Virus record (IMG/VR): IMGVR_UViG_3300042566_001512
Span: 62,001 to 126,000 of that record
DNA length: 64,000 nucleotides
Strand: one strand, 5' to 3'
Shown here piece after piece: positions 1 through 64,000 of this stretch. The notes under the pieces are model-generated. The model worked only from the letters and a program-made list of their open reading frames with translations, was not told where the DNA came from and ran no database searches. Both the position numbers and the translations under genes were made by a program. Positions within the stretch are counted from its first letter, which is position 1. The number at the start of each line of letters is the position of its first letter.

Positions 1-1
1 C

Positions 2-1093
2 GCCGAACCGGTTGCAATGGAAGCACTGCAGCGCGCAGTAAAGCGCTTTGAAAAGCGAACCGGCGTTGCTTGCTCTGTCGGCGCAATGGGCCTGGAATCC
101 TTCTCTTCGAAGGCCAGCCGCATGCAGTCCACAAGCATTGCACTAGAAGGCGCAGTAGAATATATCAAGAAGCTGATCAAGATGCTTACCGAAGCCATGG
201 CGGCTGTCTGGGAAAAGGTCAAGGCTTTCTTTGAAAAGATTATGGTGGGTGCCGAGCGCCTGGCCAAACGCGCAAAACAAGTGGAAGCTGCAGCTAAAGC
301 CGCACAGGGTAAAACCGCTGCGGCAGACGCAAAAGTCACCACTGGATCCGTGCTTGCCTTTGCTCGCAAGGAAAACAAGGTTGTTGAAGGCAAGGCCTTT
401 GCTGACCAGTACGTCAAGCAAACCTCACAGGGTTTTGTATCTAGAAAAGAACTGGCTAAGGAAGTCGATTCCCTAATCAAGGGCGACGATTTCCGCGCCA
501 TCATCACGGCGGCTAAGGTCCCCGATAATACCAAGCAATTGTCGCAGGCTATTTTGGCCGTGGCAAGCGTCGACGGCGGCAAAGAGCAAGAAGGTCTTAT
601 CACCGACAGTATGGCTTCTCCGCTCTTGGGCGATTACGTGGCGACTTTCACTGCGTTTAGCAAGAACGCCACTTGGGAACAGATCTCTGCCGGTTATACC
701 AAGCTCAAGTCTACCCTAAGTATGGCCGAGAACGCCAAGCCCGATCTGGCAAAAGAAGTCTCGCCGCTGTCTCCTGAAGATGCGCGCAAAGTGGCCAGCC
801 ATGCAGCAGGCCACATGATCTCGTATTCGGACATGAGAAAGCAGCAACAAGATCTGGACGCCGGTCTGAAGAAAGTGCTGGCAGAGGCTAAGAAGATTGA
901 AACCGAGAAAGATGCTCCGGTTGATCAGCTGCGGGTCGCTACCGGCGCTCTTCGCTCGGCAGTCAACATGGCTATCCAGGGTATGGTCGCCGACCGCTCT
1001 TACGACGTCAGCCTAACCAAGGCCGCACTGGACTACGCTGCCGCGTCTGTTAAGTTGGCCGGTGGTAAAGGTTCTACCGCCACCGGTAGTTAA
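2..1093 (+). CDS. phiKZ-like internal head protein, 5'-truncated by the window
   Basis: Frame is open from base 2 (AEPVAMEAL...). It has A/S-x-E motifs (AME, GLES, IALEG) followed by the 'EYIKKLIKMLTEAMAAVWEKVKAFF' helix typical of this family, and GC-rich codon usage. Confidence 0.65.
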   Translation, partial: AEPVAMEALQRAVKRFEKRTGVACSVGAMGLESFSSKASRMQSTSIALEGAVEYIKKLIKMLTEAMAAVWEKVKAFFEKIMVGAERLAKRAKQVEAAAKAAQGKTAAADAKVTTGSVLAFARKENKVVEGKAFADQYVKQTSQGFVSRKELAKEVDSLIKGDDFRAIITAAKVPDNTKQLSQAILAVASVDGGKEQEGLITDSMASPLLGDYVATFTAFSKNATWEQISAGYTKLKSTLSMAENAKPDLAKEVSPLSPEDARKVASHAAGHMISYSDMRKQQQDLDAGLKKVLAEAKKIETEKDAPVDQLRVATGALRSAVNMAIQGMVADRSYDVSLTKAALDYAAASVKLAGGKGSTATGS

Positions 1094-1130
1094 GTTGCGG
1101 TAGTCTAATAGATTCGTGTGAATCTTATAT

Positions 1131-1165
1131 AAAAAAGCGGCGGGGTAAAAACCCGCCGCTTTTTT
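1131..1165. terminator. Bidirectional intrinsic terminator
   Basis: AAAAAAGCGGCGGG-GTAAAAA-CCCGCCGCTTTTTT directly after the gene. Confidence 0.85.
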
Positions 1166-1198
1166 GATGTAAACTTTTAAAAACAAAGGAATAGTAAA

Positions 1199-2338
1199 AT
1201 GGCGCGTTTAAATATAGCTATGCTGGGCGAACCATCGAACCAGCAGGAAACGATCGATCCGAATAACGAATCGTTGAAATCCGACCAGGACATGGCTCAG
1301 ATTGAACAGCAGGGTTCTGAAATTCAAGAAATTTCTCAAGTGGTTCAAGAGACAATCGATTCGTCGGAGACTATTTCGGCTATGGCTGACAAAATTGAGC
1401 AATCCGAAACAGTCAGTAAAGACACAATAGCTGTCGCACAAGAGGCCATATCCTATTTTGCCAAGCGCACGGGTTTAAAAATGGCCGGCCTTAGTTCCTC
1501 CATGGAATCATTCTGCCTTACTTCAGATAAACAAATCGTGTTAAACGAGATGCGGCTAGCTTCGGATAACCTCAACGACTGCGTGGCCATAGCTCAAGAA
1601 GGCATTATTGATCGTATAAAAAATCGATTTAGTCTTATATTCACTAGCTCGGATAGGCTGCGTAAAGAGCTAAGAGAAGTGTCTGATCAATACGATAAAA
1701 ACGGCCCTAAACAGGGCGTGATTATCAATCCCGCGTTTGCAAGAAGACTCAATCGTGAAGAAAAAACACTTCTAAAAGAAATAGACGTTATAAATCTGGC
1801 TGGCGAGATCGATAAAAAGGTACACGACCCAAAACTAATCGACGCAATAAATGGATTGACTGCGTCTATAAACGGAGTTAGTCGCGCTCTGAGTAAGTCG
1901 GGCATGGTATTTACAGATAAAGAGTCTATAAAAGAGATAAATGCTGAATACGACGTTATCTCCGGGATATACGAAGAAGTGGCAGCCCAATTCGTTGTAG
2001 GTAGACAAAAGAAAAATACAGACATAGAACCGCTGTCTCCGGCTAATAAAGAAAAGATAGTAAAATTGGTTAATTCTCTCTTAGACATTAAAGAGTACGA
2101 AAGATATGAAGACGGACTAACCGATGCCACCGATAGGCTGTACGATATTATTACCAGAAATAGAAATACAAAAATATCGTCTGTTATTATTAAAATGGAT
2201 TCTGCAGACACCGACAGCGCAGTACATGCCGATCGACAAGCACAGAAAGTATACAATATAATTTCTAATTTAATGGGATTGCGATTTACAATTGCTCACG
2301 CGTGCGTGAAATACATTAAAGCGTCTACCGCTGCTTAA
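1199..2338 (+). CDS. Internal head protein paralogue
   Basis: Acidic N-terminal propeptide-like region, SSMES and AQEG motifs, then 'IIDRIKNRF'; adjacent to its paralogue. Confidence 0.55.
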   Translation: MARLNIAMLGEPSNQQETIDPNNESLKSDQDMAQIEQQGSEIQEISQVVQETIDSSETISAMADKIEQSETVSKDTIAVAQEAISYFAKRTGLKMAGLSSSMESFCLTSDKQIVLNEMRLASDNLNDCVAIAQEGIIDRIKNRFSLIFTSSDRLRKELREVSDQYDKNGPKQGVIINPAFARRLNREEKTLLKEIDVINLAGEIDKKVHDPKLIDAINGLTASINGVSRALSKSGMVFTDKESIKEINAEYDVISGIYEEVAAQFVVGRQKKNTDIEPLSPANKEKIVKLVNSLLDIKEYERYEDGLTDATDRLYDIITRNRNTKISSVIIKMDSADTDSAVHADRQAQKVYNIISNLMGLRFTIAHACVKYIKASTAA

Positions 2339-2349
2339 TAAGCTATCAG

Positions 2350-2381
2350 CATAATTGGAGGAGATCGCTCCTCCAATTATG
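2350..2381. terminator. CATA...TATG intergenic hairpin
   Basis: CATAATTGGAGGAG-ATCG-CTCCTCCAATTATG, a 14-bp stem. Confidence 0.6.
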
Positions 2382-2465
2382 ACGTATCGTATAAATGTCG
2401 AAATTAAAACATCATGTGTCAATAATTCTATTTTTCATAATTAATAAACACGAGGACAATTCTCT

Positions 2466-4109
2466 ATGCCTAATATTAGTTTACCACTAGAGGACCTACA
2501 AGACAGCGTAGAAAGGCCCGTTATCTTTTCAGTAGTTAGAGAATTGCTGGAAATAACTGAAATATCCGACAAAACAAACATTTCTTTTTACGACGACGAA
2601 GGTAAATCTGCACAGGTGGGCTCTCTATTAAACGACACTCCGAATAAAACAAACAAATGGCCATTTGACGAAAGGGTCAGAATAGAGGTACAGGAAGACT
2701 TTGACGAAGATTACGCATACAGAATACACACCAAAAAAGCAGAGCACATACCTGTGTTTAAGGACGAGGAACTGGGTGTAATAATAAGACCTATATATTC
2801 TCCTACTAAAGTAAATATAAATTTTACATACAGAGCCAGAGATAGGAATCAGGCAGTTAACTGGAGAAACAATATACGGGCAAAATCGGCAATGTTTAGA
2901 AATATAAATTTGCACGAAATAAGCTATCACTCTCACCTTCAGGAAGAGTTTATAATAATAGTAAAAGAACTGCACCGACTCAGAGAAAATATTGCAGGGT
3001 ACGGAGAAAGCTTTGATACTTACTTTGCCAGCCATTTAAGCGATAAGGCCAGCGTAAAGACTAACCTAGGTGGCAAATCTGTGTTATGGGGCGTAGACGA
3101 GAGACAGATAAGAGTACAGGGGCTGTTTGATTTTGCTGCTGCGCCAGAGAAGGGGGAGAAGAGCGATTCGGCAGATTCCTGGTCGATTTCCTTTTCTTAC
3201 AAATTTGAGTATCAAAAACCTATACTAATGAACATGGTCTACCCCATAGTGGTGCATAACCAGGTATTAAGCAGTAAATTCAGGCCCACCGAAAAGGTTT
3301 ACAGGTTAGAAGATCAAAATAGATCTTTTAGCATGTCCAACAGAGCATATAACGCTTTTGAGTCGGATACCTCTGTACTAACATACAAAGGAAACGACGG
3401 TATATCTATACCTTCTTTTGATGAGTTTGCACCAAAGACTATACTGCCCAGCACAGTAAACGTCATGACGTGCCTAGTAGTGATCGACACGTCAGAAACT
3501 GGCAATCCTAGAAAGCTAATGAATCTAGGTCAGCTAGGAGAAGTTAACTTAAACGGTACCATTCTTGATTTTATAAAGAGATCAGAATATCCTTTCTTGG
3601 GCAAAGATTTTTATTCCATATTCAGTCTATCTCTGTACCGACATGGGGCTCTTTGCGATACCGGCAGCCTTATGGTGGACGAGAACCTTGACATTTATAG
3701 CAATTTGGATTTAGATCTTAGAAGAACTTATAGAATTCGACTGGGATTAGTTACTAATTTTACTTATCTTAGAAAAGAGGCTCTGGATCGAATACGAGCA
3801 TTCAGTGCTACTGCGCCCAGCCTTGGTGATATATTAATAAACTGCATAGATGGCTGCATAGGAAAATACGCCAACCATCCGGACATCGGAAAGGCGGCAA
3901 TGAGTGACGTGGATAGAAAACTTGTATTGGCCAGCCCTATTGCCCAATACGACAGTAGATCAGACAGTACTTTGCCGGGGTATTTACCTAACCTAAAGCT
4001 GCCTGGCAGGAGTACACCTTCCGGACAAATACCCACCTACTACGGTAGAGGAGCAGTCATGTCTAACGTGCAATCCATGTTCGTTAGAGCTAATAGAAAA
4101 GGACATTGA
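2466..4109 (+). CDS. phiKZ-like virion structural protein
   Basis: 547-aa ORF in the structural block; resembles conserved jumbo-phage virion proteins by recollection only. Confidence 0.5.
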   Translation: MPNISLPLEDLQDSVERPVIFSVVRELLEITEISDKTNISFYDDEGKSAQVGSLLNDTPNKTNKWPFDERVRIEVQEDFDEDYAYRIHTKKAEHIPVFKDEELGVIIRPIYSPTKVNINFTYRARDRNQAVNWRNNIRAKSAMFRNINLHEISYHSHLQEEFIIIVKELHRLRENIAGYGESFDTYFASHLSDKASVKTNLGGKSVLWGVDERQIRVQGLFDFAAAPEKGEKSDSADSWSISFSYKFEYQKPILMNMVYPIVVHNQVLSSKFRPTEKVYRLEDQNRSFSMSNRAYNAFESDTSVLTYKGNDGISIPSFDEFAPKTILPSTVNVMTCLVVIDTSETGNPRKLMNLGQLGEVNLNGTILDFIKRSEYPFLGKDFYSIFSLSLYRHGALCDTGSLMVDENLDIYSNLDLDLRRTYRIRLGLVTNFTYLRKEALDRIRAFSATAPSLGDILINCIDGCIGKYANHPDIGKAAMSDVDRKLVLASPIAQYDSRSDSTLPGYLPNLKLPGRSTPSGQIPTYYGRGAVMSNVQSMFVRANRKGH

Positions 4110-5500
4110 AAATGCCGCTTGTAACAAACGATCAACACAGCCCTAGTGGTATAACAAACGCATCGCCCGTGCCGATAGTGCCTGCGCCTATTGAGACGGT
4201 AAGAGTATCAACCGACGATATAAAAACGCCAGTTGTAGATACAAAATGGATACCGAGAAGCAGCTTGCTTACGCATATCGGCGGAAGTAGCTGGATAGTG
4301 GATTATTACTCTCAAGTACTAGACACGGACTCCAATTTGTCTGGTCAACAATACACTAAAAACCCAGTATATCAGTCATACAAAAAAATAAACAATCTAG
4401 AAATAAAGGTGCAGACGCCCCTTAGCACCGATCAAGACGACGCAAGCAAAGAAATGAACGTGACAGGTTCGGGGACTCTATATCCCTCTGTTATACCGAA
4501 TGAAGGAGATATGTTTGTCGCCGATATAGGTGAGGGTAAGAATGCCGTATTTAGAATTACGTCGACTAGAAAAAACAGTATATTTAAAGAAGCGTGTTAC
4601 GATATCTCCTATGTTCTAGACACTGATAATTTAGACAAACAGACCGATCTAGATCAAAAAACAATAATCACCTATTATTTCCATAAAGACTTTCTATACG
4701 CCGGAAGCAATCCATTGGTTATAAAGACCGATATGGATACACTTGTCAATATTAAGAAAGTATACGACATAATGCTGTATCAATATTTTAAAAGGTTCTA
4801 CAGCAATGAATTTAAGACACTGGTGGTCCCTTCACAACTAAAGCCAACTTACGACACATACCTATCGAAATACATATTGGACATGTTCTCCACCAGCGAG
4901 GCTAACGAGCTGGCATACATGAAGCTTCTGAATTTAGACGAAGACAGAGTAAGTCGGTGCGATAGTTTATGGGACGCCCTAAAATACAAAGACATTTCCT
5001 TACTCAATACTGCATTTAGAAAGATAGGGCTGGTTTCTTCTCTTACATTTAACAGAACCCCGACGTTTAACGGAGTAAGGTACAGCGGCATTGGCGCCGT
5101 GGTTTACCCAAAGGACCCCTACCTCACTGTTGATCACACTTACGTAAACAACGTAAAAGTAGTAGAAGCCGCAGGTCTTCAGCCATCTGCCGATTCCGAG
5201 TCTTCCAGTAACATTTTAGTCAGAGCAATAAACCTTAGAAACCTAAATAGTGATCTAGGCGATTCTCTTTATCCAGTAACAGTGGATGATTATTACGTAC
5301 TTAGTGAAAATTTTTATAACAATACGCAGCAGCAATCTACCCTGGAGACTGCCGTTAATGCTTACCTAAACAATAGTCAAGTTGACATATACCAACTATA
5401 TAACACAGCAAAGACGTTCCACTCGTGGGGTAGTCTAGAGCAGTTTTACTATGTGCCGATAATAATGACACTAATTAAGTCGGTTCTAAAAGGGATTTGA
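4106..5500 (+). CDS. phiKZ-like virion structural protein
   Basis: 464-aa ORF coupled to its neighbours; 'SSLLTHIGGSSWIVDYYSQVL' and 'PNEGDMFVADIG' segments typical of this family. Confidence 0.5.
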   Translation: MKMPLVTNDQHSPSGITNASPVPIVPAPIETVRVSTDDIKTPVVDTKWIPRSSLLTHIGGSSWIVDYYSQVLDTDSNLSGQQYTKNPVYQSYKKINNLEIKVQTPLSTDQDDASKEMNVTGSGTLYPSVIPNEGDMFVADIGEGKNAVFRITSTRKNSIFKEACYDISYVLDTDNLDKQTDLDQKTIITYYFHKDFLYAGSNPLVIKTDMDTLVNIKKVYDIMLYQYFKRFYSNEFKTLVVPSQLKPTYDTYLSKYILDMFSTSEANELAYMKLLNLDEDRVSRCDSLWDALKYKDISLLNTAFRKIGLVSSLTFNRTPTFNGVRYSGIGAVVYPKDPYLTVDHTYVNNVKVVEAAGLQPSADSESSSNILVRAINLRNLNSDLGDSLYPVTVDDYYVLSENFYNNTQQQSTLETAVNAYLNNSQVDIYQLYNTAKTFHSWGSLEQFYYVPIIMTLIKSVLKGI

Positions 5501-5503
5501 AAA

Positions 5504-6073
5504 ATGTACTCCGACGAGCAAGAAAAAGAACATTTACAAATTTTAGATATAATTTTTGATAGAAAATACGAAATTCGCATCAAAAAAATAGACAACGTGA
5601 GTGTGGAGGAAATTGAATTCTACGGAATGTACTCTACTGGCGATAAAGATTACGACGACTCTTTAAATAACGAAATAATAACTCGCTGGATGTCAATAAG
5701 CGAGATGGTGGAGTACTTTAAAAGAGGTAAGCCGTTTAGTATAGCTAACCCGGCTAACACGCAAGAGATATACGACGTAATACATAAATACTTACTTTCA
5801 TGGAAGGCCAGATTAGAAAACTCACTTAACGTGGGTAATGCACCTGTGGACGATTTAATAGCATTAGATGGTCTGGCATCTGCGGTTCACGGCTACGCTT
5901 GCCAGTATATGAAAGTGGAAAGAACGCAGTCTCCTCTACTAAACTTCTTTGACAGTGTGGGTCTTGGAAGAAAAACCGAAGTTATAGAAAGTAAGCCGAA
6001 TGACACCGGTGTAAAAAGACACACGAGCCTGGCAGAGATCTTCTCAGAGGCAGTAATGGGGTACAGGAGGTAA
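5504..6073 (+). CDS. Conserved jumbo-phage hypothetical protein
   Basis: 189-aa ORF tightly packed in the operon. Confidence 0.6.
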   Translation: MYSDEQEKEHLQILDIIFDRKYEIRIKKIDNVSVEEIEFYGMYSTGDKDYDDSLNNEIITRWMSISEMVEYFKRGKPFSIANPANTQEIYDVIHKYLLSWKARLENSLNVGNAPVDDLIALDGLASAVHGYACQYMKVERTQSPLLNFFDSVGLGRKTEVIESKPNDTGVKRHTSLAEIFSEAVMGYRR

Positions 6074-6077
6074 TCGG

Positions 6078-7430
6078 ATGGAAATAGTCTATACGCCCCT
6101 TTACAGGGAGGCTATCAGCATAATAGAAAACGGGGACACTGGCTCAAACATAAGCTGGAGTGCAATAATACACATGCCCGGCATAAATAGGACATACGTC
6201 CCTTTACAAGTTGTAGCTATTAATATACTTAGCGATTTTATAAAAGGTTACACTGATGAACTCACGTGTACCCTGATGATACCTTTAGGTAAATACGCCA
6301 GGTTAATATACCCTAATCGCACTAACCTTGAAATAACTCTTACAAAGACTCCATTAAAAGAGTCTAGCCAAGAAGTTAAATATAATACAGATCTAGAATC
6401 AGAAAGATACTCCGCTATCCTAATAGACGGTGACAAGTCACCAACTGTAGGTCAGGGTAGAGAAACTAACGATGAAGACGCTTTAGATTTAATGGACATG
6501 TTGCCAGTTAGCTTTCAGCTAACAAATAAGTCTATAGAAAAAATAAGAATGATATCAGTGGGTGGCATATTCAGAAACACCACGGTAAAGGACACCATAT
6601 TGGCAATCCTGACAAAGGAATCACAGTCAGTAAAAGTAAATAATAAAAGAGTGCTGGACGGAGTGGATATAGTAGATCCCAAAAATACAGCCAAGCGAGA
6701 CCACATATTACTTCCACAGGGAATTAAGCTATTTGACGTATGTGATTACATACAAAAGAACATAGGCGTCTATAATGCAGCAATAGGAAGCTACATAAGA
6801 GGCAGCACGTGGTATGTATTTCCTCTATATGACAACACTAGATTTAATCAAACTAAATTAACTTTGAGTTTATTAATTTTACCAAAAAATAAATTTCCGC
6901 AGCTAGAGCGGACATATAAGAAAAAAGGAAACAGCCTAACGGTTCTTATAACGTCGGATACGGGGTTTAAAGACGATAGCGGAACACAGTACCTTAATTA
7001 CGGAAACGGATCTAGATTTGCTGACGCTAATAAGTTTATGGAGGGTTTTAGCCAAACCGTAAACAACGCAACTTTGGTTTCTAGAGCTAAAAACAATAAT
7101 GAATTTAAACTAGAAGATAGACCCAATAAAGCAAATTTAATAAACGTTACTGAAAACAAAATAACGGCAAATCCGTTCTACGAGTATAGCAAAATAGTCG
7201 CAAGAAATGGTGGGGTTTTTAAAACAATATGGGAAAACTCCAACCCAAGCTTACTTGTACCAGGAATGGTTACTAGGATATCTTACTTCGACGACGGGCA
7301 GGTAAAAGAGATATTTGCCACTTTACTAGCAGCAGAGCACTCCAGCATGAGAATGGGTGACTTTGGAAGTAGCAGACACGTTGTAAACAGTCTGCTGCAT
7401 TTCTTCGTAAACCAAAAGAAAGAGAGTTAA
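6078..7430 (+). CDS. Putative virion structural protein
   Basis: 450-aa ORF with an AGGAGG RBS, in the structural operon. Confidence 0.5.
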   Translation: MEIVYTPLYREAISIIENGDTGSNISWSAIIHMPGINRTYVPLQVVAINILSDFIKGYTDELTCTLMIPLGKYARLIYPNRTNLEITLTKTPLKESSQEVKYNTDLESERYSAILIDGDKSPTVGQGRETNDEDALDLMDMLPVSFQLTNKSIEKIRMISVGGIFRNTTVKDTILAILTKESQSVKVNNKRVLDGVDIVDPKNTAKRDHILLPQGIKLFDVCDYIQKNIGVYNAAIGSYIRGSTWYVFPLYDNTRFNQTKLTLSLLILPKNKFPQLERTYKKKGNSLTVLITSDTGFKDDSGTQYLNYGNGSRFADANKFMEGFSQTVNNATLVSRAKNNNEFKLEDRPNKANLINVTENKITANPFYEYSKIVARNGGVFKTIWENSNPSLLVPGMVTRISYFDDGQVKEIFATLLAAEHSSMRMGDFGSSRHVVNSLLHFFVNQKKES

Positions 7431-7431
7431 A

Positions 7432-8679
7432 ATGGAAAAAATAGACATTTCGAGTTCTATAACGCAATTCAACGACGCGTGTGACGAAGCCACGTCCGTT
7501 TACATTAAAGGTAAAGAATTACAGCAGATAGTATTAGAGGCCCCTGAGAGCGATATTAACTCAACCTCTATGAATCTACTGAACCAAGCAATAGAAAGCC
7601 TTGTAGAGCGTTCTGGGGTCTGCTACAGTACTCTTGCCATGGAGTCAGCTAGTAGTCGTGCAGAGTTGAAACAAATCTCTGTAGAAGGACTAGGTAACTT
7701 CATTCGTGAGGTATGGGAGAAGATTAAACAAGCCTTTTTTGCATTGGTCAAGAAGATCAAAGAATTCTTCACTGGTAACGAACGAAAAGCTGAAGCTATT
7801 AAGGATGAACTAGATAAAGCTAAGGAAGAATCTAAAGAGATTGAGAAAGAAGCAATCAAGAAAGATGTAGAAGGTAAAGAGCTAGAGGTAGTAATTGAGA
7901 ACCCCAGTCCATTCATTTTACACAAAAGCTACTATAAAAACAATCCTAAAGAAGTCACAGTTAAATTCCATGACCTAGTGGAGAATCTAGCTAACTACTG
8001 CATGAAGTCTCGTGAACACCATTTGATGGAATGGGTACGTGACTTTAAAGAAGACGTGATGAAACTCTTGGATAGTGTCGATCCTAAAGCAGCTAATCCA
8101 GATGTGATCAATGAAGTCTATGCTATCTTAAATAACTACATCTCTGAGAAGAAGTTGACTGGTGAACAAGTAGGCGGTATGCGTAAGTTTAAGAGCCTGG
8201 AGACAGTAGAGGAGTTTGACTCTGACTATGGTAACAAACGATACGTAATGAAGTTTGCTCTCAGTAAGGTCGGTGAGAGTAATGGTGCTGAACAACTGAT
8301 GACTGAACAAGCTATTGCTAAAGCATACAAGACTACTGAAGTAGTTAAGCTGACTGTTACTGGTGTAGAGGTGTTGGATATGAAACACCTGATGAACGCA
8401 CTGAGTGATAACTACACTGAGCTTAGTAACTACATCAAGATCTCTAGAGATATTAATTCGTTGAATATCGCAGTAGTGGATATGATTCGTGAGATTGATG
8501 GTAAGGTCACTGGTGAAATGGACGTTAGTCACGTAGTGACATTGTCCTTGATTAACAAGTGCATCAATGCTGTCAGTAAGTTGTTCACTGTGATGCAGAG
8601 CGATGTGATGTCTGTCATGAAAGAGCATACTGCTCTATACATGCTGTTCAACGATAAGTTCAAAGAACAGCTACTTTGA
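7432..8679 (+). CDS. Internal head protein-like paralogue
   Basis: LAMES and ISVEG motifs followed by 'FIREVWEKIKQAFFALVKKIKEFF'. Confidence 0.55.
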   Translation: MEKIDISSSITQFNDACDEATSVYIKGKELQQIVLEAPESDINSTSMNLLNQAIESLVERSGVCYSTLAMESASSRAELKQISVEGLGNFIREVWEKIKQAFFALVKKIKEFFTGNERKAEAIKDELDKAKEESKEIEKEAIKKDVEGKELEVVIENPSPFILHKSYYKNNPKEVTVKFHDLVENLANYCMKSREHHLMEWVRDFKEDVMKLLDSVDPKAANPDVINEVYAILNNYISEKKLTGEQVGGMRKFKSLETVEEFDSDYGNKRYVMKFALSKVGESNGAEQLMTEQAIAKAYKTTEVVKLTVTGVEVLDMKHLMNALSDNYTELSNYIKISRDINSLNIAVVDMIREIDGKVTGEMDVSHVVTLSLINKCINAVSKLFTVMQSDVMSVMKEHTALYMLFNDKFKEQLL

Positions 8680-8846
8680 GTGTGATTTTACTACCTGGAA
8701 TTAAGGTGATTTTAGGTAGTAAAAACAGTTTATGTAAAAAAATATCAGTTTGGTTTAATGTAAATGACTAAGCAACAGAGCTAGTAACAAGTATATATTA
8801 GACTAAAATCTAGTATATTACCCCGTAGGGTTTATAATCTTTATTT

Positions 8847-8880
8847 ATATTACTACTGGTTACGTAACCAGTAGTAATAT
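8847..8880. repeat. 34-bp perfect palindrome
   Basis: ATATTACTACTGGTTAC|GTAACCAGTAGTAATAT. Confidence 0.9.
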
Positions 8881-9065
8881 CACTTCGTAAATACATTCAG
8901 ACTAAATAAACATACCCAGTAGTATCTCAATACTACTGGGTATTATGCTGTCTATTGAGAAATAAGAAAAATAACCAAAAATAAAAAATTTAGTTTTTAA
9001 TAACTAACACATATGCTTTTTAATATGTATTATTAAAACGTAACCAGTAAAGGAAAAGTTAAAAA

Positions 9066-9755
9066 ATGTTCATCACAGTAGAAGGACCTGACTTTAGTGG
9101 TAAAACTACTCAGGTAGGCGTAATGAAGAATTACTTTGAATCACTAGGAAGACAAGTGGTAGTTTCCAAGGAGCCAGGTGGCACTGATGTAGGTACGAAG
9201 ATTAGAGAAATACTAGTAAAGGAGGACTATGTAAATGATCCTCTTAGCGTATCTACTCAGATTCTTTTGCTATTGGCATCTAGAATACACCACGTCAATA
9301 AAGTAATATTGCCTGCTTTGAGACAGGGAAAGATAGTAATAAGCGACAGATATATAGATTCCACTTACGTCTACCAGGGTCTGGTTTATAAGCACAAAGA
9401 TTTTATTGAAAAGCTACTTGAAATTGACAAATTAAATTATTTAGCAACTAGACCCGATTATACTTTCTTCTACGACATAGATTACGATACTTCAATAAAA
9501 AGAGCTAATGAAAGAGGCATCTCTAATGATCTTGATAGTAAATATGCAAGTTTAAAAGAAAAACCGCTTAATTGCTTTAAAGAACACTTTATTGGATTGG
9601 ATAAAACCTATCCTAGCCGAATAAAAATGATAGATGGCACCGGTGACATAGACACTGTAAAAAAATGCACTACTGCGGCTTGTAGAGAGGCTGATGAGCA
9701 CTATACTTTGTCCGACGATAGTTATCTTCTTAGCATGCTAAAACACGTACTATAA
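9066..9755 (+). CDS. tmk: Thymidylate kinase
   Basis: P-loop EGPDFSGKTTQ, KEPGGT, and DRYIDSTYVYQG. Confidence 0.95.
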   Translation: MFITVEGPDFSGKTTQVGVMKNYFESLGRQVVVSKEPGGTDVGTKIREILVKEDYVNDPLSVSTQILLLLASRIHHVNKVILPALRQGKIVISDRYIDSTYVYQGLVYKHKDFIEKLLEIDKLNYLATRPDYTFFYDIDYDTSIKRANERGISNDLDSKYASLKEKPLNCFKEHFIGLDKTYPSRIKMIDGTGDIDTVKKCTTAACREADEHYTLSDDSYLLSMLKHVL

Positions 9756-9767
9756 AAATACAAACCC

Positions 9768-10664
9768 ATGAACGAAATAGCCTTTATATCTTATTTTGGA
9801 TTAGCGTTTTTAATTGTTTTTGTTTACCTTAAATCAAGGTGGGATAAAAAACAAGAAAACGAAAATAAAAAACTAAAAAATATTCACAGTACTACTTCTG
9901 GCCTGCTGACTCTAAACAAAGATTACTTTGAGGAAGACGGGTTAGTAAAGTTTGACATAGCCTCAATTACTGAGAGTGAAATATTTAATAAAGTAATATT
10001 GAAAAATTTAGATAAAGAATGGGAAGTAGAGCAGAAAAAGCTTTTGCACGACCACGTGATGAACATGCAATACTACGGCATGGCTGATCTATTTAAAATT
10101 TCTGAGCATTTGAGAAAATACAAAGATCAAACTGGACAAACGGTTTTGCTATATAAGTCTATCATAACCGCTTGCGCTGTGGTATACGACTTTATGATAC
10201 CAAAATCATTAATGAACGCTGACTCACTGGCCCTGCTTTATGTAGCTGCATATTTTCGTGCAAATTCTACCACGTGCGTTTATGAAGAGATTCAAAAACA
10301 CATTAAAAGTAACTTAAAAGAAAAACGATTAGATAACGTTGCAAAAGAGCATGCGCAATTAAAAGCTTTGCTGTTGGATATGGATTTTGCAAATGTATTT
10401 TTTCAAGAGATATTTAAACACAAATCTTATTTAGGTTTGGAGTACCTGCATAAAAAATGGATAAATAGTAATCTGGTTTGTAAAGATAACTTAGACCTTT
10501 ACAAAAATGACATTTCTTGTTTTAAAAAATTACTGACGATTTATTTCGGTATATTGCAAATTCATATACCTGCTAGCTACCTGTACATCGACACTTCGGT
10601 TTGCGAGTACTTACTTCAAATAAAAAGATATGATTTAAATAAACCACACATACGCGCAGTATAA
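9768..10664 (+). CDS. Hypothetical protein with N-terminal TM helix
   Basis: 298-aa ORF with a hydrophobic N-terminus followed by a basic stretch. Confidence 0.6.
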   Translation: MNEIAFISYFGLAFLIVFVYLKSRWDKKQENENKKLKNIHSTTSGLLTLNKDYFEEDGLVKFDIASITESEIFNKVILKNLDKEWEVEQKKLLHDHVMNMQYYGMADLFKISEHLRKYKDQTGQTVLLYKSIITACAVVYDFMIPKSLMNADSLALLYVAAYFRANSTTCVYEEIQKHIKSNLKEKRLDNVAKEHAQLKALLLDMDFANVFFQEIFKHKSYLGLEYLHKKWINSNLVCKDNLDLYKNDISCFKKLLTIYFGILQIHIPASYLYIDTSVCEYLLQIKRYDLNKPHIRAV

Positions 10665-10668
10665 ATAA

Positions 10669-10700
10669 ATATAGCCCAAAGGGTACCCTTTGGGCTATAT
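10669..10700. terminator. 32-bp perfect palindrome of the hairpin family
   Basis: ATATAGCCCAAAGGGT|ACCCTTTGGGCTATAT followed by GAC. Confidence 0.65.
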
Positions 10701-10827
10701 GACATATTCTTTTAAATAAAATAACAGATCTTAATTGTTTTTGATTATATATTACTTAATTGCAATAGAGCCAATTATTTTTACATACTGGCTATATTAC
10801 TTTATTAGGTTTTATAGGGTTAACAAA

Positions 10828-10989
10828 ATGGACATCTTTTTTTCTGATAGCAAGACTTTCTTTATGGACGCAATGGGCATACTGGCCGGTGCCGGTGTGT
10901 TGTTTTATTTAGTAGCGCCTCTTTTTATTAAATCCGTTGAAAAGGATGAATTTGAACAAGATAAGGAAGACGGCGCAGATTCGGAGTAA
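10828..10989 (+). CDS. Small membrane protein
   Basis: ATG at 10828 chosen over the upstream TTG; single TM segment and acidic tail. Confidence 0.5.
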   Translation: MDIFFSDSKTFFMDAMGILAGAGVLFYLVAPLFIKSVEKDEFEQDKEDGADSE

Positions 10990-11083
10990 TAAAATAAAAA
11001 ACTAGTTACCGTGTTCACTCAACATAAATAAATTATATTTTTAATAAAGATATATGCGCAGTGATTAACAAAGGAATAACGTA

Positions 11084-12061
11084 ATGAAAACATACATTGA
11101 CGGTTTTAAAGACACAATGGTAAATGGCTTTGATCACTCTGACCGTACCGGAGTGGGGCGCCGTTCAGTATTTGGTAGGCAGTATAGATTTGATTTGACC
11201 AAGGGTTTTCCATTGGTAACCACTAAAAAGGTATCTATTGATAATATTATCAAAGAAACACTGTGGTTTATTTCGGGTAGTCAGAGATCACTGGACCTGG
11301 AGGAGATGGGGGTTAACATTTGGAAGCAGTGGACGCCGACGCAAGAAGACGCCACTATTTTTATAGATAAGATAAAAACAGATTTCCATAAAAACGGCAC
11401 CAAAGCCGGAATCCCTGATTTATCTTTTGACATGATCGATAGCCAGATTCGCTCTCGCGTGGGCACCGTTGGGCCGCTTTACGGGGCAGTGTGGAGAGGA
11501 AAATATTCGGATGGTTACAGGACCAGTCACCCGGATCAGATAGCCAACCTAATAGACGGCCTTATTAAAAGACCTTATCACTCCCGGCACTGTGTTACTG
11601 CGTGGATACCGCATCTTCTTCCTAATCCTGATTATACCCCAAAAGAGAATGTGCTCATGGGACTGGGGGCACTTGCTCCGTGTCACTGCTTTTTCCAGTG
11701 CTTTGTAACGCCTCCTCAAGAAGATACAGATAAGAAGCGTCTGAGTCTAAATATAGTCATTAGATCCAGCGATACTCCGATCGGTCAGCCGTACAACATC
11801 GCACAGTACTCTATATTGCTTATGATGCTCGCCCAAGTAACGGGAATGCAGGCACATGAACTTATAGTAACCGTGGGTGATCAGCACGTTTATTTAGATC
11901 AGCTAGACTTGGCGCTCGAGCAGATAAAAAGAGAACCATATGAGCTACCTACTCTTACATTGAATTCCGATGTTAAAAACATTGACGATTTCAAGTTCGA
12001 GGACTTTAAACTGACAGGGTACAAACACCACCCCTTCATCAAGTATCCCGTGGCAACATAA
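11084..12061 (+). CDS. thyA: Thymidylate synthase
   Basis: DRTGVG, LAPCH (catalytic Cys), RSSD, PYNIAQY and HVYLDQ motifs. Confidence 0.97.
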   Translation: MKTYIDGFKDTMVNGFDHSDRTGVGRRSVFGRQYRFDLTKGFPLVTTKKVSIDNIIKETLWFISGSQRSLDLEEMGVNIWKQWTPTQEDATIFIDKIKTDFHKNGTKAGIPDLSFDMIDSQIRSRVGTVGPLYGAVWRGKYSDGYRTSHPDQIANLIDGLIKRPYHSRHCVTAWIPHLLPNPDYTPKENVLMGLGALAPCHCFFQCFVTPPQEDTDKKRLSLNIVIRSSDTPIGQPYNIAQYSILLMMLAQVTGMQAHELIVTVGDQHVYLDQLDLALEQIKREPYELPTLTLNSDVKNIDDFKFEDFKLTGYKHHPFIKYPVAT

Positions 12062-12068
12062 ATAGAAA

Positions 12069-12102
12069 ATATATGCCGACGTTGATCAACGTCGGCATAT
12101 AT
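12069..12102. terminator. 34-bp perfect palindrome of the hairpin family
   Basis: ATATATGCCGACGTTGA|TCAACGTCGGCATATAT. Confidence 0.65.
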
Positions 12103-12240
12103 GCTGTTTATTTTTTAATAAAAAATAAACAGCATTTTTATTTTTCAAACAGAACCAAAATGGTATAGCCAAGAGTAAAACCCAGCTCTTGGCTATACGC
12201 CCCGAATTCCAATAATCCTTAACTCATAAAGAACAAAAGC

Positions 12241-14520
12241 ATGTTAAACACCATCATTAAACGCGACGGATCTAGTGAACCTTTCGACTTCGATAAGATA
12301 GAACGTCTAAATAATTTTGCTACTAGCGGTTTAAATGTAGATTTAAATTTGCTTCGAAGCCAAATCAAATTTCTGGTTTACGATGGAATGTCAACAAAGG
12401 ATATTTTTCAAGCGCAGATAAAAGCGGCATCCGGACTTATCTCGGTTCAAAACCCCGATTTTACATTTGTCGCCGCTCGATATTTGTTGGCCGACACTTA
12501 CAAACAAGTAACAGGTACAGCAAAATATCAGCATCTTCGTGAATGTATCACTAAAGGAGTAGACGCAGGAAGATATACGCCTGCTCTTCTTTCTGTTTTT
12601 GATTTAGATAAGCTAAATTCAAGCCTGGATTATAGTCGCGATTTTCTTTTTGACTACTACGGTTTGCAAAACGTGGTGGATAGATACCTGATGAGGGACA
12701 ATAGTAACAAGATCATTGAGCTACCTCAGCATTTCATCATGAGAGTTGCTATGGGGGTTTCTCTTAACGAAAAAGACCCTACTGAATCCGCTATTGAATT
12801 TTATGATATTCTTTCAAACTTTGACTACATGTCAAGCACGCCTACTTTGTTCAACTCCGGAACTATACGAAGCCAGCTCTCTAGCTGTTATGTAAATACG
12901 GTGAATGATCAGATCAGTTCTGATATAGATGAAGGAGAGCATCGTTTCGCTTCCATTTTTGGAACTATTGAGGAGTCTGCTAGGCTATCCAAGTACGCAG
13001 GTGGTATTGGCACCGACTGGACACGCGTTCGCGGACCAGGAAGCCACATACGCTCTACAAATGGAAAAAGTTCTGGTGTCATCCCCTATATTAAGGTTTA
13101 CAACGACACCGCAGTTGGCGTAAATCAGGGCGGTCGTCGTAAAGGTAGTTTTGCCCCATACCTTGAAGTTTGGCATCCCGATTTCTGGGACTTTTGCGAA
13201 ATCAAAAAAGAATTTGGCGATGATCGCCTACGCGCACACGACGTGTTCCCTGCGGCGTGGATATCGGATCTTTTCATGGAGCGCGTAGAAAGCAAAGGGG
13301 TTTGGAGTGAATTTGACCCTCACGACTACCCGGAACTTCATGAGCTTTACGGCGAGTCATTTAAGCGCCGGTATGAAGAACTAGAGGCAGATGGTAAATT
13401 CCTTAAACAGCGCCCAGCCACAGAAGTTTGGAAACGCATCTTGGCCAGTCTATTTGAAACGGGCCACCCGTGGATAACTTTTAAGGACGAATTTAATAGA
13501 CGCAACCCCCAGGACCATGCCGGCGTCATACATTCGTCTAATTTGTGCACAGAAATTGCCCTGAATACGTCCGATACAGAAACGGCCGTGTGTAACCTAG
13601 GGTCTGTTAATTTGGCGAAACACGTAAAAGACGGAAAGATAGACAAAAAGAAGTTAAAGAAGACGATAACGACGGCAATTCGCATGCTAGATAACGTTAT
13701 CGATATTAACTTCTACCCTTCCGATCGTGCTAAAAACTCTAACCTTAAGCATCGACCGATAGGAATGGGTATAATGGGAGAGACAGAAGCTAAGGTAGCG
13801 TGCGGGATTAGTTTTGACTCGCACGAGGGTGTTGCTTTTTCTGATGAAGTAATGGAGTTAATCACGTATTATGGTTTTGTTGCCTCACATGAACTTGTAA
13901 CCGTACACGGTCGTAAACCATACGAATCGTTTAATGGTTCTAAGCTGTCTAAGGGCATATTGCCTATACACACTTCCAGGGATAAAAACACTTCCCTTGG
14001 AATGGATACGTGGAATAGCTTAAGTAAAGCTATATCGGAGGGCGGCATTAGAAACAGCAATTTGTTTGCCATTGCTCCCACCGCTACAATATCGTCTATA
14101 GTGGGCACTACGCCGTGCAACGAACCTATTTTTGAGATTGAAAGAACCGAGAAAAACATAAGTGGTCTTTTCAAGGTAGTTGACCCCTGTGTTAAATATA
14201 TGCGTCCAGATCTGCTTAAAACGGCCATGGACATTGAACCGGTTTGGGTTATTCTATCTGGTGCCAGTCGTCAAAAATGGATAGACCAGGCACAGTCTCT
14301 TAACATTTTTGTTAAGCACGGGACGAGGGGGCGAGAGCTTTCCGAAATATACCTTCTAGCGTGGCGAAAGGGCTTAAAGTCCACATATTACCTGCGCTCC
14401 CAGACCAAGGTCAAAGATACAGCGAAACCCAACAATATTGCCAATTCAGCAATCCCTGGAAACAATCGAGAGGCAGTTTTTTGTTCAATTGACAACCCTA
14501 ATTGCGAGTCCTGTCAATAA
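12241..14520 (+). CDS. nrdA: Class I ribonucleotide reductase alpha subunit with ATP cone
   Basis: IIKRDG ATP cone, STPTLFN, QLSSC, SNLCTEI, APTATIS, KSTYYLR and C-terminal CESCQ. Confidence 0.97.
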   Translation: MLNTIIKRDGSSEPFDFDKIERLNNFATSGLNVDLNLLRSQIKFLVYDGMSTKDIFQAQIKAASGLISVQNPDFTFVAARYLLADTYKQVTGTAKYQHLRECITKGVDAGRYTPALLSVFDLDKLNSSLDYSRDFLFDYYGLQNVVDRYLMRDNSNKIIELPQHFIMRVAMGVSLNEKDPTESAIEFYDILSNFDYMSSTPTLFNSGTIRSQLSSCYVNTVNDQISSDIDEGEHRFASIFGTIEESARLSKYAGGIGTDWTRVRGPGSHIRSTNGKSSGVIPYIKVYNDTAVGVNQGGRRKGSFAPYLEVWHPDFWDFCEIKKEFGDDRLRAHDVFPAAWISDLFMERVESKGVWSEFDPHDYPELHELYGESFKRRYEELEADGKFLKQRPATEVWKRILASLFETGHPWITFKDEFNRRNPQDHAGVIHSSNLCTEIALNTSDTETAVCNLGSVNLAKHVKDGKIDKKKLKKTITTAIRMLDNVIDINFYPSDRAKNSNLKHRPIGMGIMGETEAKVACGISFDSHEGVAFSDEVMELITYYGFVASHELVTVHGRKPYESFNGSKLSKGILPIHTSRDKNTSLGMDTWNSLSKAISEGGIRNSNLFAIAPTATISSIVGTTPCNEPIFEIERTEKNISGLFKVVDPCVKYMRPDLLKTAMDIEPVWVILSGASRQKWIDQAQSLNIFVKHGTRGRELSEIYLLAWRKGLKSTYYLRSQTKVKDTAKPNNIANSAIPGNNREAVFCSIDNPNCESCQ

Positions 14521-14588
14521 GTATAGTTAAGCATCATAATAGCGGGCACGTGCCCGCTATTATTCTTTAACCCAAAGAAAAATACAAC

Positions 14589-15593
14589 ATGTCTAACAGT
14601 AGCACAAAAATCACAAACGGTCGTCGTCTTGCATTCGGTGTAAAAGACGAACTAATGAACATGTCTCGCATTCGCTATCCCTGGGCCATTGAAATATACG
14701 ATAGGCAAGAAGCAAATACGTGGTTCCCAAAATCAATACCCCTTGGGGACGATAAAGTAGCTTACCGAAGTGGAGCCCTAAGCGATCAAGAACGAAACGC
14801 GTACGATAAAGCTTTAGCTTTTGTGTCAAATTTAGATGGAATACAATTTAATAATTTAATTCACAACATCGGACAGCATATAACAGCCCCGGAAGTTAGT
14901 TTGGCTATTGCCAGACAGGCCTCCGAAGAAGGAGTGCACGTTCGTAGCTACCAAATGATGATAGAGGCCGTGTCGCTTGATCCCGAGAAGGTGTATATGG
15001 CATTCGAGACCGACGGAATGTTGGCAAAGAAAAACGAATACATCATGAGGCAATCGCGTATCCTTAAAGACGACCCCAGTCCTGCAAACTTTGCAAGAGC
15101 CATTGTGGGCAACATTGTTCTAGAGGGTATTTATTTCTATTCCGCTTTTCTAGTGTTTTATGTAATGGCAAGATACGGAAAAATGCTAGGCAGCGCAGAC
15201 ATGATAAAATATATACATCGAGATGAGGGCGAGACTCACTTGGATTTATTTACCAATATGCACAAAACGTATAGAGAAGAAAACCCAGAAATATACGATG
15301 ATCAGTTTTATAAAGACGCCAAGGATATAATCGTCGGCGGTGTTGAGATGGAAATTGAGTGGGGAAAGTACATCATAGGAAAAGGTATTCCTGGATTAAC
15401 CCCGGATATTGTAGAGAATTTTATGAAGTACCTGGCAAATGAAAGAGCTGTCAGAGTAGGTGTTCCCGAGCCGTACCCCGGGACAAATAACCCGGTCCCT
15501 TGGTTTGATGATTTTAGTAAACCAAACGGCACACGCAGTAACTTTTTTGAAAGCAAACCTACCGACTATGCTGTAGACGGCCTGGTGTGGTGA
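14589..15593 (+). CDS. nrdB: Class Ia ribonucleotide reductase beta subunit
   Basis: NLDGIQ, EEGVHVRSY (radical Tyr), LEGIYFYSAF and RDEGETH. Confidence 0.95.
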   Translation: MSNSSTKITNGRRLAFGVKDELMNMSRIRYPWAIEIYDRQEANTWFPKSIPLGDDKVAYRSGALSDQERNAYDKALAFVSNLDGIQFNNLIHNIGQHITAPEVSLAIARQASEEGVHVRSYQMMIEAVSLDPEKVYMAFETDGMLAKKNEYIMRQSRILKDDPSPANFARAIVGNIVLEGIYFYSAFLVFYVMARYGKMLGSADMIKYIHRDEGETHLDLFTNMHKTYREENPEIYDDQFYKDAKDIIVGGVEMEIEWGKYIIGKGIPGLTPDIVENFMKYLANERAVRVGVPEPYPGTNNPVPWFDDFSKPNGTRSNFFESKPTDYAVDGLVW

Positions 15594-15661
15594 TATTAAA
15601 TTTATAGCTGTATGCTCGTAAACAAAAAAATGCAAGCATAAGCTATCGCCAAAGGGGTAGT

Positions 15662-15952
15662 ATGGCGACTTTAATTACCGATCACGTATGTAAGAGCATT
15701 CTTTATAAAAATTTAAATAGCCCAGAATTTAAAGACTACTACACTCTAGATGATATTAATAAAGAATTAATGAATTACGAAAAAATGGAAATACAACCGT
15801 GCGATAAAAACGGAAAAGTACTTAAAGACGTAAGGTTTCATCTTAATTATAGATCTTTTCTGTTTACATTAAACAGAGCTCTAGAAGACACAAGTGATGC
15901 GTCTAGTTGCCAGAGGATCTATAGGTTTATGGAACTATCTATGGTAAAATAG
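15662..15952 (+). CDS. Hypothetical protein
   Basis: 96-aa ORF with an RBS. Confidence 0.6.
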   Translation: MATLITDHVCKSILYKNLNSPEFKDYYTLDDINKELMNYEKMEIQPCDKNGKVLKDVRFHLNYRSFLFTLNRALEDTSDASSCQRIYRFMELSMVK

Positions 15953-15988
15953 CATATAGCCCCCGGTAAATTTACCGGGGGCTATATG
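15953..15988. terminator. 36-bp perfect palindrome of the hairpin family
   Basis: CATATAGCCCCCGGTAAA|TTTACCGGGGGCTATATG. Confidence 0.65.
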
Positions 15989-16075
15989 ACTCTAAAGTCG
16001 ATCCTAAACTTTTTCGGTCACATATACTACAATTGAATACCTGCAATAGTGTTAGGTACAACCGGAGTCATTCGC

Positions 16076-16330
16076 ATGTCCGTTAATTACGAGCAAACCT
16101 ATCAAGATCTTTTGATCAAAACCATGCAGCTGCAAAAGGATCTGCGCATGTCTCGCGTTAAACGTGTCCTCGTGGCCCTTGCCAAGATGAAGAATAAGTC
16201 ACGATACGTAAAGACGGTTGAGGAGCGCCTGTCAATTGAGTTGCAGTCACACAACCGATGTGATCGCGTACAAGTCTTGTTGGAGCTTCTGGAGTGTGAC
16301 GAAGATGTGATGGCTCATCTTTATAAATGA
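16076..16330 (+). CDS. Hypothetical helical protein
   Basis: GGAG RBS before the ATG at 16076; downstream of an early-promoter-like motif. Confidence 0.6.
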   Translation: MSVNYEQTYQDLLIKTMQLQKDLRMSRVKRVLVALAKMKNKSRYVKTVEERLSIELQSHNRCDRVQVLLELLECDEDVMAHLYK

Positions 16331-16459
16331 TCATACAGGGTGGCATTTAGCCACCCTGTATATTTTTTATTTTTAATTATTTACAAACGCATATAACTGT
16401 ATAGTGCAATAGATAAATAAGTCTATTGTAAATACATTTATTTTAAAAGTAAACGAAAT

Positions 16460-17494
16460 ATGAAAACTGTAGTATTGTATCACAAATCTTGCACAGACGG
16501 TTACGTTAGCGCACTTAACTTCTACGCTTATTATAAGGAAAAAGGCACATTAGAAGACGTTGTTTTCATTCCTGTTCAATATGGCGAGAGGTTGCCCGAT
16601 ATTAAAATCCTCGAAGGAAACATGATCTATGTTCTTGACTTTTCTTTTAGCAAAGAAGACACGATCGAGTTATTGAGAGTGGCCGGTTCTGTTAGCATGC
16701 TTGATCATCATAAAAAGGCAATTGACACACTGTTTACAGGTGAGAAGTTTATCTCGAATTCCGTGGTGGAAAACGACGATTGTGCCGGTGTTTACTTAAT
16801 GCATACAAAAACAGCGACTCTTTATATAAACAATAAAGAATCCGGTGCCACTCTGGCTTATAATGAAATTGGTATCTTGATACAAAACGATCAAATTCGA
16901 GGTAGGCTTCAGTATTTGTCTGACCACACAAAAGATCGTGATCTGTGGATATTCTCACTCAAAGACACATTAGCTGTATACGAGTACATAAATACTTTTA
17001 ATAATAACTTGCAATTAGGATACGAGCATCTGCTCTCTAACGACTCTGTTGTGTTTTTTCAAATGCTGGAAAAGTCACAAACTCGTGTAGACATGAGAAA
17101 TGAGCTGGCTAAAAAATACGCCAACAGACATCAAATAGTCGATTTTTTGGGATACAAAATACCCATGGTAAACGTGACATCTGACTTCTCAAGTATTGTG
17201 GGCGACATACTCAATAAAAACAACAGTTTTGCTTTGACGTACGCCACAAGTGCTGATAAAGTATACGTTTCACTGCGCAGCGATAAGAATGCAATTGATG
17301 TCAACGAAATCGCTAAATTGTTCGGTGGAGGCGGTCATGTAAATGCGGCGGGTTTTTCACTACCTATAAAAGAATTGCCCGATCTTCTCGGTGGAAAATA
17401 CACCAAAGAGCATTTGCAAAAAAACAAAACAATTGTAACGAATTCAAAAGAGAAAAAGAATCGCATATTTCAATTTCTAAATATATGGTTTTGA
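16460..17494 (+). CDS. DHH/DHHA1 family phosphoesterase
   Basis: YHKSCTDG, LDFSF, LDHH, DRDLW, SLRS and GGGGHVNAAGF. Confidence 0.92.
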   Translation: MKTVVLYHKSCTDGYVSALNFYAYYKEKGTLEDVVFIPVQYGERLPDIKILEGNMIYVLDFSFSKEDTIELLRVAGSVSMLDHHKKAIDTLFTGEKFISNSVVENDDCAGVYLMHTKTATLYINNKESGATLAYNEIGILIQNDQIRGRLQYLSDHTKDRDLWIFSLKDTLAVYEYINTFNNNLQLGYEHLLSNDSVVFFQMLEKSQTRVDMRNELAKKYANRHQIVDFLGYKIPMVNVTSDFSSIVGDILNKNNSFALTYATSADKVYVSLRSDKNAIDVNEIAKLFGGGGHVNAAGFSLPIKELPDLLGGKYTKEHLQKNKTIVTNSKEKKNRIFQFLNIWF

Positions 17495-17600
17495 TTACTG
17501 TGTTTTTAGATATTCTGTGACATACGTTCAAACTTAAGAATCCCCAAAATTTAGAAATATATATTTCTAAAATGTCTTTTATTAAATAAGGAATTGAAAA

Positions 17601-17750
17601 ATGCCATTCAAATCAAGTAAGCAAAAGAAACTTATGGAAATCGTGGCTCACGATAAAGAGTTTGCTGACAAAGTAAACATAAAACAGTCTGTAGCTAAAA
17701 AGATGCTAAAAGATGACGAGAAAGAAAAACAGAAAAAATCTAAAAAATAA
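17601..17750 (+). CDS. Small basic phage protein (49 aa), absent from the ORF track
   Basis: AAGGA RBS; MPFKSSKQKKLMEIVAHDKEFADKVNIKQSVAKKMLKDDEKEKQKKSKK. Confidence 0.7.
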   Translation: MPFKSSKQKKLMEIVAHDKEFADKVNIKQSVAKKMLKDDEKEKQKKSKK

Positions 17751-17754
17751 AATC

Positions 17755-18210
17755 ATGCTTGAGGTAATCGAGGGCGATATACTTAAAGAAAAGTCGGGCA
17801 TTATAGTGCACGGTGTTAATTGCAGGGGCAAGATGGGCACCGGTATTGCACTTATGATTAGAAAGCTATACCCCCAAGTATATATAGATTACACCGAACA
17901 CTGGGGTAAATACTTCAGAGAACCGGCCAGGTTACTGGGTGATGTGGTTTACACGCAAGTCAATAAGAATTTAATTATTGCCAGCGCTTTTACTCAGCTT
18001 AATTATAGCAAATACGATGTTAGGAGCGTTAGCTACGATGCAATTGCTGTAGCTTTTAAGAACATAAGCGATACAGCAAAAGAAAATAGAATGGTTATAA
18101 AGTATCCAACAATAGGCGCAGGATACGGGGGCGGGGACTGGAGAATAATCTCAAACATAATAGATTGTGTAGTCGACGATAAAGTCCAAAGAATTTTATT
18201 TAAATTTTAA
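17755..18210 (+). CDS. Macro domain (Appr-1-p processing/ADP-ribosylhydrolase-like) protein
   Basis: IEGDIL, IVHGVNCRGKMGTGIA and PTIGAGYGGGDW. Confidence 0.9.
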   Translation: MLEVIEGDILKEKSGIIVHGVNCRGKMGTGIALMIRKLYPQVYIDYTEHWGKYFREPARLLGDVVYTQVNKNLIIASAFTQLNYSKYDVRSVSYDAIAVAFKNISDTAKENRMVIKYPTIGAGYGGGDWRIISNIIDCVVDDKVQRILFKF

Positions 18211-18359
18211 TTTTGTTTTATTATACTTAGAATTTTTTATAGAAAAAACTAAACTACGGGCATAAAGAGCCTTTTCCTAATATTTATTTTTATTTTTAAA
18301 TGTTATGTTTAAGCATTTAATAAATTTTTAACATATAAATAAATAGGAAGTAATCTACC

Positions 18360-20399
18360 ATGTTTGGATCAATACGCGCAATTGCCGGCGTTATAAATGT
18401 ACGGGTTAGATCAGACGAAATAACCGTCTCTGGGGTATCTGCATACAGCATGCAAAGGGATATAAAACGGCTGTGGGGTACTGACAGGGTTAGCAAATAC
18501 ATGTTCACCGATATAAGTGGATATTCGTTTACGTTCAAGAGTTTCTTCTTGCCCGATGTAGTTTTTACTGTTAACAAGATGCTCAGTAATAAATCTACCG
18601 TGACTTCGCTGAGAACTCTAACTAAGATAAGAGATGCTTTATTTGAACATACCTGGCTAGCAGATACGGTACAGACTAAACCTGGCAGACTAAATCGCGA
18701 GTATCTGAGTGAGTTCTATCTCACTCCTTTAGACTTCCAAGAAGAACTCTTTAATATCTACGATCAAAATACTCAAAAGTATAGCCTAAGAGGCTTCTTG
18801 TTTGCCGGAAGCGTAGGATCCGGTAAGACTTTTACTTCTCTTGCCCTTGCTTACTGCCTAGGGAAAAAGAAAATAATCATTGTCTGCCCTAAGAATACTA
18901 TCTATAGAGTATGGGAAGCTAACCTAAAAGAAAAAATAAAAGTTACTCCCGAATACTGGATTTCTGCTGAGAATAAGCCCATGACTGGGGATGAGAGATT
19001 TCTAATCTATCATTACGAGGATATGGGTAAGCTGCAAAAATACGTCACTGGTAATACGGGAACGCATCCTAAAGATTTGATGATTATCTTAGATGAGAGC
19101 CACAACTTAAATGAGACAACCAGCGAACGATCTAATCAATTTAACATCGTTTGTAAGACTTCAGGGTGCAACGACATCCTCTGGCTCTCTGGTACTCCTA
19201 TAAAGGCCCTCAGTAAGGAATCTATACCGCTACTAAGATCAATTGATCCACTATTCACGCCGGAAGTAGAAGAACTCTTCAAAAAGATCTTCCGCGGTGA
19301 TGCAGGTAGAGCCACTGAGATCCTCAATCAGCGACTAGGCCTGATTATGTTTACAGTGGAAAAGGAGAGACTGAAGCTACCTGAGCCTATCACTAAGCAG
19401 ATTAAGGTCAAGTCTCCAATTGGTGATAGGTTTACTCTGGAGTCCATTGCTGCGCAGATGCAGGAATTCATCCAGCAACGGATGCTGTATTACAAGCACA
19501 GGCAATCTGAAGACGAGAAATTCTACGAATATTGTTTATCCAAATACGAGTCCACTCTAAAGGATAGTAAACAAAAAGCACAACTCAATCAATACAAAGG
19601 CTACGTCAAACGAATCATTGACGCTAACGCCAGAGACGTAAACGACGAGATGACCTTCTGTAATCGATTCGAGAAAGATGAGATTATGCCTGTTTTGTCT
19701 AATGAAGACAAAATTAGATTTAAAGATGTAAAATCCATAATTAAGTATTTGCATCTAAAGATAAAGGGCGAATGCTTGGGCACTGTAGTGGGAGGCGCAC
19801 GCATTGCCTGTACAGTAGAAATTGCTAAGAATATTAATTACAATCTAGTTTGTGAATCCGTAGAAAAGAAAACTTTAGTTTTCACTAGCTACGTCGATGC
19901 ACTTAGGCAGGCCAGCGTCACGTGCTCCCAACAGGGACTCAAGCCAATTGAGATCTATGCTAAAACTAATAAACACCTACCGGAGCTAATTAAGCGTCTC
20001 ATGGATGACGAATCAATTAATCCACTAATAGCCACTTTTGATTCTTTGTCCACCGGCGTACCCATGACCATGTGCAACGCTCTTTTGATGCTAAATCTAC
20101 CTTTTCGAGATTACGAGCTACAGCAGGCCATCGGGCGTATCTCTAGATTAGATTCTAATACCGACACCTACGTATACACCGCATTCCTGGATACTGGAGA
20201 TAAACCAAATATATCCACCAGGACTAAGGATATTTTAGAGTGGAGCCAGAAACAAGTAGAGGCCATAGTGGGTATCACTACCCCGTACGATCTCTCTAAG
20301 GCTAACGACGTTACTGACTTCAATGCCTCCATGGAATCTTTTAAAGAGTTCTATGATGGTTTTTCAATTTGTGATAAACCCGGTTACAGTTCTTGGTAA
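18360..20399 (+). CDS. SF2/SNF2-like helicase, probably virion-associated
   Basis: Walker A GSVGSGKT, DESH, LSGTP, STGV and QAIGRISR; C-terminal SME and PGYSSW. Confidence 0.85.
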   Translation: MFGSIRAIAGVINVRVRSDEITVSGVSAYSMQRDIKRLWGTDRVSKYMFTDISGYSFTFKSFFLPDVVFTVNKMLSNKSTVTSLRTLTKIRDALFEHTWLADTVQTKPGRLNREYLSEFYLTPLDFQEELFNIYDQNTQKYSLRGFLFAGSVGSGKTFTSLALAYCLGKKKIIIVCPKNTIYRVWEANLKEKIKVTPEYWISAENKPMTGDERFLIYHYEDMGKLQKYVTGNTGTHPKDLMIILDESHNLNETTSERSNQFNIVCKTSGCNDILWLSGTPIKALSKESIPLLRSIDPLFTPEVEELFKKIFRGDAGRATEILNQRLGLIMFTVEKERLKLPEPITKQIKVKSPIGDRFTLESIAAQMQEFIQQRMLYYKHRQSEDEKFYEYCLSKYESTLKDSKQKAQLNQYKGYVKRIIDANARDVNDEMTFCNRFEKDEIMPVLSNEDKIRFKDVKSIIKYLHLKIKGECLGTVVGGARIACTVEIAKNINYNLVCESVEKKTLVFTSYVDALRQASVTCSQQGLKPIEIYAKTNKHLPELIKRLMDDESINPLIATFDSLSTGVPMTMCNALLMLNLPFRDYELQQAIGRISRLDSNTDTYVYTAFLDTGDKPNISTRTKDILEWSQKQVEAIVGITTPYDLSKANDVTDFNASMESFKEFYDGFSICDKPGYSSW

Positions 20400-20539
20400 T
20401 CTTATTTATATGTCATAATAGCCAGGATAGTATCCTGGCTATTATGATTTAAATTGAATTCTATTTGTTTTTAATTACATATCACTTTATTGAATAAGGT
20501 ATTGTTATTCATCACTCAATCAACCCCAAAGGAATAACT

Positions 20540-20818
20540 ATGTCCAGAGAAGACGACCGCATCAACGACAGAACCAGTCCCTTGTACAGATTCACTTACG
20601 AGGAAGTACTGAAAGCAGTAAAGCGACGTGGGTGTGTTCTACAATACGTAAAAGACCAAACACCAGAACTATGTTTAGAGGCGGTGAAACAAAATGGCCA
20701 CGCCCTTCAATTCGTAAAAGAACAAACCCCGGAAATCTGCCTAGCAGCAGTGGAACGAAACGTACATGCTATCTATTGCGTTAAATACGAATACCTCGAC
20801 GTAGTAAAACTATTCTGA
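20540..20818 (+). CDS. DUF4116-like repeat protein, possibly truncated
   Basis: Tandem 'LQYVKDQTPELCLEAVKQNG' repeats. Confidence 0.65.
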   Translation: MSREDDRINDRTSPLYRFTYEEVLKAVKRRGCVLQYVKDQTPELCLEAVKQNGHALQFVKEQTPEICLAAVERNVHAIYCVKYEYLDVVKLF

Positions 20819-20997
20819 ATGTAAAGCTAATAGCAAAACATGATAAATATTGTTTGATTTATAAAAACGGTAAATACATGGCCTCTTGTGGTGGTCCTTG
20901 GACCGCGACTGGAAGCACTTGATCACTGGAATGAACGACACGTTAATCGGGAAAGATCTACGTTGTTTAGGAATGCTATTATAAATAACGTAGAATG
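20812..20997 (+). pseudogene. Frameshifted probable C-terminal continuation of the repeat protein
   Basis: The -1 frame reads ...KNGKYMASCGGPWTAT, then the original frame reads EALDHWNERH...NNVE*. Confidence 0.35.
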
Positions 20998-21287
20998 AAT
21001 AAAACTCATTGAAATTTATTATATACACATATTACATTGATACAATAGAGAGTTTAAAGACTTAATTATTTTCTTTTAATACATGAACTGTAATTAAAAT
21101 AATAAATATAGGGTTTTTTTGATAATTATATATCTATGATTTTTATAGAAAGGAAATAATAACTGAAAAGAAAAATCAGTAGACTGCGCACTCGGTAAGA
21201 TAATACAAATACCGATATAAGGAACTTAACGGTTTACTTAACTGTGAAGCAGCTAAAACTCATCAAACTTTATTTTGAAAGACAAAA

Positions 21288-21788
21288 ATGAAAAAGATAG
21301 TTACGTTTCTAATGTTGCTCATCATCAGCAGCTACACTTATGCATTCAGTGCAGACTGGATCGTTCAGCACACCAAGGGCAAGGTCAGATACGACCAAGC
21401 TGTAAAAATCGTTAATGCGGTATACAAGCACAGCTTTATTAACGAAGTGGACCCAGGCATTATCTTTAAGATAATCCAAACAGAATCAACTTACAACCCA
21501 AACGCAAAAGCAAGAACATCTAACGCCACTGGGTTGATGCAGATTATTCCTTATTGGCACAGGGATAAAATCAAAGGTCGTAACTTAAAAAATATCGATG
21601 TGAATGTTGAAGTGGGAGTAAAGATTTACAAAGAGTATCTGAATAAGTCAAACGGGAATGTGAGGAAGGCGCTTTGGAGGTATAATGCATCAACTGTCAA
21701 AAAACAGTACGCAAACAAAGTGTTGAGTATAAACGACACGGAAGTTTACGCTTTTGTAAAGCCACAAAGTAGAACAAAGGATGTCTAA
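21288..21788 (+). CDS. Lytic transglycosylase (SLT domain) with signal peptide
   Basis: IIQTES (catalytic Glu), ATGLMQI and ALWRYN; MKK plus hydrophobic leader. Confidence 0.9.
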   Translation: MKKIVTFLMLLIISSYTYAFSADWIVQHTKGKVRYDQAVKIVNAVYKHSFINEVDPGIIFKIIQTESTYNPNAKARTSNATGLMQIIPYWHRDKIKGRNLKNIDVNVEVGVKIYKEYLNKSNGNVRKALWRYNASTVKKQYANKVLSINDTEVYAFVKPQSRTKDV

Positions 21789-21853
21789 GTTATAACTTAG
21801 ACATTAGTACAAAGGCGTAGTAATTAAAAAATCCCATTGTATTTATTTTCAAA

Positions 21854-21868
21854 CACATATTCTAAATG
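21854..21868 (+). promoter_or_regulatory. Early-promoter-like motif
   Basis: CACATATTCTAAATG after an AT tract; near-identical copies at 22633, 25660 and 45855. Confidence 0.55.
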
Positions 21869-21897
21869 TGGTCCTGGTAAATATATCATCTACATTT

Positions 21898-22059
21898 ATG
21901 AAAAAAGTAAAGAAAGAAAAAGCACCGTCTCAATCTGAACATCAGCAAGTAGGCGTTATTGACATGAGCACCAAGGTTTATGAAATAACCCTCAACGAGG
22001 CAGGCAAGAAACTGCCGCCCGGTCGGTACGCTCTGTTTGCTTTGCCAAAGGAAAAATAA
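21898..22059 (+). CDS. Small hypothetical protein
   Basis: Stop overlaps the next ATG (TAATG); start site uncertain. Confidence 0.45.
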   Translation: MKKVKKEKAPSQSEHQQVGVIDMSTKVYEITLNEAGKKLPPGRYALFALPKEK

Positions 22060-22433
22060 TGGAACACATTCAATTCATCGCCAGCCACGTTATCGCTGCA
22101 TTTTTCGGTGCGGCGGTGTGCTTATTTGCAATGGTTCTGGACACCGCCTCAAAAGTAGAACCTGCCGACTTTTTCAATGAGGCTCCTAATGTGGAGTCTG
22201 AAAACCAATCCGTCACCGTAAAAGTGCTAGAAACAATCCGTTTGGATTCCAATAGCGAGATCAAAGAAGATCCAAACGGATTAACGGGGTGGAATCTATA
22301 CACAAACGGCGTGCATGTCAGAAGCCTAACAGATTTTGAGGAATCACTCGTGAAAGCTTCTATCTTGCAAACATGGAAGTTCACGCTACCGGAGCTTATG
22401 AGTGCTGAAAAAAAAGATAGCGTTATCTCATGA
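22059..22433 (+). CDS. Hypothetical membrane-anchored protein
   Basis: N-terminal TM segment; translationally coupled to the upstream ORF. Confidence 0.6.
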   Translation: MEHIQFIASHVIAAFFGAAVCLFAMVLDTASKVEPADFFNEAPNVESENQSVTVKVLETIRLDSNSEIKEDPNGLTGWNLYTNGVHVRSLTDFEESLVKASILQTWKFTLPELMSAEKKDSVIS

Positions 22434-22476
22434 ATTGAGAGAAAGTAAGTAAGGAGAGAAAGTAAGTAAGTTTAAC

Positions 22477-22552
22477 GGGACGTTAGCTCAGCGGTTAGAG
22501 CAGAGGACTCATAATCCTTTGGTCAGGTGTTCAAATCACCTACGTCCCACCA
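22477..22552 (+). tRNA. trnI-CAU: tRNA with CAU anticodon, most likely tRNA-Ile2 (Met not excluded)
   Basis: Full 76-nt cloverleaf GGGACGT...ACGTCCC-A-CCA with GAGGA-CTCATAA-TCCTT; D and anticodon arms resemble E. coli ileX; TilS gene nearby. Confidence 0.93.
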
Positions 22553-22704
22553 TTTTCATAATACCCAGGAAATAAATTTCCTGGGTATTATGCCTATTAC
22601 TATTTTTTTGCCAGATTATAATTATTTTTAGTAACATATTCTAAATGCGAACAGAAGCAAAAGCGCTTCTATTTCGACAGTAAAATATCAGAAAGGTTCT
22701 AACC

Positions 22705-22950
22705 GTGTCTCTAGTTTGCTCTGGTCAGAGTTTTACCGTATACGTAGATGTCAAAATTGAAGGCATTTGTACTATCCCCAACATTAACATCTACACAAAG
22801 GACCCAAGTATAGATGGCACCAAAGCGGCTTTCCTGAAGAGCATGGAGCAGTTTGCCAACTCTGAGCACTTTGCAAAAATTGTTTATGAGCTTGAGAATG
22901 GCTTTTGTATACATGTAATTCATACCGCTCACCTGGATATGCCAGGTTAA
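22705..22950 (+). CDS. Hypothetical protein
   Basis: GTG start after AAAGG, downstream of a promoter-like motif. Confidence 0.5.
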   Translation: MSLVCSGQSFTVYVDVKIEGICTIPNINIYTKDPSIDGTKAAFLKSMEQFANSEHFAKIVYELENGFCIHVIHTAHLDMPG

Positions 22951-22977
22951 ACAATAGTTTCAATAAAAGGAAAAAAC

Positions 22978-23334
22978 GTGGCCATTAAACCGCAAGACGT
23001 CGACAAATGCTTTGTCGACCTACCATGCATCCCCAGTGTCGATGAGTTGGAAAACTACATTGATAACAAGTTGTGCGATCCATTGTTTTTGAAAAAGTGC
23101 TATCAGCACACCCGGCTTAAACAACCTATCGAGCATACTCAAACGGTAAGTTACGAAATCAGACTGCCTGATGCAACCACGCCAGATTCTAAGACACTGA
23201 AGTTACTAGAGCAACGATACGTGGCAGCCGGATGGAACCAGCTTGCACTCGTATACGGATCGACTGAAAAAGACTTTTACGAAGTTAATCTGGTTCTCAT
23301 TCGGATTGTGGAGCCCGGCAAATACCGTATTTAA
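22978..23334 (+). CDS. Hypothetical protein
   Basis: AAGGA RBS with GTG start; 118 aa. Confidence 0.6.
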   Translation: MAIKPQDVDKCFVDLPCIPSVDELENYIDNKLCDPLFLKKCYQHTRLKQPIEHTQTVSYEIRLPDATTPDSKTLKLLEQRYVAAGWNQLALVYGSTEKDFYEVNLVLIRIVEPGKYRI

Positions 23335-23344
23335 TAGTTAAAGT

Positions 23345-23980
23345 ATGTCAAAAATTCATTTCCTGAGCAAACCCAACAAAGAAATCTATCTTGCGTTCTC
23401 CGGTGGCGTAGACTCGGTTGTTCTGCTACATACACTAATTCGTAGAAATTACAGTGTAGCACTACTTACCGTCGACCACGGTAATGAATTTGCTAAACAA
23501 GAAGTAGAGTTTTGTAAGAAGACCGCAAAGGAATTGGGATTAGAGTACAAGATATTTACTATTCCTGATTTTGATAAATCCACGTCACTTGAGGCGTTTT
23601 GGTCGAATCACAGGAACGACATTTTCCAAAAAATGGACAAGATGGTCGTGAGCGGGCATCATCTGAACGACGCCTGTGAATGGTACCTGATGTCCACTTT
23701 TCAAGGTACGCCAAAGCTTCTAGAGCACACCAACAGGAACGTGCACCGACCAATGATTACCAATACAAAGAAAGTCATCATTGAGTATGCTAATAAATAC
23801 AACTTGACGTACCTGACTGACCCCACTAACGCAGATACTACTTACAATCTAAGAAACAAAGTAAGAGCCGAGCTAATGGGAAGTGTAAAGAGTTGTTTTC
23901 CTGGTATTGAAACTACCGTGAAGAGACTCATCGTTAGAAAATATTTAAATAAAATGAAGTCGGTAGAAAATAGCATTTAA
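23345..23980 (+). CDS. tilS: Minimal tRNA(Ile)-lysidine synthetase (PP-loop domain only)
   Basis: AFSGGVDS PP-loop, VDHG, GHHLND, HRPM, YLTDPTN and RNKVR; 211 aa. Confidence 0.88.
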   Translation: MSKIHFLSKPNKEIYLAFSGGVDSVVLLHTLIRRNYSVALLTVDHGNEFAKQEVEFCKKTAKELGLEYKIFTIPDFDKSTSLEAFWSNHRNDIFQKMDKMVVSGHHLNDACEWYLMSTFQGTPKLLEHTNRNVHRPMITNTKKVIIEYANKYNLTYLTDPTNADTTYNLRNKVRAELMGSVKSCFPGIETTVKRLIVRKYLNKMKSVENSI

Positions 23981-24004
23981 TTTAAATACTATTTTCTTTA
24001 GGAC

Positions 24005-24562
24005 TCGGTGTTGAGGTAAAAAATATCTAGTTCAACATTGTTATGCGAGATAGTAAACGCAGGCACTGTCGTAATAACAGATCACAATAAATGCTCACCA
24101 ATAAAGCGCGGTTAAGTAAGTCACAAGCGAGCTTTATAACCATTACTACGTGTAATCGATTGTATTGCATGAGCGCTTTTTGGATCGTGGACAAATACTG
24201 TTGTGACTATGAAGACGGCATCCCATTTTTAATGGGGCAGCAAGTAATAGTGGAAAATTGTGGAAGTGCTGTCAAAAAACAGTATATAGGGCAACCAATC
24301 CCAGTCCCCGGGTTTAACCGTGCTTTAAAATAAAAAGCTAACTGGGGAACAGCTTGCTGTGTGAATTCTCCTAAAATTGATATGCTAAAAACGTATCAAG
24401 CCAAATACAAAGCAATTTGTAGAGGTAGTGAAATACAATAGGAGAGACCCATCTATACGTAACTAAGATCGGGTTGTAAGTATTTCAAGTCATGCTAGCA
24501 TGACTGTCCCTCTAGTGATAGAGGGTATCCTAATACATATTTAGAAAAGTATGTATTAGGAT
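24005..24562 (+). ncRNA. Candidate structured ncRNA A (~560 nt)
   Basis: Dense nested stems, two probable pseudoknots and a GCAA tetraloop, between tilS and the tRNA-Leu 5' half. Strand is inferred from context. Confidence 0.5.
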
Positions 24563-24569
24563 GCTTTGT

Positions 24570-24598
24570 GCGGGGGTGGTGAAATTGGTAGACACAAC
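24570..24598 (+). pseudogene. 5' half of an interrupted tRNA-Leu (acceptor strand plus D arm)
   Basis: GCGGGGG-TG-GTG-AAATTGGTAGA-CAC-A-AC; pairs 7/7 with the acceptor strand at 25618-25624. Confidence 0.85.
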
Positions 24599-24674
24599 CT
24601 CACTATTTCTTTTTCTATTTGATTTCAATCGCTTATCACTATAATGGTAGTATAAAATAGTGATTGGAGTTAAT

Positions 24675-25226
24675 ATGAAAAATGAATTACAAGAGAAGTG
24701 TAGTGTAAACGATAATGTTGCTTTAGATAAGAAAACTCTTCTGGGGTTATATCCAGAATACACATCTGTTCTTGGTCCCTACTTTAGACCGGACGGAAGA
24801 CAACACGTTATTTTAAATAATGCTAAAGCACCTAAAGGCACTAAAGATAAAACAAAAACTATATCTTACCCTAAGGCACTTAAAGAAGTTGAGTTAAAAG
24901 AAAAATTAAAACCTGATGAAACTGTAGATCATCATGATAGAGATTTTACTAATGACAAATTAAGTAATCTTAAGGTAAAATCTAAATCAATTCACGCGTC
25001 GCAGGATGCGCTTAGAGTTACTGTAAAGCCTATTAATTGTCCAGAATGTTCAAACCTTTTTACGCCTAACGTAAATCAAAGAAACAAACAACATGCCGGT
25101 AAAGGACAAGCTGGTCCTTTTTGTAGTAAAGTGTGTGTCGGTAAATACGGCGCAAGAGTACGAAATGAAGGCGTTATCTTAGAGAGAACGTCATTAGAAA
25201 AAACATATTATCGCATAGATAAGTAA
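24675..25226 (+). CDS. Free-standing HNH homing endonuclease with C-terminal Zn finger
   Basis: ETVDHHDRDFTNDKLSNL...H; CPEC...FCSKVC; GGAG RBS; lower GC. Confidence 0.85.
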   Translation: MKNELQEKCSVNDNVALDKKTLLGLYPEYTSVLGPYFRPDGRQHVILNNAKAPKGTKDKTKTISYPKALKEVELKEKLKPDETVDHHDRDFTNDKLSNLKVKSKSIHASQDALRVTVKPINCPECSNLFTPNVNQRNKQHAGKGQAGPFCSKVCVGKYGARVRNEGVILERTSLEKTYYRIDK

Positions 25227-25234
25227 TAAGCTAT

Positions 25235-25552
25235 CCGACTGTGACGGAACTGGTATACGTAGCAGACTTTGACTAATTTGAGTGCCTTTGAGGAAACTCT
25301 TAGAGTAGAACGCTTCAAATTCGGTGGAACTCCTACTTAACTTATGTTAAGGGACAATACCGAGCCAAGCTTTAGTTGTTAATAAACAACTATCGAAGGT
25401 GTAGAGACTAGACGGGGCGAACCTAATACAAAAGTAATGGTTAAGGTATAGTCCAGACTACAACATTTTTAAAATGGCTTAGGTAACTAAGAGTAGTAAG
25501 AAAATCTGCCGAAGGAAACTTCATGTGGGTTCAAATCCCACCAGTCGGACCA
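25235..25552 (+). tRNA. trnL-UAA: tRNA-Leu(UAA), 87 nt mature, with a group I intron (exons 25235-25269 and 25501-25552)
   Basis: CCGACTG/CAGTCGG-A-CCA acceptor; spliced arm GCAGA-CTT|AAAA-TCTGC; GAAG-GAAA-CTTC variable arm. Confidence 0.93.
25270..25500 (+). mobile_element. Group I intron (tRNA-Leu type, 231 nt, no ORF)
   Basis: P AAATTCGGTGGAA (25317), Q AATACCGAGCC (25356), R GTAGAGACTAGACG (25401), S AAGGTATAGTCC (25443); IGS TTTGAG; terminal G; insertion at U^AA. Confidence 0.92.
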
Positions 25553-25573
25553 ATATATTAAGAAAACAAAACA

Positions 25574-25628
25574 TAAAATCTGTCGGAGAGCAATCTCCAT
25601 ACGGGTTCGATCCCCGTTCCCCGCACCA
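25574..25628 (+). pseudogene. 3' half of the interrupted tRNA-Leu(UAA)
   Basis: TAA-AA-TCTGT, GGAGA-GCAA-TCTCC arm, ACGGG-TTCGATC-CCCGT, TCCCCGC-A-CCA. Confidence 0.88.
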
Positions 25629-25712
25629 TTTAAAAAATCTGATTTTAATTTATTTCAATTATATATTCTAAATGTGAGTAATAACTACTCAAGTTTTAAA
25701 AGGAAACACAAA

Positions 25713-26147
25713 ATGTCTTTCAATGCAAATGTCCTTGTGCAACTCGCTGGTGCTGAGATCAATGACGAATACAGCAGCAATCTCAACAGCATGCCCGTGG
25801 AACTCAAGCAAGCTCTGCAAGAACAACGTGAAGCTGAACGCAAAGCACTGTACGCTGAAGCCGCAAAACTCATCATGGGTATCTTCAAGCGCACCGAAGA
25901 AAAGATTGCCCAAGAAGTGCAAGAGATCCGTGAGGCTCGTCAGCGTGAAGCTAAGGCCAAGGCGCGGATTGCGGATATTGAGCGTGCCAAGCAGTACGCT
26001 GAAGAAACCAACAACTATTTGCCACTGGCTCTGTTGTGCGGAACCATGGTCATCCCTTCCGGAACTGTGAATCGTGAAAAGTTCAGTGTCCCGGTGGAAT
26101 GGAAACCCAAGTCCGAATCGGTCAAAAAAACGCCAGCTAAGAAGTAA
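25713..26147 (+). CDS. Coiled-coil hypothetical protein (144 aa)
   Basis: AAGGA RBS, GC-rich codons, E/R/K-rich helix and basic tail; promoter-like motif at 25660. Confidence 0.8.
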   Translation: MSFNANVLVQLAGAEINDEYSSNLNSMPVELKQALQEQREAERKALYAEAAKLIMGIFKRTEEKIAQEVQEIREARQREAKAKARIADIERAKQYAEETNNYLPLALLCGTMVIPSGTVNREKFSVPVEWKPKSESVKKTPAKK

Positions 26148-27325
26148 GTAGTAGCTAGGTCCAGTCTCGTGAAGGCCGAGACCGATGACGGTGCATAATC
26201 GTCATCGCGACGCTTTAAAACTACTTTGTCAAGGCACTAGCGCCTTTTGATTTATTCAAAAAGCTAGCTTTCATCAATTACATTCTTTAAGAGGTAATTG
26301 ATGGTGGTGTATCATGGATCTGCCAATCAAACCGCTTTTTATTTAGAACGATTTAGAATCATTTAAATTATTACTTTACTTAAATGGTTCTATATATTAC
26401 AATACGTTCCAAAATAATCAGTGGTGCGTAGAACATGCAACACCACGTGAGTAACTGGACTCAAACCAAACTCAGTAAAACTTTCTCTGTAATAGTCCTC
26501 AGGATAGCTGCGAGACAACGAATCCGGCTCTCAGGGGTCGGTGGAGTCACTCTTGAGATAGCAGCGATGAAAAGGAGAAAGTAAAAAAGGCTATATGTGA
26601 AACATCGCCGTGGCACGTATAGATAAACTACACAAGCGGTATAGAAATATACAGCAGCCGGATGCTCCGGTATGGTCAATGTGTAGAATTTGAATCGCCC
26701 TTGTGACGAGTAATCAAATTAATGGCCTATAACTCATAAGCTGCGTTGGTGGTGTAGATGGTATCGTACGCGAAGCTTCTATTGAGTTCAATTCCCTTTC
26801 GTGAGAAAGGGTACCTTTAAATACATTTACCCTAGTGTATTTAAAAGTATTTCAAGAACACACGGCAACACCATGTCGTTAGCTTACACAAACCTCTTAT
26901 GAGTTAGGTGAATGCGGTGCGTCGTAGACCTATACCTAGCCCCAAAACGCTTTTAAACGTCACAAGGTAACGACCTAGGCGGTGGACTTTGATTAAAGCG
27001 AGTATATCAGAGTTTACCGGGTATTAAATGGTGCTCGTCATCAGTTGCAATGACTCAAGCTGTTTTAACTAAAAATAGCTTGGAATAGATTGCAGGTGGA
27101 GAGTCTTTCCCAAGAGACTCATAGAAGCCCAGTGATGCCAACTTAAAGTGTTAAGTTCTAACCTCGCAAACTGATCTGTGGTTATTAAATCAAAAAGGCA
27201 AGCTATTGCCTCGATCAGTAAATAGAAGTAAGTAGCGCTGCTTGCCTGATAAAAATCTTTCTCTAGACTTGGTTGTGCTTGTCGAGTGTTGAGGTTTTTA
27301 TTGGAGAGGTAGTTCCTTTAAACTA
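26148..27325 (+). ncRNA. Candidate large ornate ncRNA B (0.9-1.2 kb)
   Basis: No credible ORF; many stems, GNRA loops and perfect 10-bp long-range helices; TATATTAC at 26393; ends just before tRNA-Arg. Confidence 0.6.
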
Positions 27326-27331
27326 ATAAAT

Positions 27332-27408
27332 CTGTCTGTAGCTCAACTGGATAGAGCAGCTGCCTTCTAAGCAGCAGGTCGGGGGTTCGAGTCCCTCCAG
27401 ACAGGCCA
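27332..27408 (+). tRNA. trnR-UCU: tRNA-Arg(UCU)
   Basis: CTGTCTG/CAGACAG-G-CCA; GCTGC-CTTCTAA-GCAGC; TTCGAGT. Confidence 0.96.
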
Positions 27409-27762
27409 TATATAAACTAAATAAAACAAGAAGATAAACACGGCAACTGGGTATTTTCAAAATAAACTAAAACTGTAGATATTTCACGTTTTTTTTCCAA
27501 AAAGCCCAAAACTAGAAAACCAAGTGTTGAGTTACCGATAAGTTTCTTCGGTGCTCGGTTTTCAAGGCCACTATAGAAGCGTCCCCGTGACCGGCCCGGG
27601 GCAGAGAATAGGGCTACTTAAGCCAACAAATAATCCAAATAACCGTAAGACCGGAATAAAATAAAAAGATAGTTTGCGTATTGTTTTATTACTAATAAAA
27701 TCCCAGGGTAGACTTGGGATTTTATGAAAATTTTTTTCAATTAGATCTATAGTGGAAATGAC

Positions 27763-28065
27763 ATGAAACACGATATTCAAGCGGGCGATGATTGCAAAGT
27801 TATTAACGGTTTCACTGGATCAAAGAGTCCAAATGTGGGAAAAATAGTTAAAGTGGGCCACATCGTACTGGGTGCCCACGGTGAACCACATTCGCGCTTT
27901 GGGAGAATTGTACGCGTTACCGGATCAGAGGTTTATCAGATGAACGATTCTGGTAACTACGTAAATATGGGCTGGGCTGACATTCCTGTTATTTGGCTGG
28001 AGAAATTGCCTCCAGAAAAATCACCAGATAAAGAAATGGTAGCCGACAAAGAAATCGCCTCCTAG
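27763..28065 (+). CDS. Hypothetical beta-rich phage protein
   Basis: 100 aa, 'IQAGDDCKVING...VGKIVKV'. Confidence 0.65.
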   Translation: MKHDIQAGDDCKVINGFTGSKSPNVGKIVKVGHIVLGAHGEPHSRFGRIVRVTGSEVYQMNDSGNYVNMGWADIPVIWLEKLPPEKSPDKEMVADKEIAS

Positions 28066-28079
28066 ATATATTAAATAAA

Positions 28080-28553
28080 ATGGTTGAAAAGACTCACGCT
28101 GTTGCAAAAAACATAATTGAACATTTTGCAAGTGAACACCAGAAGATTTCAATCAGAAAACTTAACATATTGACATACATTTGTAATGGGTTTTTTCTAG
28201 CCAAACACAATAGTTGTCTGTTACAGGAACCCGTATTGCTCGATTGGACAGGGCCTAAGTTAAATGGATTATATTTAGAAAACCCAGACGGTTTTCTTGT
28301 TTTTAATAATAAACCAATAAATAAATTGTGCACAAAGGAAATCGCAGTAATATCTAAAGTAATTGAAAAATACGGCGATTTAGCTACTGTCGGCCTAGTG
28401 CAGGAAGCTAGACTGCCTCGCACTCCTTGGTCTATTACTTGGAATTTCTACAAAAACAGAAAAATACAAGCGACCAATATCTCCATATCAAACGATTTGA
28501 TTAAACATCATTACGAACAAATGGCGTCAAAAAGACACCATTGCGGTTTTTAA
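28080..28553 (+). CDS. Panacea (DUF4065/SocA-like) domain protein, divergent
   Basis: KLNILTYICNG, GPKLNGLY, VIEKYG, TPW and ISNDLIKHHY follow the family pattern. Confidence 0.7.
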   Translation: MVEKTHAVAKNIIEHFASEHQKISIRKLNILTYICNGFFLAKHNSCLLQEPVLLDWTGPKLNGLYLENPDGFLVFNNKPINKLCTKEIAVISKVIEKYGDLATVGLVQEARLPRTPWSITWNFYKNRKIQATNISISNDLIKHHYEQMASKRHHCGF

Positions 28554-28595
28554 TAAAACCGCAAATTATAGCAATAAACTCAATAGAGGTAATTC

Positions 28596-28928
28596 ATGAA
28601 TACGGATAACAGCATTTACGTTCCACTGCGCAGCGTGGAGAGAAACAAAAATCGCTTAAATGGCGACTACGGTAACTGTACAAAATTAAATTTCCACGGA
28701 TATGAGATTTCCATATCGAGTGATCAGTCGCTTTGCCAGAATAACGATCTAATCCGCTCAGAAATTCGAGTATACACTGGCCAAGGATATAATGAGGACG
28801 TTACTGACGATTTTGTAAAACGTTATAACGAAATCACCAAATCGGACTTGTTTATTTTCACCAGTACAGACGACCTAATGTTCATCATGTCCAGCATCCT
28901 TGCGCTAATCAATCAGCCAACCGGTTAG
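28596..28928 (+). CDS. Hypothetical protein
   Basis: GAGG RBS; 110 aa. Confidence 0.6.
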   Translation: MNTDNSIYVPLRSVERNKNRLNGDYGNCTKLNFHGYEISISSDQSLCQNNDLIRSEIRVYTGQGYNEDVTDDFVKRYNEITKSDLFIFTSTDDLMFIMSSILALINQPTG

Positions 28929-29078
28929 AATATTCTTAAAGACACTAATCAAAAAGAACGTTCATGGGCTGAAGACACCTCTCATGAAAATGGGCTATAA
29001 GCATGTGAGTGCGTAGTTTGCCTTAGGTCTTTCAATGGACACAATCGGCGAGTTGTCTGCAGGTCTTGTGGTTCGTAG
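28929..29078 (+). pseudogene. Zn-ribbon remnant in frame with the upstream ORF, with an internal TAA
   Basis: RSWAEDTSHENGL*ACECVVCLRSFNGHNRRVVCRSCGS*. Confidence 0.45.
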
Positions 29079-29163
29079 CCAACCAATATACTGATTTTTG
29101 TTTTCTTTTAAGTGTAGTTAGGCATTAACCTACTTCATGTTCATGGCTTTTTAGGACTTCATC

Positions 29164-29649
29164 ATGTGTGCTATTAATTTTACCGTTGCGCAGCTATTTG
29201 CCATTGCGGCGGGTGTTTCGTTTTCGGTCATCTGCGCCATCTCTCTAATCATTATCGTTTTCTTGAACATCGATAATCTTCGAAATCCTGTTAATAATAA
29301 ACTTGAATTTGATGACTGGTTTGTTAGACAATTCATCTCGCTATTTAACCGGCAGTGTGGTAATCGCTGGTACGAATCAAGGGCCCATTTGCGCCGAGGC
29401 GTATTCGTATCTCTGCTGTGCGCATTTAGCTTGATCGATATTGTGCGTTATGAATTCGAGACTGGAGAATACGGCCGGTTTGTAACAGGTGCCAAGTTTT
29501 ATTTGGGGTTTAGGTCCTACCGTGCACTTCTGAAGAAAGTAATATCGGACAAAAACAAGGTACAGTCTTCTATCAAGGAAGCACAATACTTTTCCCAAGT
29601 GTTTATTGCCGGTCATAACGTGGCTTATTCCATCTACGATGAAAACTAA
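29164..29649 (+). CDS. Membrane-anchored hypothetical protein, paralogue of 35895-36389
   Basis: N-terminal TM; shares CGNRWYESRA and GVFVSLLC with the paralogue. Confidence 0.7.
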   Translation: MCAINFTVAQLFAIAAGVSFSVICAISLIIIVFLNIDNLRNPVNNKLEFDDWFVRQFISLFNRQCGNRWYESRAHLRRGVFVSLLCAFSLIDIVRYEFETGEYGRFVTGAKFYLGFRSYRALLKKVISDKNKVQSSIKEAQYFSQVFIAGHNVAYSIYDEN

Positions 29650-29707
29650 TTAATAGAAATCATAAACCCCACCATGGCAATAGACCATGGTGGGGTTTAT
29701 TCTGTAT

Positions 29708-29890
29708 TTATTTTTTTAAACAGTGCACGGCGCTTGCATTCCTGTTGCAATAATCTATCCAGCCCACTGGCGCGGGAGCCTCATCTAGCGGTTTAAATTC
29801 CTCCGGTTTAGGTGAACAACTAATAAGAAGTGCAGTTAAAGTGGCTATTACAATTTGTACCATTTGTTTTTTATTTGAATTTTGTCCCAC
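29708..29890 (-). CDS. Small lipoprotein carrying a BTLCP N-terminal-like motif
   Basis: Basic N-region, hydrophobic core and LISC lipobox; APAPVGWIDYCNRNASAVHC. Confidence 0.7.
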   Translation of the reverse strand: MGQNSNKKQMVQIVIATLTALLISCSPKPEEFKPLDEAPAPVGWIDYCNRNASAVHCLKK

Positions 29891-30210
29891 TTATATGGAA
29901 GATCCTGTTTAATCATTGGGTTTTTGTATCTGTTATCCAGAACATAGTCCCCTGCTGGCAAAGTGACAATAAGCACAGCGTGATATCCTTGAGTTTCAAC
30001 CCAGCAGGTTGCTAATTTTAAATTGTCGGGGTTTAAACCTTTTTCTATTAAGAGTTTCCTCTTCTTCAAAGCGTAATCTTCACAGTCTCCATATTTCAAT
30101 GGAATTTCCCAATACTCGGTTTTTCCATGAACATTTATATCTGATCTATAAACGATTTCTGTATTAACCTTTTGGTTAATTTCAATCAAATCTTTAAGCG
30201 TCAGGCTCAT
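29848..30210 (-). CDS. Transglutaminase-like cysteine peptidase (BTLCP/C93, LapG-like), catalytic domain only
   Basis: GDCEDYALKKR (Cys), YHAVLIV (His), VLDN (Asp). Confidence 0.9.
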   Translation of the reverse strand: MSLTLKDLIEINQKVNTEIVYRSDINVHGKTEYWEIPLKYGDCEDYALKKRKLLIEKGLNPDNLKLATCWVETQGYHAVLIVTLPAGDYVLDNRYKNPMIKQDLPYKWDKIQIKNKWYKL

Positions 30211-30532
30211 CTTGAATAACTTCTTGAACAGGATGAAGATTCAATTCTGATAGAACTGCTTGAAGATCCCCAAATTTAATGATTCTTGTCCAATCAACTT
30301 GGTTAGAAATGGATTCTAACTCGGAATTGTAAAAATAGCCAGAAGTTAGGCAGTGAGTAGCTGGTGCGTTTTCTTCTGTGCTAGTGGTAAACTTCGTAGA
30401 AAAATAATCAGGAAAGTCTTGCTTAGCACGTTCCTGGAATTCAATTGGGACAATGACTGTAGCAAAAGTGGATTGCATTTTAGATTCCTTGTTAGATAGG
30501 TGTTTTTTGTTGTACGTACTTTTCGGTAGCAA
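30194..30532 (-). CDS. Small hypothetical protein in the tail-associated cassette
   Basis: Overlaps both neighbours; true start may be the internal Met (MQSTFAT). Confidence 0.55.
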   Translation of the reverse strand: MLPKSTYNKKHLSNKESKMQSTFATVIVPIEFQERAKQDFPDYFSTKFTTSTEENAPATHCLTSGYFYNSELESISNQVDWTRIIKFGDLQAVLSELNLHPVQEVIQDEPDA

Positions 30533-32291
30533 TAATCTGCTCGGTTGAGCTTTGTGCGCCGCGGACGATCAGGCTGTAGATGCGGCCGTTGAGCCAAAGC
30601 GAAGAGCCAGCGCGAGCGCCGATGTAGAGCGGGTTGTTTGCAAACTTTGTCTTTGTATTTATGCCACCTGATGCGTCTGTAAGCGTCTCTTGCGCTCCAT
30701 TAACATTTAATCTCATGGCGCTGGAAAAATTACCTGCATCTGAATCTGCTATATAAGTCAAAACTGAACTGTTCGGAGCGTTCTTATTTGTTGTACGGCC
30801 AGACCAAAATGCAGCGTTGCTTGTACCAATTCCGACAGCATAGCCAGTCAATGAGCTAGATACGCTAGAGTGCACGCTAAATGAAGCCCACGTTGATCCG
30901 TTGAAACTCTCAACAATTACGGGGAAAGTAGCATCACTCAACTTCCGCACCCCAGCCCACACCGTCATCTTGTCGGTGCTGGTGAAGTTGATGCTGTTCG
31001 TCTGCATCCAGCTATTCGTGCCGTTGAAGCGCAGGTACATCGGGAACGCTGTTGTGTCATAGTCCCCAACTAAACTCCCAACGCGCTGATAGGGTGGTAA
31101 ATTTGCCCCCTCATTGGTAACGCGTAAATCAAATTCACTTACATCATAAGATTCCCCACCAGTACACGTCAGATTGCCGTTGCCTGACGCACCGCGAATA
31201 AAAATATGCGGTGCTGTAAATGCGTGCGTACTGACTACTGACAAAAACAGCCTGTAACTATTGCTTTCGCCTTGAATAGCAACCAATGACGCAGTACCGC
31301 CCAATGAGTTAGCATTACTGCTGCCTATTTGACCAGTCCCAAGATTTACGTAAGCATTGACCGCAAAAGTTGCATTGATGTTATATACTTGAACGTAAAC
31401 CCAATCAACATTTACTTTTTTTATCTTAACACTAAAAGTGTGTAGCGTATTATTAGCTTGGGACCCAACACTAATGACACGACTGACGTTTGCGGTTCCT
31501 GGGGTTGAAACAGTAAAAATAGACCCAGAAATTACGGCATTTGTGGGCGTAAATGTTGAAATGTTATTGGTAGCTGTTAACAAGTTGTACCGAGCCGACA
31601 GCACAGGCCGATTGGCCGCGGTGGACTGCGTGGCGTGGTTGCCGGGGAGTTCTTTTGCTGTAATGTTGTCGTAATCAACCGTTGCTGTAGCCGATGTGTT
31701 GAAAATACGGCAGTGCAGGTAGAGCGTGGTTGTCGCTGTTGCGGTGTAAATGAATGACTTTTCTCCGTCAGTTGAAGAGATGTCACTACCAGCAATAAGT
31801 GTGGAAGACGCTGCGTCAGCTCCATTACGCAAAGCAAGTTGTACTGTTGTAAACGACCCATTAACCAGAGTCACCCCACAGCTTATTTTGTAGGTCTTGC
31901 CAGAAATAACAGGAAACGCTTGGTATGCAGATTTACCTTGTGATTCGGCAATTGTTGTCGAAACTCGCAGCTTCCCAGAAACCCAAGAAATATTCGAAGC
32001 AGCACTGCCAGCAGTCCACCCATTGATATTTGTATCAAACGTGCCGTTCGTCACCAACTCAGGACCAAGCACCAGCCCCATTCTCTTGTCCAGCATCAGC
32101 CCAACTGGTTTCTCCACTGTAGTAATCGGAATAGTACCGGCGCTATCCTCAAATAGAGTACTCATGTCGCTAGGGTCCCACCATGCGCCCGGCTCTCCAG
32201 AAGAAAAAAGATTTTTTACATAAAGCTCTTCGCTCATTAATGTTGCAACGGCCTGAGCGATTGCCGTTAGTCTAGTGGACCTAAGTAGCAT
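30492..32291 (-). CDS. Putative tail fibre/appendage protein with carbohydrate-binding and LamG-like domains
   Basis: GAWWDPSDMSTLFEDSAG, GPELVTNGTFDT, SGKTYKIS, and PLYIGARAGSSLWLNGRIYSLIVRG. Confidence 0.6.
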   Translation of the reverse strand: MLLRSTRLTAIAQAVATLMSEELYVKNLFSSGEPGAWWDPSDMSTLFEDSAGTIPITTVEKPVGLMLDKRMGLVLGPELVTNGTFDTNINGWTAGSAASNISWVSGKLRVSTTIAESQGKSAYQAFPVISGKTYKISCGVTLVNGSFTTVQLALRNGADAASSTLIAGSDISSTDGEKSFIYTATATTTLYLHCRIFNTSATATVDYDNITAKELPGNHATQSTAANRPVLSARYNLLTATNNISTFTPTNAVISGSIFTVSTPGTANVSRVISVGSQANNTLHTFSVKIKKVNVDWVYVQVYNINATFAVNAYVNLGTGQIGSSNANSLGGTASLVAIQGESNSYRLFLSVVSTHAFTAPHIFIRGASGNGNLTCTGGESYDVSEFDLRVTNEGANLPPYQRVGSLVGDYDTTAFPMYLRFNGTNSWMQTNSINFTSTDKMTVWAGVRKLSDATFPVIVESFNGSTWASFSVHSSVSSSLTGYAVGIGTSNAAFWSGRTTNKNAPNSSVLTYIADSDAGNFSSAMRLNVNGAQETLTDASGGINTKTKFANNPLYIGARAGSSLWLNGRIYSLIVRGAQSSTEQIIATEKYVQQKTPI

Positions 32292-32294
32292 TTA

Positions 32295-33410
32295 TCACCC
32301 CAGTTCTGTTATTTCTAATATACCGTTTACGCTGCTGGCGGAGTCTCTGATAGCTGCTATAGAGGAACCAGCGACCACTCCTAAATCTAGGCGCTCATCT
32401 TGACCTATAAAGTGACTACTGGATGAATTGGCTGATAAATTACCCACGCCCACCACATAGCGAATGTTGCTGTTTCTTGCTCTTATAGATATTCTTTTAC
32501 ACGTCTCGGTCAATGTAGACTGAGAAGTAGTTGCGTTTGCTGCCAACTGACGAGCTACCAATGGAACACTTAACGGCTCTACCGGTATTCTTTGTAAACC
32601 GGGATCTATCTCTTCCAAGGATATCTTCAAATTCCCGCCAGCTGTGGCGTGTATATTAGTGTAATTGCCATTAGGCATAGCTGCAGCCAATACAGCCTTT
32701 ATTAGTTCGGCATCATTTTCGCCAGTTATGTTGTCGCCCACCCTGTGGCTCGATGGTTTTACATAACCTTGTTTATATATAGTGTTTATGAAAAAGCCTT
32801 CGGTTCCCTGTGTTCCGTTTATGTATTTTATACGAAAATATTTTCCACCCGGCGCCATGGAGTAAATACTAATACCCGCTGATTGATTATAACTATAACT
32901 CTCTAAATCATACCAGCTTTGTTGATTATTAGAGGCTTGAAATAATATTCCGTTGTTAGCAGACGGGACATTAGATCTTAAAGATACCAATATAGTTCCA
33001 TATTGGCTAACTTCGTCTGGCTGACCTGTAAAGGTGCCATTTGCCAATAGTTGCGCAACGGTGCTGTTGTTTGTGCTACTAAAAGAACTTATCTTTACGG
33101 GTACAGGCGTTGATTCGTCGTTATTTATAGTGGTAATGGTAGACGAAGCCGCATGAACGGTTACTACGGCGGTGTATACGTTACCAAGGCCTCTGACATA
33201 CAGGCTCTCTTGATTTGAATTTACTACAGTGGTCTCACCTATCTTAAGGTGCTGACCGTCTGTTTCGTTATCAGGAACTTCACTTTTTGGCCATATGTAG
33301 ACGGAACCTTTAGATTTATTTTGTATGAATACGTCCTTGTCGTTAGTTACGCCCAACTCAGCATAAAGGTCGACCCATTCGTTATTTAGTTGTATTTCTT
33401 TAGCGATCAT
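32295..33410 (-). CDS. Putative virion structural protein
   Basis: Beta-strand and S/T/N-rich 371-aa ORF in the cassette. Confidence 0.45.
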   Translation of the reverse strand: MIAKEIQLNNEWVDLYAELGVTNDKDVFIQNKSKGSVYIWPKSEVPDNETDGQHLKIGETTVVNSNQESLYVRGLGNVYTAVVTVHAASSTITTINNDESTPVPVKISSFSSTNNSTVAQLLANGTFTGQPDEVSQYGTILVSLRSNVPSANNGILFQASNNQQSWYDLESYSYNQSAGISIYSMAPGGKYFRIKYINGTQGTEGFFINTIYKQGYVKPSSHRVGDNITGENDAELIKAVLAAAMPNGNYTNIHATAGGNLKISLEEIDPGLQRIPVEPLSVPLVARQLAANATTSQSTLTETCKRISIRARNSNIRYVVGVGNLSANSSSSHFIGQDERLDLGVVAGSSIAAIRDSASSVNGILEITELG

Positions 33411-33439
33411 TTCTTTTCCTTTTATAAACAGACAAATTG

Positions 33440-33934
33440 TTAAGCTTCGTTAGTGGAAACAGTTCCAGAATTTGACACAATATTGAGTTTACCGTTGGAC
33501 GGCATAGACACTTCCTTTGGCCAATAGTAACCCACTACGCGACCTTTGTCGAATTTAGCAACAGTTACGGAGTTACCTTGATTACCACCTAATACAGATA
33601 GGAAGCCGTCGGTGGTCTGACCCATTACAAAACCAACATGACCGCCTCCGGCCCGTTTAAATACTACTACGCAGCCATTTACTGGAGAACTCAATTTAAC
33701 GCCCCATTCGGCCCAGGCCAGAGCCCTCATCCAGTTATTAGGTACAGAAATATTGCAAGTCTTCATGCAATGTGCTACAAATGTGCCGCACCAAGGAGTC
33801 TCGTCCTCACTCCACCATGCTTTTAAAGATTTCAACCAGCCAAGGATAACAGAGTTGTGTTTAGGTCCCGGTATCTCTTTTAGCCCGATGTGCTTCTTGG
33901 CTTCTACAATCCATGGATAGTCCATTTTAATCAC
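33440..33934 (-). CDS. TIGR02594-like CHAP/NlpC peptidoglycan hydrolase
   Basis: PWIVEAKKHIGLKEIPG, DETPWCGTFV (Cys), GGGHVGFV (His) and LGGNQ. Confidence 0.85.
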   Translation of the reverse strand: MIKMDYPWIVEAKKHIGLKEIPGPKHNSVILGWLKSLKAWWSEDETPWCGTFVAHCMKTCNISVPNNWMRALAWAEWGVKLSSPVNGCVVVFKRAGGGHVGFVMGQTTDGFLSVLGGNQGNSVTVAKFDKGRVVGYYWPKEVSMPSNGKLNIVSNSGTVSTNEA

Positions 33935-34170
33935 CTTTAAAAAATATCAATATACCAAACAAACCAGTCACTCCATTATTAATAAAATAAAATGCTTTTA
34001 TTTTTTGGAATGAAATAAATATCAATTACATATTACTCACCTGCGGCAATGCTAATAAGGGCCACGCAAATGCAAACTACCAGGATAGCAATAAAATACA
34101 TAGAATCAAACTTTCATTAAGTTTATTGTTAGCAGCCATTTTTTTGATACCAAATTTAATTAAATAAATT

Positions 34171-34680
34171 ATGCCAAAAAGAATCTCTAAAAACCAACTC
34201 GCGCTCATTCGTGAACGCTATCACGGTGCCTATATCGGCAGGGCCTTTACTATCTTGGCACTCAATCTACAAATACTTAGGAATAAAAAGAAGCTCACAG
34301 CTCTGGAGGCCAGTGAGAAATCCGGAGTATCTCTACGAGTCATAGATGCACTAGAGAGTGCTAGACCCGTTAATATTAATCCAATCCATATTGACGATTT
34401 GATTGCCCTTGTTGTGTTCTACGACGCAGGATTGGTCGAGAGGTTCGTATCTTTGCTTAGCGGTACCTGTAAAGAAGAAACCGTGATTCGGGAACTGGTA
34501 GATTCCATAAGTGGCATCATTCAGGATAACGAAACTATCTCAAAAGTAGAGCATTACAAGATCCTGGCTGAGAAAGATCTGCAAATCCACCAACTCGAAC
34601 AACGCCTCAAGGGCGCAAACAACATGACTAAGTCCTACATGGGCGAATTCGAGAAACGTGGCCTGGTGTACATTCCGTAA
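34171..34680 (+). CDS. XRE-family HTH protein
   Basis: LQILRNKKKLTALEASEKSGVSLRVIDALES. Confidence 0.65.
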   Translation: MPKRISKNQLALIRERYHGAYIGRAFTILALNLQILRNKKKLTALEASEKSGVSLRVIDALESARPVNINPIHIDDLIALVVFYDAGLVERFVSLLSGTCKEETVIRELVDSISGIIQDNETISKVEHYKILAEKDLQIHQLEQRLKGANNMTKSYMGEFEKRGLVYIP

Positions 34681-34710
34681 TCTACTACACTCTACCCAAG
34701 AAAGCCAAAC

Positions 34711-35046
34711 ATGTCAACAAATTCTAAACTCGATAACACAATCGGTTACGTAGTGCCAGAAGAAGAATTCGGTAAAACGATAGATGGCTTTGGGGCTGTA
34801 GTAGGTAAGACTAAAACAGGGCACAGGCTCGTCGTGGCCGATACTGGTATTTGGGTAGCCGATGAGCAGCGGGTCTTCTTTAACTATGCCTATATCGATC
34901 GTGAAGATAACCAAGTGACTCTTACAGATGCAGAGGTAGTAAATCTAGTTACACGCATCGTAGAGAATCAATATGATCTAACCATCGAATCCATCGAGAA
35001 AGAACTCTTCCCTACGCTGCGCCTGATGCAAAAAGAACAGGCGTGA
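34711..35046 (+). CDS. Hypothetical protein
   Basis: 111-aa ORF. Confidence 0.6.
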   Translation: MSTNSKLDNTIGYVVPEEEFGKTIDGFGAVVGKTKTGHRLVVADTGIWVADEQRVFFNYAYIDREDNQVTLTDAEVVNLVTRIVENQYDLTIESIEKELFPTLRLMQKEQA

Positions 35047-35076
35047 AGCAGCGGTCGTTTATTCGATTCCAGTTAG

Positions 35077-35122
35077 TTTCAGTCACATATATCTAAGGTG
35101 AATAGAAGCACTATTGCTTCTA
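35077..35122 (+). promoter_or_regulatory. Promoter-like motif plus leader hairpin, repeated at 63080
   Basis: TTTCAGTCACATATATCTAAG(G/C)TGAATAGAAGCA, 33/34 identical to 63080-63113; TAGAAGCA/TGCTTCTA hairpin. Confidence 0.6.
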
Positions 35123-35144
35123 CCCATTCATTAAAGGAACTATA

Positions 35145-35519
35145 ATGTCCGATAAAACTCTTCACGGTGCACAGATCCCGTTTCGAGGCGCATGTAACAC
35201 CGGTCTTCACACTGACTCTTTTGGTGTCGGTGACATGCATCTTTCTCTCCATCGGCCACATGCAAAATACCAGTGGCTAGATTTGGGTAGGATTAACTTC
35301 TCTAATCCTACGCCGGATCAGCTACTGGATGCAGCTACTGCACCTGCGTATAGCCCAGGTGCAAAGGCGTATTCGGACATTTGTAGACGTCCGTCGTTCA
35401 AACAAGCACAGGTCATCAGCGCCATGATCATCATTATGCTAAACAAGTCCTTTAATGGTACTGTCCCCGCTGACGATGAAATTGATGAGTTTCTCATCGA
35501 TTGGAAAAGCAAGCAGTAG
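35145..35519 (+). CDS. Hypothetical protein
   Basis: AAAGGA RBS; 124 aa. Confidence 0.65.
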   Translation: MSDKTLHGAQIPFRGACNTGLHTDSFGVGDMHLSLHRPHAKYQWLDLGRINFSNPTPDQLLDAATAPAYSPGAKAYSDICRRPSFKQAQVISAMIIIMLNKSFNGTVPADDEIDEFLIDWKSKQ

Positions 35520-35648
35520 TTTGCAGAACCCTAACTTTCGATAATGAGTGCCTGTCTAAAACAGTTATTCATTAGTGATCTTCAAACGATCCCAATTTCA
35601 ATAAGGAGAATCACTATGTTACGTTCGTAACTATTGTAAAGGATCGAT

Positions 35649-35816
35649 ATGCAAGGTAAAGGCTTCTACCGTAAAACCAATACACCTGGCCCAGGTGGGT
35701 GGAGGTGCCCGTGCTGTGCTCCAGCATCTGGACAGCCTAAAAAGAAAGCCAAAAGAAAAGCTAGGAAAATCTTCACTCGTTTGATCGATAAGATCGAACA
35801 CCCCGGCGATGAGTAA
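35649..35816 (+). CDS. Small basic Cys-motif protein (55 aa), absent from the ORF track
   Basis: AAAGGA RBS; GPGGWRCPCC followed by a K/R-rich helix. Confidence 0.6.
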   Translation: MQGKGFYRKTNTPGPGGWRCPCCAPASGQPKKKAKRKARKIFTRLIDKIEHPGDE

Positions 35817-35894
35817 ATAGCGGATTCATTCCTGTAAATATATAGCCCCGGATAATTCCGGGGCTATATGACCACACATTCAAGGATAACCATC

Positions 35895-36389
35895 ATGAGC
35901 CTTCACAATTTCACTACCACCGAGCTGTTTGCAATTGCAGCCGGTATTACATTTGCACTCATTTGCGCATCCATCCCGGTGATCATTGTAATCTCGAATA
36001 TTGATGAGCCGCGTAGCCCTGTCGACAATAAACTCCGTTTTGACAATTGGTTTGTCAGGAATTTCTTATCTTTGTTCAACAAACAGTGCGGTAATCGCTG
36101 GTACGAATCAAGAGCACTTTTGTATCGCGGCGTTTTCGTATCTCTGCTGTGTACATTTGGCCTGATTGATATCGTGCGATACGAGTTCGAAAGAGAAGGT
36201 CACGATAACTGGTTTGTCTATGAAGTCAAATACTACGTCGGTTTTAGGACCTACAGCAGCCTCCTGAAGAAGACGCAGATCGACATTCCGAAGGTGCAAG
36301 AAAAGACAAAAGAAGCCGGATACTTCTACCAGGTGTTCATAGCTGGACATAACGTCGTGTACGATTACACGGATTCGTGGGGAGAGTAA
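35895..36389 (+). CDS. Membrane-anchored hypothetical protein, paralogue of 29164-29649
   Basis: AAGGA RBS before ATG 35895; long shared peptides. Confidence 0.7.
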   Translation: MSLHNFTTTELFAIAAGITFALICASIPVIIVISNIDEPRSPVDNKLRFDNWFVRNFLSLFNKQCGNRWYESRALLYRGVFVSLLCTFGLIDIVRYEFEREGHDNWFVYEVKYYVGFRTYSSLLKKTQIDIPKVQEKTKEAGYFYQVFIAGHNVVYDYTDSWGE

Positions 36390-36490
36390 AGTAGTGAGCG
36401 TACCAGAGTAACTTTCGTTACTCTGGCGCTACGACTAATTTTTCTTTTTGTTTGAAATCCTGTGTACATTTACTCTATAAAGGAATATTG

Positions 36491-37075
36491 ATGGCAAAAG
36501 AGATTACATGGGACCCTAGGTTTGCTCCTAGTTATACACCTGAGGAAATGCTAAAATTAGGTGTATTTGAGGGCAAGTATATTAACAATATAAAGAGCAT
36601 TCCTGCTAGCTGGAAGAAGATACCAAAGGTGCTAGGTCCTAACGATGAACCAGATCCCACAATCAATAAGTACGGAGTAAAGTCACGGCAAGGACTCTCC
36701 GTATGGAAGAAGAATGGCTGGATAAAAACTGATAAAAATGGTTGGTTTTCTTGGTTTATAAATTATTATTTAGGACGAAGGCTAGGGCAGGAAGATGATT
36801 GGCAAATCGGTAGATGGAACTCTTTCGTAGCCAGACATCAGGGGCAAATAAATGCTGATCCTAAGAGTAAAAATAAAGACCATAGGCTAGCCCAAAAGCA
36901 GGCCTTGCTCCAGTGGGGTGTCGAGTGGAGCACCTCAATGACCTATGAACAGCGTCTTAGAAACGCAAAGCGTGTTGCTAAGTTGGCAGGTGTTTCGCTA
37001 GGCGAAGTCCTTGATAAGAAATCTATTTCTCAAGAAACTATTGTTATTGTTCCAAAATACACTGAATGGTTATAA
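36491..37075 (+). CDS. Conserved uncharacterised protein, probably head-packaged
   Basis: AAGGA RBS; TPEEMLKLGVF, GWFSWFINYYLGRR, QIGRW; ends SQE...PKYTEWL. Confidence 0.75.
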   Translation: MAKEITWDPRFAPSYTPEEMLKLGVFEGKYINNIKSIPASWKKIPKVLGPNDEPDPTINKYGVKSRQGLSVWKKNGWIKTDKNGWFSWFINYYLGRRLGQEDDWQIGRWNSFVARHQGQINADPKSKNKDHRLAQKQALLQWGVEWSTSMTYEQRLRNAKRVAKLAGVSLGEVLDKKSISQETIVIVPKYTEWL

Positions 37076-38426
37076 ATAATACCACGAATAATATTCGTGG
37101 TATTATGCTGTTACTTGTTTTTGTATTAATAAACAACTACATATTACTTATTTGATTTAACTTTAAATAGATGTAACATGTTAAAAGACACTTTTTTAAA
37201 TAAGCTAAAAGAAAATAACCTTACTCATCTTGAAAAATATGATTATTCCCTAGTACCAAATGAGTTTACCACTACCAGATATAGTAATAAAATTAAGATA
37301 ATTTGCCCTGAACACGGTATATTTGAACAAAATACACGCGCTCACCTGGCTGGCGCTGATTGCAGGCTATGTATAAGAAAACGCATTACCGATACCGCCG
37401 AGTCGTTTATTACCAAAGCCAAAATAAAACACGCTAACCGTTACGATTACTCTAAAGTCATTTATAAAAACAGTTCAACACATGTAATTATTGTTTGTCC
37501 TAAACATGGCGCGTTCATTCAGGTTCCAGGTGCCCACTTAAGCGGTAAAGGGTGTGCGGAGTGCGGAAAAGAAATTATGATGAGTAAGCTTAAGTCAACT
37601 AATGAGGAATTTATTTCAAAGGCCAAATCAAAGCACAGTGATAAATATAGTTATGATCTTGTAGACTATAAAAATAATGTTAAAAAGATAACTATTACTT
37701 GTCCCGATCATGGTAACTTTTTACAGATACCATCTGATCATTTAAGCGGTAGAGGTTGCCCGCAGTGTGCAAAAAATAGTTTTGCAGCTAAAATGAAATA
37801 CACCAATCAAGATTTTATAGAAAAAGCAAATTGTAAACATAATTTTAAATACGCTTATAATAAAGTAAACTATATAAACGACAAAATCAAAGTAATAATT
37901 TCTTGCCCAGTAAGAAACCACGGGGATTTTAGTCAAGTGCCTAATCAGCACCTGCATGGTCAGGGTTGCCCAAAGTGTAGAGAATCTTTTGGTGAAAGGT
38001 TTATTTCTCAAATTTTAGATAACTATAAAATCGATTATAAAAGAGAATATAAAATAAATGGATATAAGTACAAGTATGATTTTTACTTACCTAAATACGA
38101 TATCTATATTGAATATCATGGTAGACAGCACTATCACGCGATTAAGTATTTTGGTGGCGTTAAAGCCTTAAAATATATAAAAAGAAACGATAAAATAAAA
38201 GAAGAATTAATAAAGCGATCAACTGGAATGTTAATAGTTATTAAACACACGTTCAACACTTTTGGAAAAATCGAAGATGAGATACTAAGATTAATATCAG
38301 TAATACATCCTCCGTTTTTAAGTGATTTAAGCACGCTAGGGGCTTCTGTTGCTAATTCAAAAATATATTTAATTAATAATGGAATTGTGTATTTTAGAAA
38401 ATAATTTAATCCTTGCTCCAGTGGGG
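36903..38426 (+). mobile_element. Endonuclease element flanked by 16-bp direct repeats, carrying a replacement 3' end of its target gene
   Basis: CCTTGCTCCAGTGGGG at 36903 and 38411; homologous C-termini follow both copies. Confidence 0.7.
37178..38404 (+). CDS. Putative homing endonuclease with Zn-ribbon repeats and a PD-(D/E)XK/Vsr-like domain
   Basis: Four 'I.CP.HG.F.Q....HL.G.GC..C' repeats; ESFGE...YDFYLPKYDIYIEYHGRQHY. Confidence 0.8.
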   Translation: MLKDTFLNKLKENNLTHLEKYDYSLVPNEFTTTRYSNKIKIICPEHGIFEQNTRAHLAGADCRLCIRKRITDTAESFITKAKIKHANRYDYSKVIYKNSSTHVIIVCPKHGAFIQVPGAHLSGKGCAECGKEIMMSKLKSTNEEFISKAKSKHSDKYSYDLVDYKNNVKKITITCPDHGNFLQIPSDHLSGRGCPQCAKNSFAAKMKYTNQDFIEKANCKHNFKYAYNKVNYINDKIKVIISCPVRNHGDFSQVPNQHLHGQGCPKCRESFGERFISQILDNYKIDYKREYKINGYKYKYDFYLPKYDIYIEYHGRQHYHAIKYFGGVKALKYIKRNDKIKEELIKRSTGMLIVIKHTFNTFGKIEDEILRLISVIHPPFLSDLSTLGASVANSKIYLINNGIVYFRK

Positions 38427-38580
38427 ATGGGATTGGAAAGATTCTTTCACAGATGAACAGCTAGAAAAAAATGCTAAAAGAATATCTAAAATAGCAAATG
38501 TTACTTTGGATACTAAAACAGACAAGCTAGCAGTGGCAAAAGAATCATCTATAATTCTACCTAGTTATTTTAACTGGTAA
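38411..38580 (+). pseudogene. Orphaned alternative 3' end of the 36491-37075 gene
   Basis: LLQWGWDWKDSFTDEQLEKNAKRISKIANVTLDTKTDKLAVAKESSIILPSYFNW* aligns to the current C-terminus. Confidence 0.8.
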
Positions 38581-38678
38581 TTACTTATCATAAATGGACA
38601 GTGCTACACTGTCCATTTATGCCTTCCTATTAAAATACAACAACATATAACTTGTATGTAACAAAAGACGGATAAGTC

Positions 38679-39062
38679 ATGTCTACTACTTTTAAATGGG
38701 CCAGACGAGCTAATCCTGGCTATGAGGTATCTAGCAAGGGCGATATTAGATTCTCTGCTTTTTATGCTATTCTTCCAAATGCAAACAGCATAGAGTGGAC
38801 TTACCAGACTCAAGTAAAAGGCTATCCCAGTATTCGTGAGGGCAAAGGTAAACCCCCGTTAGATAAAACCGTTGACCTGTGGAAAGAATATTTGCAATTA
38901 TGGAGAATCTGGGCAAACAGCAACATACCGCTAATGAGAGAACTATACAAGTCGGCATCGGCCAACGGATACACACTAACCGACATGTTTGCCACATCTG
39001 AGGTAAATCAGGCCAGAGCACTAGCTACAGTCCTCAATGAGCTGTGCGGATACACGTCTTAG
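38679..39062 (+). CDS. Conserved phage hypothetical protein
   Basis: YEVSSKGDIRFSAF...NQARALA. Confidence 0.7.
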   Translation: MSTTFKWARRANPGYEVSSKGDIRFSAFYAILPNANSIEWTYQTQVKGYPSIREGKGKPPLDKTVDLWKEYLQLWRIWANSNIPLMRELYKSASANGYTLTDMFATSEVNQARALATVLNELCGYTS

Positions 39063-39077
39063 TAAAAAGGAATTAAA

Positions 39078-39521
39078 ATGTATTTACAGACTGATTTTTG
39101 GTCAAACGTAAAGATTCGGTTTGACCATATTCTTTTTATTGATAATAGAGACAAAAGCGTAATTTTCCAAGTGTCTTTGAATCACAATAGACTTGATATT
39201 AAGTGCTTCTTTAGAAAAGTAATAAAATACAGCCTCAAAGAAAGAAACGAGAACGCGCAGTTTGCCGTAATTCATAATGGCGAAATTATGCCCATTTGCT
39301 GGTTTGATTTGGTACTTGATAACGCGGATGTAATCGGTAGAGACTTTGCATTTGGTACAAATTTGATACGGCTAAACGGAGTCATTGTGCCTCTTGGTAA
39401 TTTCCCTCCATTTGGTGAGAAAAAGGGAATGTCGTCTAAAAGATATTTGTATCTGTGGTCTAGTAACCGAAAATACAAAGTATTTAAGAGAGCGATCAAG
39501 TTCATAGCTAACAGGGTATAA
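39078..39521 (+). CDS. Hypothetical protein
   Basis: AAGGA RBS; 147 aa. Confidence 0.6.
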   Translation: MYLQTDFWSNVKIRFDHILFIDNRDKSVIFQVSLNHNRLDIKCFFRKVIKYSLKERNENAQFAVIHNGEIMPICWFDLVLDNADVIGRDFAFGTNLIRLNGVIVPLGNFPPFGEKKGMSSKRYLYLWSSNRKYKVFKRAIKFIANRV

Positions 39522-39529
39522 TTGAAATC

Positions 39530-40009
39530 ATGAGTAATCAAACACAGGCAACTAATGCTATTGGCTTCGCAGTCAAGCCTCTAGTTTGGAGCGAAAATCA
39601 AAATCCAAACAGCGAATGCCCTTACCACCACTGTACAGCACAGACTCCCTTTGGTAGTTTTCTACTAACGTGGAAAGGGTTTAAAAAGTACTATTTTGTT
39701 ACTGCCGACGAAACGCCCTGGAACGAATGGTTTGGATCTTGGGATAGTGTTGAAATGGCAAAATCTGCATGTCAGGCCGAATACTCTCGTAGAGTCCTGG
39801 TTTGCCTCGTTACTAAAAATGATGAGAGTCAAGTAGATTGTGATCTACAAATTCTAGAGATACAAACAAAAAAGCGTCGCGGCAACATAATCACCGAAAC
39901 ATCACCTATCAAGTTTGGCGGATGCCCTTTCTGTGGCAGCCAGTCGTGCGTAGATGGCGAATGCCGCCACAATGGTAAAACTCCACTCATCCCCGATATG
40001 AAGAAATGA
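39530..40009 (+). CDS. Hypothetical protein with C-terminal Cys cluster
   Basis: VKPLVW...; CPFCGSQSC. Confidence 0.6.
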   Translation: MSNQTQATNAIGFAVKPLVWSENQNPNSECPYHHCTAQTPFGSFLLTWKGFKKYYFVTADETPWNEWFGSWDSVEMAKSACQAEYSRRVLVCLVTKNDESQVDCDLQILEIQTKKRRGNIITETSPIKFGGCPFCGSQSCVDGECRHNGKTPLIPDMKK

Positions 40010-40097
40010 TTTCATATTACCCACTAGGAATGAGACCTAGTGGGTAATATGCCGCATCTTTAAATAATGAAAGAAAAATATAATACACAATCATCAA

Positions 40098-40445
40098 TTG
40101 AAAAAGAAAAAACGTCATGAACATCGAGCAATGCAAACAAACCCCCCTCTGTTTGAAATTAAAGTAGTCAAGGTATCTGATGCATTAGCCACTAACGTAG
40201 GTAGACCTACTCCACTGGGTAACCCCTTCATAATGAGGAAGGAGTCAGAGAGGGACTCAGTCTGTGATTACTACGATAGATGGTTTAATGACAAGATATC
40301 AGATCAAGATCCAATAGTACTCAATGAACTCAGAAAACTCTGGCTTCTAGGCAAACAACAAGGCTATCTGTACCTAGGATGCTATTGCGCCCCTAGAAGA
40401 TGCCATGCAGATACAATAGCTAGATTCTTAAAGCACTATACATGA
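40098..40445 (+). CDS. DUF4326-like protein
   Basis: VGRPTPLGNPF and LGCYCAPRRCHAD. Confidence 0.75.
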   Translation: MKKKKRHEHRAMQTNPPLFEIKVVKVSDALATNVGRPTPLGNPFIMRKESERDSVCDYYDRWFNDKISDQDPIVLNELRKLWLLGKQQGYLYLGCYCAPRRCHADTIARFLKHYT

Positions 40446-40930
40446 CCACGAAAAACCGACCTATTCGCAAGAAACCAAAGTCAAACACCCCGATTGTGTT
40501 TAGACTCAGTAAAGAGATGCAAGAAGCCATTAAGCGACCTCCTCGTGTATCTCTTAGTCGATTTAAAACCAATCAGGCGGACGCTACAGATTGGTTTAAT
40601 ATCGCATTTCGTATTCGTGTAGGTGTTCAGATAGCTAAAGAGGAATATACGCAAGACACCATTGACGACATGGTAAAAGCGTTCTCCTTCTGTGACGCTC
40701 TGTATAATCGCGCTAAACGAGATACTGGGCCCGACTGGTCGGTCTGTACGCAAGAAGAGCAATACATTCAAAACGCACTCGATGCAGTAGACGTCATGCA
40801 AGATGAGACTACTCGTAAAACACAACTAAATGCGCATCATATCGCTCAGAAGTTTATGCGTATCTTTGTAAAGGGATTCGACGAATACTTAGCTAAGGTA
40901 AATCAGAATGCCTCAAAAGCAATTTCCTAG
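40442..40930 (+). CDS. Hypothetical protein
   Basis: Coupled ATGA overlap; 162 aa. Confidence 0.65.
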   Translation: MTTKNRPIRKKPKSNTPIVFRLSKEMQEAIKRPPRVSLSRFKTNQADATDWFNIAFRIRVGVQIAKEEYTQDTIDDMVKAFSFCDALYNRAKRDTGPDWSVCTQEEQYIQNALDAVDVMQDETTRKTQLNAHHIAQKFMRIFVKGFDEYLAKVNQNASKAIS

Positions 40931-40952
40931 AAGTGACTAACGAAATCTCCAA

Positions 40953-41291
40953 ATGAAACTCTCAAAAGACCTGATAGATTATCCACGTGACGTGTTTACG
41001 GAATTGATCGACAACGATAGCCCGTATGCATTTTATCTTTTTCAATGGGTACTGTACCAAACGGAGGCAAAGCGATGGCGACTGAAGATGTGTCACGACG
41101 TGCGCACCTTTGACGGGCGCGAAGAGTACGGAGTGTGGCCCAACGGCACGCACTGCGGATCTTTCAAGGACGAAGAAGTGGAGTTCATCCGAATTAGTAA
41201 GGTCCAGCACGGGCGCGAATGGAAAGATCCTCGAAAAGATCCCGCTGCACCAACGATGTTTACCGCGGCCACCGGAAATAAACAGGGCTAA
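40953..41291 (+). CDS. Hypothetical protein
   Basis: 112-aa ORF. Confidence 0.55.
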   Translation: MKLSKDLIDYPRDVFTELIDNDSPYAFYLFQWVLYQTEAKRWRLKMCHDVRTFDGREEYGVWPNGTHCGSFKDEEVEFIRISKVQHGREWKDPRKDPAAPTMFTAATGNKQG

Positions 41292-41436
41292 CATGCTACA
41301 TATGCACAGAAAGCGACATGGCTCTTTCTGGTAATTGCCGTCTTTATATTGCTTCTCGTTCTTTCACATAGCTGCCATTTAACGGCAGTGTAAAATTTTT
41401 GAACAAAACGAGCCCCGTCAAACAACAGGAAAACAA

Positions 41437-42669
41437 ATGAGCATTCTGACATCTGCAAGCGGTGATGAGCAGGGCGACGAAATATCTAGGCTGCGCGCCG
41501 AGAACCTAAAGCTGGCATTGATTCCCGAGCTAGAGGCGACTGTACAAAGTCTTCGGGAGAGAATTGCCGAGCTGACGACATCACCAAGACAAAGGTTCTT
41601 TCGTATGTCCGGTAAGCTGGTTTATCTGAGAGTTAGTAATCCTGGAGACAATAAAGTGGTTCACCGAATCGGCGCCGTAAATGATCAAGAAGTTTACGGC
41701 ATCATGAAAGATTATCAAAAGAGAGAACTTGTAAACGAGCTCACCGCCGCAGCTACTCGGTTTTCTGGTACTCAACAACTTCGGGAAAGGATCTCGCGTG
41801 TTGAGCTTCAGGATTATTTGGATACGATCAAAAAGGAGATTGATGTTCTGGCAAATGCCGATCGGATGTCAACGGGCGAGCGGTTTAACAGGGGACAGAA
41901 CTTGAAAACACTTATCGAAAAGCTCTATGCCCCACCGCAGTCTGAGCATCACCCGGATGATGTTGCAGTGGATCGCTTTTCCGAAGCCATGAAACAAAAG
42001 CTGGGGATGGCTCGCTCCAAAGGTCGTGGCGACTGGCAGACTTGCAACAAGGAAGACCTGAGCCGGATGCTACGTGAACACGTGGAGAAAGGCGATCCTC
42101 GTGACGTGGCGAACTTCTGCATGTTCCTGTGGTCGCTTGGGCACGGGATCGCGCAGTCCGAGGAGCCGGCGGCTAGGGGTGATTCGGTTGCGTGGTACTA
42201 CGAGGTAAATGGCAAAGTTCATCTTGAGACAAGGCAACTCGACCACTACCATTTATCCGATGGAGAATACGTAAAGGGCCGTCCACTGGTGTTTGGTGAC
42301 ACCCTGCCGTCTCAGTCGAAATCTTCTTCCGAGGCAAACCAGCCTTTGACGAATATGTTAGATTACGAGTTGCTGCGTCAGTACGCTCAATATTCAAACA
42401 TCTCTTATTCGGGACTTTGTCAGGCTATCCTGGATGCGGCCCAGTGCGCATCAGCAAATACCAATAGACCTGCACTAGGACTAGACCGTTTGCGCCCATT
42501 CGTCCACGGACTTGGAAAGGCGATTCTGGCCGAACTTGAAGAAGAAGAAGCCAGTATTATTAAAGGAGCAGTCAAGTGTCAACATGTTTGGTCAGAAGAG
42601 TCCAAACAAAACGGCTGGCGATCTACCTGCAATATTTGCGGAAAAGAAGCGGCGGGAGGTGGACAATGA
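41437..42669 (+). CDS. Mosaic protein with Ead/Ea-like phage segments
   Basis: RELVNEL...GTQQLRERI and HPDDVAVDRF...VEKGDPRDVANF segments. Confidence 0.6.
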   Translation: MSILTSASGDEQGDEISRLRAENLKLALIPELEATVQSLRERIAELTTSPRQRFFRMSGKLVYLRVSNPGDNKVVHRIGAVNDQEVYGIMKDYQKRELVNELTAAATRFSGTQQLRERISRVELQDYLDTIKKEIDVLANADRMSTGERFNRGQNLKTLIEKLYAPPQSEHHPDDVAVDRFSEAMKQKLGMARSKGRGDWQTCNKEDLSRMLREHVEKGDPRDVANFCMFLWSLGHGIAQSEEPAARGDSVAWYYEVNGKVHLETRQLDHYHLSDGEYVKGRPLVFGDTLPSQSKSSSEANQPLTNMLDYELLRQYAQYSNISYSGLCQAILDAAQCASANTNRPALGLDRLRPFVHGLGKAILAELEEEEASIIKGAVKCQHVWSEESKQNGWRSTCNICGKEAAGGGQ

Positions 42670-42839
42670 GTCCAATTATGGCATTTATCTGGATGGTTTC
42701 TGGCTTAGTAGCACTTGCTATTGTTGGATTACTCTGTCCCTTTGAGTTTGTAGGTCGAGTTACAACGCTGATGATTTTGTGGGGAATTGCGACTTTGATT
42801 GCTTTTTGCTATTTTATACCGGATATCTTAATGACCTAG
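42666..42839 (+). CDS. Small two-TM membrane protein
   Basis: ATGA overlap; two hydrophobic helices. Confidence 0.55.
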   Translation: MSPIMAFIWMVSGLVALAIVGLLCPFEFVGRVTTLMILWGIATLIAFCYFIPDILMT

Positions 42840-43159
42840 AAGAATTCACCACCGTTGGGATTGTCGCGGCTGGCCTTAACTGACCATGTGTGTTTGTGTG
42901 CCGGCTCACCGATAAGGTTTGTGTCCCCACAGAGACATACGTATCGGGGGTGAAACGCGTAGGCAATTTTATAAAATTCAAAAATGAAAACATGGCCTTT
43001 CCCCCCACCTACCGGCCCTATTCCTTGGACTCCGGAGCAATTGGCTAAATATAAAAAAGATAAACAAAACAGTTTACCTTCTTCGCCTATTTTTAAAAAA
43101 TAGTTACTGTGGCTAAATAACACGTTATAAACCTCAACACGTTTTAAAAGGAAATTTAA

Positions 43160-43780
43160 ATGTCTAAACACGCACTGGTAGTATCGGTTGAAGATTTTGA
43201 GAATAAACCAAAAATCGAATGGAACACCTTTATGATGTCTCGTGATATATGCGAGACAGACGAGCGCTACTTGCAGATCATTCCGTACGTTACGGTGGTT
43301 AACGAAAAAGGCGATTATTTGGTATACGAAAGGGGCTCTTCTGGTCAAGAAGAGCGACTTCGTAAGAAGCTATCGATTGGCTTGGGTGGTCACATTGACA
43401 ACCCCGTAACTGCCACGCTAGATGAACTAATTGCGCTAGAAGCGGCCCGTGAAATCGAAGAAGAAGTGGGTGTGTCGGTAGACGTAGCCGTCATTAAAGA
43501 AGCGCTTCGCTATGCATATTTCATTAGACTGCAAGGCTCCAGTGTTGACCGCGTACATCTTGGCGTGTCTATTAAGATCACTATGGACTCCAGCCAAACG
43601 TTTAACCTAGAGGAAGGCGTTATCCTTAACCCAATGTGGATGCCCGCTGCCGAGGTCTCTCTTTATTTGTCACTAAAAGCCATGATAAAGCCAGAGGCTC
43701 TTTCGTGGGAATTTGAACCGTGGTCAGAATACGTGCTACATAAGGAACTCCTGGATCTTGTAAAGAAAACAGCTAGCTGA
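43160..43780 (+). CDS. Nudix hydrolase
   Basis: QIIPYV, GLGGHI and AAREIEEEVG. Confidence 0.85.
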   Translation: MSKHALVVSVEDFENKPKIEWNTFMMSRDICETDERYLQIIPYVTVVNEKGDYLVYERGSSGQEERLRKKLSIGLGGHIDNPVTATLDELIALEAAREIEEEVGVSVDVAVIKEALRYAYFIRLQGSSVDRVHLGVSIKITMDSSQTFNLEEGVILNPMWMPAAEVSLYLSLKAMIKPEALSWEFEPWSEYVLHKELLDLVKKTAS

Positions 43781-43801
43781 CGGCATAGAAAGTTTCTTTG
43801 A

Positions 43802-43833
43802 CATAAATAGGCGACACGTGTCGCCTATTTATG
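43802..43833. terminator. 32-bp perfect palindrome of the hairpin family
   Basis: CATAAATAGGCGACAC|GTGTCGCCTATTTATG. Confidence 0.65.
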
Positions 43834-43864
43834 AGTATTAACTGCTTTTTTTAATGAGATTAAA

Positions 43865-44653
43865 ATGGCTAATGAAAATTCTAAAAAATTGATGAAAATC
43901 AAAAACAAGGAACTCAAGGATCTAGTTGCCAGTTCTATAAATTCCATGACGCTTAGCCATCACAAAGAGCTTTTGCCGTTTATATTCCATCAATACGATC
44001 TAATTGAATATTACCAGTATTTTGATAAATTAAGTGATTTCTTTGTTAACCCGTTAAGTTCAGATAATCGCAGCTATCACAATAAGCTACACTCCCAGGC
44101 CGTATCGCTTAACTGCTACGAGGCCATCCATCATACGGAGTTGCCTATTAGTAAAGAGGATAAAAAGGCCATCCTACTAGCCTCGCTTTTTCACGACGCA
44201 AACCATTCTTACGGTCTATTGCAGGATTCCGCAAATATTAGCAACGCAATAACCGCGTTTAATAACGCTCACGATTGCGCAAAACACCAAGTTACTCAAG
44301 AAATAATCAAAAAGGCCAAAAAGCTAATTAAATACACACAGTACCCATACGTGGCCATGTCAAGGCACATAACCTGGCACTGCGCACTGGTTATTAGAGA
44401 CGCAGACATGATGATGGCGTACGAGCAGGACAGAGTTTGTGCCGACCTACATATTGGTTTATTTAACGAAATAAATAACTCTAGAGATCATTATTTTGAA
44501 CCAATAATGAAATTTAATTATTTTCTAGAAAACAATGAGCAATTTTTACAGAGAATTGTTTGGAACACTAGATGGGCAAAGAAAAAAGCGTTCAATCATA
44601 ATTTTCCACAGCGCGTTAAAAACATGAAAGCTTTGATCGAGTCGGCAAAATAA
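43865..44653 (+). CDS. HD-domain phosphohydrolase
   Basis: YHNKLH, LFHDANH and IRDADMM. Confidence 0.85.
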   Translation: MANENSKKLMKIKNKELKDLVASSINSMTLSHHKELLPFIFHQYDLIEYYQYFDKLSDFFVNPLSSDNRSYHNKLHSQAVSLNCYEAIHHTELPISKEDKKAILLASLFHDANHSYGLLQDSANISNAITAFNNAHDCAKHQVTQEIIKKAKKLIKYTQYPYVAMSRHITWHCALVIRDADMMMAYEQDRVCADLHIGLFNEINNSRDHYFEPIMKFNYFLENNEQFLQRIVWNTRWAKKKAFNHNFPQRVKNMKALIESAK

Positions 44654-44799
44654 ATAAAACGTTATAGGGTGCACGTTAAGGGTCAACCCTTAACGTGCAC
44701 CAATTATGTTTTCAATAAAATATTTATTTATAAAACAGCAATGCTGCTTTTAATATTCATTTATTTTAAATGAAAAAATCATAAGTTTATATATCAAAA

Positions 44800-45123
44800 A
44801 TGACTCAAATAACCAAAATTCGTACTTCAAAAAACTCTTTGCGAAAAAGCGGTAAATTTAACTATTGGTCAGCTGAGCAGGTCCTTGAAGATTTGCCTAA
44901 TTTCAACAATAGTGAATTTGTAAACAGGAATTTAAAATATTTGCTGACCAAGGCACAAGATCACAATGTGACAGTATACGCCGAGAAAGGGCTTTTTTAC
45001 CGCTTAGTATTTCCAGCAAAAAATATTTTACCACGTGAGAGCCTACGTGAAGGAAACGAAGTAATTGTCATCACCCAAAACCAACTCAAGGTTCTAGAGA
45101 TTAACATTGTTAGATTGAATTGA
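44800..45123 (+). CDS. Hypothetical protein
   Basis: 107-aa ORF. Confidence 0.55.
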   Translation: MTQITKIRTSKNSLRKSGKFNYWSAEQVLEDLPNFNNSEFVNRNLKYLLTKAQDHNVTVYAEKGLFYRLVFPAKNILPRESLREGNEVIVITQNQLKVLEINIVRLN

Positions 45124-45683
45124 AAAGGAATAACTATATGGGCGATTATTACGCAATAGCCACCAGGTTTAAACTGAAAAAAGATACACCAAAAACTATA
45201 GAAAGTTTTTTTGACGTTTTGTATGGTGCGGGAGGACAGTCGCGCGATATCGAACTACGCTCTAACGTGTTTTCTGAACAGCTAACAAGCATTGGAATTG
45301 ATATCGATAGCTTAGCGTCGTCCGTAAGACTCGTTAGCCTTTGTCACGATGCACACTGTGTGCGAGGTAAAGAAAATGACGTTTACTATTCATTTGCCTC
45401 AACAAAATACCCTCGTAAAGAATTATATCAAAAACTATTTACACAGATTCTCGATTATTTGGATGTATCGCAGGGCGACGTTTTATACACCCAAGTGTGG
45501 GAAGATAGTTCTGTAGAAGTGTTTTTGTATGTCGACCCTTCGCTAGAAGCCATAAGTTGCGCTGAGGCTAAACTTTACAAATACGAAGATGGGTATATGT
45601 TAGATGACACACACCCTTACAATCTTGAAAAAGGTGTAGATAAGCCTAAAATGAAAATAAACAATTTCTTTGATTTAGTCTAA
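45120..45683 (+). CDS. Hypothetical protein
   Basis: Probable start at the internal ATG after AAAGGA. Confidence 0.6.
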   Translation: MKRNNYMGDYYAIATRFKLKKDTPKTIESFFDVLYGAGGQSRDIELRSNVFSEQLTSIGIDIDSLASSVRLVSLCHDAHCVRGKENDVYYSFASTKYPRKELYQKLFTQILDYLDVSQGDVLYTQVWEDSSVEVFLYVDPSLEAISCAEAKLYKYEDGYMLDDTHPYNLEKGVDKPKMKINNFFDLV

Positions 45684-45866
45684 ACAATAGTAAATTCATC
45701 ATGGACGAGTTGTCAATTAAAGAGGCTTTATTTTTCCGGGAAATAGACGAATATCAGGCAAGTAGACTATACCGGATATTGTCTATATCTTTTTTACTGG
45801 ACAGGTTTACCTAATTAAATAAACAAATAATGTTATTTTTTATTTATTTTTAATCACATATTACAA

Positions 45867-46136
45867 ATGAGACATTCAGATAAAAACGCATTAGACTCTG
45901 AGCCCTGTTCAAAAATAATGGTAACGACCAAACTGTTTGACATTCATGCTACTAGTGTAAATAAGTTAAACGAAACACACTTCACGTATCCTGTCGAATC
46001 AAAACACACGCCCTTGCTTTATATGTTAAACCCGGTTGCCAGACTTTACAGATCTAATAAAATCTATTATTTAAAAAAGGTGCCCATTTACCGTAGTAGA
46101 CTTCCCTTTACGGGGTTTATTTTGGATGAGCTGTGA
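45867..46136 (+). CDS. Hypothetical protein
   Basis: 89 aa; start overlaps a promoter-like motif, so it is uncertain. Confidence 0.4.
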   Translation: MRHSDKNALDSEPCSKIMVTTKLFDIHATSVNKLNETHFTYPVESKHTPLLYMLNPVARLYRSNKIYYLKKVPIYRSRLPFTGFILDEL

Positions 46137-46163
46137 ATGTTATCAAGTGACATGGATATATAA

Positions 46164-48185
46164 ATGATAAACGCAAAACAGGAAATTGATAAGCTCAGAA
46201 AGCTTATTAAGTATCATAATAAGAAATATTACGTCGAGTCCGACTCCGTAATATCCGATGAAGAATACGATAAACTGTTTAGAAAACTACAGACTCTAGA
46301 GAAACAGTACCCAGAGCTCATAACAAAGAACTCGCCAACGCAGACAGTGGGCGCTAAAGCGTCTAAGACGTTCAAAACGGCCAAGCACACAGTGCCCATG
46401 CTCAGTCTGAAGACGGAAACGGATTATACGCAAGCTGGTGTTGATAATTTCATAACCAGACTAAGTCAAGAGTTAGGAGCGAACGATATGGCCTTTGTGA
46501 GCTATGTTGCCGAGCCTAAGTACGATGGCCTTGGCCTGGACATCACGTATTCTAACGGATCACTTACCCTGGCCTTGACCCGCGGCGACGGAGACACAGG
46601 TGAGGTGGTAACAGAAAACGCCAAGATGATACAGTGCGTGCCAGCGCTCATTAAGAGTCACGATAGACTGCCTATTAATCACCTACAGTTGCGCGGAGAG
46701 GTAGTCATGAGCAAGTACTCTTTCAATGAAGTAAACCAAGCGCTGCTAAAAAAAGGTTATAAAACCTATGTAAACCCACGCAACGCCGCATCTGGTGCAC
46801 TCAGGCAACTAGATCCTCTAGTAACCAAATCAAGAAAATTGAGTTTTTACGCATATAGCTTAATATCAGTAAAGCCCGATAGAAACTTCAAATCTCATTC
46901 TGAGCAACTGTCTTTCCTGGAGTCATTGGGGTTTACCTTATCTGAGGAGATACGAAAAGCTCAAAACGCAGAAGATCTTAAACAATACCACGAAAAGCTA
47001 TATTCAATACGGAAAGATTTGCCGTATGAGATAGACGGCGTCGTGTATAAGGTAGATTCTTTAGATCACCAGAAAAGGCTAGGTTTTGTTTCCCGTGAAC
47101 CAAAGTGGGCGGTGGCGCATAAGTTCTTGGCTCCTGAGGAAAAAACCAAACTTATAGCAATAGACGTACAGGTGGGCAGAACGGGAAAGCTCACTCCTGT
47201 TGCTAGACTGGACCCCGTGTTTGTATCTGGTACGACAATAACCAATGTAACTCTGCACAATGTTTTTGATCTAAGGTCCAGAAAAGTTCGAGTCGGCGAT
47301 GAAGTATACGTCAGAAGAGCCGGCGACGTTATTCCGGAGATCACGGGCCACGTGCAAGACGCACGTATGGGCTACTATCGCAATTTTAGTATGCCGAGTA
47401 CCTGCCCGGTTTGTAGTGGTCCTGTAGAGCGTCAGAAGGGCTCCAGAGAGTACCGCTGCACCAATAAACTATCCTGCCCTGCTCAGTTAATAGGCTCTAT
47501 AACGCATTACGCCAGTAAGAAAGCAATGAACATAGAGGGTCTTGGCGACAGGACAGTGGAGTGTTTAGTAAACAATAATCTTCTTTTTAACATAACCGAC
47601 ATTTATCGCCTTTTCGATAAAAGACAAGAACTCTCTAAGCTCGAAGGGTTCGGTACTAAAACAATAGAGAATCTGTTTGGCGCCATACAGAAAACAAGAT
47701 CTTGTTCATTCTCTAAATTTCTTTATTCACTGGGTATCCCAAATGTGGGGGAGAACACGTCAAAGATATTGGCAAGTCGATTCGCCGACCTTAACGACCT
47801 AAAGGCTGCTAGTTTAGACGAACTAAAACAAATACCTGATATAGGACCCATTTGTGCAAAAAGCATAATTGGTTTTATGTCTAGCAAAGGCTTTGAGGTG
47901 GCCCGCCAGTTATATTTTTCCGAATTAAATATCGAAAAAAATATTAAAATAATTACAAACAAACTACAAGGTAAAACTTTCGTAATAACCGGTAGCTTTG
48001 CGCAAGTTGATCGGGAAAAATTAAAATTGGAAATAGAGAAAAACGGCGGAAAAGTTTCTGGTACAGTAAATAAAAACACCGATTATCTTGTGGCCGGAGA
48101 GAATGCCGGATCTAAGTTAAATAAATCAAAAGAGCTGAATGTAAAAATAATAGATTATTACTTTCTAAAAGGAATGTTGGAATGA
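46164..48185 (+). CDS. ligA: NAD-dependent DNA ligase
   Basis: EPKYDG, TRGDG, NPRNAASG, EIDGVV, RAGDVIP, CPVC...C...C Zn finger, HhH and BRCT. Confidence 0.97.
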   Translation: MINAKQEIDKLRKLIKYHNKKYYVESDSVISDEEYDKLFRKLQTLEKQYPELITKNSPTQTVGAKASKTFKTAKHTVPMLSLKTETDYTQAGVDNFITRLSQELGANDMAFVSYVAEPKYDGLGLDITYSNGSLTLALTRGDGDTGEVVTENAKMIQCVPALIKSHDRLPINHLQLRGEVVMSKYSFNEVNQALLKKGYKTYVNPRNAASGALRQLDPLVTKSRKLSFYAYSLISVKPDRNFKSHSEQLSFLESLGFTLSEEIRKAQNAEDLKQYHEKLYSIRKDLPYEIDGVVYKVDSLDHQKRLGFVSREPKWAVAHKFLAPEEKTKLIAIDVQVGRTGKLTPVARLDPVFVSGTTITNVTLHNVFDLRSRKVRVGDEVYVRRAGDVIPEITGHVQDARMGYYRNFSMPSTCPVCSGPVERQKGSREYRCTNKLSCPAQLIGSITHYASKKAMNIEGLGDRTVECLVNNNLLFNITDIYRLFDKRQELSKLEGFGTKTIENLFGAIQKTRSCSFSKFLYSLGIPNVGENTSKILASRFADLNDLKAASLDELKQIPDIGPICAKSIIGFMSSKGFEVARQLYFSELNIEKNIKIITNKLQGKTFVITGSFAQVDREKLKLEIEKNGGKVSGTVNKNTDYLVAGENAGSKLNKSKELNVKIIDYYFLKGMLE

Positions 48186-48571
48186 AACTGCAAATCAAAA
48201 CACTTAGAGCTGCAATTGTTGGTTACTTTCTTAATTTAATTTATTATTTTAAGAAAAGCAATAATCACGAATCTGTAAAAATGGAAGATCCTCCGTTAGT
48301 GGAATATAACCAGAGTGAACCGGAGGTTATGCAAGAGACTAATCAATCGGAAAATCCCATAATGATTGATATTAAACAGATAGTGCGTATCACATCGGTG
48401 AGAACCGTTAAAGTCGTGGAGCACCATTATCTAGCTGTTAGTTTTGATGGACAGCCACCGACGATGCTGCAGGTACCTAAAGACGATCTATCTGATTTTA
48501 CGATAGGCAAAGAGTTGATAGTATTGCCCGGTGGACTGCATCCCCTGAATCGAGCACCGGTTGTCCATTGA
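48182..48571 (+). CDS. Hypothetical protein
   Basis: ATGA overlap with ligA. Confidence 0.6.
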   Translation: MKLQIKTLRAAIVGYFLNLIYYFKKSNNHESVKMEDPPLVEYNQSEPEVMQETNQSENPIMIDIKQIVRITSVRTVKVVEHHYLAVSFDGQPPTMLQVPKDDLSDFTIGKELIVLPGGLHPLNRAPVVH

Positions 48572-48633
48572 CGCAGTGACAAAATAAATACGGGGGGTTG
48601 CTCCCCCCTATTTTGACCAATAGGAGTATTCTA

Positions 48634-48822
48634 ATGGGCAAGCTTTTAATAAATCTTATTTTGATCTTTTTGTTTGTTTGGGTTGTAATTATCGCATTTG
48701 TTCCAATAGTAAAGGTCATATTTGCGGTAATTGTGGCCATACTGAGTGCGGTATTTTCAATCTTTTTCTACGTGCTTATATTTGCGATGGTGGTGGGTAT
48801 TGTTTTGTCATTGCTAAAATGA
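48634..48822 (+). CDS. Small highly hydrophobic membrane protein
   Basis: AGGAG RBS; two TM segments. Confidence 0.6.
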   Translation: MGKLLINLILIFLFVWVVIIAFVPIVKVIFAVIVAILSAVFSIFFYVLIFAMVVGIVLSLLK

Positions 48823-49109
48823 TGGAAAAATATACACCCCGCGCCTATTCCTTTGGCGGTACTGCTGCTCTAAACGTTGATTCTGTGGTATTGCTAAAAA
48901 ACGCGTACAAAAGAAGGCTACTTAAGATTAATGAAGATATACGAAAATGCAGGAAAGAAAATAGAGAAACAAAGACATTAAATGCTAAGAGAAAAATTGT
49001 TAATAGACAATTTAATCTGTTAGATCAGATGCAAAAGAAGTTCAACCCAGAATGCGTTGGTCAAAAAAACGCATACTTTAAACTGTTAGACCTTTACAAA
49101 AATGACTGA
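48819..49109 (+). CDS. Basic hypothetical protein
   Basis: ATGA overlap. Confidence 0.55.
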   Translation: MMEKYTPRAYSFGGTAALNVDSVVLLKNAYKRRLLKINEDIRKCRKENRETKTLNAKRKIVNRQFNLLDQMQKKFNPECVGQKNAYFKLLDLYKND

Positions 49110-49413
49110 AAAAATTTACTCGCACCTTCCTGCAGATCGGACCATAGTTTACACCGATAGGGAACTGGCCGTTTTTAAATACACTGTGGACGACGCACTG
49201 GAGGCGGCAAGGTCCATTCAAATGGACCGGACAGGTTCGCAGCTCAAGTTTGCTGATCGACATAAGAAACGGTATTCTCTGGTAAGCGGTTCTAAACTGA
49301 ACATCTCTCAGCACAACGCCGTCATTGCTGACGTCCTTCATCACGAAGCAGAGTATTCGCGTAGAGCTCAACATCTAGAGCCGGTAAACCGATTTCATTC
49401 CCCCAGGTATTGA
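49102..49413 (+). CDS. Hypothetical protein
   Basis: Coupled 103-aa ORF. Confidence 0.55.
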   Translation: MTEKIYSHLPADRTIVYTDRELAVFKYTVDDALEAARSIQMDRTGSQLKFADRHKKRYSLVSGSKLNISQHNAVIADVLHHEAEYSRRAQHLEPVNRFHSPRY

Positions 49414-49446
49414 TATCTAGATAATCTTTTTAATTAAAGATTAAAC

Positions 49447-49482
49447 GTCATATAGCCCCTGGTACACCAGGGGCTATATGAC
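49447..49482. terminator. Hairpin between convergent genes
   Basis: GTCATATAGCCCCTGGT-AC-ACCAGGGGCTATATGAC. Confidence 0.75.
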
Positions 49483-49491
49483 AATCAACAT

Positions 49492-50805
49492 TTACCAGCC
49501 GGCATAGTTAGGGATACTTTTGCCGTAACTCAGTAAAGCGGCGCAGAGCCGTTTTTGCTTATTGTACTCAACGGGATCTATTTTGTTTACTGTGAAGTTT
49601 TTTTCTTGATCAACAGATCCTTTGTGTTTGTCTCTGTCGAACTTTACAACCGCAAAATAAAAACCTTTTTCTAAATAAATATTTGGGCTAAATTTAATGC
49701 CTTCTTGTTTGTGTATTTCGATATATAATTCAAAAGTAGGAGAAGGTAAACTGCCGGATACTGACTCGTATGTTATTTTCGAAACAAATAGTTTACCTAT
49801 TTTTCTAGGAACATATTCCGCTGTTTCTTTGTTGTAGTACACTAACCAATGTTCTTGACTTCTCTGTGAATCGAACACTAGCTTTTCGTTTGGAAACAAG
49901 CAGTGGTTAAAAGACATTTCGCAAATGTCGTAACCTCCCCTAAATCCTGTTTTATCTAAAGTATTTTGTTTTGTTCCGGAAATCAAATCGTCCTCTGCTC
50001 TGGCGTAGCCTATCAGACATCCGATTATATTTGGTGATACTGTAATTCTGGCAGTGGTGTTATTTTCATTTTGCGCTGCAGAACGAGGCATCATTGGTAT
50101 GAATTTATCTGGAGTTTGTTTGTCTATATGTAGCATATAGTCCTGACCCAGTTCCTGGGAGCTTACTATTTTACTATTAGACTGAACTTCTTTAGACTGT
50201 AGACTAAACCATTTGTAAAAATCATCTCTATCTGCATCTGGCAACTGCTCCTGCGATTGAGTGGGGTGCTCTAACCCGAATTGATAACTTTCTTGAGAGA
50301 CGCTAGTAGTTGGTTTTTGTTTATAACTATACATTATCTTCTGTTTCCAAGTTGTGGGAACTTCGTTTAGAGTTATGTCAACTACTTGTACCGTATCCCA
50401 CATTTGCAAGAATTTATCTAGCGAATAAACTACTGGCAGCCCAAACTGTGCAGAAGTCACGTCGTATACGGTGTCACCTACCAGCACCACAACGTGACCG
50501 CCCCTGTTGGATAACTTATTTCCGTTATTAATGAATTGCTTTTTTACTTTACCGTGAAAATCGTTCGACGTTGGAAAGTTTTCAACTAGCTTCTTAAAAT
50601 GTAATTTAGACGAGTTACCCATAGCGTTGTCGCTTAGGTATTTTCCGTACAGAAGTTTATATTCTATTTTAAGTTGTTTTAATTTCTCTGTTAAAAGAAT
50701 ACTGGCAGCAGCGCAATATCCAAGACCGGAGTTTTTGACAAAGCGCTCGTCGTTTTTCTTTAGCGAAAAAATTAAATTTGTAATAGTTGTTTTATGGTTT
50801 CTCAT
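49492..50805 (-). CDS. Two-domain protein: transglutaminase-like N-terminus plus jumbo-phage virion-type domain
   Basis: GYCAAAS / GGHVVVLV / VYDVT putative triad; SQES-GLE linker; ends PNYAGW. Confidence 0.5.
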   Translation of the reverse strand: MRNHKTTITNLIFSLKKNDERFVKNSGLGYCAAASILLTEKLKQLKIEYKLLYGKYLSDNAMGNSSKLHFKKLVENFPTSNDFHGKVKKQFINNGNKLSNRGGHVVVLVGDTVYDVTSAQFGLPVVYSLDKFLQMWDTVQVVDITLNEVPTTWKQKIMYSYKQKPTTSVSQESYQFGLEHPTQSQEQLPDADRDDFYKWFSLQSKEVQSNSKIVSSQELGQDYMLHIDKQTPDKFIPMMPRSAAQNENNTTARITVSPNIIGCLIGYARAEDDLISGTKQNTLDKTGFRGGYDICEMSFNHCLFPNEKLVFDSQRSQEHWLVYYNKETAEYVPRKIGKLFVSKITYESVSGSLPSPTFELYIEIHKQEGIKFSPNIYLEKGFYFAVVKFDRDKHKGSVDQEKNFTVNKIDPVEYNKQKRLCAALLSYGKSIPNYAGW

Positions 50806-50868
50806 TTGCTTTCTCTTACTCTTTTGTAAAAAAGATTATTCATAGGATTCCAAAGAATAAAGTCTATT

Positions 50869-51591
50869 GTGGGTGAAGTTAATATATATTTGAAAACAAG
50901 CTCAGATATAATCAAAAGGAATAAAGTGTACAAAACTAACGAACACGAATCGCCGAATACCCAAGAAAACGGACAGGTTTGCAGGGTGCTGATAAAAGAA
51001 GGAAGTTCAATCTCACAAGATCGTTATTTTGGAAAATGGCCAAGCCAAGCAAACGGAAAACCGGTAGATGCCAATGTCGTATTTAACGCAAAATGGTCAG
51101 GCGATCACTGGGAGTGCACCCGTTATGGCTTTGGCCAAATAAAAGGAGGGATGGATAGTTATGGCAACGGAGCCATTTACTGCTATGGATTAGAGAGCGT
51201 TCGGATTATTGAAAATACACAAACTACACTACCGTCTAAACACGATAAACATGCTCCGGTAGTGAACTACATATACACCCTAAAAGAAGTAACAGAATTA
51301 CTCCTAAGGGATAATCCGGCTCTCATCATAAGCAACGAAGGGGTAGTGCAAAGTAGCCACGTAACGGATCAGGAACTCCTTAGTGTACCCGGTATACAGG
51401 AAACCAAATGGAGGTTCATAAGAGAGACCAAAGAATGGATTCCTGTTTTTAAATATTGCTCAGAGCAGCCATGGCGAGATTTCTTTGATTGTGAACCTTA
51501 TGTAGATCCGTATCAAAAATATGATTGCGACGGACAAGAAAGATCCCTGCTTTGGATCACCCCAAAAGGATTTCCTAGAGATCAATCCTGA
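50869..51591 (+). CDS. Hypothetical protein
   Basis: 240-aa ORF; start uncertain. Confidence 0.55.
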   Translation: MGEVNIYLKTSSDIIKRNKVYKTNEHESPNTQENGQVCRVLIKEGSSISQDRYFGKWPSQANGKPVDANVVFNAKWSGDHWECTRYGFGQIKGGMDSYGNGAIYCYGLESVRIIENTQTTLPSKHDKHAPVVNYIYTLKEVTELLLRDNPALIISNEGVVQSSHVTDQELLSVPGIQETKWRFIRETKEWIPVFKYCSEQPWRDFFDCEPYVDPYQKYDCDGQERSLLWITPKGFPRDQS

Positions 51592-51630
51592 TTTTGAAAT
51601 TATTTAAATTTTTAAACACGATAAACAGCC

Positions 51631-52128
51631 ATGAACTTTATTAAAAGAATGCTTATTTCTTTCCTTAACAAAGAGATCGAAGCAATTAAAGAAGATTATC
51701 TCAATTCTTCGCTGTCTGTTAAAATTAGAGAACGAGACCATAATAAAGAAGTAGAAAAGCAGGCCACTCAGCGATCTATCATGATTGACGAAATTGGTCA
51801 AAAGGTCATTTACTGCAGCAACGAATGGGAGGATCCTCTATTTGGTACAATCGTGGGAGTCACTGAGTTAGAGTCGTATTGCCAGCAAATGTACATCGTT
51901 GAAAACGCGCTAACTAAAACTCATCACCGTTGTTTTTATCGCACTTTACTCACCGCTGACGAAAAGATGGTTGATGCGGTTCTCAAGCTCAATCCGTTTG
52001 AGAGGTGGAACATGGGATTTAAAAACTACCTAAGAAGCAATCTCTGGTCTAAGAGCTATCCTCCACATTCGGAGATTACTGATCCGCATATTCTAAAACA
52101 AATGCTAAAAGAAGTTCATTTTATTTAA
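51631..52128 (+). CDS. Hypothetical protein
   Basis: 165-aa ORF. Confidence 0.65.
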   Translation: MNFIKRMLISFLNKEIEAIKEDYLNSSLSVKIRERDHNKEVEKQATQRSIMIDEIGQKVIYCSNEWEDPLFGTIVGVTELESYCQQMYIVENALTKTHHRCFYRTLLTADEKMVDAVLKLNPFERWNMGFKNYLRSNLWSKSYPPHSEITDPHILKQMLKEVHFI

Positions 52129-52313
52129 TCTCGTATATCTGGTTCTCAATTAAAAACATTTTTATAAATAGATAGGTGGTGGCAAACGCCACCACCTATC
52201 TATTATTTTTTATTATTAAGATTAATTTACCAGAGTTCTGTATTATGTGCCAAAATCAGACCAACAGAGTCTGGTTCTACCGTATTTAAACAAATTAAAC
52301 AGGAACTTCGCCC

Positions 52314-53852
52314 ATGGATGACAGACTCATACTGGTAAAGTGCGTTACATTGCTGTACAGAGAAAGTCTTATACCAGAGAAGACAGAAAATAGCTCAGAT
52401 CTTGTGCGCACTATACTGGAGGAGATTAAGTTACCGGAATATAACTTATCTATAAACCACGACAGAGATCTTCTTTCTTCTTTGAAGGACACAGCTCTGT
52501 ACATGTGCGCTAATCCGGTGGACTATATCTACGAAAAAGAAGAACTGCTTCAGAGACTTAAAGTAAACTGCTCTACAGATATCAAGATATACGAAGCCCT
52601 AGAGCAGGGAATTAAGAAGGACATGGATGAGGGCAGTTTAAAAAGAACTATTTTAAATATACGCAAATACATCAATGACGTATTTAGAGAAAACGAAATA
52701 GTAAAGATAGTAAAAGACGCTTCAGTCTCTGTTAACTTTAACAGGGACAAGATAAAGAGCATGCGTACTTTTGTTAGTGACCTTTGCTCTCGTCTAGAGC
52801 CGTATCAGATAGAGGCCAATAGAACGGACCCGGCCATCGTTTCATCGGTGGACGTAGGCGATACCGGCTCCTTGTCGAATGTGTTTAACGAAATCAAGGA
52901 AATGGCGGATTCCTCTGGTTTATTGGTTACTGGTTGGCAGGGTCTAAATGAAATGCTGCAGGGCGGAATTAGGCCCGGCGAGCAGATAGTATTGCCTGCC
53001 CTTCAGCACAAGTACAAGACGGGCTTTACGCTTTCTTTGTTTAAACAGCTATGCATTTACAATAAACCCAAATTAAGAGACCCTAAGAAGAAACCTTGCT
53101 TAATTAGAATTTCTTTTGAGGACTCTCTTGCAAACAACCTACAGTTTCTTTACAATAACCTACACTTCAATGAAACTGGGCGGTTGGCCGATATAAAGAA
53201 CACCAGCATTGGCGCCATGGCTTCTTACGTTAGAGAAAAGCTCAGCGTAAATGGCTGGTCAATTAAGATGCTTCGGGTCAACGCAAGCGAGTGGACGTAT
53301 AAAGACTTGCATAATTACATCCTAGAGCTCGAAGCCGAAGGATACGAGATACATGCTTGCATAGTAGACTATCTTCCTATGATGCCAACCACCGGATGCG
53401 AAGAAGGCCCTGCTGGTCATTCACTAAGAGATCTTTATAGAAGAACACGAAACTTTTTCTCCGCAAGACGCATTGCTCTTATAACCCCTCACCAGCTATC
53501 CACGGACGCAAAACAGCTCATCAGAGACGGAAGACAAGACTTTGTCAAACTTCTTCCTGGCATGGGATACTACGCAGGTAGTAAACAAATAGATCAAGAA
53601 GTCGATGTGGAAGTGTTTCTGCATATTGAGAAATTTAACAATATGTCGTTCCTTACATTGCAAAGAGGAAAACACCGTGGACTCGAAGCGCTGGAAGAAA
53701 CAGCAAAATACATGGTTCTGCCATTTCCAAAGGTTGGTCCTATACCTGATGATCTTGGTAAACCAGCAATACATTCACGAAAGTTAGGCGGTGGACCGGT
53801 GGGCTCAGGAGAAGAGACCCCGTTTTTCATGTTCGATGACTCCGCTAAATAA
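52314..53852 (+). CDS. dnaB: DnaB-like replicative helicase (phiKZ gp118-like)
   Basis: TGWQGLNEMLQGG, ALQHKYKTG, SFED, IVDY, HQLS and QRGKHRG. Confidence 0.85.
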   Translation: MDDRLILVKCVTLLYRESLIPEKTENSSDLVRTILEEIKLPEYNLSINHDRDLLSSLKDTALYMCANPVDYIYEKEELLQRLKVNCSTDIKIYEALEQGIKKDMDEGSLKRTILNIRKYINDVFRENEIVKIVKDASVSVNFNRDKIKSMRTFVSDLCSRLEPYQIEANRTDPAIVSSVDVGDTGSLSNVFNEIKEMADSSGLLVTGWQGLNEMLQGGIRPGEQIVLPALQHKYKTGFTLSLFKQLCIYNKPKLRDPKKKPCLIRISFEDSLANNLQFLYNNLHFNETGRLADIKNTSIGAMASYVREKLSVNGWSIKMLRVNASEWTYKDLHNYILELEAEGYEIHACIVDYLPMMPTTGCEEGPAGHSLRDLYRRTRNFFSARRIALITPHQLSTDAKQLIRDGRQDFVKLLPGMGYYAGSKQIDQEVDVEVFLHIEKFNNMSFLTLQRGKHRGLEALEETAKYMVLPFPKVGPIPDDLGKPAIHSRKLGGGPVGSGEETPFFMFDDSAK

Positions 53853-53992
53853 GTCAGTTTGGTTCAATATCGCAGAGGAAAGCTATTATTTGTATGATAG
53901 CCGGTTCCTAAAAACTATACCGTTATGGGGCTGAGATATTATGTAGTTGTTATAAACGATAGTTCTTCTCTATTATAGAGAAAGGTTAATGT

Positions 53993-54538
53993 ATGAGTCA
54001 CTCGAGAGACAAGTTTGTATTATTTGTGCCGCACTGGATAGCCAGGATACTGGATCGTGAAAAAATAAGTTATACAAAGTTGCTGAATCTGAGCCAGCTC
54101 AGAAGTCACTTATCCGTAGAGGATATAAGTATACTTTATTGGCTAAATATTAACCATCCTTTATTCTCTGGGTCAGATGGCCAAGAATATGGCGACATGA
54201 TGTTGTCCAGAGTGTGGAAAAGAATAGAAGACAGAGAGTACGTTATAAATAAAATAGTTCCTATGGAAATCATCGCCAAGGACGCTATTGCCTCTCGACT
54301 TCGCACGGTTAATGAATCTAGCACTGACCAGCCAGCATTTAAGATAAATGTGGTGAGCGAAGTGGACATCGTAATAGTAGTAACTGTGTTTCCTGGAGGA
54401 GATTCTAATAATTTAACAGCGCTGAGTTCCGAATTGCTGAAACTATTGTATGCACATACTGGATATGATGATATGGCGCGCAGTCATTTGTTTAAAGGCT
54501 ACATTGAGCGATTAGCCTTGGCTAACAATGCGCTATAA
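53993..54538 (+). CDS. Conserved hypothetical protein between helicase and capsid genes
   Basis: 181 aa; syntenic position. Confidence 0.65.
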   Translation: MSHSRDKFVLFVPHWIARILDREKISYTKLLNLSQLRSHLSVEDISILYWLNINHPLFSGSDGQEYGDMMLSRVWKRIEDREYVINKIVPMEIIAKDAIASRLRTVNESSTDQPAFKINVVSEVDIVIVVTVFPGGDSNNLTALSSELLKLLYAHTGYDDMARSHLFKGYIERLALANNAL

Positions 54539-54608
54539 ATGTGTATTTTTCTTTTTCGTTTGTCAATAGTCCCCAACCGTTTTTAATTTTTAATAGAAGG
54601 ATAAAGTC

Positions 54609-56804
54609 ATGAATTTCCGTGATATGCTGTCTAGCAAGCCTCAAGAGCAGTCTCCACTTAGTATCATTATTAGTGCGCTGCGTAACGACCTAAGCAACGT
54701 CCCAGGCCGGCAAGTCGTCCCCGAGCAAGTCGCCTCTTCGATGATCTCGATGGAGAGCATGAGCTTCTCGGTTCAAAACGAAGCCCAAGCCGCTTTCGAC
54801 ACGCTCAAGACTATCCAGCGCAGTGTTGCCCAAGCAGCCGGCCTGGGTAACCTCAGCGTTTCTCAAGAGCAAGCCTCTAACCTGGCTGCCGTTTACGCCA
54901 CCAACCCTCGCGCATACGCCGGCTCCAAGCTTCGTGTAGGCGCCGATGCAATGCGTTCGATGGCTGACACCTTCACCACTGTGTCCATCAGCAGTGAAGG
55001 TTCGGCTCCCGTCGTTAGCATGGAGGCATACGACAACAAAGCCAACGACAACATCGCCGCTTTCTCGTACGCATACAACATGCAAGCCGCTCGCCAAGAC
55101 GAAGCAGGTGAGCTGTTCTTCCCGACCATCGTCCAAACCCCTGACATGGCCGGCCTTTCGATCGCCACCCGACTATTTAACGTTCAGGACGATGCCAAAC
55201 GAAACATCAATGGCTCGCTGACCAACTTTAACCGTACCAACATTCTAAAGGCAGTTGTTGACGCAACCGTTCTTCGCAACGACCAGACCGAAATCGTTCC
55301 GGTTGTTCGCACTGGCGGCGGTGCCTCTGACACTACCGCATATTTCGTTAACTCTGCCGACGTTGCTCCCTATGCTCGTATAGTTGACAACACCTCGGTT
55401 ACCACCGCTCCTCTGGCTGTCGGTAAGAGCTTCTCGCTTCTGGGCGTTTCCCAGCGCGATGCACTGATCGCTAACGGCGCCCTGGATTACACCGACTCGA
55501 TCGACACCGCTAGACTGAGCGCAGTCTACATCAAGATCGCCGCTGGCGCTGACCCCGTCGCCGTTCCTGCTGCGGTTATTCGCGTGGACGTTTCGGATCT
55601 CGCAACCAGCGATTTCGAGTACACCATTCAGGGTAACACCCGTAAGCTGAACCTGAACTTCTCGACCAAGTCGATCAAGATCTCGTCGGCCACCACTAAC
55701 ACCGCTGGCGCCGTACCTGCACAATTCACCGCCCTGGGCACTAACGTTGCTCGTCTGGGCCTGTCGATGTTTGGCTCGATCGTGCAAGATCTGGGCGATA
55801 CCGAACTTACCGCTGGCGCCATCGCCGTGGCTAAGGTCTCTAACGCCGCTGGCCAGGTCCTGGATCTGACTACTGGCACTGGTGCTACTGTGGCTGGCGT
55901 GTTTGCTGGTGCCACCGTTATCGGCTACGATCTGAAGTCCTACTTCAGCAACACCAACAAGCGTCAGCGCGGCCAGCTTCTGGATACCCAAGAAGTTCGT
56001 CAACTGTACAACATTCCTCTGCTGCCCCCGATTTCTGTTCTGCGTCCCCTGAGCGAGTCGGAGTCCAACGATGCTGCAATGCTGAACGGCCTGGTCACCA
56101 CCACCCGCATTCGTTGCAGTAACTCGGCAGTTACCGCTCTTCTGGCTGCTCGACAGTCCCTGAAGAATTACGTTAACGCCGCTGACAGCTACACCCAAGC
56201 CCCTGATGCTTTCGGCATTGGTCGCCACATTGTCAACGCCGCTTACGAAGAAGACTCGGTCGACGTTGCTGCTCTGATTGACAGCATCAAAACCAGCGAT
56301 CGCGTGGAAGACCTGCGTGCCCTGCTGATCAACAAGATCCGCGACATGGCAGCCACCCTCTACGTCAAGTCTTCGTATAAGGCTGCTTCTGACGCAATGC
56401 ATGACGGTGCCGATGTCAAACCCACCGTGATCATTGTCACCACTACCTACATCGCTACCTACCTGAACCTGGTTGGCGACACCCGTATGCTGGGCGACCT
56501 GTTCGACGTTAAGCTGGCTATCACTCTCGACAGCCGCATGGAAGGCAAGCTGATCTTCAGCTTTGGCCAGGAAGCGGCACTCAATAGCGGTGTTCCTAAC
56601 CCGCTGCACTTCGGCATGATGGGCTATCGCCCTGAACTGACCGTCATGATGCCCGTTACCCGCGGTGGCTCCACCAGCATGGAACTGACTGTTCAACCGT
56701 CGTTCCGTCACGTGGTGAACTGCCCCATCATGGGCTATCTGGAGATCTCTAACATCGACGCAGTCGTCGCATCCAAGGTCGCCATCAATACTAACGCCGT
56801 TTAA
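54609..56804 (+). CDS. Major capsid protein (phiKZ gp120-like)
   Basis: 731 aa; SME cleavage motifs, ARQDEAGELFFPTIV, NPLHFG...PEL and QPSFRHVVNCP; strong GC-rich codon bias. Confidence 0.9.
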   Translation: MNFRDMLSSKPQEQSPLSIIISALRNDLSNVPGRQVVPEQVASSMISMESMSFSVQNEAQAAFDTLKTIQRSVAQAAGLGNLSVSQEQASNLAAVYATNPRAYAGSKLRVGADAMRSMADTFTTVSISSEGSAPVVSMEAYDNKANDNIAAFSYAYNMQAARQDEAGELFFPTIVQTPDMAGLSIATRLFNVQDDAKRNINGSLTNFNRTNILKAVVDATVLRNDQTEIVPVVRTGGGASDTTAYFVNSADVAPYARIVDNTSVTTAPLAVGKSFSLLGVSQRDALIANGALDYTDSIDTARLSAVYIKIAAGADPVAVPAAVIRVDVSDLATSDFEYTIQGNTRKLNLNFSTKSIKISSATTNTAGAVPAQFTALGTNVARLGLSMFGSIVQDLGDTELTAGAIAVAKVSNAAGQVLDLTTGTGATVAGVFAGATVIGYDLKSYFSNTNKRQRGQLLDTQEVRQLYNIPLLPPISVLRPLSESESNDAAMLNGLVTTTRIRCSNSAVTALLAARQSLKNYVNAADSYTQAPDAFGIGRHIVNAAYEEDSVDVAALIDSIKTSDRVEDLRALLINKIRDMAATLYVKSSYKAASDAMHDGADVKPTVIIVTTTYIATYLNLVGDTRMLGDLFDVKLAITLDSRMEGKLIFSFGQEAALNSGVPNPLHFGMMGYRPELTVMMPVTRGGSTSMELTVQPSFRHVVNCPIMGYLEISNIDAVVASKVAINTNAV

Positions 56805-56859
56805 ACGCAGCGTTAAATCGACATGGGCGGGTGCTTAAGTCACCCATCTAATCGGTTGA

Positions 56860-56893
56860 ATAAATCCCGGGAGACTTGTCTCCCGGGATTTAT
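56860..56893. terminator. Hairpin after the capsid gene
   Basis: ATAAATCCCGGGAGAC-TT-GTCTCCCGGGATTTAT. Confidence 0.7.
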
Positions 56894-56976
56894 GATGTCG
56901 TATATTAATATACACGCCGAACATTTTGTAGTTAAAACATTAGTTTGTTATCTTTGTTAAATAAAATTTTAAACCC

Positions 56977-57201
56977 ATGGAAAACCTAAACGTAACAATT
57001 TACTTGCTTGCAATGTTAATAGTTTCTTCTTTCGGTGCCAACGAGTACAGAAATAAACCGCATGACTACGGTGGAAGAGTAGAGCTGTTTGCGTGGTGCC
57101 TAGTTGCCAGTATACCTTACTTGAATGTATTGCTTGCTTTGGCATGTACTCTGTTTATTGTAAGTACTTTTATATTAAATCTGATAAGAGACTATAGATA
57201 A
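56977..57201 (+). CDS. Small membrane protein
   Basis: Two hydrophobic segments. Confidence 0.55.
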   Translation: MENLNVTIYLLAMLIVSSFGANEYRNKPHDYGGRVELFAWCLVASIPYLNVLLALACTLFIVSTFILNLIRDYR

Positions 57202-57326
57202 AATGGAATTTAAAGAGTTTTTAATATAAACAGCATAAATGCCACGGAGAACACCGTGGCATTTATGCTGAATATTTTCTATTTATTTTTAGTCACATAT
57301 CACTACACTGTATCAATAAAAAAGGG

Positions 57327-58718
57327 GTGACAATGATTGATAAAGAAGTAGTTCCTCCGCTTTACGATAAAAAGAACATCAGAATAAGTTTGCATGTAGA
57401 AAATCCACATACCTACTTTGGAGTTCCGCACAACACGTCTAGTTCAATAGAGTTAATATCTCAGATGAACGAGTGCGACTATAAAGAAGAAATATACTAC
57501 ATGAATTATAGTCACAGACCAGTAACTATAATAAACAGAAACGGTCTAGCGGTTACGGTTCAGGAAAAAACCAGCCTGGCTACACGAGACGTTATAATTC
57601 GTAAAGTAATACATTTCAATAACTATAGTCTAAAATCTGCAATCTCTGCAATACAAATAAACACAGAGATAGACGACGTAGAGCTACTCGAGGTGAGAAA
57701 TGCTTTCCTTAATCTGGATAATCCCAGCACAAGAAAAGCTAGCGTTTTGATAGATTACAGGATATGCTCAGAATCCATCAAGAGCAAAGGCAATACGATA
57801 TATCACTATCAGACAGATTTATTGCTAACCTATAACGGTAACCTTACACACGCTGACCATCCGTATTGTGCACGGTTTTTAAATATAGGTGCTTTTGGTA
57901 TAACTAATTATTATCCAAAACAAAAAGAACTGAACTTTAAAATCAGATATGTCAATCATGACAGAAACGCCCAGCCTTTGTACATGAACATACTGGGTAA
58001 GATACACCTTATAAAGCCGCAAAAGGACTCTCCTGTAAGAAACATGAGGGTAAAGGACTCGTCTGGAAAATGGACTGATCGGACTTTTCATAATTACATA
58101 CAGCTGTTTTACAATTCAGAAAGCGACCCAGACATAATAGAGCCCACTGGCGTTACCCACGTAAAGTATAGTCTAGAGGAAGCTAAGCTAAAGTTTGGTT
58201 TGTACGATTCTTATTCTGAAGCCAGCAATAGCAAAACAACAGACTCTCTGAGAAAAGAAGAACTAATTAAACTTTCTCATGAGTTAGAGGTAATGAGACA
58301 CAGTAATTCGTTGGAGAGGCTTCAGGAAGAATCTAAACTAGAATCGATAAAGAACGATAATGCATTAAAAAAGCAAGAACTGGACAGACAATCTCTAGAA
58401 CTTAAATCCAAGCAAACTCAGCTGGAAACCGATCTATTGTCTTTAGATAATCAAAAGAGAATATTGGATATGTCAAGAAAACAAATGGAGGACTCTTTAG
58501 ATAGAGACAACAAGCGTTTTGACGAGACAATCAGAAGGATGAGGGCCGAGCACGAAGAATCGTTAAGGAACGAGGCTCAGCGCGCAAAGGAAATTTACGA
58601 GTCCAGATCGCAGGCAAGAAAAGATGCAGTGGACTTTATTAAATTTATACCGACGACCATTATAGGTATAGGTGCGATAGCTGCCCTTTATTTGAAAATG
58701 AGGGAAAAGAAAGCTTAG
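57327..58718 (+). CDS. Conserved jumbo-phage protein with C-terminal coiled coil and TM anchor
   Basis: Long E/K/L heptad region ending in FIPTTIIGIGAIAALYLK. Confidence 0.7.
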   Translation: MTMIDKEVVPPLYDKKNIRISLHVENPHTYFGVPHNTSSSIELISQMNECDYKEEIYYMNYSHRPVTIINRNGLAVTVQEKTSLATRDVIIRKVIHFNNYSLKSAISAIQINTEIDDVELLEVRNAFLNLDNPSTRKASVLIDYRICSESIKSKGNTIYHYQTDLLLTYNGNLTHADHPYCARFLNIGAFGITNYYPKQKELNFKIRYVNHDRNAQPLYMNILGKIHLIKPQKDSPVRNMRVKDSSGKWTDRTFHNYIQLFYNSESDPDIIEPTGVTHVKYSLEEAKLKFGLYDSYSEASNSKTTDSLRKEELIKLSHELEVMRHSNSLERLQEESKLESIKNDNALKKQELDRQSLELKSKQTQLETDLLSLDNQKRILDMSRKQMEDSLDRDNKRFDETIRRMRAEHEESLRNEAQRAKEIYESRSQARKDAVDFIKFIPTTIIGIGAIAALYLKMREKKA

Positions 58719-58755
58719 TACCGCCTATGAACTGTACCAAATACAAGGAATTTTA

Positions 58756-60396
58756 ATGTTCCCCAGGTCAATCCGAGATAGAATCAAAGAAGACACACCA
58801 AAGCTAAATCCGCTTTTGGCCAACGGTGTGGCAATAGAGCACATAAACGCAACAACAAACGGTTACACCAGAAACGTAGAGCACTACATAGACACAATTA
58901 TGCGAAGTGCCTTTAACGGGTTCTTACCGGGATTCCAATATGTAGGCTTTAGAAGAACAACGCCGGTTGAGGAGTTCAGGGAAGTTACAAAGAAGAGAAA
59001 CTCTTCTAAGGCCACAATTGACGTTGCCAGACATGACGCCTATATGGTGGAATACATGTTCAGGTATAACGGGGTTCCTATAAGCAGATTTATGTATCTT
59101 CCATTTGTCGGTGACGCCGGAACGATACATATAAGCGGCAGCAGATTCGTAGTAACCCCTATTCTGTCGGATAGAGTAATATCCGTAGGACTAAATAACG
59201 TCTTTGTCAGACTGCTTAAAGCAAAACTTACGTTCAATAGACTTCCCCACTATTACCTGGCTAACGATGTCAGAGAGAACGTTCAAGTTGCTTGGTCTGA
59301 GATTTATAACGACAAATCCACTGGAGTAATGAAGGTAAAGAAAACGGTGAATGCCGAATGTGCATTGGCGCATTACCTTTTCTGTAAGTACGGGTTTGAA
59401 GAAACATTCAAAAGGTTCGCTAATTGTAGTCCGGTGGTAGGAAATGCCGAAACTATAAATGAAAACAAATACCCGAGGGAGCAATGGGTTATCTGCTCTA
59501 GTAGCGGTGTAAAGCCAAAGGGATATGGTAAGACATATTACGAAACCAACTATGTAAAGGTCGCAATCCCTAGAGACAAATACACGCCAATGGTAAAGAA
59601 TCTACTAGGCGGTTTCTTTTATTGCGTTGACCACTTCCCCTCCAGAATAAAATCCGAATACGTAAACAGCACTAGACTGTGGATGATACTATTGGGTCAC
59701 CTTATCTGGTCGGGAAATATCGGAGAGGGCAAGCTGTATAACGACGTGGCTGATCACATAGCGTCTTTGGATGAATATATCGATACTCTGCTTACATCAA
59801 ATTTAAAGGACATCGGCTATGACTGTCCAGACTTCTATCAATTACTGGCAATCATAATCGATAACTTCAACGAGTGGTTGCTGACCTCAGACGATCGTGT
59901 AAACACGATGTACAATAAAGAGCTTTCTGTATTGTATTACGTTTGTTACGACATCACTAGTGCTATTTTTAAGCTATACTTTAAACTAAAGGCAGCCCAA
60001 AAGAAACCACTGAACGAGAAAAAAATCGTCAAAATAATGACGACTATCTTAAAACCGGGTCTGATTTTTAGACTATCTAAGGACCATGGAGAAATATCCA
60101 CCACTACAGCATCGGGGGATAACAAGGCTCTTAAGATAACAACGATGCTAGTGCCTCAAAGCGGCAGTAGTAGAAACAGGTCCAGAAAAGATAAGAAGGC
60201 AATATCCGACCCCACAAACAGACTACACGCATCGGTAGCCGAAGTGGGAGGCTATGCTAATTTACCAAAGTCAGACCCAACAGGACACTCAAGGTTAAAT
60301 CTGTGTTTGCAAATAGAACCAAACGGAGTAGTTAAACGAGACCATCGTTTTGTAGAACTGCTAGATAGCGTCCAAGCATCATTTAAACGAACATAA
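58756..60396 (+). CDS. Non-virion RNA polymerase beta-type subunit (phiKZ gp123-like)
   Basis: YLPFVGDAGTIHISGSRF and LHASVAEVG...PKSDPTG.SRLN; position two genes after the capsid gene. Confidence 0.75.
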   Translation: MFPRSIRDRIKEDTPKLNPLLANGVAIEHINATTNGYTRNVEHYIDTIMRSAFNGFLPGFQYVGFRRTTPVEEFREVTKKRNSSKATIDVARHDAYMVEYMFRYNGVPISRFMYLPFVGDAGTIHISGSRFVVTPILSDRVISVGLNNVFVRLLKAKLTFNRLPHYYLANDVRENVQVAWSEIYNDKSTGVMKVKKTVNAECALAHYLFCKYGFEETFKRFANCSPVVGNAETINENKYPREQWVICSSSGVKPKGYGKTYYETNYVKVAIPRDKYTPMVKNLLGGFFYCVDHFPSRIKSEYVNSTRLWMILLGHLIWSGNIGEGKLYNDVADHIASLDEYIDTLLTSNLKDIGYDCPDFYQLLAIIIDNFNEWLLTSDDRVNTMYNKELSVLYYVCYDITSAIFKLYFKLKAAQKKPLNEKKIVKIMTTILKPGLIFRLSKDHGEISTTTASGDNKALKITTMLVPQSGSSRNRSRKDKKAISDPTNRLHASVAEVGGYANLPKSDPTGHSRLNLCLQIEPNGVVKRDHRFVELLDSVQASFKRT

Positions 60397-60403
60397 TCAA
60401 CCC

Positions 60404-62500
60404 ATGATTAACACCAACCAACAATTCCAAGCACTTCCGCATAGCCCCGTACAGCCACAGTATCAGTTTGTTCAAATAAATGTAAACAACTGTCCAGTAA
60501 ACTTGGCGCCCCTGCAAACACAGATTCATCCCGGCCTGGTAAACTATCTTGTCCCTATCGCCGTAACGTGTATCAATGAATTGCAGAATAAGGCCACACA
60601 GAACAGCCTTCGGTTGTTTCTGTTTAATCAGATGGCCGCAAACACTTTCAATAACCAGCTGTTTTTGCAGCTAATGAAATCGGTGTTAGAGTTGGTCGAA
60701 TGCACGGCCGAGCAGGGAGTTCAGCTAGAGAGCGCAATTGAGTACTCGGTGGAAATGACCATTCAGTTGTATGCGCTCAATAACTTGTATACCTACCCAT
60801 CGCTCAACCAGTATGTAGACCCCAACACACAGGCAGGCCTTCAACGTCTTCAGAAAAAGCAGTCTGAGGTGCTTTATGTTCTTAGTCAACACCAGCAGCA
60901 GAAAGCAATGCGTCAACAGCAGATGAGCCCATACGGGTTTCAGCGACCGCAAATGCTTCAGCAAAATGGTATCAGCGACGCTTTTCAACAGCAAAGCAAT
61001 CAATCGTGGCAGACAAAGAGCACGGGTCTATTCTCCTCGCCCATTCAAACTCCAGCCGTCAGTGAGCCTCAAAACGGGACAATGGTAGACGGGTGGGCCG
61101 CTGCAGCTCAGAATTCTCTAAGTCAGATCAACCAGCAGTCACTACCCACCTTGCAGCAGGCCTACCCTTTTCATCAAGAACAAACGCCTTTTAAGTTCAA
61201 CACATCAAATAACGCAGTGCCTGCCGCTCAAGCCGAATCTGCTAAGGTAAACTCTAACCCAGTTCATCAGCAATATGAGAAGTTTTACCATCATCCCGAT
61301 GGCAAACTGATGGTAAAGCATGGAGATCCTGGGGTAAAGTTTAAAATGACAAAGAAGTGGCCGTTTGCACCCAGCCCATCAAACCTAGCCGACGTTTATT
61401 ACGTACTCCACGAAGACGGATCCATGGAGCCGATTATTAAGAAACTCACAAAGGAACAGCAAATGGAAAAATCTCGACATTATGCAATTACAAGCACTCC
61501 CACTGCCCACAGTAAGATCTGGGGTAGCGTCTTGGCCCACGGCGCCGCTGAGCGCCGAGAGGAAGCCGACAACATGTTCGAATCTGGAGAATTTGAAAAA
61601 GGCATTAAGACTGATCTAGATTTCAAGAAATCATCAGTAAATAAGGACGAAATCGTGAAAGACGAAGTGTTTGTTGCCGTTATTTCGGAAGGGGACGCGT
61701 GGAGTCAGACTGACATTAGCCTATCTATTGCCGACCGCGACGATAAGAAATGTACGGCATACGTCAAACCCGTACTTCGTGTTAAGCCAATCGTTTCAAA
61801 GTGCGACACAAAAGATCTAGTGGACAGCCTGAAGGAATGCACCACTTTAGAGCAATGCGCCAGTAAACTAAAAGCGGAAAACTACAGCATAAAGAGTCTC
61901 TCTGACGTGAATCAGCGTCGTCAGCGGCAAACCGTTTTTGGTAAAATTAACAGAACTCTCACGGAGTCGCTTAATCATTATCTCAAATATAAACTGGCCC
62001 TTGGCGGCGTACAAGTAGGGTCGTTTGAAGACGATGGCGGAGAGCTAATTCAGTATTTGAAAGATGAATATCCTGAGCAGTATGCTGCGGCTCTTTCTGA
62101 TAATCAGGCCGTCATTATCAGGACGGTGCTTTCTACCACGTCCGACGACTTTGTTGGATCCGAGTTTGAAGAGTCGCTAAAAGAACAGTATCTATCCGAA
62201 CTGGATATCGGTCAGAACAATTCTCTTTTCTTGTATAGAAAAGAGTTCTTTATGTCCATCAACATGTTTTCAGCGGAGATAAATGAACACGTAGATGATC
62301 AGGCCGATACGATTAGCGTATTCTCTGATAGCTTCCCTCGATTGTATTCTCTGTGTGAACATCTATCATCGTGTGCAAAATCCCTTGATGAGAACGAGGA
62401 TTACGTATATAGCTACTACATGAAAACCCTGGACGACGTGGTGTACGTTGTAAATAGAAGTGCACTTCGCCCAACCACTTTCATTGTTGGACTAAAGTGA
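60404..62500 (+). CDS. Conserved jumbo-phage hypothetical protein with a Q-rich region
   Basis: 698 aa; Q/S/P-rich low-complexity middle segment. Confidence 0.7.
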   Translation: MINTNQQFQALPHSPVQPQYQFVQINVNNCPVNLAPLQTQIHPGLVNYLVPIAVTCINELQNKATQNSLRLFLFNQMAANTFNNQLFLQLMKSVLELVECTAEQGVQLESAIEYSVEMTIQLYALNNLYTYPSLNQYVDPNTQAGLQRLQKKQSEVLYVLSQHQQQKAMRQQQMSPYGFQRPQMLQQNGISDAFQQQSNQSWQTKSTGLFSSPIQTPAVSEPQNGTMVDGWAAAAQNSLSQINQQSLPTLQQAYPFHQEQTPFKFNTSNNAVPAAQAESAKVNSNPVHQQYEKFYHHPDGKLMVKHGDPGVKFKMTKKWPFAPSPSNLADVYYVLHEDGSMEPIIKKLTKEQQMEKSRHYAITSTPTAHSKIWGSVLAHGAAERREEADNMFESGEFEKGIKTDLDFKKSSVNKDEIVKDEVFVAVISEGDAWSQTDISLSIADRDDKKCTAYVKPVLRVKPIVSKCDTKDLVDSLKECTTLEQCASKLKAENYSIKSLSDVNQRRQRQTVFGKINRTLTESLNHYLKYKLALGGVQVGSFEDDGGELIQYLKDEYPEQYAAALSDNQAVIIRTVLSTTSDDFVGSEFEESLKEQYLSELDIGQNNSLFLYRKEFFMSINMFSAEINEHVDDQADTISVFSDSFPRLYSLCEHLSSCAKSLDENEDYVYSYYMKTLDDVVYVVNRSALRPTTFIVGLK

Positions 62501-62506
62501 TTTAAG

Positions 62507-62539
62507 CATATAGCCCCTGGAGTCTCCAGGGGCTATATG
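62507..62539. terminator. Hairpin-family member
   Basis: CATATAGCCCCTGGAG-T-CTCCAGGGGCTATATG followed by AC. Confidence 0.7.
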
Positions 62540-63079
62540 ACGTTAACCTCTATTAAAAGAAAGGCCCTAATAATTAAACTGAATAAATATTTAAAAATGA
62601 AAGGAAATATATAAATAAAACTAATTATTAATTTAATCCCCAGAAAACAAGTAAAGGATTATTATAGAATTTATTGTCTACAGTTTCCCCCTAGTTAACT
62701 TATCCGTCATAAACAGTGAACGTCTACTTTATTAAAGAGTAGACAAAATAATAGCTATTTACTACTTAGCCGCTATTATTTTGTAAGCTAATTTAAATCA
62801 ATATCAAAAAACCTGTAAGTTTAAACAAAAAGACAAAACCCCGGCAGAGAGTAAAAACACAAATGGACCAACTAATTATAAACCATTGGAGGTAGAGTAT
62901 AAAGGTTTCTACGCGCCAAAGTGAGTTAAGCACCAAGCGCACAACCTAGTACATAGGTAGTAAACAGAATAAAGACCATTTAAAAAATAGAAGTATAGTA
63001 TTTGAAATACATATAAACGCGACATAATAGCCCAGGAGAAAATCCTGGGCTATTATGCAAAAAGTCTCATTTTATTTTT

Positions 63080-63125
63080 TTTCAGTCACATATATCTAAG
63101 CTGAATAGAAGCAATAGTGTTTCTA
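63080..63125 (+). promoter_or_regulatory. Second copy of the promoter plus leader-hairpin element
   Basis: 33/34 identical to 35077-35110. Confidence 0.6.
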
Positions 63126-63352
63126 AAATTTTATTTTTAAGGCTTTTAAAATGGTCTTCCGTGTTTGCGTGTGCAAAGCACTTTCTGTGGCGCCGGCCCT
63201 AGTCTCCAGGTGCTACTACAAGCTGGGTGGGTATCGCCCAGAATCCACTATTATTGCCTGTATTGCAAGATGCGCATTTCAGTTCTTTTCGTCATAAATA
63301 ATACACCCTTGGACTTTTTGTCCAAGGGTGTATTATGCCTTTTATTTTTTAT

Positions 63353-64000
63353 TTATAATGTTCCGGTTTGGTCTTCCGGTTCAGAATCTGGAGAGCCTTG
63401 GTCGGCCTGACCAGGTGCCACCTGTTGCTGATTTTCAGTGGTCTGTGATTGAGCTTCTAAATTGCCCTGCTGATTAACTTCTCCAAGCTGATCGGCCCCA
63501 CCTCCTAACTCGTCACCTCCACCAAATACATCACCGCCTTCGGGCTCTTCACTTGGGGGAGGCACATCCTCTGGAGGCTTAAAGCCTAGTTCGTCTGAAG
63601 CCTCTTCCATTTTTTTCTTGATGGTGTTCATTACGGCCACCGTGGGCACCATGGACCTTATAAGAGATAACAGATGAGACTCCGTATCCGCAGGCATATC
63701 TATCGATGCTCGACCTTCTTCATTTAGGCTAGTTATGTCAGCCAGCTCAGTGAGTATACCCTTTTCAGTAAGGTACTTTCGAATAAAGTGAGCTTTGTAA
63801 AGAGCCTTTAAAGTTTCAATGTTTTGCGAAAACTCGCCCATTGAATTTTCGTTTATGATCTGGTCATTCATGTACGCCAAATCAATAGCTTTGTCTACTG
63901 CCGAAGAGTACGATTCTAAATCTGTCATCTGCTGCTCAAGAGTGACAGAAGTCGGTTTAGGTAACTCAACACAAAAGTTATCGACGAAATGATTAAGTAA
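63353..64000 (-). CDS. C-terminal part of a large gene, probably the portal protein
   Basis: Frame is open to the window end (LLNHFVDNFCVELPKPTSVTLEQQM...); acidic G/P tail; position matches phiKZ-type synteny. Confidence 0.5.
   Translation of the reverse strand, partial: LLNHFVDNFCVELPKPTSVTLEQQMTDLESYSSAVDKAIDLAYMNDQIINENSMGEFSQNIETLKALYKAHFIRKYLTEKGILTELADITSLNEEGRASIDMPADTESHLLSLIRSMVPTVAVMNTIKKKMEEASDELGFKPPEDVPPPSEEPEGGDVFGGGDELGGGADQLGEVNQQGNLEAQSQTTENQQQVAPGQADQGSPDSEPEDQTGTL

Follow-up and report, generated by a model that had tools for sequence, protein, structure and literature searches.

The window analysed here comprises 64,000 nucleotides (positions 62,001 to 126,000) of IMG/VR record IMGVR_UViG_3300042566_001512, a phiKZ-like jumbo phage that possesses phiKZ internal head proteins. 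The closest cultured phages found, Burkholderia/Ralstonia phiKZ-like phages, are only 37-41% identical in one virion structural protein, and no cultured relative is known to carry the RNA described below. Positions 26148-27325 form a stretch of 1.18 kb without any + strand ORF longer than 49 aa. It is located between a gene for a 157-aa protein and tRNA-Arg(TCT), the latter called by both ARAGORN and Rfam, and consists of three parts: a twister-sister ribozyme, a zone with a terminator-like hairpin, a spacer and a putative promoter (26231-26400), and a conserved, strongly structured core of ~0.93 kb (Table 1).

Table 1. Features in and around the non-coding region (coordinates of the window)
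Position	Strand	Feature
25260-25472		Group I intron hit, outside the region
25634-27328		Block kept in the relative L018
26145-26147		Stop codon of the upstream 157-aa gene
26146-26226	+	Twister-sister ribozyme, three-way-junction type
26146-26152 / 26220-26226	+	P1 of the ribozyme, overlapping the upstream stop codon
26154-26158	+	GCUAG of the ribozyme
26212-26214	+	GCU of the ribozyme
26215/26216	+	Expected cleavage site
26231-26256	+	Terminator-like hairpin (AAGGC-ACTAGC-GCCTT) followed by a T-run
26272-26366	+	Conserved hairpin (26272-26303) and most conserved stretch of the region
26301-26366	+	Possible 21-aa ORF, AGAGG 6 nt upstream
26350-26400	+	AT-rich imperfect palindrome (AGAATCATTTAA...TTAAATGGTTCT) directly followed by TATATTAC
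26393-26400	+	TATATTAC, putative phiKZ-type early promoter
~26405-27331	+	Core structured RNA of ~0.93 kb, about 35 mostly local helices (start inferred from the promoter; end is the RNase P site of tRNA-Arg)
26480-26582	+	Mimic of the 23S rRNA L1 stalk
26480-26488 / 26574-26582	+	H76 of the mimic (ACTTTCTC/GAGAAAGT)
26507-26511 / 26561-26565; 26514-26516 / 26546-26548	+	H77 of the mimic
26523-26530 / 26535-26542	+	H78 of the mimic
26501-26506	+	T-loop string AGGAUA
26553-26560	+	T-loop string UUGAGAUA
26628-26686	+	Three-way domain with a GNRA-capped hairpin and the hairpin CCGGA/TCCGG
27020-27139	+	Domain of 120 nt closed by a 13-bp helix, three inner hairpins
27246-27304	+	3'-terminal hairpin domain with the conserved loop TTGGTTGTGCT
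27332-27408	+	tRNA-Arg(TCT)

Relatives and conservation of the region

The observation made in a preliminary description, i.e. a long, ORF-free and stem-rich region, is confirmed, and every stem listed there is present at its position. Perfect inverted repeats of 10 bp or more occur five times, compared with 0.66 +/- 0.82 in 300 dinucleotide shuffles, of which one reaches five. An ENA contig (L018/L019, hereafter L018) keeps the block at 84% identity, and homology stops 3 nt before tRNA-Arg, which is absent at this place in L018 and replaced by a protein gene. Additional relatives (L020, L021, X2, X4) cover parts of the region. DNA comparisons with 50,697 phage records returned no match for the region, only tRNA matches for the surrounding 20 kb, and, with the L1-stalk mimic as query, only true 23S contaminants. 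Searches of IMG/VR with the flanking proteins and with a 21-mer from a conserved block recovered only the source contig. Two metagenome scans, one with a protein alignment and one with a lineage-specific DNA pattern, found nothing, and a scan of genome contigs returned a single chance match inside a coding region without stalk architecture.

At gathering score, Rfam detects only the two tRNAs, and the informative hits were obtained only from permissive E-value scans. GOLLD, ROOL, OLE, HEARO or any other large-RNA model, proposed beforehand as a check, give no hit at E <= 10 with permissive filters on 2.25 kb and on 9 kb. Models of tmRNA, RNase P RNA and group I/II introns give nothing significant inside 26148-27325, in agreement with the preliminary description.

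Twister-sister ribozyme

The first 80 nt score 31.7 bits against Rfam RF02681, below the gathering score of 34, whereas the orthologous copies of L018, L021 and L020 score 37.8, 37.6 and 35.7, respectively, all above the threshold. The conserved internal-loop nucleotides (G5 C6 A8 G9 and G59 C60 U61) and helices P1, P2, P4 and P5 are present, and P5 and P1 show compensatory changes among the four sequences. However, the window reads GCUU-UAAAA where the three relatives read GCUUAU, and so lacks the essential cleavage-site A63. As A63U abolishes activity while position 62 tolerates any base (PMC5660989), the window copy probably cannot cleave.

Terminator-like hairpin, spacer and putative promoter

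The terminator-like hairpin was found by a terminator scan, is invariant in all four relatives, and probably ends the upstream transcription unit. The subsequent hairpin and conserved stretch have a substitution rate against L018 of 0.045, compared with 0.14-0.34 in their surroundings. The possible 21-codon ORF is kept in L018 and extended in L021, but most changes fall at codon positions 1 and 2, so that a peptide remains doubtful and an RNA- or DNA-level element is as likely. The zone of the palindrome varies by indels, being shortened in L018 and mostly replaced in L021/X2, but the palindrome arms are kept, with AGAAC/GTTCT changed to AGGAC/GTCCT in L021. TATATTAC is the published phiKZ early-promoter consensus (PMC7058600), and all five copies in the window are on the + strand and intergenic.

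The structured core

The core (26405-27331) folds at -279.8 kcal/mol on the + strand (z = -4.2, none of 20 shuffles as good), compared with z = -2.6 on the - strand. The RNAalifold consensus of window and L018 is -230.6 kcal/mol against -149.3 +/- 7.7 for column shuffles, with 18 double-compensatory pairs against 6.75 +/- 2.3 (highest 12 in 60 shuffles), and -183.8 on the minus strand. Substitutions in 26411-27328 show no 3-base periodicity, and a small-protein reading of the core was rejected on this ground. Only two full-length sequences exist (window and L018), thus the covariation outside the L1-stalk mimic and the ribozyme rests on one pairwise comparison. Within the core, the tetraloop class of the GNRA-capped hairpin is kept (GAAA in the window, GCAA in L018), CCGGA/TCCGG becomes CTGGA/TCCAG, a compensatory change, and six and four double-compensatory pairs are located in the 120-nt domain and the 3'-terminal domain, respectively.

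A DNA-level element (replication origin, packaging or recombination site), or a long regulatory leader whose inverted repeats act as DNA, would fit the many inverted repeats, the AT-rich stretch and the group I intron/HNH mobile DNA nearby, but is very unlikely. The strand asymmetry of folding, including 28 against 14 wobble-compatible one-sided changes, points to RNA, and both the rRNA mimic and the ribozyme are RNA-level objects.

The preliminary description regarded the whole 0.9-1.2 kb as one giant ornate RNA with long-range helices and a pseudoknot, which would make it an RNA of the GOLLD/ROOL type, perhaps forming multimeric cages. Size, phage origin and the position next to a tRNA match what is written about GOLLD and ROOL (PMC12286853), the inverted repeats exceed chance and GNRA loops are conserved. 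However, the two perfect 10-bp long-range helices (26731/26896 and 26699/26958) fall in L018 to 5 bp, or to 4 bp plus wobbles with mismatches, and one carries insertions in X2, although with two sequences this comparison is weak. The only helix that would close the whole RNA is 5 bp with wobbles, and the first 250 nt belong to the ribozyme, terminator and variable spacer. Helices supported by covariation are mostly local, a string of hairpin and three-way domains, so that 'ornate' in the GOLLD/ROOL sense is not shown, and this reading is doubtful. The preliminary interpretation is therefore supported in part only: the region is non-coding, conserved and strongly structured on the + strand, TATATTAC is a plausible start signal, the ~0.9 kb core ends exactly at tRNA-Arg, and no known large-RNA family matches it, but the 1.18 kb are not one RNA, the ribozyme was missed, the long-range helices and pseudoknot are not supported by the relative, and the stem ACTTTCTC/GAGAAAGT was not recognised as H76 of an L1-stalk mimic, the most informative feature of the region.

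The L1-stalk mimic

The 5' part of the core is a sequence-level mimic of 23S rRNA helices 76-78, the L1 stalk, which holds protein uL1 and departing tRNA in the ribosome. It matches RF02541 locally at model positions 2120-2221 (42 bits, E = 3.7e-10), and no other rRNA similarity was found in the region. The same isolated element (50-63 bits to LSU positions ~2125-2215) occurs in about ten other large uncultivated phages, upstream of and on the same strand as a tRNA in every locus where a tRNA was found nearby. It lies 57 nt to ~1 kb upstream of the next tRNA in the phage contigs L005/L006/L007/L013, L008/L010, L009 and L017. Of 15 pattern hits only L016 is a true 23S.

In an alignment of 15 sequences including E. 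coli 23S, 96.7% of the cells of the 16 H77/H78 pairs are paired and 11 pairs have double changes, which none of 500 shuffles reach. A closing H76 forms in all ten copies folded, with two compensatory changes between window and L018. AGGAUA and UUGAxAUA are invariant in all 15 sequences, and the nucleotides shared with E. coli 23S include the double T-loop strings (AG..A and UG..A) described as the tRNA-elbow docking module (PMC3664808). Most phage copies keep GU-AGG and UUGAAAUA, while the window lineage has UC-AGG and UUGAGAUA. The positions aligned with the platform residues G2112 and A2169, which stack on the tRNA elbow, appear to be U and G in the window lineage, although the numbering is only approximate because the E. 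coli operon used has 4 extra bases, and tRNA docking may differ.

A functionless, chance-captured fragment of host 23S rRNA in junk DNA is very unlikely. Two pattern hits, L003 and L014, both at contig ends, are close to proteobacterial 23S and may be true rRNA pieces or recent captures. However, only H76-78 is ever present, each time closed by its own H76 stem and kept in unrelated phages with abundant compensatory change. In the relative X4, 27 of the 29 differences considered in the contig lie outside the mimic, at 26594-26669.

Alternatively, the region could be a precursor for several small stable RNAs, with an L1-stalk RNA of ~100-250 nt as the functional unit and the other hairpin domains as independent small RNAs or processing spacers, cut apart by host RNases as in a tRNA array. 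In L005/L006/L007/L013 the mimic is a compact unit between two tRNA-Arg genes. Only the ~75-nt mimic is shared between unrelated phages: an nhmmer search with the window/L018 profile against the other L1-bearing loci matched nothing else, and an apparent extension in L011 did not hold up on inspection, as L011 shows repeated TTGCGGGT motifs instead. The covariation-supported helices are almost all local, and a 254-nt contig from a wastewater RNA-seq run, the only RNA-labelled run with a relative, covers just 26445-26700. This contig is no more than a weak hint of expression, as the run is flagged as probably DNA, and direct transcript evidence is lacking. In contrast, the whole 0.93 kb is conserved as a block with long invariant single-stranded stretches between the hairpins, and no internal promoter or terminator signal was found. 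Four unrelated phages have 0.5-1 kb of non-coding sequence between the mimic and the next tRNA, and the ~1.1-kb non-coding stretch around the mimic is unusually stable in L017, L011 and L015 (z = -6.3, -4.5 and -3.8, respectively). We consider this alternative possible but unlikely.

Potential function

Our analysis demonstrates the composite nature of the region: a twister-sister ribozyme directly on the upstream stop codon with a terminator-like hairpin behind it, a short indel-variable spacer ending in the phiKZ early-promoter consensus, and a conserved, non-coding, strongly structured + strand RNA with a sequence-level copy of the L1 stalk as 5' domain, abutting tRNA-Arg. Transcription, processing, self-cleavage, folding like the ribosomal stalk and binding of uL1 or tRNA are inferred. 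In this view, ribozyme and terminator finish the upstream mRNA, and the phage's virion RNA polymerase starts at about 26405 early in infection and makes one precursor of structured RNA and tRNA-Arg, from which RNase P cutting at 27331/27332 would free the 3' end of the RNA. As L018 has no tRNA after the block, 3'-end formation cannot depend on RNase P everywhere. The L1-stalk domain would either sequester free uL1, which is also the repressor of the L11 operon, or dock the elbow of (deacylated) tRNAs on its double T-loop platform, and either way the phage would be altering host translation or tRNA handling. The remaining ~750 nt would act as a scaffold or as further binding modules, with the RNA either staying whole or being cut into modules. 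uL1 forms the stalk and represses r-protein synthesis, and one jumbo phage even encodes uL1 (PMC13157829). We assign this explanation a probability of roughly 0.55, with the binding of uL1 or tRNA being pure inference.

More tentatively, free-standing L1-stalk RNAs may represent an undescribed class of phage translation-takeover RNA. Large phages would express, together with their tRNAs, an isolated copy of the ribosome's E-site tRNA-ejecting arm, built in some lineages, such as this phiKZ-like phage from an early promoter, into a ~1 kb multi-domain RNA. The copy would capture host uL1, changing ribosome composition and r-protein autoregulation, hold or shield tRNAs by their elbows, or act as a decoy for a host factor that recognises the stalk. 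Literature searches for phage L1-stalk or rRNA mimics, including the full text of one paper returned, found no description. Phages are known to carry tRNAs, a few ribosomal proteins and large RNAs of unknown function near tRNA islands, but a virus-encoded copy of a functional rRNA domain would be a new way to interfere with the host ribosome. The two well-defined partners of the L1 stalk, uL1 and the tRNA elbow, give this RNA, unlike GOLLD or ROOL, an immediately testable biochemical hypothesis, and the RNA also offers a handle on why big structured RNAs sit beside phage tRNA genes. Furthermore, rRNA covariance models run below their whole-gene thresholds can reveal rRNA-domain mimics in viral genomes.

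Comparison with known systems

The ribozyme shares with RF02681 the conserved L1 and SL4 nucleotides and helices P1, P2, P4 and P5, but is the three-way form without P3. GOLLD and ROOL are likewise large structured non-coding RNAs of phages, often next to tRNA islands and of unknown function, and GOLLD has been reported to pull down ribosomes (PMC12286853). The present RNA differs from them in the lack of a covariance-model match and of supported pseudoknots or a long-range scaffold, and in the presence of an rRNA-derived domain. T-box stem I and RNase P share only the double T-loop motif for docking tRNA elbows, whereas this element shares the actual L1-stalk sequence and helices, and no specifier, antiterminator or catalytic domain was detected. 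Ribosomal-protein operon leaders, for example the L1 operator of the L11 operon mRNA, similarly copy an r-protein binding site outside the ribosome, the idea being competition with rRNA for uL1. Those operators are small helix-and-loop mimics in cis on a cellular mRNA, while here the complete stalk, including the double T-loop, is encoded by a virus as part of a non-coding RNA. The L1 stalk of bacterial 23S rRNA has the same three-helix layout, and about 30 nucleotides are identical with E. coli 23S and all the phage copies (AGGAUAG, GxGAGxC, GGAGxC, UUGAxAUAxC). The phage element, however, stands alone, closed by its own short H76, inside a phage non-coding RNA or tRNA array rather than inside a 2.9-kb rRNA, its H78 and H76 sequences are free to vary, and the window lineage reads CUCAGG and UUGAGAUA where rRNA reads GUGUAGG and UUGAAAUA.

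Genomic context of the structured region

The window belongs to the 208.8 kb viral contig IMGVR_UViG_3300042566_001512, which encodes phiKZ-type internal head proteins, head-tail proteins, ribonucleotide reductase, thymidylate synthase and an NAD-dependent ligase. Its closest cultured relatives are phiKZ-like jumbo phages of Burkholderia and Ralstonia, at only 37-41% protein identity. The best DNA holder is a lake-water metagenome, while more distant variants occur in freshwater and wastewater runs.

The preliminary description of a gene-free, stem-rich stretch at this place is confirmed. Between the stop codon of a 157-aa gene and tRNA-Arg(TCT) no + strand ORF above 49 aa is present, and all stems listed in that description were recovered at their positions. 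Perfect inverted repeats of 10 bp or more occur 5 times, against 0.66 +/- 0.82 in dinucleotide shuffles (1 of 300 shuffles reaches 5). The core folds with z = -4.2 on the + strand and z = -2.6 on the - strand. The proposed interpretation, a single giant RNA with long-range helices, is only partly supported.

Positions of the features described (window coordinates unless another contig is named)
Feature	Sequence	Position
TATATTAC tandem pair, intergenic gap 8680-9065	window (+)	8814, 8846
TATATTAC tandem pair, intergenic gap 10665-11083	window (+)	10748, 10793
tRNA with anticodon CAT	window	22477-22552
PP-loop ATPase ORF	window	23345-23980
tRNA-Leu(TAA), first 27 nt	window	24570-24596
HNH endonuclease ORF	window	24660-25226
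Group I intron core	window	25260-25472
Foreign tRNA-like T-arm piece	window	~25520-25560
tRNA-Leu(TAA), last 27 nt	window	25599-25625
Stop codon of the 157-aa gene (end)	window	26147
Twister-sister element (RF02681 match)	window	26147-26227
Terminator-like hairpin with T-run	window	26231-26256
Control region	window	26231-26400
Conserved hairpin	window	26272-26303
Possible 21-codon ORF	window	26301-26366
TATATTAC, putative promoter	window (+)	26393
Core structured RNA	window (+)	26405-27331
L1-stalk mimic	window	26480-26582
Helix CCGGA/TCCGG	window	26657-26671
Helix	window	26695-26709
Helix (TTTAAATACA stem)	window	26812-26849
Helix	window	26988-27011
120-nt domain	window	27020-27139
Terminal domain	window	27246-27304
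tRNA-Arg(TCT)	window	27332-27408
Gene-free stretch after tRNA-Arg	window	27409-27762
GC-rich structured piece	window	~27525-27625
Strong terminator-like hairpin and T-run	window	27695-27725
Stretch that keeps the 10-mer TCTGTCTGTA (tRNA-Arg junction)	L018	3040-3075
Pattern hit at contig end	L003	3657-3884
YrlA match	L007 (-)	7838-7956
Non-coding region around the mimic	L011	9690-10834
Pattern hit at contig end	L014	1-98

Upstream of the region, the tRNA-Leu(TAA) gene is split by a 1,002-nt insert, which replaces the anticodon arm and variable arm and carries an HNH endonuclease ORF, a group I intron core (51.3 bits) and a foreign tRNA-like T-arm piece. A tRNA with anticodon CAT, called as tRNA-Met, lies ~800 nt upstream of a PP-loop ATPase ORF of the TilS/ATP_bind_3 type (PF01171, 2.2e-27); the pair may be a tRNA-Ile2 and its lysidine synthetase instead.

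Related sequences and conserved folding

The upstream protein has only three relatives in a collection of 5.8 billion proteins. Their contigs yielded four related DNA stretches: L018 and L019 (84% identical to the window over 25634-27328), L021 (partial, reaching window position 26634) and L020 (partial, reaching 26340). Two scans of metagenomes returned nothing. L018 likewise possesses ~1.19 kb without a called gene at this place. Homology stops at 27328, 3 nt before the tRNA-Arg of the window, and L018 has a protein gene there instead of the tRNA, although it keeps the 10-mer TCTGTCTGTA, i.e. the junction and first bases of the window's tRNA-Arg, which may be a remnant of a tRNA deletion.

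L021 has the intact tRNA-Leu, and the X2/L021 phage (the X2 relative) is 100% identical to the window on both sides of the insert (window 23975-25764), but only ~89% identical from the 157-aa gene onwards (25765-26634), a mosaic that suggests recombination around the RNA region. L020 has a group I intron in the region upstream of the 144-aa gene, and L018 a 275-aa HNH gene next to an intact tRNA.

Substitutions between window and L018, the only two full-length sequences, show no 3-base periodicity anywhere in 26411-27328. RNAalifold on this pair gives -230.6 kcal/mol, against -149.3 +/- 7.7 for column-shuffled alignments, with 18 pairs changed on both sides against 6.75 +/- 2.3 (highest 12 of 60 shuffles). 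The shuffle does not preserve dinucleotides, so these z-values are somewhat generous. The reverse strand gives -183.8 and half as many wobble-compatible one-sided changes. The region is therefore a conserved structured RNA on the + strand.

Twister-sister element at the 5' end

A permissive Rfam scan places the twister-sister ribozyme RF02681 at the 5' end with 31.7 bits, below the gathering score of 34, whereas the orthologous elements of L018, L021 and L020 score 37.8, 37.6 and 35.7, all above threshold. Among the four sequences, P5 carries two compensatory changes (GATGACGG/TCGTCATC against GACGATGG/CCATCGTT) and P1, which overlaps the stop codon of the upstream gene, is remodelled compensatorily (AAGTAGT/ACTACTT against AAGTATA/TATACTT). 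According to the structure paper (PMC5660989), cleavage is at C62-A63, position 62 tolerates any base, and A63U abolishes activity. The relatives read GCUUAU, matching the consensus with C62 replaced by U, but the window reads GCUU-UAAAA and lacks the A; the source run shows no variant at this place. Judged from sequence, the window copy is therefore probably inactive or impaired.

Control region preceding the core

The following stretch, up to position 26400, is a control region and not part of a giant RNA. A terminator-like hairpin with a T-run is invariant in all relatives. The next hairpin and the 60 nt after it are the best-conserved part of all (substitution rate 0.045). This stretch can be read as a 21-codon ORF (MVVYHGSANQTAFYLERFRII) with a Shine-Dalgarno-like AGAGG 6 nt upstream and its start codon inside the hairpin. 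However, changes among the four sequences fall mostly at codon positions 1 and 2, the C-terminus is not kept, and the substitutions do not look like protein-level selection, so that the ORF remains doubtful.

The AT-rich stretch that follows is shortened in L018 and mostly replaced in X2/L021, but its palindrome arms survive, with a compensatory AGAAC/GTTCT to AGGAC/GTCCT change in L021. It ends in TATATTAC, the published promoter consensus of phiKZ; the same paper describes the related OBP-type promoter as an early promoter (PMC7058600, Table 2). The five copies of this octamer in the window are all on the + strand and all in intergenic AT-rich gaps, although their count alone is not above chance. 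A transcript start near 26400, as suggested in the preliminary description, is therefore reasonable but unproven.

A mimic of the ribosomal L1 stalk

The bacterial LSU model matches the 5' part of the core locally at model positions 2120-2221 (42 bits, E = 3.7e-10), i.e. helices 76-78, the L1 stalk. The previously listed ACTTTCTC/GAGAAAGT stem is helix 76. Nothing else in the region resembles rRNA.

A degenerate pattern of the invariant stalk nucleotides detected 15 stretches in IMG/VR. One (L016) is a genuine 23S gene and one is the window's own contig. Two (L003 and L014, both at contig ends) are close to proteobacterial 23S, the L003 match extending beyond the stalk to model position 2266, and may be true rRNA fragments or assembly chimeras and not phage mimics. 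The remaining eleven (nine distinct sequences) are isolated 72-92-nt matches on contigs of 16-413 kb, most of them inside tRNA arrays and on the tRNA strand; the six listed by cmscan score 50-63 bits. The order of mimic, non-coding sequence and tRNA recurs among these loci.

Distance from the L1-stalk mimic to the next tRNA (L numbers are IMG/VR pattern hits)
Locus	Distance	tRNA
L005/6/7/13	57 nt	tRNA-Arg
L008/10	~530 nt	tRNA-Val
L009	~660 nt	tRNA-Ser
Window	~750 nt	tRNA-Arg
L017	~1000 nt	tRNA-Gln

In a 15-sequence alignment with E. coli 23S, about 30 positions are invariant (AGGAUAG, GxGAGxC, GGAGxC, UUGAxAUAxC). H77/H78 are 96.7% paired and 11 of 16 pairs show changes on both sides; none of 500 shuffles reached the observed values, and slid controls fell to 33-52% paired. 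All ten copies tested fold with their own closing H76.

Only the mimic is shared between unrelated phages. Even so, the ~1.1 kb non-coding stretches around it in L017, L011 and L015 are also unusually stable (z = -6.3, -4.5 and -3.8, respectively). The >1.1 kb non-coding region of L011 contains about ten copies of a TTGCGG(G)T motif. The tRNA array of L007 that holds a mimic also contains a sub-threshold match to YrlA, the Y RNA-like family (39.8 bits, E = 2.7e-5). Among 50,697 phage GenBank records none has the element at BLAST sensitivity.

Remaining helices of the core

The consensus fold is a string of about 35 mostly local helices. Compensatory support is found, among others, in the CCGGA/TCCGG helix (changed to CTGGA/TCCAG), the helices starting at 26695, 26812 (the TTTAAATACA stem of the preliminary description) and 26988, the 120-nt domain (6 double changes) and the terminal domain (4 double changes). 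One GNRA loop changes from GAAA to GCAA, and a GUGA loop is invariant.

The two long-range helices proposed previously do not survive comparison. In L018, AACTCATAAG/CTTATGAGTT becomes AACTCACACA/CTTACGAGTT, leaving 5 bp, and X2 has insertions inside it. CCTTGTGACG/CGTCACAAGG becomes CTTCGTGACC/CGTCACAGGG, with 4 bp followed by a C-A mismatch and wobbles. AACTCA can instead pair locally with TGAGTT at 26783, a pairing kept in both sequences. The proposed pseudoknot from the 26699 loop is neither supported nor excluded.

Beyond tRNA-Arg, 350 nt are without a gene and include a GC-rich structured piece and a strong terminator-like hairpin. They may hold a further small RNA on the same transcript and are nearly identical in X2.

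Predicted function

Our data establish the ribozyme family assignment, the conserved structured + strand RNA, the L1-stalk mimic with its recurrence in phage tRNA regions, and the match to the promoter consensus. All further steps are inferences: the upstream mRNA would end at the ribozyme and terminator, an early transcript would start at about 26405 and run through the 0.93 kb RNA and tRNA-Arg to the terminator-like hairpin and T-run downstream, RNase P would release the 3' end of the RNA, and the stalk domain would bind what the ribosomal stalk binds. Transcription itself is inferred, as the one RNA-labelled run holds only a 254-nt contig over 26445-26700 of a relative and is flagged as probably DNA. 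The mimic keeps the whole double T-loop module, which is more than the small uL1 operators on mRNAs are known to keep and argues that tRNA docking, or the full native fold, is under selection. In the window lineage, however, the two platform positions appear changed, to U and G, and the putative binding may be uL1 capture or tRNA holding, between which we cannot distinguish.

Comparison with known RNA families

Literature searches and a full-text check for phage L1-stalk or rRNA mimics found no description; the nearest item is a jumbo cyanophage that encodes the uL1 protein. Large phage RNAs by tRNA islands and rRNA mimicry are both known, and we regard the present RNA as a new variant of these, with a fair chance that it represents a new class. 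GOLLD and ROOL are described as phage and prophage RNAs near tRNA islands, of unknown function, and GOLLD has been reported to pull down ribosomes (PMC12286853). The RNA reported here shares that setting, but it matches neither model and lacks demonstrated long-range architecture.

What the first reader, a model, noticed from the sequence alone, without database searches (positions are those of the whole stretch)
29708..30210. BTLCP/LapG-type protease split into two genes in permuted order, with the N-terminal piece as a lipoprotein
Seen: the upstream ORF has only the catalytic core (GDCEDY, HAVL, VLDN) and no signal peptide. The overlapping downstream ORF (43-nt overlap) is a lipoprotein ending PVGWIDYCNRNASAVHC. 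Known: single-chain BTLCPs have a signal peptide, then a P-[IV]-G-x-x-x-[FY]-C...C segment, then the catalytic core; LapG cleaves the LapA adhesin to disperse biofilms. Inference: a two-chain protease whose activity depends on meeting a membrane-anchored partner, for example at lysis or adsorption.
Basis: partly seen in the sequence, partly recalled or inferred. Interest (0 to 1): 0.7.

Follow-up and report, generated by a model that had tools for sequence, protein, structure and literature searches.

The report
Phage protease split into two genes
A freshwater jumbo phage, like many uncultured phages, encodes a BTLCP-type cysteine protease as two overlapping genes: a catalytic core with no export signal, and a small lipoprotein carrying the enzyme's missing first segment. 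The two chains should therefore meet only once the inner membrane is breached.

Summary
Window 29848-30210 (-) encodes a 120-aa BTLCP core (Pfam PF06035, 110 bits) that covers only profile positions 39-149 and has no signal peptide. Overlapping it by 43 nt, 29708-29890 (-) encodes a 60-aa lipoprotein. Its mature part is homologous to the N-terminal segment of single-chain BTLCPs (hhalign 96.7%, E 4e-10), and it is the only hit to that motif among 5,790 frames of the 208.8-kb genome.

The split is not an artefact. It recurs without indels in independent samples. The small gene is under purifying selection. Of 68 viral locus clusters, 27 have the permuted pair, 25 a colinear pair and 1 a distal partner. 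All 80 best bacterial loci are single-chain. Natural single-chain circular permutants also exist.

It is a BTLCP but not a LapG equivalog (32 bits against a 320-bit cut-off), and it does not meet the spanin definition.

Most likely it is a two-chain enzyme. The disulfide-bearing fragment is pre-placed on the outer membrane, and the cytoplasmic core reaches it only when the inner membrane is breached at lysis. Physical binding, the gating step and the substrate are all inferred. The one complex prediction gave no verdict.

The parts
29848..30210 (-). BTLCP catalytic core, 120 aa. It has no signal peptide and no N-terminal motif. Catalytic residues are C43 (30082-30084), H77 (29980-29982) and D92 (29935-29937).
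   Evidence: Pfam PF06035 9.8e-32, profile positions 39-149 of 162. Triad columns are invariant or nearly invariant in A1 and A3. 4,844 relatives at E<=1e-3.
29708..29890 (-). Partner lipoprotein, 60 aa, GTG start. It lies in frame -1 relative to the core and overlaps it by 43 nt.
   Evidence: ORF list. Only genome-wide hit to the N-motif HMM. hhalign 96.7%, E 4.4e-10 to the N-terminal segment of full-length BTLCPs. In the close relative L172 the start is ATG where the window has GTG, a change that is synonymous in the core frame.
29816..29890 (-). Signal peptide with lipobox L22-I23-S24-C25 (lipobox 29816-29827). Ser at +2 argues against inner-membrane retention under the E. coli rule.
   Evidence: Read from the sequence. 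A lipobox is present in essentially all partner ORFs of related loci.
29720..29770 (-). BTLCP N-terminal motif P41-x-G-W-x-x-Y-C48-x-R-x-x-x-x-x-x-C57, with a presumed C48-C57 disulfide.
   Evidence: Alignment A2 has invariant C1, C24 and C33. Same motif in 56 full-length BTLCPs. The motif is ordered (pLDDT 89-96) in the AF2 model of single-chain P0076.
29848..29890 (-). Dual-coding overlap of the two genes. It holds an A_AAA_AAC heptamer that is not conserved in relatives.
   Evidence: Only 2 differences in about 46 nt against L172, versus 84% identity overall. The heptamer is C_AAA_AAC in L172. L002 has an AGGTGG Shine-Dalgarno sequence before the partner's ATG.
29662..29700 (.). Bidirectional intrinsic terminator closing the minus-strand operon. 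It is shared with the convergent gene at 29164-29649.
   Evidence: Terminator scan: 16-17 bp stem with 8 GC pairs, on both strands.
30194..30532 (-). Upstream ORF (112 aa from TTG, or 94 aa from the internal ATG) that overlaps the core start by 17 nt. Function unknown. Conserved as a 94-aa gene in L172.
   Evidence: No Pfam, PHROG or NCBIfam hit.
33440..33934 (-). First gene of the same minus-strand gene string: a CHAP/TIGR02594-type peptidoglycan hydrolase, 164 aa.
   Evidence: Pfam CHAP 1.2e-7. TIGR02594 2.5e-45. phrog_1259 2e-42. Homologues lie beside the BTLCP pair in L042, L043 and L047.

Best explanation
The two overlapping genes encode the two chains of one BTLCP (Pfam PF06035) transglutaminase-like cysteine peptidase that was split by gene fission. 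Here the two pieces sit in permuted order.

Shown:
- The 120-aa chain has the complete Cys-His-Asp core, but lacks both an export signal and the family's first ~35 profile positions.
- The 60-aa chain is a Sec/Lol lipoprotein. Its mature 36 residues are the homologue of exactly that missing segment, including its conserved Cys pair.
- The pair is conserved under selection in many phages, in both gene orders.

Inferred mechanism:
1. The fragment is exported early, forms its disulfide in the periplasm and is tethered by its lipid, probably to the inner face of the outer membrane.
2. The core accumulates in the cytoplasm, as a canonical signal-less endolysin does.
3. The chains can meet only when the inner membrane is breached, by holin lesions at lysis.
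4. The fragment then docks where the N-terminal segment sits in single-chain enzymes. This gives a membrane-tethered, lysis-timed peptidase acting on an envelope target.

The target is unknown. Candidates by analogy are capsule or adhesin export components, or outer-membrane tethers.
For: Homology of the two halves:
- Pfam covers profile positions 39-149 in the core, against 4-158 in single-chain P0076.
- hhalign maps mature lipoprotein residues 4-36 onto residues 1-34 of mature P0076 (96.7%, E 4.4e-10).
- The lipoprotein ORF is the unique genome-wide hit to the motif HMM.

The segment is part of the fold:
- In the AF2 model of P0076 (pLDDT 93.2) the motif has pLDDT 89-96. The only floppy loop (residues 31-40, pLDDT 71) is where phages split the gene.

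Permutation is tolerated:
- Natural single-chain permutants P0066 and P0061 run signal peptide, core, then motif at the C-terminus.
- P0066 models at pLDDT 95.9, with the C-terminal motif at 94-96.

Co-occurrence:
- 68 viral clusters comprise 27 permuted, 25 colinear, 1 distal partner, 12 single-chain and 3 uninformative.
- Every core-only locus with intact flanks has a partner.
- The 80 best bacterial loci are all single-chain.

Selection on the small gene:
- dN/dS is 0.07-0.37. Against L172, synonymous sites are saturated while pN is 0.23.

Compartments:
- 0 of 68 split viral cores and 2 of 66 short representatives have a hydrophobic N-terminus.
- The partner's two motif cysteines are invariant.
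- All 7 versions embedded in large, cytoplasm-assembled phage proteins lack the second cysteine.
- One variant (P0003/L177) gives the core its own signal peptide yet keeps a separate lipoprotein partner. This places the complex in the periplasm.

Envelope and lysis context:
- A CHAP hydrolase lies in the same gene string.
- Lysin-type genes lie beside the pair in L042, L043, L047 and L176.
Against: - No direct evidence that the chains bind.
- No route of the core to the periplasm has been shown, and no holin was identified near the pair.
- Neighbours of the pair across 77 viral loci are heterogeneous: HNH endonucleases, terminase, methyltransferases, integrase. Lysis genes are not enriched. 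The pair therefore behaves as a mobile accessory cassette, not a fixed part of lysis modules.
- Two partners have Asp at +2 (L078, L088), so outer-membrane sorting is not universal.
- The host is unknown, so a Gram-negative envelope is assumed only from the lipobox and the family's distribution.
- The core might be stable and active on its own.
Confidence: 0.5

Rival explanations
1. Both chains act together in the periplasm throughout infection. The core leaves the cytoplasm by an unrecognised route. The enzyme remodels the host surface while the cell is alive, either HvyA-like (blocking capsule) or LapG-like (releasing an adhesin). It is not gated by lysis.
For: - Characterised cellular BTLCPs act in the periplasm of living cells, on capsule (HvyA, PMC4241560) or on the adhesin LapA (LapG, PMC4359373).
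- The pair behaves as a mobile accessory cassette, and BTLCP is the most frequent 'AMG' in river phages.
- The P0003/L177 variant exports the core with its own signal peptide.
Against: - 0 of 68 split viral cores have any export signal.
- The partners' n-regions carry no consistent twin-arginine motif that would allow piggy-back export.
- Sec exports unfolded chains (established knowledge).
Confidence: 0.2
2. The two products work separately. The core is a cytoplasmic peptidase or deamidase that is sufficient alone. The lipoprotein has its own job, for example superinfection exclusion, or acting as a decoy for host BTLCP partners.
For: - The compartments of synthesis differ.
- Small phage lipoproteins near tail genes often mediate exclusion (own knowledge: T5 Llp, Cor).
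- The core retains the full triad.
Against: - The lipoprotein's only conserved part is the enzyme's own missing segment.
- That segment is retained even in Cys-less virion versions, and in natural permutants it is fused back to the core.
- The two genes stay adjacent, usually overlapping, in either order in 53 of 53 informative clusters.
Confidence: 0.15
3. The small ORF is an o-spanin (Rz1-like) or other lysis lipoprotein. Its resemblance to the BTLCP N-terminus is incidental.
For: - It is a short Pro-rich lipoprotein, encoded in another frame and overlapping the end of the upstream gene, as in overlapped Rz/Rz1 pairs.
- Weak PHROG hit to an Rz-like spanin (E 0.049).
Against: - The overlapped upstream gene has no transmembrane domain or coiled coil, so there is no i-spanin.
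- Homology to BTLCP N-termini is significant.
- The same fragment occurs upstream of the core in 25 clusters, and fused to it in others.
- A separate membrane-protein plus lipoprotein pair exists elsewhere in the genome, although PHROGs did not call it a spanin.
Confidence: 0.05
4. A single polypeptide is made by programmed -1 frameshifting at A_AAA_AAC in the overlap. Alternatively, the split is a decaying pseudogene or a sequencing artefact.
For: - A canonical slippery heptamer lies in the core frame, and the partner is in frame -1.
- All 30 permuted partners examined are in frame -1.
Against: - The heptamer is not conserved: C_AAA_AAC in L172, and none in L002.
- Partners have their own start codons and, in L002, a strong Shine-Dalgarno sequence.
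- A fusion would bury a signal peptide mid-chain.
- There are no indels in independent samples.
- Purifying selection acts on the small gene.
Confidence: 0.04

Closest known systems
Single-chain periplasmic BTLCPs (Pfam PF06035) of Alphaproteobacteria, the family that includes Caulobacter HvyA
   Same: - Same domain and the same Cys-His-Asp triad.
- Same N-terminal P-x-G-[WFY]-x-x-[FY]-C-x-R-x-P-x-x-C segment.
- 35-45% identity to the window core.
- Act in the periplasm (PMC4241560).
   Different: - Cellular forms are one chain with a Sec signal peptide: 80 of 80 loci.
- Here the signal and segment are a separate lipoprotein encoded after the core.
- Whether HvyA itself is the nearest characterised relative was not tested.
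LapG, the calcium-dependent periplasmic protease of the Lap biofilm system
   Same: - Same fold. The model of the single-chain relative matches LapG at Z 13.8, with Foldseek E 5.7e-8 to 1.7e-6.
- Same GDCED catalytic-site motif.
- LapG is bound by a membrane-anchored partner, LapD, through a G-W-x-Q loop (PMC4359373). That is the nearest precedent for a BTLCP held by a Trp-bearing membrane-tethered segment.
   Different: - The core is not a LapG equivalog: 32.4 bits against a 320-bit cut-off.
- LapG aligns only to the core, not to the motif segment.
- LapD sequesters a complete enzyme at the inner membrane, whereas here the partner is a piece of the enzyme itself.
- No LapD or LapA context is present.
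Rz/Rz1 spanin gene pairs
   Same: A small Pro-rich lipoprotein gene lies in another frame and overlaps the upstream gene. Its product is predicted to sit on the periplasmic face of a membrane.
   Different: - The upstream product is a soluble enzyme core without a transmembrane domain.
- The partner is homologous to BTLCP N-termini.
- The PHROG spanin hit is not significant.
Vasohibin-SVBP
   Same: A transglutaminase-like cysteine protease that needs a small separate partner chain. Vasohibin chains appear among the weaker fold matches, Z about 6.9.
   Different: It is eukaryotic, and the partner is an unrelated helix, not a fission product of the enzyme. This is an analogy only.
Canonical signal-less endolysins released by holins
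   Same: The logic proposed here is the same. An envelope-active enzyme is kept in the cytoplasm until the holin opens the inner membrane (established phage biology, own knowledge).
   Different: Endolysins are complete enzymes. Here a second lock is proposed, because part of the fold waits on the other side of the membrane. That step is not demonstrated.

Membership tests
BTLCP / Pfam PF06035 Peptidase_C93 | Profile match above the gathering score | tested here: met
   Core scores 110.4 bits against a cut-off of 27, E 9.8e-32.
BTLCP / Pfam PF06035 Peptidase_C93 | Cys-His-Asp catalytic triad | tested here: met
   C43, H77 and D92 align to invariant or nearly invariant columns of A1 and A3.
BTLCP / Pfam PF06035 Peptidase_C93 | Whole domain, including the N-terminal Cys-pair segment (profile positions about 4-38), on one polypeptide with an N-terminal signal peptide | tested here: not met
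   The core covers only profile positions 39-149 and has no signal peptide. The segment and the signal lie on the separate 60-aa lipoprotein. Single-chain P0076 covers 4-158.
LapG (NCBIfam NF045674 equivalog) | Score at or above the equivalog cut-off | tested here: not met
   32.4 bits against a cut-off of 320.
LapG (NCBIfam NF045674 equivalog) | Works with a LapD receptor and cleaves a LapA-type adhesin | not testable with these tools
   The host is unknown, and no such genes were seen near the pair in the window.
o-spanin (Rz1-like) | Lipoprotein signal with a lipobox | tested here: met
   L-I-S-C25 follows a KK n-region and a hydrophobic core.
o-spanin (Rz1-like) | Gene embedded in, overlapping or adjacent to an i-spanin gene (N-terminal transmembrane domain plus periplasmic coiled coil) | tested here: not met
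   The overlapped gene is the soluble BTLCP core, and none of 68 related cores has a hydrophobic N-terminus. The PHROG spanin hit has E 0.049 only.
Programmed -1 frameshift fusion | Conserved slippery heptamer in the overlap | tested here: not met
   A_AAA_AAC is present in the window but not in L172 (C_AAA_AAC) or L002.
Two-chain (fragment-complementing) enzyme | Physical association of the two chains that restores the fold | tested here: inconclusive
   The only direct test gave no usable answer (see Tried and rejected). Indirect support comes from co-occurrence, selection, natural permutants and an ordered motif in the models.

The most novel reading that the evidence does not exclude
Phages have repeatedly split a periplasmic enzyme across the inner membrane. 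An exported, disulfide-bonded, lipid-anchored fragment waits in the periplasm, and the signal-less catalytic core joins it only through holin lesions. This would be a natural split-enzyme 'AND gate' that limits an envelope-remodelling protease to the moment of lysis. It would define a new, widespread class of phage egress factor, acting on capsule, adhesins or outer-membrane tethers.
Probability: 0.3. Interest if true: 0.85.

Novelty: new variant of a known kind. Interest (0 to 1): 0.66.

Why it matters
- BTLCP was reported as the most frequent 'auxiliary' gene in single-virus genomes from river water (PMC11283719), yet its role in phages is unknown. I found no paper in the searched library that notes most phage copies are split.
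- Cultured-phage records hold only distant copies. The three I inspected are single-chain.
- Annotation pipelines see a truncated peptidase plus a hypothetical small lipoprotein, or a spanin candidate, and so miss that the two belong together.
- If the chains complement each other only after membrane breach, this would be a natural split-protein switch using cell compartments as the lock. It would be a new handle on how phages treat the outer envelope at egress.
- The full evolutionary series is present in nature: N-fused, colinear split, permuted split, C-fused circular permutant and Cys-less virion form. That makes it a good system for studying gene fission and circular permutation.

Tried and rejected
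- Complex prediction: core alignment A1 with mature lipoprotein alignment A2 scored 0.30 against a mark of 0.32, and the controls were not run. That is no verdict, so I use it neither for nor against binding.
- Pfam, NCBIfam and PADLOC on the 60-aa ORF: no hit. Pfam PF06035 run over the six frames of the genome at E<=10 found only the core. The motif is too short for the whole-domain profile, so I built a motif HMM and used hhalign instead.
- Near-identity DNA search against cultured phages: only a 57-nt match, which lies in a tRNA gene.
- tblastn of the core against cultured phages: nothing at 1e-8, and 21 distant hits at 1e-2.
- Word-index protein search with the lipoprotein: one relative only. 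The ESM Atlas look-alike search returned generic small lipoproteins below the useful score.
- MAFFT of whole mature lipoproteins together with the permutants scattered the fragments over the core (A6). I replaced that alignment with trimmed motif pieces (A7). In A7 the last ~7 residues of the core-only rows are still misaligned onto the motif Trp.
- No tool returns model coordinates. So I could not test whether the motif occupies the same site in the N-fused and C-fused models, nor whether it mimics LapD's GWxQ loop.
- PHROG and Pfam tallies of the pair's neighbours show no enrichment of lysis genes. Only the top 25 families are shown, and the gene calling in the flanks was crude.
- PHROGs did not identify the membrane-protein plus lipoprotein pair elsewhere in the genome as a spanin.
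- The hairpins after the in-frame TGA in L064 and L067 are not more stable than shuffles, and they have no Rfam match.

Full report
**What is there**

The window is part of a 208.8-kb IMG/VR virus record estimated 76% complete. It comes from lake water and is also present in other freshwater samples.

A minus-strand gene string reads in this order:
- a CHAP/TIGR02594 peptidoglycan hydrolase (33440-33934);
- two large proteins without database matches (32295-33410 and 30492-32291);
- a small ORF (30194-30532);
- the 120-aa BTLCP core (29848-30210);
- a 60-aa lipoprotein ORF (29708-29890) that overlaps the core by 43 nt in frame -1;
- a strong bidirectional terminator (29662-29700).

The core matches Pfam PF06035 at 110 bits, but only over profile positions 39-149 of 162. 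Its stop-to-stop frame is 130 aa, so no signal peptide or N-terminal segment can be hidden upstream. C43, H77 and D92 are in place.

The small ORF has a KK n-region, a hydrophobic core, the lipobox LISC, a Pro-rich linker and the sequence PVGWIDYCNRNASAVHC, followed by LKK.

**Is it more than chance?**

Full-length relatives of the core carry P-x-G-[WFY]-x-x-[FY]-C-x-R-x-P-x-x-C about 60-100 residues before GDCEDY.
- An HMM of that segment finds exactly one of the 5,790 open frames of the genome: the lipoprotein ORF (E 1.7e-4; next best 0.71).
- A profile of 45 such lipoproteins aligns to the N-terminal segment of a profile of 53 full-length BTLCPs with 96.7% probability, E 4.4e-10.
- Pfam itself includes the segment. 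Single-chain P0076 covers profile positions 4-158.

Contigs from an independent freshwater study reproduce 29670-30542 with at most one difference and no indel. Relatives about 90% identical in two other samples differ by substitutions only.

A relative with a 73%-identical lipoprotein (L172) has the same architecture.
- The partner's start is ATG there and GTG here. That change is synonymous in the core frame.
- The overlap is almost invariant, which is what dual coding predicts.

The mature part of the small gene evolves under purifying selection, with dN/dS 0.07-0.37.

**How general is it?**

I searched viral contigs with an alignment of core-only proteins. After removing duplicates this gave 82 loci, which fall into 68 clusters at 90% identity:

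| Arrangement | Clusters |
|---|---|
| Partner lipoprotein downstream, overlapping the core's end (permuted; frame -1 in all 30 examined) | 27 |
| Partner upstream, abutting or overlapping the core's start (colinear split) | 25 |
| Partner about 750 nt downstream | 1 |
| Ordinary single chain | 5 |
| Domain embedded in ~790-aa phage proteins | 7 |
| Uninformative (cut by contig ends or broken) | 3 |

The same query against one genome per bacterial species returned 80 loci. All are alphaproteobacterial and all are single-chain. Cultured-phage records hold only distant copies, and the three I inspected are single-chain.

On a tree of 228 cores, 34 of the 38 permuted loci (the window's own among them) fall in one well-supported clade. 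Four permuted cases lie among colinear ones, so the order changed more than once.

Natural variants complete the series:
- P0066 and P0061 are single-chain circular permutants: signal peptide, core, then motif at the C-terminus.
- P0003/L177 has a signal peptide on the core plus a separate downstream lipoprotein partner.
- The large-protein versions keep the motif, but all seven lack its second cysteine.

**Structure**

- AlphaFold2 models the single-chain relative P0076 at pLDDT 93.2. The motif segment is ordered (89-96). The only soft loop, residues 31-40, is exactly where phages cut the gene.
- The natural permutant P0066 models at pLDDT 95.9, with its C-terminal motif at 94-96 and the same short helix over W-x-x-Y-C.
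- The fold matches LapG at Z 13.8, but only over the core (model residues 40-163).
- The LapG equivalog model scores 32 bits against a cut-off of 320.

So this is a BTLCP, not a LapG.

**Mechanism**

Shown:
- The two genes are two halves of one domain.
- They are conserved together, in either order.
- The core has no export signal: 0 of 68 split viral loci and 2 of 66 short representatives have a hydrophobic N-terminus.
- The fragment has a lipoprotein signal and an invariant Cys pair.

Inferred:
1. The fragment is exported and oxidised in the periplasm, then lipid-tethered. Most partners, including the window's, lack Asp at +2.
2. The core stays in the cytoplasm until the inner membrane is opened at lysis.
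3. The two chains then assemble into an active, membrane-tethered enzyme.

Three observations fit a periplasmic site of assembly. The partners keep their cysteines. The cytoplasm-assembled large-protein versions have lost the second cysteine. The L177 variant exports both chains separately.

Peptidoglycan-hydrolase genes lie in the same gene string here, and beside the pair in L042, L043, L047 and L176. Overall, though, the pair's neighbours are heterogeneous, and it looks like a mobile accessory cassette. That agrees with the report that phage BTLCP genes move horizontally (PMC11283719).

The substrate is unknown. Known BTLCPs block capsulation (HvyA, PMC4241560) or release an adhesin (LapG, PMC4359373). 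LapG being held by LapD's membrane-anchored G-W-x-Q loop is an intriguing precedent for a Trp-bearing tether. I could not test structural equivalence.

**Rivals**

- Continuous periplasmic action needs an export route for which there is no sign.
- Separate functions do not explain why the only conserved part of the lipoprotein is the enzyme's own missing piece.
- The spanin reading fails because there is no i-spanin.
- Frameshift fusion fails because the slippery site is not conserved, and a fusion would bury a signal peptide.
- Artefact and decay are excluded by independent samples and by purifying selection.

**Verdict**

This is a new variant of a known enzyme family, and I found no description of the split in the literature I could search.

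Noticed in passing
L064:2447-2449 and L067:2450-2452 (related viral loci): In two diverged ~790-aa phage proteins with an embedded BTLCP domain, a single in-frame TGA sits exactly where the closest relative (P0143) has the second motif cysteine. The frame stays open for another ~538 codons. A GC hairpin follows about 13 nt downstream in both. This is a candidate selenocysteine or readthrough site. The hairpins are not more stable than shuffles and have no Rfam hit.
   Followed up: partly
P0066 (L174:730-1224) and P0061 (L176:2394-2939): These are natural single-chain circular permutants of BTLCP: signal peptide, core, then motif at the C-terminus. P0061 lies between a phage tail protein (Phage_tail_beta) and a Peptidase_M15_3 lysin.
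   Followed up: partly
L177:2586-3205: A variant pair in which the core has its own signal peptide (P0003) and the lipoprotein partner is still separate. It lies directly downstream of a diversity-generating retroelement (bAvd plus reverse transcriptase).
   Followed up: partly
L062, L066, L080, L082, L087 (viral loci): The BTLCP domain is embedded mid-chain in ~790-815-aa phage proteins. The motif is retained without its second cysteine (for example GWTDFAAHNPDFPLV), which suggests a virion-borne, cytoplasm-folded version of the enzyme.
   Followed up: partly
window 33440-33934 (-): A 164-aa CHAP/TIGR02594-family peptidoglycan hydrolase heads the same minus-strand gene string. Homologues lie next to the BTLCP pair in L042, L043 and L047.
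   Followed up: partly
window 29164-29649 (+): A convergent 161-aa ORF with an N-terminal hydrophobic segment and no database match. It shares the bidirectional terminator with the pair.
   Followed up: no
window 22477-22552 and 27332-27408 (+): tRNA-Met(CAT) and tRNA-Arg(TCT) genes. The only near-identity match of this region to a cultured phage (Pseudomonas phage 98PfluR60PP, 57 nt) falls inside the tRNA-Arg gene.
   Followed up: no
window 37178-38404 (+): HNH/homing-endonuclease-like gene (phrog_559, 7.8e-64). HNH endonucleases are also the commonest neighbours of the BTLCP pair in other phages.
   Followed up: no
G000:C1:158910-159717 (outside the window; L173:1511-2318): A 141-aa membrane protein followed by a 117-aa lipoprotein with a charged helical tail. 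It could be a spanin-like pair or an exclusion lipoprotein. PHROGs gave only weak hits (Cor-like, E 0.005).
   Followed up: partly
window 29868-29874 (-): The heptamer A_AAA_AAC lies in the core frame inside the overlap. It would shift ribosomes into the lipoprotein frame but is not conserved in relatives.
   Followed up: yes

What the first reader, a model, noticed from the sequence alone, without database searches (positions are those of the whole stretch)
36491..38580. Second insert-and-replace element: endonuclease brings a new 3' end for the gene it interrupts
Seen: CCTTGCTCCAGTGGGG occurs at 36903 and 38411. After copy 1 the gene ends VEWSTSMTYEQRLRNAKRVAKLAG...PKYTEWL*; after copy 2 an orphan homologous end reads WDWKDSFTDEQLEKNAKRISKIAN...PSYFNW*. 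Between them are a hairpin, a promoter-like motif and a Zn-ribbon/PD-(D/E)XK nuclease. The logic matches the tRNA-Leu cassette but uses a different nuclease family and a protein-coding target. Inference: intron-free invasion of a gene by co-delivery of a cleavage-resistant replacement.
Basis: partly seen in the sequence, partly recalled or inferred. Interest (0 to 1): 0.75.

Follow-up and report, generated by a model that had tools for sequence, protein, structure and literature searches.

The report
Phage homing nuclease that replaces a gene's end
A selfish nuclease gene in a lake-water jumbo phage has inserted into a conserved phage gene and supplies a substitute 3' end, leaving the original end stranded downstream; this trick is known from fungal mitochondria, and my searches found no report of it in phages.

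Summary
The 16-mer occurs only at 36903 and 38411. A 194-aa gene ends in frame after copy 1. A 55-codon homologous but orphaned end follows copy 2. Between them lie a terminator hairpin, a phiKZ-type promoter motif and a 408-aa nuclease.

The nuclease has four DUF723 zinc ribbons and a Vsr-like catalytic domain. Its best structural match is the homing endonuclease I-Bth0305I.

- The same gene–nuclease–orphan layout occurs in two other phage genomes, with the same right-hand junction but different orphans.
- The three in-frame ends form a supported clade.
- One relative's orphan matches the working ends of its nuclease-free relatives.
- A contig from an independent freshwater sample joins the 14 bases before copy 1, through the 16-mer, to the orphan end without a mismatch. 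This is the predicted empty allele.

Cleavage resistance of the new junction is inferred, not shown. It is backed indirectly: the otherwise invariant LLQWGWD motif is altered in 18 of 34 close relatives and in 0 of 86 distant ones.

The architecture matches the mobile-ORF "gene hybrids" of fungal mitochondria (Allomyces atp6), so it is a new variant of a known kind. Interest is moderate.

The parts
36491..36902 (+). 5' part ('head', residues 1-137) of the invaded gene X. X is a conserved hypothetical protein of phiKZ-like jumbo phages.
   Evidence: ORF list. 285 homologues, mostly 170-200 aa and on contigs up to 300 kb. No Pfam, PHROG or PDB match. Annotated as hypothetical in Vibrio jumbo phages.
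36903..36918 (+). 16-mer copy 1: the left junction, encoding (A)LLQWG of the family's conserved motif.
   Evidence: In run X2 the contig graph branches exactly after 36918 into a nuclease-bearing path and an empty path.
36919..37075 (+). In-frame replacement 3' end ('tail A', VEWS...TEWL-stop), associated with the nuclease.
   Evidence: Its best matches are the in-frame ends of the two other nuclease-carrying loci (65% aa). The three form a clade with 96/87 support.
37076..37106 (+). Terminator-like hairpin closing the rebuilt gene.
   Evidence: Homologous hairpins sit at the same place in L006 and L007.
37120..37148 (+). phiKZ-type promoter-like motif (TTTGTAT...ACATATTACT) upstream of the nuclease gene.
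   Evidence: The phiKZ consensus TATATTAC is quoted in PMC7058600. This stretch is 85-92% identical among the three carriers. Promoter function is inferred.
37178..38404 (+). Free-standing homing endonuclease gene (408 aa). It has four DUF723 C-H-C-C zinc-ribbon repeats (about 37265-37987) and a Vsr-like/EDxHD catalytic domain (about 37988-38332).
   Evidence: Pfam DUF723 and PHROG 559/681/9084. The fold matches I-Bth0305I (3r3p) and Vsr. E273, D301, H318 and D338 are conserved. GC is 31.7% against about 40-44% in the flanks.
38411..38426 (+). 16-mer copy 2: the right junction, 6 bases after the nuclease stop codon.
   Evidence: Identity between carriers falls from 90-100% to 40-60% from this point on.
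38427..38580 (+). Orphaned native 3' end of gene X. It is still an intact reading frame but has no plausible start.
   Evidence: In run X2 a contig joins it directly to the head, with 0 mismatches over 246 bases.
38589..38621 (+). Native terminator hairpin of gene X, now downstream of the nuclease gene.
38640..38652 (+). Promoter-like motif of the next gene (38679-39062, phrog_9995). It marks the undisturbed right flank.

Best explanation
A free-standing homing endonuclease gene has invaded gene X of a phiKZ-like jumbo phage. It is Vsr-like (EDxHD-type) with four DUF723 zinc-ribbon DNA-binding repeats, and it travels with a substitute 3' end of X, a terminator and a phage promoter. Proposed steps: (1) during co-infection the nuclease cuts nuclease-free X alleles in or near the conserved LLQWGWD-coding site. 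(2) The break is repaired from the carrier genome. The left end pairs anywhere in the X head. The right end pairs only with the roughly 16-22 conserved bases that sit just after the nuclease stop codon. (3) The recipient's own 3' end is pushed downstream as an orphan, and X is completed by the imported end. (4) The rebuilt junction and the truncated orphan site each keep only one flank of the original site, or carry substitutions, and so escape re-cutting. Shown here: the anatomy, its recurrence in two other genomes, the foreign origin of the in-frame end, the native origin of the orphan, and the existence of the empty allele. Inferred: nuclease activity, the position of the cut, the repair pathway and the resistance.
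For: The same layout occurs in L006 (nuclease 87% aa identical) and L007/L008 (71%), each with an orphan directly after the nuclease gene. The right junction is shared and sharp, while the left border is gradual, as expected for homologous repair. All three orphans are intact frames of three different types. The L006 orphan is 77-83% identical to the functional ends of its nearest nuclease-free relatives, against 51-63% for its in-frame end. The in-frame ends of carriers form a clade (96/87) whereas the heads do not in any bootstrap tree. In run X2, from a different sample and study, one contig starts with the 14 bases that precede copy 1 and continues through the 16-mer into the orphan with no mismatch. 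A second contig follows the nuclease-bearing path. The 16-base repeat is shorter than the contigs' 30-base overlaps, which I take as k-1 of the assembler's word length (assumed k = 31, from those overlaps and my own knowledge of Logan, not stated by the tool), so the junction word should come from real reads. The catalytic domain matches I-Bth0305I (TM 0.79 by target) and Vsr, and keeps the E, D, H, D residues. The three orphans keep CAGTGGGG(A/G)TGGGA, whereas all nine intact close alleles examined differ there. The motif is non-canonical in 18 of 34 close proteins and in 0 of 86 distant ones.
Against: No cleavage data exist. The in-frame copy in this window retains the full 16-mer, so resistance would have to come from the changed 3' flank alone. 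The replacement end is only 72-82% identical in DNA between carriers, no higher than the head, while the nuclease 3' half is 97-100% identical. The end and the nuclease have therefore partly separate histories. The AU test does not reject carrier heads forming one clade (p 0.13). The orphan's GC (30.5%) resembles the nuclease (31.7%) rather than the head (40.5%), which is unexplained. The empty allele rests on one 260-base contig at depth about 7.5, and it could equally be a secondary deletion through the 16-base repeat. The motif enrichment is not corrected for relatedness.
Confidence: 0.78

Rival explanations
1. Inverse cassette: the nuclease arrived together with the downstream orphan, a piece of its previous host's gene X, and inserted just after the stop codon of an intact native gene. 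On this reading the in-frame end is native and the orphan is foreign.
For: The GC of the orphan (30.5%) matches the nuclease (31.7%) and not the head or in-frame end (about 40%).
Against: Identity between carriers is 97-100% up to the nuclease stop and collapses exactly at copy 2. The three orphans are only 42-50% identical to one another, and the L006 orphan matches local nuclease-free relatives. The X2 contig uses the orphan as the gene's real end. The in-frame ends, not the orphans, cluster across carriers.
Confidence: 0.05
2. Old tandem duplication: the 3' end of X duplicated in an ancestor, the nuclease later landed between the copies, and everything has since been inherited vertically. 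The X2 'empty' form would then be a secondary deletion through the 16-base repeat.
For: The replacement end has diverged between carriers about as much as the head. The AU test cannot reject carriers forming one clade. A deletion between direct repeats would give exactly the X2 junction.
Against: The L006 orphan is much closer to the functional ends of other genomes than to the other orphans, and the L007 orphan pairs with P0034 (98/85). Neither fits vertical descent of one duplicated copy. All orphans are still open frames that keep the family consensus. The window's orphan is 100% identical to the X2 working end. Nuclease-free genomes are interleaved with carriers in the head tree.
Confidence: 0.1
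3. Intron or intein: the insert is spliced out at RNA or protein level so that the orphan end is the one actually used.
For: Relatives of this nuclease family are often intron- or intein-borne (PMC3239194). Enterococcus phage relatives are annotated as intron-associated.
Against: No Rfam intron family matches even at E up to 1. The gene continues in frame for 52 homologous codons to a stop, followed by a terminator. The nuclease is a separate ORF in another frame with its own promoter motif.
Confidence: 0.03
4. Domesticated or competitive role: the nuclease is kept because it damages co-infecting nuclease-free relatives, and the duplicated end is only a by-product.
For: An intron endonuclease of the phiKZ-like phage PhiPA3 was shown to interfere with a co-infecting relative (PMC11620839, listed). 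The nuclease ORF is intact with all catalytic residues. The target motif is diversified in the clade.
Against: This is compatible with the main explanation rather than opposed to it. Nothing here measures fitness.
Confidence: 0.3

Closest known systems
Mobile-ORF 'gene hybrids' of fungal mitochondria: Allomyces macrogynus atp6; Glomus atp6, atp9, cox2 and nad3; Rhizopus atp9; Mortierella cox2
   Same: An endonuclease ORF sits behind a foreign, in-frame C-terminal coding segment, and the native C-terminus survives downstream as a duplicate. The native copy is closer to insert-free relatives than the inserted copy is (PMC3630166).
   Different: The host is a jumbo bacteriophage, not an organelle. 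The nuclease is Vsr-like/EDxHD with zinc-ribbon repeats, not LAGLIDADG or GIY-YIG. The nuclease is not fused in phase to the gene; it is separated from it by a terminator and has a phage promoter motif. An empty allele coexists in a natural population.
I-Bth0305I and the EDxHD family of homing endonucleases
   Same: The catalytic domain has the Vsr-like fold and the E, D, H, D residues are conserved. It occurs in phages and has a multidomain architecture with a separate DNA-binding region. The family includes free-standing members (PMC3239194).
   Different: There is no sequence-level match to the PDB entry. The DNA-binding part is four DUF723 zinc ribbons. The gene is free-standing, not intron-borne. 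The target, cut pattern and oligomeric state are unknown.
Free-standing T4-type homing endonucleases (SegF, SegG, MobE): 'intronless homing' with co-conversion of flanking markers
   Same: It is a stand-alone nuclease gene with its own promoter next to a conserved gene. It is expected to spread by break repair in mixed infections, with mosaic patches beside it (own knowledge; the SegF reference is listed).
   Different: In those cases the neighbouring gene's sequence is simply converted. Here the native end is retained as a duplicate, because the right-hand homology is only the short conserved site.
Genes in pieces created by nuclease insertion (Aeh1 nrdA split by mobE; split gp43 in T4-related phages)
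   Same: A homing endonuclease gene sits inside a conserved phage coding region without an intron (the references are quoted in PMC8351571).
   Different: Those genes are split into two complementary polypeptides. Here the gene stays whole because a substitute end is supplied.
Integrase-driven elements that rebuild the 3' end of their target (e14 and phage 21 in icd; tRNA-targeting islands)
   Same: The logic is insert-and-replace with a displaced native 3' end (own knowledge).
   Different: The insert holds no recombinase or attachment-site system, only the nuclease ORF.

Membership tests
EDxHD / Vsr-like homing endonucleases (prototype I-Bth0305I) | Catalytic domain with the Vsr endonuclease fold | tested here: met
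   The AlphaFold model of residues 256-408 has pLDDT above 90 over its core. Its best PDB matches are 3r3p, the I-Bth0305I catalytic domain (probability 1.0, TM 0.79 by target), then Vsr 1cw0 and 1vsr.
EDxHD / Vsr-like homing endonucleases (prototype I-Bth0305I) | Conserved composite catalytic residues E, D, H, D | tested here: met
   In the 41-sequence alignment A2, E18, E57, H63 and D83 are invariant and D46 is at least 90% conserved. These correspond to E273, D301, E312, H318 and D338 in the protein. Mapping them onto the published motif is by position in the fold, not by a residue-level superposition.
EDxHD / Vsr-like homing endonucleases (prototype I-Bth0305I) | Detectable sequence homology to characterised members | tested here: not met
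   phmmer against all PDB chains gave no match at E up to 1. The relationship is visible only at fold level.
EDxHD / Vsr-like homing endonucleases (prototype I-Bth0305I) | Cuts the insert-free allele next to the insertion point and not the occupied allele | not testable with these tools
   This needs a cleavage assay. The only indirect support is the altered site in intact alleles.
Mitochondrial-type mobile ORF with C-terminal replacement (Allomyces atp6 type) | Endonuclease ORF preceded by an in-frame C-terminal segment and followed by a duplicated C-terminus | tested here: met
   for the window; for L006 and L007.
Mitochondrial-type mobile ORF with C-terminal replacement (Allomyces atp6 type) | The downstream copy is native (matches insert-free relatives) and the in-frame copy is foreign | tested here: met
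   L006: orphan 77-83% against in-frame 51-63% to its closest relatives. Window: the empty-allele contig in X2 uses the orphan with 0 mismatches. The in-frame ends form a clade. Against database relatives alone, the window's two ends are about equally distant.
Mitochondrial-type mobile ORF with C-terminal replacement (Allomyces atp6 type) | The endonuclease drives mobility of the element | not testable with these tools
   This is inferred from the element's presence in three non-sister genomes with one shared right junction.
Group I intron- or intein-borne homing endonuclease | A self-splicing RNA or protein element surrounds the nuclease ORF | tested here: not met
   No intron family matches at E up to 1. 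The nuclease ORF is in a different frame and is separated from the gene by a stop codon and a terminator.
Free-standing phage homing endonucleases (intronless homing) | Stand-alone ORF with its own expression signals beside a conserved target gene, and absent from close relatives | tested here: met
   Promoter-like motif and separate ORF. The nuclease is absent from L004, L005, L059 and L061 and from 38 distant loci.
Integrase-type insert-and-replace elements | A site-specific recombinase encoded in the element | tested here: not met
   Apart from five short, unscanned reverse-strand ORFs of 31-89 aa, the only ORF of 30 aa or more wholly between the repeats is the nuclease, plus a 37-aa ORF nested inside it. 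Only the nuclease was scanned, and it shows no recombinase family.

The most novel reading that the evidence does not exclude
Repeated rounds of nuclease-driven end replacement and target-site escape may be the main engine diversifying the C-terminal third of this otherwise conserved jumbo-phage protein. The nuclease would force amino-acid changes (Q to N, WD to VE/VQ/VL/VR) in a motif that is invariant elsewhere. The orphan ends, still intact, would act as a reservoir that can be restored by deletion through the short repeat. In this way a selfish gene would shape adaptive protein evolution and allele turnover in natural phage populations.
Probability: 0.3. Interest if true: 0.7.

Novelty: new variant of a known kind. 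Interest (0 to 1): 0.55.

Why it matters
The finding shows a way for a homing endonuclease to colonise a conserved protein-coding gene without an intron, an intein or a split gene. It carries a spare gene end and needs only about 20 bases of homology on one side. The layout is documented in fungal mitochondria, and four literature searches here found no phage example. Filled and empty alleles coexist in a natural sample, and the target motif has changed only in the clade where the nuclease circulates. This makes an arms race between a selfish nuclease and its target directly testable. On the practical side, stranded gene ends of this kind can confuse phage annotation and pangenome clustering. 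Assemblies also break at such polymorphic sites.

Tried and rejected
- **Inverse model (orphan travels with the nuclease).** The low GC of the orphan suggested this. I rejected it because identity between carriers collapses exactly at copy 2 and the orphans differ between genomes.
- **Group I intron.** No Rfam match.
- **Second paralogue.** The whole virus record holds only the gene and the orphan.
- **Close phage relatives by DNA.** megablast found none. blastn found only a 58-base patch of the nuclease in Enterococcus phages.
- **Empty junction or orphan sequence in other collections.** Exact searches of JGI metagenome contigs and IMG/VR found nothing.
- **Nuclease relatives in IMG/VR.** They are only 38-45% identical and are not next to gene X.
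- **Function of gene X.** No Pfam, PHROG, PDB sequence or PDB fold match. AlphaFold DB matches are unnamed clusters. Atlas hits score below 0.75. The function remains unknown.
- **Pseudopalindromic cut site like that of I-Bth0305I.** I found none convincing around the junction.
- **Head-versus-tail incongruence.** The tail clade is supported, but the AU test on heads is not significant (p 0.13).
- **Phage precedent in the literature.** Four searches found none.
- **Complex prediction of nuclease with DNA.** I did not run it, judging that it would not discriminate between the junctions.
Full report
**Source and setting.** The window is bases 62001-126000 of a 208.8 kb IMG/VR virus record, estimated 76% complete. 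Its best DNA holder is a lake-water metagenome. Relatives of the invaded gene lie on contigs of 180-300 kb. One of these has phiKZ internal-protein domains next door. Cultured homologues are in Vibrio jumbo phages such as pVa-21 and BONAISHI, all annotated as hypothetical. I therefore treat the genome as a phiKZ-like jumbo phage.

**Checking the observation.**
- The 16-mer is present at 36903 and 38411 and nowhere else, even with two mismatches allowed; 0.02 matches are expected by chance.
- Gene X (36491-37075, 194 aa) runs through copy 1.
- A 55-codon open stretch (38413-38580) follows copy 2. It aligns without gaps to residues 139-193 of X at 44% identity.
- DNA identity between the two ends beyond the repeat is only 83 of about 155 bases. 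The exact 16-base match is therefore a junction, not general similarity.
- Terminator-like hairpins follow each end, at 37076-37106 and 38589-38621.
- The motif ACTACATATTACT at 37136 resembles the phiKZ promoter TATATTAC (PMC7058600). A sister motif at 38640 precedes the next gene. There are six such motifs in the window against 1.5 expected.
- The genome holds no other copy of X.

**The nuclease.**
- The 408-aa ORF (37178-38404) has four repeats of a C-H-C-C zinc ribbon (Pfam DUF723). It matches PHROG families annotated as homing, HNH or intron-encoded endonucleases.
- DUF723/CapR repeats are predicted zinc-finger DNA-binding modules of phage homing endonucleases (PMC10055350).
- I built a 41-sequence alignment of the C-terminal domain and modelled it; core pLDDT is above 90.
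- The best PDB matches are the catalytic domain of I-Bth0305I (3r3p, TM 0.79 by target), followed by Vsr.
- The conserved residues E273, D301, H318 and D338 fit the composite EDxHD motif of that family.
- There is no sequence-level PDB match, so membership is at fold and motif level only.
- GC is 31.7% against about 40-44% in the flanking genes.

**Recurrence in other genomes.**
- Two of the closest X homologues are followed by the same nuclease. These are P0002 on locus L006 (nuclease 87% identical) and P0022 on loci L007/L008, a 223 kb NCBI assembly (71% identical, one zinc ribbon fewer).
- In both, a homologous orphan end starts directly after the nuclease gene.
- All three orphans are uninterrupted frames that end at the family's terminal tryptophan.
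- Four other close relatives (L004, L005, L059, L061) and 38 distant IMG/VR loci have neither nuclease nor orphan.

**Borders of the mobile part.**
- In a three-way DNA alignment, identity between the window and L006 is 70-87% in the head.
- It falls to about 50% in the 40 bases after copy 1.
- It is 72-80% in the rest of the in-frame end and 67-68% in the hairpin.
- It is 85-93% from the promoter motif onward and 97-100% in the 3' half of the nuclease.
- It drops abruptly to 40-60% from copy 2 onward.
- The right junction, the nuclease stop followed by 6-7 bases and then the conserved site, is the same in all three genomes.
- I read this as one founding illegitimate join, followed by spread through homologous repair. 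In that repair the right-hand homology is little more than the conserved site.

**Which end is native.**
- The L006 orphan is 77-83% identical to the functional ends of L006's nearest nuclease-free relatives. Its in-frame end is only 51-63% identical to them.
- The in-frame ends of the three carriers are each other's best matches. They form a clade with 96/87 support in a tree of 39 ends. The orphans scatter, and the L007 orphan pairs with P0034 at 98/85.
- In the head tree the carriers are not a clade in any bootstrap replicate. However, the AU test does not reject one (p 0.13), so the incongruence is suggestive only.

**The empty allele.**
- I laid contigs of four runs on 36000-39200. Run X2, a freshwater metagenome from another study, carries this phage nearly unchanged.
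- One 260-base contig begins with AGCCCAAAAGCAGG, exactly bases 36889-36902. It continues through the 16-mer into 38427-38656 with no mismatch.
- Another contig follows 36889-37198 into the nuclease-bearing path.
- Consecutive contigs overlap by 30 bases, which I take as k-1 of the assembler's word length (assumed k = 31, not stated by the tool). The repeat is only 16 bases, so the joining word should exist in reads rather than arise from the contig graph.
- It cannot be told from these data whether it is ancestral or a deletion through the repeat. Either way, the orphan is a usable, undecayed end.

**Signs of a conflict at the site.**
- The three orphans keep CAGTGGGG(A/G)TGGGA, coding QWGWD/E.
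- All nine intact alleles examined in the close clade differ there. They carry CAG to AAC (Q to N), or TGGGA to GTCGA, GTCCA and similar (WD to VE, VQ, VL, VR).
- Among proteins, the motif is non-canonical in 18 of 34 close homologues and in 0 of 86 distant ones (Fisher 2e-12, not corrected for relatedness).
- L059 and L058 lack the nuclease yet carry the same variant patches as the in-frame copies of L006 and L007. This is what partial co-conversion or selection for escape would give.
- This supports, but does not prove, that the nuclease recognises this site and that the variants are resistant.

**Comparison with known systems.** The architecture is that of the mobile-ORF gene hybrids of fungal mitochondria. 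These were first described for Allomyces atp6 and later for Glomus atp6, atp9, cox2 and nad3. In them an endonuclease ORF carries a foreign C-terminus and the native one persists downstream (PMC3630166). The case here differs in four ways: the host is a phage, the nuclease family is different, the gene and the nuclease are separated by a terminator and a promoter, and an empty allele is present in the population. It shares the free-standing lifestyle of T4 Seg and Mob genes. It contrasts with genes split by nuclease insertion. Four literature searches found no phage example. That is absence from one library, not proof of novelty.

**Open points.**
- The orphan's low GC is unexplained.
- The function of gene X is unknown.
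- The cut site and the resistance of the new junction are untested.

**Verdict.** The finding is a new variant of a known kind, of moderate interest.

Noticed in passing
L044:2500-4041: A distant relative has a different insertion in the same gene. A 91-aa 5' fragment of X (2500-2775) is followed by a 220-aa ORF with an HNH-like C-terminal motif (2831-3493; Pfam gives only a weak HTH_psq hit). A second, nearly full-length X copy follows, with a frame break near residue 45. This may be a mirror-image event with a duplicated 5' end.
   Followed up: partly
P0053, and P0008, P0013, P0014, P0017, P0026, P0031, P0037, P0045: Some X homologues are 306-334 aa long because of an N-terminal extension. 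In P0053 the extension holds an HNH_3 endonuclease domain. In the others tested (P0008, P0013, P0037) Pfam finds no family. Gene X seems to attract nucleases at its 5' side as well.
   Followed up: partly
window 22437-27408: No tRNA-Leu is detected anywhere in the window; there is only tRNA-Met (22477-22552) and tRNA-Arg (27332-27408). Between them lies an HNH endonuclease ORF (24660-25226, phrog_14913). An ORF at 23345-23980 matches only the middle of QueC-like/PAPS-reductase profiles and may be a gene fragment. A 17-base unit GAGAGAAAGTAAGTAAG is repeated in tandem just before tRNA-Met.
   Followed up: partly
window 20996, 21824, 22603, 25630: A 47-base direct-repeat family ending in ACATATTCTAAATG occurs four times in intergenic positions. 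It looks like a second promoter class, distinct from the ACATATTACT motif next to the nuclease.
   Followed up: no
L007:4688-5758 versus window 37330-37500: The nuclease in L007 is 356 aa and lacks one zinc-ribbon repeat, leaving an alignment gap of about 170 bases. This fits recombination between the repeated DNA-binding modules, as described for other phage homing endonucleases (PMC10055350).
   Followed up: partly
L058 and L060 (contig ends): Two contigs carrying close X homologues end 66-68 bases after the stop codon of X. Assemblies may be breaking at this polymorphic, nuclease-present-or-absent site.
   Followed up: no
window 38427-38580: The orphan end has 30.5% GC against 40.5% for the head of the same gene, although the X2 contig shows it to be the gene's working end in the empty allele. 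It may itself be the product of an earlier replacement.
   Followed up: partly
window 36919-36960: The first 40 bases after copy 1 (VEWSTSMTYEQ) are only about 50% identical to the other two carriers. They resemble the nuclease-free L005 (LLNWGVEWSAPL) more closely, so the in-frame end is itself a mosaic.
   Followed up: partly
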